A DNA stretch of 22,977 nucleotides from positions 1-22,977 of the forward strand of contig CAYVAH010000009.1 in assembly GCA_964449215.1 (NCBI GenBank). Direction: 5' to 3'. The translations under genes were made by a program, and so were the position numbers. Positions 1 through 22,977 of this stretch are shown in pieces; position 1 is the first letter of the stretch, and every line of letters begins with the position of its first letter. The notes beneath the pieces were generated by a model. It was given only the letters and a program-made list of their open reading frames with translations, was not told where the DNA came from and did not search any database. Source of the DNA: Candidatus Undinarchaeota archaeon (lineage in GTDB: Archaea; SpSt-1190).

Positions 1-40
1 GGGAAACCAGGATGGTTGTCGGGGCATCTTCCCCCAAATC

Positions 41-46
41 AAAAAA
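41..46 (-). terminator. Possible oligo-T terminator of rpoH
   Basis: T6 run on the minus strand ~28 nt after the rpoH stop codon; archaeal intrinsic terminators are oligo-T tracts. Confidence 0.3.
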
Positions 47-73
47 TTATGGAAGCCAACGAAGTGCTGGTTG

Positions 74-484
74 TCAGGAGCCACTGCGCACAACAACGCG
101 GTAGTATGTGGTGCTCCCTGCTGTCGGGGACTTGCGCTTTATTTCGAGAACATCCCCGGGCCTTGCACCCAGAAGCATAACTATCGGGTCCTTGTCAAGA
201 ATTTTTGGGAGCTGCCACTTCTTGATTCCATATTTCTTGAGCAGTTCCGAGACCTCCTCCTCACCCATCACGCGGTGCTCCGGGACAAGGTCGTGCTCCA
301 TAATTTTTTTCCCTATGCCCATGAACTCCATGACATAAACCCGAAGTGTCTCCTCCGGGACATTCTCCACCAGGCGCTTGACAAGGTCTGTTTTCTTCCC
401 GCTCTTCCGAAGTCCTTCCTCGCCACAAATCCGGGCGAGCTCCCTGTAGCGCACCTTATTGAGCATCCGGGCAAGGTCTCTCAT
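74..484 (-). CDS. rpoH: DNA-directed RNA polymerase subunit Rpo5 (RpoH/subunit H) with N-terminal SAP-like domain
   Basis: The C-terminal ~78 aa match the Rpo5/RPB5-C pattern ([10 protein letters not shown]...LLKKYGI...[10 protein letters not shown]...[18 protein letters not shown]...YYRVV). Residues 8-38 ([31 protein letters not shown]) fit the SAP consensus. A TATA box ends 21 nt upstream of ATG 484. Confidence 0.95.
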
Positions 485-504
485 ATGACAGCTCGGCGGG
501 AGTG

Positions 505-512
505 TTTATAAA
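505..512. promoter_or_regulatory. Palindromic TATA box (TTTATAAA) between divergent rpoH and proS
   Basis: Perfect palindrome. It ends 21 nt before the rpoH ATG, with a purine-rich BRE-like GAAAA immediately upstream on the minus strand, and 30 nt before the proS ATG, which has an SD-like AGGTG at 532-536. Confidence 0.7.
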
Positions 513-541
513 TTTTCACGTGAGCCATTGCAGGTGTATCC

Positions 542-1984
542 ATGAGCGAGGACTTGGGCATCACGGTGAAAAAAGTCGAGAACCCGGCAGAATGGTACCA
601 GCAGGTCGTCCTGAAAGCAGGATTTGCCGACTATTCCCCGGTTAAGGGGTGTATTGTGATCCGGGAATGGGGGTATGGCATATGGGAGCGTATCCAGGAA
701 TACTGGGACGCGAAGATGAAATCGCATGGAGTAAAAAACTATTATTTTCCCCTTTTCATTTCGGAGGGGCTTCTGAAGAAAGAGGCGGAGCATTTTGAGG
801 GCTTCGTTCCCGAGGTGGCATGGGTCACCATGGCAGGAGACAAGGAGCTTGAAGAAAGGCTCGCAATAAGGCCAACCAGTGAAACAGTCATGTATGCCAT
901 GTTTAGCAAGTGGGTCCAGAGCTACAGGGATCTGCCACTGCGGGTCAACCAGTGGTGCAATGTCGTCCGCTGGGAAACCAAGATGACAAAACCGTTCTTG
1001 CGGAGCAGGGAATTTCTATGGCATGAAGCACACACGGTGCATGCTACGGAGGAGGAAACCGCAGAGGAAGCAAGATGGGCAATTGAGGAATACGCCAAGC
1101 TGGCAGAGCAGCTCCTTGCAATACCCGTGATTGTCGGGAAGAAAACGGAGTCGGATAAGTTCGCCGGGGCCGACACCACATTTGCCATAGAAGCCCTTAT
1201 GCCTGATGGCAAAGCCCTGCAGATGGGAACCTCACACATGCTGGGACAGAACTTTTCCAGACCCTACGGCGTAAAATTCCTGGGGCTGGACGAGAAATGG
1301 CACCATGCCTGGCAGACCAGCTGGGGCACTTCCACAAGAATGATTGGCGGGTTGTTGTTGATGCACGGCGATGACAAGGGAGCCGTCCTTCCCCCTGAGG
1401 TAGCGCCCATTCAGGTGGTAATAGTTCCAATAATATTCAAAGGCAAAGAAAAGGCCGTGGTAAAGCTCTGCCGGGAACTCGAGAAGGAGCTGAAAGAAGC
1501 GGGGATCCGTGCCCACTTCGATGGCAGGGAGGGCTATACGGCGGGCTGGAAATTCAACCACTGGGAGCTGAAGGGGGTGCCTCTCCGGATTGAGATTGGT
1601 CCACGAGACCTGGAGAAGGGAGAAGTCGTGCTGGTGAGACGGGACACGGGAAAAAAGGACACGGCAAAACTCAAAGGGCTGACAGGGCTGGTGAAGAAAA
1701 AACTCAAAGAAATACAGGAGGCACTGCTCACCAGGGCAAGGAAACACCTCAAAGAGAATACCGTTAATGTGGAAACCCTCGGAGAACTGAAAAATGCCAT
1801 CGAGTCCGGAAAATGGGCAGTGATTCCTCACTGCGGAGAATCACAGTGTGAGGAGACACTGGCAGAAAGGGTTGAGGGCGGCCCCAGGGTGATTGCCTTC
1901 GAGCAACCCCCGTTGAAGAACAAGAAATGCGTGGGCTGCGGGAAAAAAGCAAGCTACTGGGTCTATTGGGGCAGGTCCTACTGA
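542..1984 (+). CDS. proS: Prolyl-tRNA synthetase, archaeal/eukaryotic type
   Basis: RPTSET, QWCNVVRWE, FLRSREFLWHEAHT, GTSHMLGQNFS and QTSWGTSTR motifs; anticodon domain GWKFNHWELKGVPLRIEIGPRD; C-terminal Cys cluster ending GRSY. Confidence 0.99.
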   Translation: MSEDLGITVKKVENPAEWYQQVVLKAGFADYSPVKGCIVIREWGYGIWERIQEYWDAKMKSHGVKNYYFPLFISEGLLKKEAEHFEGFVPEVAWVTMAGDKELEERLAIRPTSETVMYAMFSKWVQSYRDLPLRVNQWCNVVRWETKMTKPFLRSREFLWHEAHTVHATEEETAEEARWAIEEYAKLAEQLLAIPVIVGKKTESDKFAGADTTFAIEALMPDGKALQMGTSHMLGQNFSRPYGVKFLGLDEKWHHAWQTSWGTSTRMIGGLLLMHGDDKGAVLPPEVAPIQVVIVPIIFKGKEKAVVKLCRELEKELKEAGIRAHFDGREGYTAGWKFNHWELKGVPLRIEIGPRDLEKGEVVLVRRDTGKKDTAKLKGLTGLVKKKLKEIQEALLTRARKHLKENTVNVETLGELKNAIESGKWAVIPHCGESQCEETLAERVEGGPRVIAFEQPPLKNKKCVGCGKKASYWVYWGRSY

Positions 1985-2292
1985 ACCTCAAGCTCGGCCG
2001 CGGTTATAACCAGCCACTTGCGATCAATTCCATAGAGCCTCATCTTCCTGGCCTTGCAGAGGGACTGGAGGCGGTTCACAAAGGACTTCCGCTCCGTTCC
2101 CATAAGCAGGGAAGAAACATCTATGAACGCCACCCGGGAATTTCCAAGCCTTTTCTTCAGCTTGTTTATGTCCTCGGGCTCCCTGGCACGAAAAATAAGC
2201 ACCGAACTGAGTTTTTTTGGGGAGGGGCCACCAATGGAAGGCATAAAGATTTTTTCCCCGCCGAACATCCTGCCAAAAAGCTTTCTCAGCAT
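1978..2292 (-). CDS. sepF: Cell division protein SepF (archaeal type, divergent)
   Basis: N-terminal amphipathic helix MLRKLFGRMFGG, then a SepF-like core (VLIF...EDINKLKKRLGNSRVAFIDVSSL...FVNRLQSLC...LYGIDRKWLVIT); TATA-like TTTTAAA ends 21 nt upstream. Confidence 0.75.
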   Translation of the reverse strand: MLRKLFGRMFGGEKIFMPSIGGPSPKKLSSVLIFRAREPEDINKLKKRLGNSRVAFIDVSSLLMGTERKSFVNRLQSLCKARKMRLYGIDRKWLVITAAELEVQ

Positions 2293-2302
2293 GAAAGAAA
2301 AG

Positions 2303-2319
2303 GATAAAATAGTTTAAAA
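2303..2319. promoter_or_regulatory. Back-to-back TATA-like boxes for sepF (TTTTAAA, minus, 2319-2313) and the 100-aa ORF (GATAAAAT, plus, 2303-2310)
   Basis: AT-rich 40-bp gap between divergent genes; the boxes end 21 and 23 nt from the respective start codons. Confidence 0.5.
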
Positions 2320-2332
2320 TACTTAGTAGTTC

Positions 2333-2635
2333 GTGAAAAGACTGGAAGCGAGGAGAGCCGTGCAGGATTTTTTCTGGGAGAAGAGGGAAGCCCTCGACAG
2401 GGTGCCGGACAAGCAAATCAGGAAGCTGTTCCTGGCGGAAATGAACAGTATCGCGAGAGACCTTGAGGTGAAGGCAATGGCCCTGGCGGAACGCGGGGAG
2501 GACTGGAAGGGGGTCCTCGAGGAAGCCAGGCAGGAGTTCGAGAAGCTCAAGCAGGAATACCTAAAGAGGCTTGGCGGGAAGGACCCGGTGGATGCCCCAA
2601 ATCTGGAAACGGTCAGAGCAATCGAAAGCCTATAG
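2333..2635 (+). CDS. Hypothetical helical/coiled-coil protein (100 aa, GTG start)
   Basis: Fills the gap between sepF and the wecB-like gene; E/K/R-rich helical composition and codon style like neighbouring genes. Confidence 0.75.
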   Translation: MKRLEARRAVQDFFWEKREALDRVPDKQIRKLFLAEMNSIARDLEVKAMALAERGEDWKGVLEEARQEFEKLKQEYLKRLGGKDPVDAPNLETVRAIESL

Positions 2636-2637
2636 CA

Positions 2638-2644
2638 TTAAAAA
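2638..2644 (+). promoter_or_regulatory. TATA-like box for wecB-like gene
   Basis: TTAAAAA ends 21 nt before GTG 2665. Confidence 0.55.
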
Positions 2645-2664
2645 CCGCCCCGGAGTGGAAGAAT

Positions 2665-4002
2665 GTGGACATCAGGGTTAATGAAGAGATTCTCGGAAAG
2701 CTTGAGGGGGAAGAGCTGGTCGTGGCTGTTGTGACCGCCACGAAGCCGGACTTCTACAAGCAGTGGAGCCTGATACCCGCATGTGAAAAGCTCGGGGTCC
2801 CCGTCATGGTCATACACACGGGGCAGCACCACGACGAGCTGTTGAGCTATGGCCTCGAGGAGTTCAACATCAGCGAGCATGTGGCATTCGACCTCCAGGT
2901 GAGGGGGGACATGCTGCAGAAGGCCCACGAGATGGTGGCGAGAGCAGGATTCGTGGCAAGGCTCCTGAAAAAGCGCTTCCCCAAAACAACCTTTGTTCCC
3001 GTGGTTCATGGGGACACACAGAGTGCCGGTATATTTCCCATAGGCTGGATGCTCGGAGTGGCACGGAAGGTGGCGCAGAATGAAGCGGGGCTCAGGGGGA
3101 TGTCACCGGAATTCGACAAGGACCCCGGAAAGTTCGTGGAAAAACAGTGGGGAGGGGAGTGGAAGCTCGCGAGGCAGGAACCCTTCCCGGAACAGTGGGA
3201 TACCTTTGTGGCCGGTGCTTCCTCGGAAATACATTTCGCCCCCCTGAAAATAAACAAGCAGAACCTCATCAGGGAGGGTTATCCTGAGGACCGGATTTTC
3301 GTCGTGGGGAACAGCATAGTCGATGCCATGAGATACACCAGGCGCTGTCGCCCCGAGACCTCCGTGTTCGACCTTTACCCGAAGCTGGAGGAACAGGAAG
3401 GGTGGATACGCGTGGATGTCCATCGCAGAGCGAACCTCTCGGAGAGCAGGTTCAGGGCGGTTTTCAGCGGGATAAAGAGCCTCGTCCGGGAGGACTACCC
3501 CCTGGTCTGGGTGGAGTTACCCGGGACCAAGTTCGCACTTGAGGAATATGGGCTGAGGGAAAAGCTCATACAGATGGACCAGGACTATGACAACTTTGTT
3601 TTCACACCACTCTGGAAAAGCTACGCTCACGTGATGGAGTTCCTCCGTTCCGGGAGATGTATAGCAGAGCTGACCGACTCGGGAAGCATGCAGGAGGAGC
3701 TGAACCAGCTCGGGATACCCTGCTTCACCCTAAGATTCAACACGGACCGACCGGAAACCGTGAAGGCGCACTCCAACCTCCTTGTCCCCCCCTACCCGGG
3801 CATGGTCGATGGCATGCTCCGGCTGGTACTCGACAGGGACGACCTGATAGAAGAGATGTCAACCGCCCGCAAGCTCTACGGGGAGAACGTAGGATTGAAG
3901 ATTATCCAGAAGATAAAGAAACTCCACGAGGAGGGGCTGAGCATGATGAGAACTGTGCCGGAGGTCGCGGGCCTGTCAAAGGACCGGATAAACTTCCTGT
4001 AA
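2665..4002 (+). CDS. wecB: UDP-N-acetylglucosamine 2-epimerase family protein (WecB-like, divergent)
   Basis: Motifs ATKPDFYK (cf. GTRPEAIK), HTGQH, VHGDT, EAGLR, PFPEQ, HFAP, VGNSIVDA, HRRAN, TDSGSMQEE and LRFNTDRPE, in the canonical order. Confidence 0.9.
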   Translation: MDIRVNEEILGKLEGEELVVAVVTATKPDFYKQWSLIPACEKLGVPVMVIHTGQHHDELLSYGLEEFNISEHVAFDLQVRGDMLQKAHEMVARAGFVARLLKKRFPKTTFVPVVHGDTQSAGIFPIGWMLGVARKVAQNEAGLRGMSPEFDKDPGKFVEKQWGGEWKLARQEPFPEQWDTFVAGASSEIHFAPLKINKQNLIREGYPEDRIFVVGNSIVDAMRYTRRCRPETSVFDLYPKLEEQEGWIRVDVHRRANLSESRFRAVFSGIKSLVREDYPLVWVELPGTKFALEEYGLREKLIQMDQDYDNFVFTPLWKSYAHVMEFLRSGRCIAELTDSGSMQEELNQLGIPCFTLRFNTDRPETVKAHSNLLVPPYPGMVDGMLRLVLDRDDLIEEMSTARKLYGENVGLKIIQKIKKLHEEGLSMMRTVPEVAGLSKDRINFL

Positions 4003-4005
4003 CGC

Positions 4006-4012
4006 ATAAATA
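4006..4012 (+). promoter_or_regulatory. TATA-like box for 284-aa membrane protein
   Basis: ATAAATA ends 21 nt before GTG 4033. Confidence 0.5.
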
Positions 4013-4032
4013 CACGCCCCGGAAAGAGTTCT

Positions 4033-4887
4033 GTGACCAAGGGAAGGGAGGTGGTCGCAAGCCTCCTCCTCATAGTTGCTTTTTTCATTCTGCAGTTCAA
4101 CCCCGTTTCCCTGTCCTTCAGCACCACCACCGTAATTGGATTGCTCCTGGTCGGCATCTTCGGGGCACTTGTCACCGTGGGAGGGATGATAGAACTCCCC
4201 TGGTATTACACCCTCCCCGTGGCAGCTCTGTCAGTTGTGGACATAACGGCCCTCGGGCTTTTCCTCTTCGCCCTTTTCGGGAGCAAGGCCGCCGACCGCG
4301 AAGAGGAGAACATGATAGCTCCCAGCGTGATGAGAATATGCAGTGCGGCATTCGCCGGCTACAGCTTCTTCGTCCTGGCAGCCGTCGCGTCAGCCTACCC
4401 CCTCATAGACTTTCACATCCCGGCCGCTGTGTCAGGGTATGCCGTCCAGCTTCTCGTCCCTTCAATAGGATGTGAACTCGACTACACGGGACAGGAGTGC
4501 GTGGAAAGCCTGGTGAGCTCCACAATAGACAGGCAATGCAAGGGAGACCCGAACTGCATCCGGCTTTTGAATGAGAACAGGGACACAATGGAAGAAAACA
4601 CACTGAAAGAACTGCAGGGAAGCTTCCCGGGGTTCGACACACAAAAGACGGTCAGGGAGATTCTTCAGGAGGCAATGAATATGCAGGTAACACAGATGAT
4701 TGAGCCATACAGGGACCTTTTCAAGTTCCTGATGGCATTCGTGATTTTCACCGCCTTCCAGGTGCTGGCAAGCCCGATGATCCTCGTCTCAACTGCAATA
4801 AGCAAGCTCACCCTCTGGCTCATGGAAAGAGCAAACCTGCTCACGAAACGGCTCATAAAGGTGGAGAAACTCAGATTCTCAGCCTGA
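4033..4887 (+). CDS. Hypothetical polytopic membrane protein
   Basis: About 4-5 N-terminal hydrophobic segments, a soluble helical region with 4 Cys (C-x7-C...C-x5-C), then a C-terminal hydrophobic helix and basic tail. Confidence 0.8.
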   Translation: MTKGREVVASLLLIVAFFILQFNPVSLSFSTTTVIGLLLVGIFGALVTVGGMIELPWYYTLPVAALSVVDITALGLFLFALFGSKAADREEENMIAPSVMRICSAAFAGYSFFVLAAVASAYPLIDFHIPAAVSGYAVQLLVPSIGCELDYTGQECVESLVSSTIDRQCKGDPNCIRLLNENRDTMEENTLKELQGSFPGFDTQKTVREILQEAMNMQVTQMIEPYRDLFKFLMAFVIFTAFQVLASPMILVSTAISKLTLWLMERANLLTKRLIKVEKLRFSA

Positions 4888-6814
4888 TTTTTCTTTCTTC
4901 AAGTTCGCCCGTCGAAAGGTTCACCCAGACCTGCTTCCGGGAGTCGGAACGGAAAAGCGCGAATGGCACGTATATCAGCTCACGACCTGTTGGCTTCACC
5001 CCCACAAGCTTGAAGAATTTCCGGTCCGGCTCAAAAACGGGTTCCATTATTCTCCCCTCCGGGGGGAGGTGGACTACCTCGCCATGGAATTCGTGGAGCT
5101 TCTCCGGAAAGCGAAGCTTCGGGAAATATCTCTTCGTTTCCCTGCCCCTCACCCTCACAAGACCAAGTCTCACAAGGCGGTTCAGCTGAAGCTTGACAGC
5201 CCGGGCATCGGCGCCGCACCTCTTGGCTATTTCCTCGAGGGTCCCGGAACAGGACATTATGCTCGCCGCCAGGGGTGTGAGGTCAACAAGTCTCTGCAGG
5301 CCCTTGGAACCTTCAATTTCCCCGAGAAGCCCATCAAAAAGGAACTCAACCTCCCCCTCCAGGCCAACACCCCTGACAAGCCAGAAAGGCCAGTAAACCT
5401 TCATCTTCACATTGAATTTTTCCCTCTTGAAAAACAGGAACCTCTTGAGCTGCCTGGAAGCAAGTCTCTCAGCCTCCTCGAGCTCCATAACTGGACGGAC
5501 CACAGGGATATTCCTGCCCTGCTTTTCCTTTTTCTTCTCCTCCCGCGCCTCTTCAATCTCCTCCTCGAGCTCCTCTCTGGAAGGCTCATGTATATCCAGA
5601 ATCGGCGCCCTGTCCACAGCGAGGGTGCTCCTCCCCTCGTGCTGGCTGAGCCTCGGACGGGCTTCAACCAGTGCCACCTTCGTGGTTTCCCTGTCACCCA
5701 CTATGGCCTGACCGACCCTCAGCTTGCGGATGAAGTTCACCCCCCACTCAGGAGGCATCGCGGCTGGCATGCGCTTGCTCACCGCCTTTATATCGTCCGA
5801 AAAAACGAGCTGATGGACAAACATTATGTCCAGCTGGCTGAGGACCTCGCTGTTTATGGCACTTGGCTGCTGTGTGGCAAGAACTATCGAACACCCGGGA
5901 CGCCTCCCTTGCTTCACATATTCAATTATGCTGTCACTCGCCGCGGTCTTCCGGTCCTTGGGCACCATGACGTGGGCCTCATCGATGAAGAGCCAGATCG
6001 GTGGAAAACGGACACTCCCGCCCAGAGCTTCTTTCCTGCTCTCAACCTTCCTGCGGTTGAGCGCCTTCCTGGAGAGGATGCCAACCACGAGGGCTGCCAC
6101 GGGTTCCTCAAGGAACGACACATCAAGCACCGTAACCGTCCCGGGGCGGGCCAGTTGCTCAAGCGGTGTGGCCTTGTCACTGAAGACCCCCCAGAACTTT
6201 GCACTCTCGAACCTGGAAATGACTCCCCGCCTCGTCTGCTTTGAGAAACCCTTGTCCTTGCTCTTCAAACTGGTATCTGTGGAAATAACCCGGATAAGGT
6301 CATCTATAGTGTAGTCCTCACCCGCCTTCTGAATCGCCCCATCTATCAGCAATCCTGCGGGGGAGAATCTCTCCACGCCGAATGAAAACGCCCAGTCGCT
6401 CGCCGTCAGCTCGGAAGGCTTGATTGAAAAAAAGCCATCATAGCTCTGCTTCGGAATATTCCTTGCACCCACAGGTATCAACACCCTGATATTGTCAAAG
6501 CCCCTCGGCTCCAGACCCCAGCCCTTCAGGAGCTCCACTTCCTTTTCCACCCTGTTCTTGCTCTTCATACTCCAGAAAACCCCAATTGGGTCCACAACTA
6601 TGCTCGCCACCGCATCATTCTTCAGCGCCAGCTCCTCGACTATGACCCCCATGGTGTAACTCTTACCGGAACCACGGGCACCGCATATGAACACCACATG
6701 CGGCTTGATTGAATCTATGTAGAACTCCTCCTCACCGGAGCGGCCCACGAAGAGCGCCTTCTCCATGCCATACTTCTTTATCAGGCTCTTGCTCGCACCG
6801 AACACCACTGCCAC
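4871..6814 (-). CDS. HerA/FtsK-superfamily P-loop ATPase (DUF87-like) with C-terminal wHTH-containing module; probable start GTG 6814 (647 aa), not 6949
   Basis: Walker A GARGSGKS, DPIGVFWSMK, Walker B LFIDEAH, arginine-finger/sensor region GRRPGCSIVLATQQPS. wHTH-like TLEEIAKRCGADARAVKLQLNRLVRLGLV. The extension to 6949 overlaps the opposite-strand Nudix gene and looks non-coding. Confidence 0.9.
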   Translation of the reverse strand: MAVVFGASKSLIKKYGMEKALFVGRSGEEEFYIDSIKPHVVFICGARGSGKSYTMGVIVEELALKNDAVASIVVDPIGVFWSMKSKNRVEKEVELLKGWGLEPRGFDNIRVLIPVGARNIPKQSYDGFFSIKPSELTASDWAFSFGVERFSPAGLLIDGAIQKAGEDYTIDDLIRVISTDTSLKSKDKGFSKQTRRGVISRFESAKFWGVFSDKATPLEQLARPGTVTVLDVSFLEEPVAALVVGILSRKALNRRKVESRKEALGGSVRFPPIWLFIDEAHVMVPKDRKTAASDSIIEYVKQGRRPGCSIVLATQQPSAINSEVLSQLDIMFVHQLVFSDDIKAVSKRMPAAMPPEWGVNFIRKLRVGQAIVGDRETTKVALVEARPRLSQHEGRSTLAVDRAPILDIHEPSREELEEEIEEAREEKKKEKQGRNIPVVRPVMELEEAERLASRQLKRFLFFKREKFNVKMKVYWPFWLVRGVGLEGEVEFLFDGLLGEIEGSKGLQRLVDLTPLAASIMSCSGTLEEIAKRCGADARAVKLQLNRLVRLGLVRVRGRETKRYFPKLRFPEKLHEFHGEVVHLPPEGRIMEPVFEPDRKFFKLVGVKPTGRELIYVPFALFRSDSRKQVWVNLSTGELEERKIRLRI

Positions 6815-6885
6815 AAGAAAGAGAGGTGCGGTTAGTAAATATGGATATCGCAGGAAGGATTTTAAACGTGTCTGGAAAGCATTCT

Positions 6886-7581
6886 GTGGATGTCTATGAG
6901 GGAAACAGCATCCGCGTGCTGAAGCTCGGTGTCCGCCACCCACTGGCAAGGGAAGAGCTTGACAGGGTCAATGGTTTTTCAAGTCTGCAGACAGGCGTGC
7001 TGAGGGTGAAAAGAGGCAAGGTGGTGGCGTGCCCGGTGAGATACAAATACTCGAGAGCCGCTGAAGAACGAGGAATCACATTACCCCTCATGAGCGTGAC
7101 AGGCGTGTCCGAGCACGAGGGGCGGCTTCTGGCAGGAATAAGAAGCGGGGATGTGAGGTTCCCGAATGTGATGAGCCCGGCACCGAGTGGCCATGTGGAG
7201 TTCAGCCTCACACCCAGAGAGGCAATAGAACTGGAGCTGCACGAGGAACTGGGGGTTCCGGGAAAGCCAAGGCTCATGGGCGCCCAGTTCACCCCCCTCT
7301 ACTTCTCGCTCATATACCACATAGAACTCGAGAGCGGTGAAGTCAACCCGAGCTGGGAGTGGAGCAACCTCTTCTGGATTCAAAAAGAAAAGCTCGACGA
7401 GTTCCTGAAAAAGAACGGCAAACTCCTCGGCCCCGGCTTCGCCGCCCCCTTCCTCCTTTACCTCCACAGGGAGGGCATTAACCCGGAGCCCATCGCAAGA
7501 AAGAACAGGTGGAACATCCGATTCGGGAAGCTCAAAGAGCTTGAATGGAGCCTCCGTGCTGGCCCGGAAATCCGTTTGTGA
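6886..7581 (+). CDS. Nudix-fold hydrolase (degenerate Nudix box); start GTG 6886 or ATG 6841
   Basis: SGHVEFSLTPREAIELELHEELGV resembles GX5EX7REUXEEXGU, preceded by GRLLAGIRS and followed by SWEWSNLFWI. TTTTAAA at 6860-6866 ends 20 nt before GTG 6886. Confidence 0.8.
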   Translation: MDVYEGNSIRVLKLGVRHPLAREELDRVNGFSSLQTGVLRVKRGKVVACPVRYKYSRAAEERGITLPLMSVTGVSEHEGRLLAGIRSGDVRFPNVMSPAPSGHVEFSLTPREAIELELHEELGVPGKPRLMGAQFTPLYFSLIYHIELESGEVNPSWEWSNLFWIQKEKLDEFLKKNGKLLGPGFAAPFLLYLHREGINPEPIARKNRWNIRFGKLKELEWSLRAGPEIRL

Positions 7582-7586
7582 AAAGG

Positions 7587-7593
7587 TTAAAAT
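7587..7593 (+). promoter_or_regulatory. TATA-like box for argS
   Basis: TTAAAAT, preceded by purine-rich GAAAAGG, ends 21 nt before GTG 7614. Confidence 0.6.
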
Positions 7594-7613
7594 GTCCCGC
7601 ACCTATTAGTGAG

Positions 7614-9194
7614 GTGTTCATCGAGGAACTCGCTGAGAGTGTCTGCAAGAGACTGGAGGTGCTGTCGGGGAGAAAAAACTTCCTGGATTTTGGGGAATTC
7701 GCCGATTTCTCATCCCCGCTTGCACTAAAGCTCTCGAAAGAGGAAAAGAGGAACCCGATCGAGCTTGCAGAAGAATGGGCTGAAAAAATTGATGTTCCGG
7801 GGGTCAGCACCAGGGTGACAGGGGGCTTCCTGAACTTCTTCCTCACAGAAGAAGCCATCCTCCACAACCTGAAGAAAATCACACACTTCAAGAGCCCGGG
7901 AAAAACCGCTGTGATTGACTACTCCTCCCCAAACATTGCAAAGCCCTTCTCCGTCGGCCATCTGAGAAGCACCATAATAGGGGAGAGCCTGCGCAGGGTC
8001 CTGGAACTCCTGGGCTGGAAAACCTACGGGATAAATTTCGTCGGGGACTGGGGAACACAGTTCGGGAAGCTGCTGGCCGCATATGAGAGGTGGCCGGTGG
8101 ACTTGAAGGAAGAGCCAATAAAGAAATTGCTTGAGCTCTATGTCCGGTTTCACAGGGAAGCCGAGAAGGACAAGGAGCTTGAGGAGGAAGGTAAAGAGTG
8201 GTTTCGCAGGCTGGAAGAGGGCGACAAGGTGGCTGTGGAAAGGTGGAAAAAGTTCAGGGAGCTCAGCATGAAGGAGTTCCAGCGAATCTACCGGATCCTC
8301 GGGACGACAGAACTGATTGACGCGGGAGAAAGCTTCTTCGTAAAGGATAGCAAGGAACTCGTTGATGAGCTGCTTGAAAGGGGAATAGCGAAGAAAGACA
8401 AAGGGGCAGTGGTGGTGCCACTGGAGGACAAGCCACCGATGATACTCAGAAAAAGCGATGGGACGACCATCTATTCCTCGAGAGACCTCGCATCCGCCCT
8501 GTGGAGAATCAGGAAGTTCAGGCCGGATCTCATGCTCTATGTGGTGGGGAACGAACAGAGCCTCCACTTCCAGCAGCTCTTTGAGGTGCTGAAGAAACTT
8601 GAAGTGAAAACCCGCCTTGAGCATGTCTCTTTCGGGCTGGTCAGGCTCCCGGAAGGGAAGATGAGCACCAGGAAGGGAAGAGTTGTATTTCTCGAGGATG
8701 TGCTGGAAGAAGCCGTGAGGAGGATTGAAAAGATAATGGTGGAGAGAGGGGGAAGCAAGGAGGATGCGGAGAAGATTGGAGTGGGAGCTGTGAAGTTTGC
8801 AGACCTGAAAACCAACCGCACGAGGGAAGTGAAATTCAGCTGGGACATGCTTTCAATGGAAGGGGACACGGGACCCTACGTGCAGTATGCGGCGGTGAGG
8901 GCCAAGCGTATTGTGGAAAAATTCGGAAGAGGCAAGCCGGGGCTGGACGCTGAGTTCGAACCGCTCGCCCGAAAGCTCGTCAGGTTCCGCATAGCCGTCA
9001 TGGAAACGGCAAAGCTCCGCCGCCCGGACATCCTTGCCAGCTACCTCCTGGAGATTTCAAAGAAGTTCAACGAGCTGTATGTGAAGAAACGCATAGGAGG
9101 AGTTCCTGAAAGGGAGTGGCTGACAGAAAGGACCTACCTGGTTCTGGAAAAAGGGCTGGAATTGCTGGGGATAGAGACCCCGGGGAGGATGTAG
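7614..9194 (+). CDS. argS: Arginyl-tRNA synthetase; probable start GTG 7614 (526 aa)
   Basis: DYSSPNIAKPFSVGHLRSTIIG (HIGH region), GDWGTQFG, KSDGTTIYSSRDLA, YVVGNEQSLHF, KMSTRKG, GDTGPYVQYA; ends GIETPGRM. Confidence 0.98.
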   Translation: MFIEELAESVCKRLEVLSGRKNFLDFGEFADFSSPLALKLSKEEKRNPIELAEEWAEKIDVPGVSTRVTGGFLNFFLTEEAILHNLKKITHFKSPGKTAVIDYSSPNIAKPFSVGHLRSTIIGESLRRVLELLGWKTYGINFVGDWGTQFGKLLAAYERWPVDLKEEPIKKLLELYVRFHREAEKDKELEEEGKEWFRRLEEGDKVAVERWKKFRELSMKEFQRIYRILGTTELIDAGESFFVKDSKELVDELLERGIAKKDKGAVVVPLEDKPPMILRKSDGTTIYSSRDLASALWRIRKFRPDLMLYVVGNEQSLHFQQLFEVLKKLEVKTRLEHVSFGLVRLPEGKMSTRKGRVVFLEDVLEEAVRRIEKIMVERGGSKEDAEKIGVGAVKFADLKTNRTREVKFSWDMLSMEGDTGPYVQYAAVRAKRIVEKFGRGKPGLDAEFEPLARKLVRFRIAVMETAKLRRPDILASYLLEISKKFNELYVKKRIGGVPEREWLTERTYLVLEKGLELLGIETPGRM

Positions 9195-9410
9195 TCAATA
9201 CTCCCTTTTCGAAGCCAGCAGGCTCGCCGCAACAATCAGGGCGGACCCGACCACCATCCAGCCAGCATCCGGGGTCATGTTCAGGTATCCCACAAGCCTG
9301 CTGATGGCCCACAGAACCGCCAGGAACTCCACCACTCCAATCACAACCAGTGCCAGTGAGGCAAGAAGACGCCCTCCAACAAACTCCCAGATTTCTCCGA
9401 GATAAACCAT
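9195..9410 (-). CDS. Small two-TM membrane protein (71 aa)
   Basis: Two hydrophobic helices and a charged tail. Its stop abuts the argS stop. TATA-like TTATTAT (9437-9431) ends 21 nt upstream of the ATG. Confidence 0.7.
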   Translation of the reverse strand: MVYLGEIWEFVGGRLLASLALVVIGVVEFLAVLWAISRLVGYLNMTPDAGWMVVGSALIVAASLLASKREY

Positions 9411-9440
9411 ACGAGAAAAAGCAAAGGAAGATAATAAGGG

Positions 9441-9499
9441 TTTCAGTTATTACCCGCTCATCACTCCCGGGGGGTCAGAGGGTGTTCACATCATCACTC
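9441..9499 (-). ncRNA. Box C/D 2'-O-methylation guide sRNA
   Basis: Minus strand reads GTGATGA (C, 9497-9491) TGTGAACACCCT (12-nt guide) CTGA (D', 9478-9475) CCCCCCGGGA GTGATGA (C', 9464-9458) GCGGGTAATAA (11-nt guide) CTGA (D, 9446-9443). All four boxes are perfect consensus with archaeal spacing; exact ends are approximate. Confidence 0.92.
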
Positions 9500-12329
9500 A
9501 GAGACCGGCACCGAACCTCATGCCCTTGAACTCCCACTCCTCCTGCAGGGAACCTCCCCTGCCATAATGAAGCTTCGAAGCCCCCACCCTGCGCACAAAA
9601 TCCTTTTCGAGAGCCTTTATAACCTCAAGTATCCCTGCGTCCCCCCACACGTGAACCTCAACCCTGTCTCGAGGAACAAGCTTGGCTTTGCGACGCAGTG
9701 AACGGACGCGACGCGAGGCTTCCCTCATCAACCCCTCCCGGACCTCTTCCTTCCCCTGTGTCGGGTCCACCACAACCCTCCGGCCACCCACAAGCAGCTC
9801 ATCCCCCGAGCAGCTCCCGATCCTCCTGACATTCGCCAGCCTCCTGACGATTCCTTCGGGCACTCCACTGACATCCACGCACCGGAGGGGGTACCGCAGC
9901 CCTATCCCCTTCTCGTCCCTGTAAGCCAGGAGCGCCTCAACAACATCAAGGGCAGCATCCACCGCCGACTCCACCTTCGGGTCTATGGCGGATCCGTCAG
10001 GTTCGGGATATGGCTCAAAGAACACGCTCTTTTCCCCGGAAAACCTGGAGGCAAATTCCCCGTAGAGCTCCTCGGCAAACAGCGGAGAAACTGGAGCAAC
10101 CAGCCTCAGGAGACCGTGTTGCACCTCTTTCAGCACCTTTATGGGGACTCTGTCGCCCTCCCGAACCCTCTCCTTTGCAAGTTTCATGTATTTCCGGCTC
10201 AGGTCCTCAACAACAAACCTGTAGAGCCTGCGGGTGGCGTGGTGGAGCCTGTAGCTCTCAAAGTCCTCCAAAAAGCAGGAGAGCATTGAGTTATACTTGC
10301 TGAGCAGCCACCTGTCCTCAATGGCGAGCTCACCCTCACCGGGCTCCCCTGACCTCATCAAGTATCTGTGGAGATTCCTCCATATGTGAAACATCTTCCC
10401 TATTTCCTTCTTCGCCCTGTCCGGGCTGAAACGAATCACGTCCCAGGGCGAACTTTCCCAGAGTATGTAGAAGCGAAGCACGTCCGGACCGAGCATGGAA
10501 AGTGCCTGCCGGGCAGTCACAAAGTTTCCCTTGCTCTTGCTCATTTTCTCACCCTTCTCATCGACCACCCAGCCGTGCATACTCACCCTCCGGTAGGGTG
10601 AGCGTCCGAAAAGCGCAACCCCCAGAACAAGGAGGGTGTAGAACCAGCCACGAATCTGGTCCTGCCCTTCATCAATCCAGTCAGAGGGCCACAGCTCCTC
10701 AAACCGGTCCTTCCCGGGAACGGCAAAGCTCGCCGCCCCGGAATCATACCACACATCAAGAACGTCAGGAACTCTGCTCATCTCCAGGCCACATTTCTCA
10801 CACCGGAAAACCACGCTGTCAACAACATCCCTGTGGAGGTCATCTACCGGCTGACCGCTCAGCTCGGAGAGCTCCTTCGAGCCGGAAACCACCTTCACAT
10901 GACCGTTTTTGCACTTCCATACCGGAAGGGGGATATTCCAGTATCTCTGGCGGCTCAGGGTCCAGTCCTTCGCATTCGTAAGCCAGTTCACCATCCGCTC
11001 CTCGGCAAATCCGGGAAGCCACTCAACATCCTTGGCCGCCCTGATCAACCTCTTCTTCAGCTTTCCAATGTCAAGGAACCACTGCCGGGTCATGCGGAAA
11101 ATCAGGGGAGTCTTGCACCTCCAGCACACCGGATACCTGTGGTGGATTTCTTCAGTTCCGAGAATCAGACCTCTGTCCCTCAAATAGCCCACTATTTTCG
11201 CGTTTGCCTTCCTCACTTCCATGCCGGCGAATGGCTCCACATCCCCGGTGAAACGCCCTTTGTCATCAACCGGAGAAAGAGCTTCCAGAGCATAATGCCT
11301 GCCAATCTCAAAGTCCTCAGGACCGTGACCGGGAGCGCAGTGCACAACCCCCGTGCCTTCCTCAAGGTTGGTGAAGTGCTCCACAAGGGTCTCACCCTCG
11401 ACCTCCTTCTTGGCAGCGACCTTCCCGGAAACCTTTTGCTTTATGACAGGCTGGCTGAGATAGATTCTCCTCGCAGTCGGGGAGCCATCGAGGGAGCGCT
11501 GGGCGGAACACTCCACAACCGGATTGTATTTCACGCCCTCCAGCTCCTTTCCTTTGAACTTTCGAATCAACCGGTACTTCACCCCAAGGCCATCCAGCGA
11601 GGGGAGCGTCTTCTCAGCCAGCACCAGCTTCTCTCCGTCCACCTCCACCTCAACATACCCGGCGTCCCCCCTGACAACAAGAGCGACATTCCCGGGGAGG
11701 GTCCATGGGGTGGTCGTCCAGGCAAGAAGGTTGAATCCCCTCTCAGTTGGGAACTTCACAAAAACCCCAAGGTCATCCAGCTCCCTGTATTCATCGGTGA
11801 CCTCATACCCGCTCAAAACAGTCTGGCAGTGCGGACACCAGTAGAATGGTTTTTCACCTTCGTTCAGCAACCCCTTTTTCCAGAGTTCGGAAACGGACCA
11901 CCAGACTGAATCCATATACTCTTTGTTCAGGGTCATGTAGGGCTCCTCCCAGCCGAACCACACGCCCATCTCCCTGTAGAACTCCTTCCACACACTGATA
12001 TTGCTGGTGGCGAATTCCTTGCACCGCCTCATAAAAGTGGACACACCCATACGATCAATTTCATCCTTGTCCCTGATCCCGAGCTCCTTCTCCACCTTGT
12101 TTTCAATTGGAAGGCCGTGCGTGTCAAAACCGGGTTTCACCCAGACCCCGTAACCCTGCATCGCCCTCATCTTGATTATGGCATCCTTTATGGTCACACC
12201 CCGAACATGCCCCATGTGAGGCTCCGCATTCGGGTAAGGAGGACCGTCAAGCAACCAGAACTTTTTATCCCCCCTGGAAGAAAGAGTTCTCACCAGGTCA
12301 AGTTTGTCCCAGAGCTTCTGAACCTCCAC
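9498..12329 (-). CDS. ileS: Isoleucyl-tRNA synthetase (archaeal/eukaryotic type)
   Basis: DGPPYPNAEPHMGH, GFDTHGLPIE, WTTTPWTLPGN, GTGVVHCAPGHG, DWTLSRQRYW, DVWYDSG, EGQDQIRGWFY and KMSKS motifs. Confidence 0.99.
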   Translation of the reverse strand: MEVQKLWDKLDLVRTLSSRGDKKFWLLDGPPYPNAEPHMGHVRGVTIKDAIIKMRAMQGYGVWVKPGFDTHGLPIENKVEKELGIRDKDEIDRMGVSTFMRRCKEFATSNISVWKEFYREMGVWFGWEEPYMTLNKEYMDSVWWSVSELWKKGLLNEGEKPFYWCPHCQTVLSGYEVTDEYRELDDLGVFVKFPTERGFNLLAWTTTPWTLPGNVALVVRGDAGYVEVEVDGEKLVLAEKTLPSLDGLGVKYRLIRKFKGKELEGVKYNPVVECSAQRSLDGSPTARRIYLSQPVIKQKVSGKVAAKKEVEGETLVEHFTNLEEGTGVVHCAPGHGPEDFEIGRHYALEALSPVDDKGRFTGDVEPFAGMEVRKANAKIVGYLRDRGLILGTEEIHHRYPVCWRCKTPLIFRMTRQWFLDIGKLKKRLIRAAKDVEWLPGFAEERMVNWLTNAKDWTLSRQRYWNIPLPVWKCKNGHVKVVSGSKELSELSGQPVDDLHRDVVDSVVFRCEKCGLEMSRVPDVLDVWYDSGAASFAVPGKDRFEELWPSDWIDEGQDQIRGWFYTLLVLGVALFGRSPYRRVSMHGWVVDEKGEKMSKSKGNFVTARQALSMLGPDVLRFYILWESSPWDVIRFSPDRAKKEIGKMFHIWRNLHRYLMRSGEPGEGELAIEDRWLLSKYNSMLSCFLEDFESYRLHHATRRLYRFVVEDLSRKYMKLAKERVREGDRVPIKVLKEVQHGLLRLVAPVSPLFAEELYGEFASRFSGEKSVFFEPYPEPDGSAIDPKVESAVDAALDVVEALLAYRDEKGIGLRYPLRCVDVSGVPEGIVRRLANVRRIGSCSGDELLVGGRRVVVDPTQGKEEVREGLMREASRRVRSLRRKAKLVPRDRVEVHVWGDAGILEVIKALEKDFVRRVGASKLHYGRGGSLQEEWEFKGMRFGAGL

Positions 12330-12349
12330 GGGTAGGGACTCTGAGAAAG

Positions 12350-12357
12350 TTTTTATA
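12350..12357 (-). promoter_or_regulatory. TATA box for ileS overlapping the upstream gene's stop codon
   Basis: TATAAAAA ends 21 nt before GTG 12329; A-rich BRE-like sequence upstream. Confidence 0.65.
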
Positions 12358-12865
12358 GGTTTTTGATTCTCTGGGCAGGGAGCCTCTCCCGCACAAGGAT
12401 TGACACAGGAGCGGCAAGAAACGGCAGGGAGAGTGGAAGCAGCGTATAGGCCATGGCAAGGAAAGAGAAGGCGGCAAGCACCGTCCAGTTGACCTCCGCG
12501 GGAACCTTGAACGCCTCCACCGGGGCGATAATGCCTTTCCAGATGAACACCCAGGGGAGAGAAATCATCCTGAACATGAGATACAGGGGAATGAACACGA
12601 GTAAGGAGAAGTATGAACTGAAGCTTGAGAGGAATATGACGAAGTCAATCATGAAGAAGAATGCCACCCAGACCACAAGCATCACCGCCACAAACGCCGG
12701 CAGCTTTTTCAGGGAGTCCTCCAGGAATCTGTCACTGTATGGAAGCTCGACCGTCGCGAGCACGAAAAAGAGAAGCGTGAGCAGCCGAAGGAGGGCAGGA
12801 CCGAAAAAGAAGACCAGAAGCCCCGGAACAAGCAGGGAGTAGTACAGCAACAGGCGGTTCTTCAT
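12353..12865 (-). CDS. Hypothetical integral membrane protein (170 aa, ~5-6 TM)
   Basis: Almost entirely hydrophobic; ATGA overlap with the srp54 stop (12865-12862) suggests translational coupling. Confidence 0.8.
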   Translation of the reverse strand: MKNRLLLYYSLLVPGLLVFFFGPALLRLLTLLFFVLATVELPYSDRFLEDSLKKLPAFVAVMLVVWVAFFFMIDFVIFLSSFSSYFSLLVFIPLYLMFRMISLPWVFIWKGIIAPVEAFKVPAEVNWTVLAAFSFLAMAYTLLPLSLPFLAAPVSILVRERLPAQRIKNL

Positions 12866-14121
12866 CTGAATTTCATACCCTTAAACCCTTTTAAACCCTT
12901 CTTGAGTGCATACTTCCCGAGCTTTCCACCCCTCAGCCCCTTCAGCATCTTTTTCATCGTGTTGAACTCCTTCAACAACCCCCTCACATCACTGGTGCTG
13001 GTTCCACTCCCGGCCGCTATACGCTCAACGCGTGACCTGCTCAGTATATCCGGATTGAGCCGCTCCTCCCTAGTCATGCTGTCAATAATCGCCTTGTATT
13101 TCTTGAGCTTTGCCTTCAGACCTTCCATGGTCTTCTTGTCCAGGTCAGTCAGCCCAACCATCTGGAGAACCTTCTCAAAAGGCCCCATCTTCGTGAGGGC
13201 TTCCATCTGCTTGTAGAAGGTGAGCATATTGAGGGTGGACAGGTCCCTTGGATCAAACTTGACCTCGGATTGAACCTCCTTGGCTTTTTCCAGCAGACCC
13301 TCTATGTCACCCCACCCAAGAAGCCTGGAAACGTAGCGCTTGGGGTTGAAAAGCTCAAAATCATCCAGCCGCTCACCAGTCCCGATGAATGCAACGGGCA
13401 CGCCAGCACTGGCACAAGCAGAAAGCGCACCGCCTCCCTTAGCGGAACCGTCCATCCTTGTCACTATGACAGCCGTGAGGAGCTCCCCAAATGCCGCGGC
13501 CTGCTTCCCGGCCTCGTGACCCATCTCTGCCGGAACCACCAGAAAAACATGGTGTGGCTTCAGCTTCCGCACAACCTCCCGGACCTCCTTCAGCATTTTT
13601 TGGTCAAGGGCATCCCTCCCGGCAGTATCAACTATGCAAGGGGGGGAGGGAATCTCGCGCACCGTTTCCAGACCCATCCGGTCCCCGAGCTGCTTGAGCT
13701 GCTCATACGCCGCCGGGCGATCCCTGTCAAGACTTGCCAGCGTCGGGGTGATTCCACGTTTTTTCAGCCAGTAACCGAGCTTTGCAGCAGTTGTCGTCTT
13801 CCCGGAGCCAAAAAGACCAACAAGAACCATCTTCACATCTCTTTTCACGGGAATCTCCGAACCCTCGCCGACCAGACGCACGAGCTCATCGTAAACAACG
13901 CGGAGAACGTGCTCCTTGACCGTAAGACCGGGCAGAGGCTTCTCCTTGGCCTTCTCCCTTATCCGTTTCGAAAGCTCGGAGACGAGCTTCACATCGACAT
14001 CGCTGGCTATAAGCACGCGCTGGAGCTCCCTGATGAGATTCTCGAGCTCCTTTTTCGATGCCCCCCTCGAAGCAAAAGAACGAATTGCCGAGCGCAACCT
14101 GGCAGCCAGACTTCCTATCAC
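12862..14121 (-). CDS. srp54: Signal recognition particle protein SRP54; probable start GTG 14121 (419 aa)
   Basis: [49 protein letters not shown] domain [10 protein letters not shown]...[18 protein letters not shown] (14147-14141) ends 20 nt upstream of GTG 14121 and lies inside the ORF-track extension. Confidence 0.97.
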
Positions 14122-14151
14122 CTCACGAATAGGGTTGGAGTTTAAAATCAT

Positions 14152-17100
14152 TTACTTGAGATACAGCACAATACCGGCAGCCACAAGAAGGACCCCAAAT
14201 ATTGCAAATGTGTAGGAGCGTGACGGCCGCATCAGCTTCGCGGAGGCCCTGTAGCTCTCGACCTTCTGTATGCGCTCTATCTGGTCACTGACCTTCTCGA
14301 GCAATGAACGAGCTTCCTCGAAACTCCCCTCCTCCACAAGCTTCTTGGCAGCCGCAATGGACTTCAACACCCCAACATCAGTAACGCCCGAAGACTCCGC
14401 AGCTTCAAGCAGAGCCCTGACCTCGTATGGGGTTGGCAGAGTTACAGTCACATAGAACTCCGTGGAACCGCTCTTATCCGGATATGGCTTCGGATAAGCC
14501 CTCGCCTTCACGTAATACACACCTGATTTCTTGGTGTTGAAAGGCACGGAAATCATAGTGCTTGTCCCTTCCTCAAATGCCCTTTCATATGGCTGGATCG
14601 TCAGGTTGGTGTCAAATTCTATAACGTAGGTCCCGGAAAACTGGGCCGTCGTGAGGTTCAGGAGTATGCTCGCACCCGCAGAGGGGTCAAGCATTATTTC
14701 CCTGTCCGACCCGGCCAGTGTCGGTGTCACTTCCTTCCTCTCGACCGACACACTCACGCAACGGGGCTCCCTGTCCAGCAGGGTCACCGAGCGGACACAA
14801 AGGCTGTAATCACCCGGCCGGCTGGCAGACACCCCAAGCTCCTTGAAATCCCCTGGCTCGAGAGTGAAATCATATTCACTCACATCCATACCGGACTTCA
14901 CCACGTAAGAATCCCGCATGTTCCCGACATTGGTAAGCGTCACGTTCCCAGTCACCGTATCATATACCAGCCCGAGCTCCTGCTCAAGCGGATAAAGGTC
15001 AAACTCATACACAGGCTGCTGCGTCTGCACCAAACGCAACGAAACCCCGTCCTGCAACTTCCCGGACACATAAGCCTGGAAGCTCACCACGTAGTCTGTA
15101 TCGCTGTAGCTCTGCGGAACTGCAATGGTCACGGGCACCTCATCAATGTTGAAACCCTCAACCGTCACCTGTTTCAAGGGAAGCATCACAGCCAGCTCCT
15201 TCGGCGCACTGTATTTCAGCGAGACATTGATTGTGGGCCCCGAGTTCGAAAGCAAGAGCTTCACCCTCACATTCGGAGAACCGGAGAGGGGAACATATAC
15301 AACTCCCGGAGACACGGACGAGGATATCTGCTTCGGCACCTTTATAGTGACGGGGAAACTCTTGGTCAAGCTGTCGTAGTAATCAGCATAGAGCTTGAGA
15401 ACAAGCTCCGCCTCGCCTTCCTTGAAGTTATACGGGACCTCCACAACATCGGTCTGCCCGAGAAGCACCGATATTTCTCCTTGCTTCAACTCCCAGCTAT
15501 AAGTGTAGAAAGGAATGACCTGGCCCCTCTCATCCACCACCTTGGTTATGTAAGGGGAGTAGGAGCTCCCGGGGACCATTTCGGTCGGAACGGAGGCTTC
15601 GACACCTGTTATGTGACCGAACACGGGCAGTGAAACTGAAGCCTGCGACCCGTAGAAGTAGGGCACGGAGGCAGAGCAAGTCACAGTGTGCTTTCCGACC
15701 TTCATCGAAGACGGGTCAAACTCGAAAACCCCGCTTGCAACATATCTGCCATAAGTCTGTGACATCTGCTCATCGTATTGAAGGGTAATCGACTCCGAGA
15801 TGGAATCCACGGAACAGTATGCTTCCAGAGAGACCGGTCCTTCCGAAGAGTTTGCACTAAACATAACCGCCACTGAAACCGGTGAACCCTCACAGATATC
15901 GCCGGAACCGGAGCGATAATAGCACCCACGGCTTGTTGCTTTCGAAACTGTCATCTTGGTGCCATATATGGTATGAATTGTAACCGTGACATCGGTGGGC
16001 AACCTGTTCATCTGGCGGACAGAATACTTCAAAATCCTCGGACCATAAGGCCTGCCAAGATTTACTGGAACTGTAACCATAGCCTCGGGAAGTATTTCCA
16101 CACCGGCAGTCTCGACAACAGTATCATGGAGTGAGATGGAAACATTTTTCAAGAATGAGAACTCCGGCGGGATGTCCTGAAGGTTGCTCCACATCCCCTC
16201 ATCAAGGTCAAAGCCAATTACAGGTGAGTCTGTGTAATTTATCCAGAATTCGCAGAAAAGGTTCGGGGCCTCACCATGGCAAGTCCCGTTTATTACTGGC
16301 ACCCCGGGCATGGTAACCTCTTCTACCTCAGTATAGTCTGTAATGTACTGACAGAGACCACTTCTTATACCGCACATCCCTCCATCAATAATGGTACCCA
16401 ATCCTACCCCATCGCACTGTGGTGGCGCGTCACAATGCGAGTAACATATTGTGTCTTCCAACCCGGTAGCATACTCAGAACAGCAATCCCTACAATTGTC
16501 CGGGTCCTCATTCAACCCGGGTTCACAGAGGTCATTTCCGCAAGTATTGGTACAAAGACCCACAAGATTGTAATTGCTAGAGCCCCCGAAGTTGTTCAGG
16601 TCTATCCTCCTTTTACCGGAAATACTCAGGCAAGTCGAGACCTCACCATAACCGCCATTTGCAGTTGGATCCGCATTAGCACCATAAGTGAGGCAGCTAT
16701 CATTGTAATAACATGCAAATTCATCACCATTGAAGGTCTGAATGCTTGTGTCCTCCAGATTCCCTGTCGAAAGAAGACCAACCGAATGACACTTTGTGGG
16801 CGTTGATGGGAAGTTGAGTTCCGCAACACTAGTAACTTCGTTCCCCGAAGAATCCTTCAAGGTTGTGAACAGGTAGGAACTCGAACCTATTATAGACCCC
16901 GGGATAACGGGTGGACCAATCACAGAATCCAGCAGGTACGGTCCCCAGAATATGCTACCATTGACGGATGGCACACCTTGATAAGCTGAGGATATTGGGT
17001 CCATCAATTTGAAGTCCTTTGAAACCCCTCCAACAGTCACGGAAATATCCGTTATTGCACCCAGACCACTGAGAGTGAAAGTGTCATCAGTTATATCTAA

Positions 17101-20100
17101 ACCTAGGAAGTATGCCCTACAAGAGTCGATGTCATAACTACAATCGCCGAGCTGACACTGCTCCCATGTCAGACTGTTGTAGTCTTCTGCCAGCATAGTT
17201 CCGAAAAAGGCTCCCACAGCATCACCATCAACACATCTGTAACCACCACATATCGGGTTATCGTTAGTATCTCCCTGCTGTGGGGGGAAATTAGCACAGT
17301 CGGAATCACTCATACAAGCATCTGCAATCTCACAGAGGTCCTTTGATTCTACTACTAAGATGCTATCAAGGGAGTAGTCTGATGGGAAATTATAGGAACC
17401 TTCACTTTCCGTTCCTAACATAAAGCCGTAATTAAACTCCATATACGTGTCAGAACCGATAGTACCCATCTCCGCCTCCGATGGAATCACCCTTATGGGA
17501 CTACCCCCGGCAGTGCAGAACATCCACCCCTGACGGTCAGCTCTGTAGTCAATATCGCTCTCATAGAAATCCACACTCGACTGCCCACCTCTTCCATATC
17601 TGGTGGAACCTATTATTAGTGGATAGGAGTTGCTATCAAAATAAAGGGTGCACTTCCCTATTCTATCACAGTGGGGCTTGAAAGGCAAGACAAAACACAC
17701 ATCATATGATTCGCAGGTGGAAAGGGACTGCACTTCCATCCCAGACCTATCTTTGAAAACTATATGTGGTTCATATTCACTCCTGGGTTGACACCATTCC
17801 GTACACATTACACCACCTGCAGTTTCCCAGTCACACGCAGGGTCGGCACCACACGACTCGAAACAAGTCTTATTTTCACCATACACGGAAAATGCCATAA
17901 CACCACAATAGTCTTCCCTGCTGTCTTCAAGCCGCGGTATATAATCTGCAGATTTGCTACATTCTGCATTTATAGACACCCCTGAAGGAGCTTCGCAGCA
18001 GTCCCTGCAATTCGTATAATTTTCCCCTGACATATCGTCACATCCAGCGTATTCCTCGGAAGGAAAATCACTCCCCAAAGAAAACATCGAACCAGAAACA
18101 CTCACCCCCCTCCTATCAACACTCCACTTACAGGTGTATTCACATCCACTGGTGCATGCCAGACTCCCCTTCTCCTTCTCATCACAAGCAATCTTGTACG
18201 GTTTAGCCCCTGCAGTAAACTCATCATCATAGACCAGCACGTCTTCTATATAGTCCCCAGCATAACAAACCTGGCTACTCGTGGATTTTTCTATTGCAGC
18301 ACAGCGCCCAGGACTCGAATCCCCAAAGAAATAATAAGCAGCGGAGTCACCAACAATATATTTTTCAGTTATATTACAGATACCCAAACAGTCATTTGAT
18401 GAGTAACAGCTTTGCCCAACATCGTCATACAGCAGATTCATAGAAACGAGATCATCGCGATTGTAACTCCTATCATCGACACCATAAACCACGTGAACAT
18501 CACCGGAACAAGAAGAGTCAATAATACAAGAGTTCGGTCCTGAACCAAGTGAATTCACACATGTATCAACGATAACGGACCTATCAAGGCTATCACTATT
18601 GAATGTGCACGCAGAACTTCCGTCACATTCGCCTCCCGGTGGATATGCGAGCTCGAGGTCACCACCGAGAGCAGCACAGCCCATACCACTGAGGTAGTAA
18701 TAAATTCCTCCAATAGTCCTCGGCCACTTTGGCATTTCGAAGTTCAAGGTCAACCCCACTTCATCATATAGGGGTAAGGGTTCAGAGGGAATCCTCATTT
18801 CATAGCTCTGAACATCCAATGGTGTGAGAGGAACCCAGAAGAAATTCCCGTCATTCACACACATCCACCGGTCCCCCATAAGTTTCTTCACCCGTACACC
18901 ACCGTCAAAGGTCTCTACGCTCTCATCTGGGAAGAGCTCAAGGATGGCATCCGCGGAATTTGCATGGCACTCGTGTGTTGAATGTGAGCAGCTTATGCGG
19001 ACCTTGCGGAAAGATGCACCGAAGGGCACACTGACATCGAAACGGTCCGTTATACCCTCGTTGGTTATCACCCTTATACGAATACCGTCAATAGACACTC
19101 CATCCCGGGAACAGCTTGCCGTATCCGCTTCAGGAGGGAAAGAACAGCTTATGTCGGTTCCATACTTGACAAAGTGACCATCCTGTCCCAAGTATGAAAT
19201 CGAAAACTCTCCCCCATTCACCGAGGAAAACTCCTCGACTTCTAGAACCGTGCTTTCCTCATCGGTTCCCCCAAACCTGTCGAAAAGCAGAGTGCAGAGC
19301 TTCACTTCATTATCCTGATTGCCCAGACAGACCCCACGCTCTGCCGAATAGACATCCATGGTCAATGGATCCGTCCCAGTTATCTCGACATCAACAACTT
19401 TTTTCCCACCCCTACAGGCGTCCAAGGGATCATCAGGGCAGACTGTGTAGTAAGACCCAATAGAAAGCGTGACGGTATCCCCAGAAACGGTCCAAGTATT
19501 TTCTCCTATTATGAAGTAGCTGTCAGCCTCTTGGTCAAATACTGAACCGGAATAGGTACATATTCCAGAGTCACACTCCACATGTCCATTGGGATTCCTA
19601 CTGGTAGCACTGTAATATACAATCTTATCGAAGTCTGCGTGGACATAGAAAGACTTATTCAAACTGATGTCCTCTGCAATCCAGTAGCCTCCACACGCTG
19701 AACATGTTCCCGTATAGGTATCATTTTTATCCATCGGTGACCCAGATGCTGGCTCCCAAGTTGTTTCATCAGAACAGTCAACATCACCAGAACAGACACC
19801 GGTTTCGCTGCCGAATGGAATCACGCATACCCCAAAGCAATCTGAGTTGTCATTACACTTCACACCTCCATCATCTACTTCAAATTCAAGTGAATAGGTC
19901 CACAAACCGCTACCCCCGAGCTCATTGGCAGGACCATGAATGGAACATTCTAGCTCGAATTTCTTTGATGCCATGTCTTCTTTTGAGACGTCCTCAAGGG
20001 ACACCACTCCCCTGCTGATATCACTCAGGGGCATAGCACCAATACTGGAAACAACCGAAAGCTCATCATGGAGGGCGCATGTCAGTGAATACTTACTTTC

Positions 20101-22977
20101 ATCAATATTCAAAGGAAACCAGTATTCTGGGGGTGTGGCGTTGTATCTCAAAGCATAGTAAAAGTGGTAGGTGGGAGGATCTGTGGGTTCAATATAATAT
20201 TCTACAACTCCAGGGGTGAAGCTGCTAGTTACCGGATCCAGCGGAACGGGACTCCTCGAGGCCTCATCTATATATATCTCTGGAACCTGCCTGAACCCAC
20301 CATTCTCACAGCTATATCTGTATTTCCTATTGTTTATCGTCAGGTCCACAGAATCGCCCACCAGAATCTTATTTCCTTCGTAGCACTGGGCATCAACCTG
20401 AATACCTGGAGCATACACAACACAATCACCAACTTGCCCGGAAGCAGAAGACACACACTCAAGATAGTCAGGGATCTTCGTTACCTCCCCTGAAACTATA
20501 CTTATGTTCCCTCTTATCAAATCCAGCGAGAAACCCGAATCAGTCCTAATTGCCAGACCAACCTTTTGTTCATCACATATTATTGAAGCTGTATCACTTT
20601 CGAAGCTGGCAGTGCATGTCGTGGTACCCCCTTCCAAACCTTCGGAAAGAGCAAACGAAAGAGTAACACCATCATAGTTCACATCGGAAATACTTTCTGC
20701 ACTTGGTCCCTCATCATAGCAGTGTCCCTCAAGAGCAAGAATGCTCGCACTACCCAAGAAGGGGGCATCCCTGTCCGCCCAGTTCAAAGGATTGGGGGAT
20801 GTCGGCAGCGGGCACTGTGCACGGAAATTGTCCGGGTCAAACTTGTTGGTCCATTCTCCCCCCTGACACACATATTCTTTGGAACCGAGGGTAGCGGCAC
20901 ACCCCTCACCAACATTGGCAATCTCTTCATATGGGAACGTCTCCGGCCCCTGGCAATATGCCCCGGTTTCACCGCCCGATGCACATGACTCCCCCTCATA
21001 TAGGTCCTGGGTACAAACAATTTCATCACCAGCACCCGATACACCAACAAGGTAAGGATAATAATACTGCCCTTCAAATTCCGAGGCGCTCATCCACCTC
21101 CCCGATACACAGAAATAGTATGAACTCAGTGCCTCCTCCAGCCTACAGATACGACTTGTCTCACATTCCACATAGGAGCCGTCAGGACACGGATAACCCT
21201 GCAAAATACAGGCTCCCCCTGGACATATTGCTTCAGCTTCCAGAATATTCACGGGGTCTTCTGTAGCTATCGGACTATCCCGAATCCAGAAGCCCTTATT
21301 GGAATTGGCAAAGCAAGTGTAGTAGGAGTCGCCCATATCAACAAACCGGCATGACTGATCAGTTCCGACACACTTTTCCACCTGGCCACCGCCATCACAG
21401 AGATAACCCACACCATCATCGTCGACAAAGTCTCCAATACCTCCTGAATCCCCCCAGCCGTCCGTTGCCCAAACCCATCCGTTATCGTAGATGCATGTGT
21501 ATTCTGAAGAGTCCCCCACGGTCGCTGCTTCATACCTCTCACAGGCATTCCCGGGCAAGCAGGCTACAGCTCCACCGGCAGCACCCATTACACAGATATA
21601 ACCGGTCTTGCCCGGGTCGCTGGAAAGCCTATCGTAGAACGGCCCGTAATTACCGGTGGCCGGACCCGCTTTGAAAACAGGGTCACTACTGTAGTGATAT
21701 GCACAGAAATACCTTGTAGAGTCTATGTCGTAATAGTCACAGAGCGTATTGTCATTGCATTCTACCTTTGTTGAACTTACCGAACAACTCACGGAACACT
21801 TGCAAAGGATGTTCGAATTGTCTTTCGCATATCCATCCGAGCTTCCCTGCCTCCACAGGTAGTCCCCTTCATCATCCTGGAAGCAGAAGTAGTGGCCATT
21901 GCTGTCACCTTTGTATTTACAGATATCTTCAGAACTGCACGAAACTTCCTCCTCCCTAACAATATCACAGAGCTCGCCGGCAGGAGTCAAATAGTAATCT
22001 CCACCCGCAACTTGCCATTTATCTCCTGTGCAGACATATTTTGTGCCATTTATCTCCTCTACGCTACATAGGTGATCAGAATCACAGGGTGCCTTCCCGG
22101 AACTCGCACACACCACCGTATTGCCAGACCCATCATCAAAAGCATATGTGGCATCCGAACTGCCCACTTCTACCCACTTCCAGTTGCCATCGCTATCGCG
22201 GATACACATCACCACAGAAGTGCTATCTTGGGAATCGGTCTTGATGGTGCACGCCCTACCTGAATTGCACTCCACCGGACTTCCGCTTTCGCAGACATAC
22301 CAGGTGGAACTATCTTCAGAGCTGTATTCGAAAACCCGGGTCCCTATGCCCTCAGTCCATTTCCAACCGTCAGAATAGGTGCAGGTCATTTCCTTGCCAT
22401 CCTCGTCAATCTGGTGGCACATTTCTCCCTCAGATGAACAGGAAAAAGCTTTACAGGCAGAACTGCAATATGTAGAACCATCTTGACTGAAAGTTTCAGG
22501 AAGTTGCTCATCACACTCGCTATCCGCACCACAAGCCTCTTCACATGTCATGTCTTCTGAATCAAGGGGGCACCACGACCCGTCGAAACCCTGAGCTGTT
22601 GAACATGCTAGCAAATAATTGTAGTAAACTGAAACATCAGTATCATTGCACTCCAAGAAGTCTCCTGCAGTACCATATTTGCCAAAAATCCAACTCGTCT
22701 TAACGGGTGCATCTGTAGCACATTTAACACATAGTTTGTGAGTGACGTCCCAGACACCGATCTTATTGCTGGAGTCGCAATAATCAAACACGCCAGAGTC
22801 ATAATATACGCAACTCCCGCCTACTGCATCATCAAAAGTGCCACCAAACCGGGCGAACGGACTATATATTCTTACCCACGAGTCACCATATTTATCCCTG
22901 CAGGGGTAATCTACATGTTCATCAATCTCGTATGAACCATTATAGACCATACGCTCGGCATTAACATTCTGTGTGTC
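14152..22977 (-). CDS. Giant acidic cysteine-rich cell-surface protein, 5'-truncated by the window (at least 2941 aa)
   Basis: The frame has no stop from 22977 to TAA 14154-14152 (DTQNVNAER precedes the Met at 22950). Rich in C/D/S/G/Y/T with many N-x-S/T sequons; beta-rich Ig-like C-terminal domains, a helical stalk, and a terminal TM helix YTFAIFGVLLVAAGIVLYLK (14214-14155). Confidence 0.92.
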   Translation of the reverse strand, partial: DTQNVNAERMVYNGSYEIDEHVDYPCRDKYGDSWVRIYSPFARFGGTFDDAVGGSCVYYDSGVFDYCDSSNKIGVWDVTHKLCVKCATDAPVKTSWIFGKYGTAGDFLECNDTDVSVYYNYLLACSTAQGFDGSWCPLDSEDMTCEEACGADSECDEQLPETFSQDGSTYCSSACKAFSCSSEGEMCHQIDEDGKEMTCTYSDGWKWTEGIGTRVFEYSSEDSSTWYVCESGSPVECNSGRACTIKTDSQDSTSVVMCIRDSDGNWKWVEVGSSDATYAFDDGSGNTVVCASSGKAPCDSDHLCSVEEINGTKYVCTGDKWQVAGGDYYLTPAGELCDIVREEEVSCSSEDICKYKGDSNGHYFCFQDDEGDYLWRQGSSDGYAKDNSNILCKCSVSCSVSSTKVECNDNTLCDYYDIDSTRYFCAYHYSSDPVFKAGPATGNYGPFYDRLSSDPGKTGYICVMGAAGGAVACLPGNACERYEAATVGDSSEYTCIYDNGWVWATDGWGDSGGIGDFVDDDGVGYLCDGGGQVEKCVGTDQSCRFVDMGDSYYTCFANSNKGFWIRDSPIATEDPVNILEAEAICPGGACILQGYPCPDGSYVECETSRICRLEEALSSYYFCVSGRWMSASEFEGQYYYPYLVGVSGAGDEIVCTQDLYEGESCASGGETGAYCQGPETFPYEEIANVGEGCAATLGSKEYVCQGGEWTNKFDPDNFRAQCPLPTSPNPLNWADRDAPFLGSASILALEGHCYDEGPSAESISDVNYDGVTLSFALSEGLEGGTTTCTASFESDTASIICDEQKVGLAIRTDSGFSLDLIRGNISIVSGEVTKIPDYLECVSSASGQVGDCVVYAPGIQVDAQCYEGNKILVGDSVDLTINNRKYRYSCENGGFRQVPEIYIDEASRSPVPLDPVTSSFTPGVVEYYIEPTDPPTYHFYYALRYNATPPEYWFPLNIDESKYSLTCALHDELSVVSSIGAMPLSDISRGVVSLEDVSKEDMASKKFELECSIHGPANELGGSGLWTYSLEFEVDDGGVKCNDNSDCFGVCVIPFGSETGVCSGDVDCSDETTWEPASGSPMDKNDTYTGTCSACGGYWIAEDISLNKSFYVHADFDKIVYYSATSRNPNGHVECDSGICTYSGSVFDQEADSYFIIGENTWTVSGDTVTLSIGSYYTVCPDDPLDACRGGKKVVDVEITGTDPLTMDVYSAERGVCLGNQDNEVKLCTLLFDRFGGTDEESTVLEVEEFSSVNGGEFSISYLGQDGHFVKYGTDISCSFPPEADTASCSRDGVSIDGIRIRVITNEGITDRFDVSVPFGASFRKVRISCSHSTHECHANSADAILELFPDESVETFDGGVRVKKLMGDRWMCVNDGNFFWVPLTPLDVQSYEMRIPSEPLPLYDEVGLTLNFEMPKWPRTIGGIYYYLSGMGCAALGGDLELAYPPGGECDGSSACTFNSDSLDRSVIVDTCVNSLGSGPNSCIIDSSCSGDVHVVYGVDDRSYNRDDLVSMNLLYDDVGQSCYSSNDCLGICNITEKYIVGDSAAYYFFGDSSPGRCAAIEKSTSSQVCYAGDYIEDVLVYDDEFTAGAKPYKIACDEKEKGSLACTSGCEYTCKWSVDRRGVSVSGSMFSLGSDFPSEEYAGCDDMSGENYTNCRDCCEAPSGVSINAECSKSADYIPRLEDSREDYCGVMAFSVYGENKTCFESCGADPACDWETAGGVMCTEWCQPRSEYEPHIVFKDRSGMEVQSLSTCESYDVCFVLPFKPHCDRIGKCTLYFDSNSYPLIIGSTRYGRGGQSSVDFYESDIDYRADRQGWMFCTAGGSPIRVIPSEAEMGTIGSDTYMEFNYGFMLGTESEGSYNFPSDYSLDSILVVESKDLCEIADACMSDSDCANFPPQQGDTNDNPICGGYRCVDGDAVGAFFGTMLAEDYNSLTWEQCQLGDCSYDIDSCRAYFLGLDITDDTFTLSGLGAITDISVTVGGVSKDFKLMDPISSAYQGVPSVNGSIFWGPYLLDSVIGPPVIPGSIIGSSSYLFTTLKDSSGNEVTSVAELNFPSTPTKCHSVGLLSTGNLEDTSIQTFNGDEFACYYNDSCLTYGANADPTANGGYGEVSTCLSISGKRRIDLNNFGGSSNYNLVGLCTNTCGNDLCEPGLNEDPDNCRDCCSEYATGLEDTICYSHCDAPPQCDGVGLGTIIDGGMCGIRSGLCQYITDYTEVEEVTMPGVPVINGTCHGEAPNLFCEFWINYTDSPVIGFDLDEGMWSNLQDIPPEFSFLKNVSISLHDTVVETAGVEILPEAMVTVPVNLGRPYGPRILKYSVRQMNRLPTDVTVTIHTIYGTKMTVSKATSRGCYYRSGSGDICEGSPVSVAVMFSANSSEGPVSLEAYCSVDSISESITLQYDEQMSQTYGRYVASGVFEFDPSSMKVGKHTVTCSASVPYFYGSQASVSLPVFGHITGVEASVPTEMVPGSSYSPYITKVVDERGQVIPFYTYSWELKQGEISVLLGQTDVVEVPYNFKEGEAELVLKLYADYYDSLTKSFPVTIKVPKQISSSVSPGVVYVPLSGSPNVRVKLLLSNSGPTINVSLKYSAPKELAVMLPLKQVTVEGFNIDEVPVTIAVPQSYSDTDYVVSFQAYVSGKLQDGVSLRLVQTQQPVYEFDLYPLEQELGLVYDTVTGNVTLTNVGNMRDSYVVKSGMDVSEYDFTLEPGDFKELGVSASRPGDYSLCVRSVTLLDREPRCVSVSVERKEVTPTLAGSDREIMLDPSAGASILLNLTTAQFSGTYVIEFDTNLTIQPYERAFEEGTSTMISVPFNTKKSGVYYVKARAYPKPYPDKSGSTEFYVTVTLPTPYEVRALLEAAESSGVTDVGVLKSIAAAKKLVEEGSFEEARSLLEKVSDQIERIQKVESYRASAKLMRPSRSYTFAIFGVLLVAAGIVLYLK
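20845..22446 (-). repeat. 8-9 degenerate tandem Cys-rich protein repeats (~50-65 aa)
   Basis: Units begin FSCSSEGEMC, VECNSGRAC, APCDSDHLC, VSCSSEDIC, VECNDNTLC, VACLPGNAC, EKCVGTDQSC, VECETSRIC. Each is followed by a (Y)-x-C motif, usually a Trp 4-10 residues later, and a further Cys. Confidence 0.8.

Follow-up and report, generated by a model that had tools for sequence, protein, structure and literature searches.

An ORF of 136 codons near the start of the DNA analysed here (the window, 22,977 nucleotides long, from an archaeon of the phylum SpSt-1190) couples RNA polymerase subunit Rpo5 to N-terminal residues that read as a SAP domain. It raises the question of whether this extension is a genuine part of a core polymerase subunit and, if so, what it may do at the point where eukaryotic Rpb5 carries its jaw. 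The earlier note on this DNA knew of no described Rpo5-SAP fusion, and none was found in the full-text literature (main texts, mostly of non-subscription articles, without supplements). A 2026 survey of archaeal polymerase subunits covers Rpo6 and Rpo8, and its accessible passages on Rpo5 contain no SAP fusion (PMC13257274); the available parts of PMC13556214 add nothing on such a fusion, and those of PMC3906176, which report the purification of tagged RpoH variants from P. furiosus, describe RpoH without an N-terminal extension. In the accessible portions of structural papers from 2009 to 2024 archaeal Rpo5 has no N-terminal domain, which leaves the polymerase without the downstream-DNA contact of Rpb5 (PMC2675907, PMC3479171, PMC3906176, PMC11162788). 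Automatic annotations show both Pfam domains together. Each domain is known; their combination and its probable role are apparently new and the architecture apparently undescribed.

Domain architecture and modelled structure of SAP-Rpo5

The features of the locus are listed in Table 1. The C-terminal part of the 136-aa ORF is Rpo5, as had been noticed by eye: Rpb5_C (PF01191) matches with an E-value of 9.4e-30 (102.6 bits; cut-off 23.5) and NCBIfam PRK09570 (RNA polymerase subunit H) scores 109.3 bits (cut-off 83). The earlier note had also read residues 8-38 as SAP from their consensus positions (L8, V11, E15-L16, C20, G24-L25, G29, K31, L34, R37-L38). All 12 residues are found where it placed them, and the identity was confirmed by PF02037 (E 4.4e-07, 29.8 bits; curated cut-off 23.9) and by the best structural matches, which are SAP domains. 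This is the only SAP match above the cut-off in the host genome (788 kb, 95% complete), and the SAP search at E<=0.001 had matches in none of 14 control genomes. Among 32 aligned members of the family, PF02037 is found in 23 (best E 9.7e-12) and SAP_new25 in 25 (E<=0.1), against two for Rho_N (best E 0.051); no LEM match was listed in the profile comparison of these members. An assembly join as the source of the fusion was ruled out in a check of four sequencing runs: single contigs of X2 and X3 cross the whole gene and an X7 contig crosses the SAP/Rpo5 junction, while X4 covers the gene only in pieces. The SAP-Rpo5 fusion is a real, conserved architecture of a core polymerase subunit.

Table 1. 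Features of the SAP-Rpo5 locus, in window coordinates.
Feature	Position	Strand	Remarks
SAP-Rpo5 gene, 136 aa	74..484	(-)	ATG start; sole rpo5 found in the genome; outside the rpo2-rpo1 operon
Modelled four-helix SAP domain, aa 2-54	323..481	(-)	AlphaFold2 model; structural matches to FAN1, PIAS1 and Siz1 SAP domains
SAP core motif PF02037, aa 7-40	365..466	(-)	Pfam
GxKxxL motif G29-K30-K31-T32-D33-L34, predicted DNA contact	383..400	(-)	Same motif named as DNA-binding in rice SIZ1 SAP (PMC8064691, excerpts)
Short hinge, aa 55-59	308..322	(-)	Least confident model part, pLDDT 73-75 over aa 51-70
Rpo5/Rpb5 C-terminal (assembly) domain, aa 60-131	92..307	(-)	Pfam, NCBIfam, structure matches
TATA box TTTATAAA (505-512) and purine run upstream (513-518)	505..518	(-)	Box starts 28 bases before Met1

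The AlphaFold2 model (pLDDT 87.5, pTM 0.73) places N-terminal helices at residues 2-9, 13-22, 31-41 and 44-54. When it was searched against 48,161 chains, aa 2-57 matched best the SAP domain of FAN1 (Z 8.2, rmsd 2.2, 56 aligned), followed by PIAS1 (Z 6.1, rmsd 2.9, 55 aligned), rice SIZ1 (Z 6.1), SF3B2 (5.9) and yeast Siz1 (5.6). FAN1 (three rows) and these four proteins make up the top six non-Rpb5 rows and a seventh, with modest Z values of 8.2-5.6, such as the tool describes as frequent among helical bundles. The Rho N-terminal domain comes after them (1a62, Z 5.5, rmsd 2.5, 44 aligned). With a single-sequence model of aa 1-58 the leading matches were unchanged but scored lower (FAN1 Z 6.6); Foldseek on this isolated model returned nothing at E<=0.001, its top match being the rice SIZ1 SAP (E 1.1). 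The SAP assignment is carried by the Pfam score. The domain is modelled as a four-helix SAP of the FAN1/PIAS/Siz1 type, in which aa 2-9 align as helix 1 and aa 44-54 as helix 4; the latter segment had been taken for a helical linker following the SAP motif, a description that has to be given up, the hinge being limited to about aa 55-59. The core fold is that of 9bct_H, 8oki_H and 7ok0_H (Foldseek probability 1.00, rmsd 1.0-1.2 A). The whole model can be laid over plant Rpb5 (residues 12-132 on 7eu0_E 75-205; Z 12.0, rmsd 4.3, 106 aligned), so that the modelled SAP takes the place of part of the jaw; its orientation to the core depends on the region modelled least well, the hinge, whose angle is uncertain.

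Conservation was assessed in 393 rows with an Rpo5 domain. A profile of the N-terminal region gives 132 of them (123 distinct) at least 28 bits and the other 261 fewer than 12, a split that is partly circular since the profile was built from 32 members of the family. Position 31 is Lys in 121 of the 123 distinct sequences and Arg in two, G29 is kept in 105, and Gx[KR]xx[LIVM] is present in 103, the exact GxKxxL being found in only 69. In 122/123 sequences the domain carries a net charge of zero or above. The spacing from K31 to P68 is 37-39 residues in 120/123, and the six Rpo5 core positions P68, P93, D99, R117, Y127 and Y128, as well as R129, do not vary in any of the 123. In helix 4, R48 is conserved in 91/123 and Y50 in 75/123. 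One automatically named cluster of 57 members in the ESM Atlas (Rpb5_C 100%, SAP 19%) may be SAP-Rpo5's own.

Several other elements of the window were noted. Its first 24 nucleotides (1-24 (+)) resemble a 5S rRNA gene's 3' end, pointing towards rpo5; in four of five loci tested Rfam detects 5S rRNA just downstream of rpo5, the cut-off window locus being the one that gave no match. An Elp3-type gene lies upstream of SAP-rpo5 in 12/17 loci (crude motif test, short flanks), where proS is found in the window. At 4871-6949 (-) a 692-aa HerA-like ATPase (DUF87, HerA_C) has a weak TrmB-like winged-helix match near its C-terminus. The 104-aa ORF at 1978-2292 (-) has no Pfam or NCBIfam match; by eye, we take it to resemble archaeal SepF. 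A 2932-aa cysteine-rich ORF with a C-terminal hydrophobic tail (14152-22950 (-)), whose frame is open to the contig end and which has no Pfam match at E<=0.01, is probably a giant surface protein.

Translation start, distribution and gene context

Support for the long form had been drawn from a TATA box 21 nt before Met1. The support stands, with a spacing corrected to 20 bases between TTTATAAA and the ATG. A TTT-W-W-R hexamer starts 26-29 bases upstream of codon 1 in all ten genes of the window's family (f1), six of which begin with ATG and four with GTG. Genome-wide, the TTT-W-W-A hexamer has its peak at -28 to -26, where 92 of 672 crude gene calls carry it, with five genes or fewer at each position from -70 to -32; the SAP-rpo5 hexamer, at -28, is within this peak, and its distance from Met1 fits a leaderless mRNA. 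Lying between rpo5 and the divergent proS, the box is palindromic; for the latter it falls outside the peak (-37 from the proS ATG). A bacterial-type promoter scan is inapplicable to archaea, and its one terminator-like match equals shuffle expectation. For aa 2-57 the mean pN is 0.286 and the mean pS 0.818, compared to 0.265 and 0.815 for the core (45 non-independent pairs of the ten f1 genes), and pN is below pS in 45/45 pairs. Judged from these substitutions, purifying selection acts equally on the N-terminal part and on the core. That only a short form is made, from Met52 or Met55, with the extension as an untranslated open frame, is hardly credible. ATG or GTG does occur at position 52, 55 or 57 in 10/10 f1 genes, and NCBI annotates a short form of 79-82 aa for two of them (P0034, P0035). 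However, neither Met52 nor Met55, raised by the earlier note as starts that would speak against the fusion, is conserved (each in 6/17 genomes), five of the 17 genomes have no start codon at positions 43-63, every f1 gene combines ATG or GTG at codon 1 with the upstream hexamer, the cluster of P0035 also contains a 135-aa long form, and the excess of pS over pN argues against an untranslated extension. On this sequence evidence the long form is the real product, which flags a start-site error in some public annotations of SAP-Rpo5.

Within SpSt-1190, a profile of 33 close homologues found a single full-length, stop-free match in each of 17 genomes (eight at least 90% complete) from 13 genera and four families. 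Relatives that lack or disrupt the extension, which had been named as evidence against the fusion, were not seen among these genomes. PF02037 itself scores above its cut-off in seven of these genomes and has a match in ten, the other seven having none at E<=0.001. Member proteins are labelled 'Ca. Altiarchaeota' and 'Ca. Undinarchaeales' at NCBI. According to excerpts of the literature, SpSt-1190 is 'also known as Candidatus Altiarchaeota', is known from vents, has 4-Mb members (Zhang et al., PMC10936187) and is placed in DPANN Cluster 2 (preprint 10.1101/2025.11.11.687807). Two of the genomes (G006, G007) are 3.6-3.8 Mb, and the runs richest in this DNA are vent metagenomes, with no RNA data set among those listed.

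The fusion also occurs in Aenigmatarchaeota, in three of a sample of 151 genomes (149 with Rpo5) and in six of all 371 (E<=1e-38), and in a third clade known from metagenome proteins only; on one contig of this clade the nearest named relatives of a GTPase neighbour are labelled Undinarchaeota and Naiadarchaeales (48-52% identity). It was absent from a sample of 201 genomes from the phylum to which a Nanoarchaeota record belongs (E<=1e-34), from 151 of the phylum of an unlabelled archaeon (E<=1e-32), from all 133 of the Thermococcus phylum (E<=1e-38) and from 151 of the phylum of a Halobacteriales record (E<=1e-38), four sets without a positive control; the profile used gives known fusions E-values of 1e-45 to 1e-50. 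The range search did not knowingly include genomes of Altiarchaeota, Micrarchaeota, Iainarchaeota, Undinarchaeota, TACK or Asgard. The suggestion that this lineage added the module independently holds with respect to the eukaryotic jaw (all-helical versus PD-(D/E)XK), while confinement to one lineage does not. Core trees (74-75 columns) do not settle the number of origins: the AU test rejects neither a single clade for all SAP forms (p 0.147 with 48 rows, 0.232 with 45 rows) nor a single clade for all Aenigmatarchaeota forms (p 0.42, 45 rows). The fusion is a possible marker character for DPANN phylogeny.

In the host genome the operon rpo2''-rpo2'-rpo1'-rpo1''-L30e-nusA lies on another contig and has no rpo5 at its head. 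In 16 of the 17 SpSt-1190 genomes rpo1'' was found, and there it is separated from the fused gene by 26 kb or more or lies on a different contig; the fused gene was never seen at an operon head. The six Aenigmatarchaeota carriers share the order tRNA-Tyr, tRNA-Asp, rpo2. Three of them (G134, G695, G715) have a short rpo5 between tRNA and rpo2 and the fused gene elsewhere. In the other three (G032, G122, G678) the tRNA abuts rpo2, with no break in the sequence, and no rpo5 other than the fused gene was found (the tRNA of G032, which contains introns, was misnamed by a relaxed scan); this empty operon slot implies that the fused form can stand in as polymerase subunit. The distribution of the genes argues that SAP-Rpo5 is the organism's working Rpo5. 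An accessory or regulatory paralog, distinct from the standard subunit, is very unlikely: three genomes with both genes and the lack of any fused gene heading an rpo operon would agree with it, but the fused form is the only Rpo5 found in 17/17 SpSt-1190 genomes, including the eight most complete, and in the three Aenigmatarchaeota with an empty slot. Since the fused form is the sole Rpo5 there, the paralog reading can hold only for the two-copy genomes. For the working subunit, the fused gene may have begun as a second copy outside the rpo operon that then displaced the short operon copy; displacement of the ancestral short copy by a relocated SAP-bearing one would be expected to give the context pattern observed.

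Further observations were made at these loci. The short rpo5 of G121 (L033) and the SAP-rpo5 of G134 (L030) apparently have the same convergent downstream neighbour, hinting at SAP gain or loss at one relocated site. Rpo1'' of G032 (855 aa; L138:3827-6391 (-)) and Rpo2' of G122 (1453 aa; L139:3006-7364 (+)) are far above their usual length, possibly due to inteins. An Era-like GTPase carries an inserted SAP domain (L054:1333-1899 (+); P0374-P0418; PF02037 24.9 bits). Among its 120 listed homologues, 45 are at least 265 aa long, the named ones being from Undinarchaeota or Naiadarchaeales, and the best 12 listed score 32-40 bits on the Rpo5-SAP profile. It is a second unusual SAP fusion and possibly the source of the Rpo5 module.

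A predicted grip on downstream DNA

We propose that the SAP domain probably holds downstream DNA in a non-specific grip, with the Rpb5 jaw and Rpo13 as unrelated analogues. Both its DNA binding, for which motif and charge speak, and its position at the jaw site, taken from the model, are inferred. The Rpo5 N-terminus faces the downstream channel (PMC2675907, excerpts). Because about five residues join the SAP to the start of the assembly domain, this basic module must lie near the downstream-DNA site. On such a hinge it would occupy the groove that separates Rpo5 from the clamp head, in which Rpo13 docks in Sulfolobales and which the eukaryotic jaw partly fills, as described in the same source. 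Its basic GxKxxL loop would bind the incoming duplex weakly and without sequence specificity. In rice SIZ1 the SAP is a four-helix bundle and this motif was identified as the DNA-binding site by NMR titration (excerpts of a review, PMC8064691). Like Rpo13 and the Rpb5 jaw, the grip would stabilise both the open complex and the polymerase during elongation. Rpo13 is reported to bind dsDNA non-specifically with a Kd of about 2 uM, and the accessible text of the same paper calls the jaw a 'guard rail' and speculates on analogous factors in that void in other archaea (Wojtas et al. 2012, PMC3479171). The Pyrococcus elongation complex has no Rpb5-type contact in the parts available, and Thermococcales transcribe without such a domain (PMC11162788). 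Besides the modest structural scores and the protein binding known for other SAP domains, it weighs against a grip that the exact motif is present in only 69/123 sequences, that seven of the 17 genomes give no PF02037 match at E<=0.001, that Thermococcales do without such a domain and no compensating loss was seen here, and that three Aenigmatarchaeota also keep a short rpo5.

Compensation for a missing part was considered and rejected for SpSt-1190: Rpo1'' (jaw) and the clamp head of Rpo1' show no large gap when aligned to Pyrococcus, and 17/17 genomes have TFE-alpha. Only weak partial TFE matches were found in five of the six Aenigmatarchaeota carriers searched (carriers only). G006 and G007 each have four TFE-alpha matches above the cut-off, compared to one in each of the other 15 SpSt-1190 genomes.

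It is unlikely that the domain acts instead through proteins alone, stiffening the enzyme as it packs into the Rpo5/clamp-head groove, or recruiting a transcription factor, with no contact to DNA. The helices of Rpo13 mediate its docking in the groove (PMC3479171, excerpts) and SAP domains of PIAS/Siz1 also bind proteins (p53, RFA2; PMC8064691, excerpts), while R48 and Y50 of helix 4 could form an interface; yet conservation is highest at the exposed Lys of the DNA-binding motif (Lys or Arg in 123/123), the domain is basic, and contact with protein can coexist with a grip on DNA. Alternatively, the domain could bind a different nucleic acid, either nascent RNA or, in trans, chromosomal DNA, and would then tether or concentrate the polymerase rather than guide downstream DNA. 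The structural match to the Rho N-terminal domain and the related SAP module inserted in the Era-like GTPase of related DPANN archaea, a use outside the polymerase, are in line with this reading, which we nevertheless regard as quite unlikely: the hinge is short and of fixed length, the N-terminus it extends from faces the downstream channel, and Rho_N scores in only two of 32 members. RNA exits on the other side of the clamp.

SAP-Rpo5 is a concrete candidate for the predicted gap filler, being small, phylum-wide and under purifying selection. If the downstream-DNA grip is correct, the same polymerase site would have been filled repeatedly by unrelated folds. The fusion also puts SAP, known mostly from eukaryotic chromatin proteins, into the core transcription machine of an archaeon. 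It is possible, although on balance doubtful, that SAP-Rpo5 is an undescribed, independent grip caught in mid-takeover. Both forms would then be functional and exchangeable in the two-copy Aenigmatarchaeota, one cell holding two RNA polymerases that differ at the jaw, and elsewhere the SAP form would have replaced the ancestral subunit phylum-wide. Such a two-polymerase archaeal cell would be a prokaryotic parallel to the paralogous Rpb5 of plant Pol IV/V.

Comparison with known subunits and SAP proteins

The C-terminal 72 residues of SAP-Rpo5 are like those of archaeal Rpo5/RpoH (PF01191, PRK09570; 4qiw_H, 8cro_H), with an E-value of 6e-25 to T. kodakarensis subunit H and a fold rmsd of about 1 A. 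The solved archaeal chains have 77-84 aa and no N-terminal domain, whereas SAP-Rpo5 has an extra SAP of 55 residues and its gene is outside the rpo2-rpo1 operon. The SAP domains of FAN1, PIAS1 and Siz1 likewise have four helices with GxKxxL between helices 2 and 3; they are found in eukaryotic nucleases and SUMO ligases, none in an RNA polymerase, and their identity to SAP-Rpo5 is 14-28%.

Eukaryotic Rpb5 is also a two-domain protein whose extra domain, the jaw that guides downstream DNA, is joined at the same point (PMC3479171 and PMC2675907, excerpts). The jaw comprises about 130 residues with a PD-(D/E)XK nuclease fold (PMC3424549, excerpts), in contrast to the 55 all-helical residues of the SAP. 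The jaw family PF03871 (Rpb5_N) has no match in SAP-Rpo5 at E<=10, and in a profile comparison with a 206-aa Rpb5-type protein only 76 C-terminal columns align. The SAP is an analogue of the jaw, not a homologue. The rule that archaeal Rpo5 corresponds to the C-terminal domain only agrees with the solved chains but may not cover long forms of 178-190 aa (P0076, P0134, P0136, P0147, P0148, P0178), which carry an N-terminal Mrr_cat or inactive nuclease-fold domain. These are also Rpo5 proteins with an N-terminal domain; unlike the SAP, theirs has a nuclease fold like the eukaryotic jaw, and it scores below 6 bits on the SAP-region profile. They are candidate prokaryotic counterparts of the Rpb5 jaw.

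Rpo13 of Sulfolobales, also a small helical element in the Rpo5/clamp-head groove with non-specific dsDNA binding, would be the closest functional model. It does not appear among the top 50 structural matches listed for the model, although a likeness may still exist. With its helix-turn-helix core Rpo13 forms a subunit of its own and contacts DNA by way of a flexible lysine-rich tail, whereas the SAP module of SAP-Rpo5 is fused and folded.
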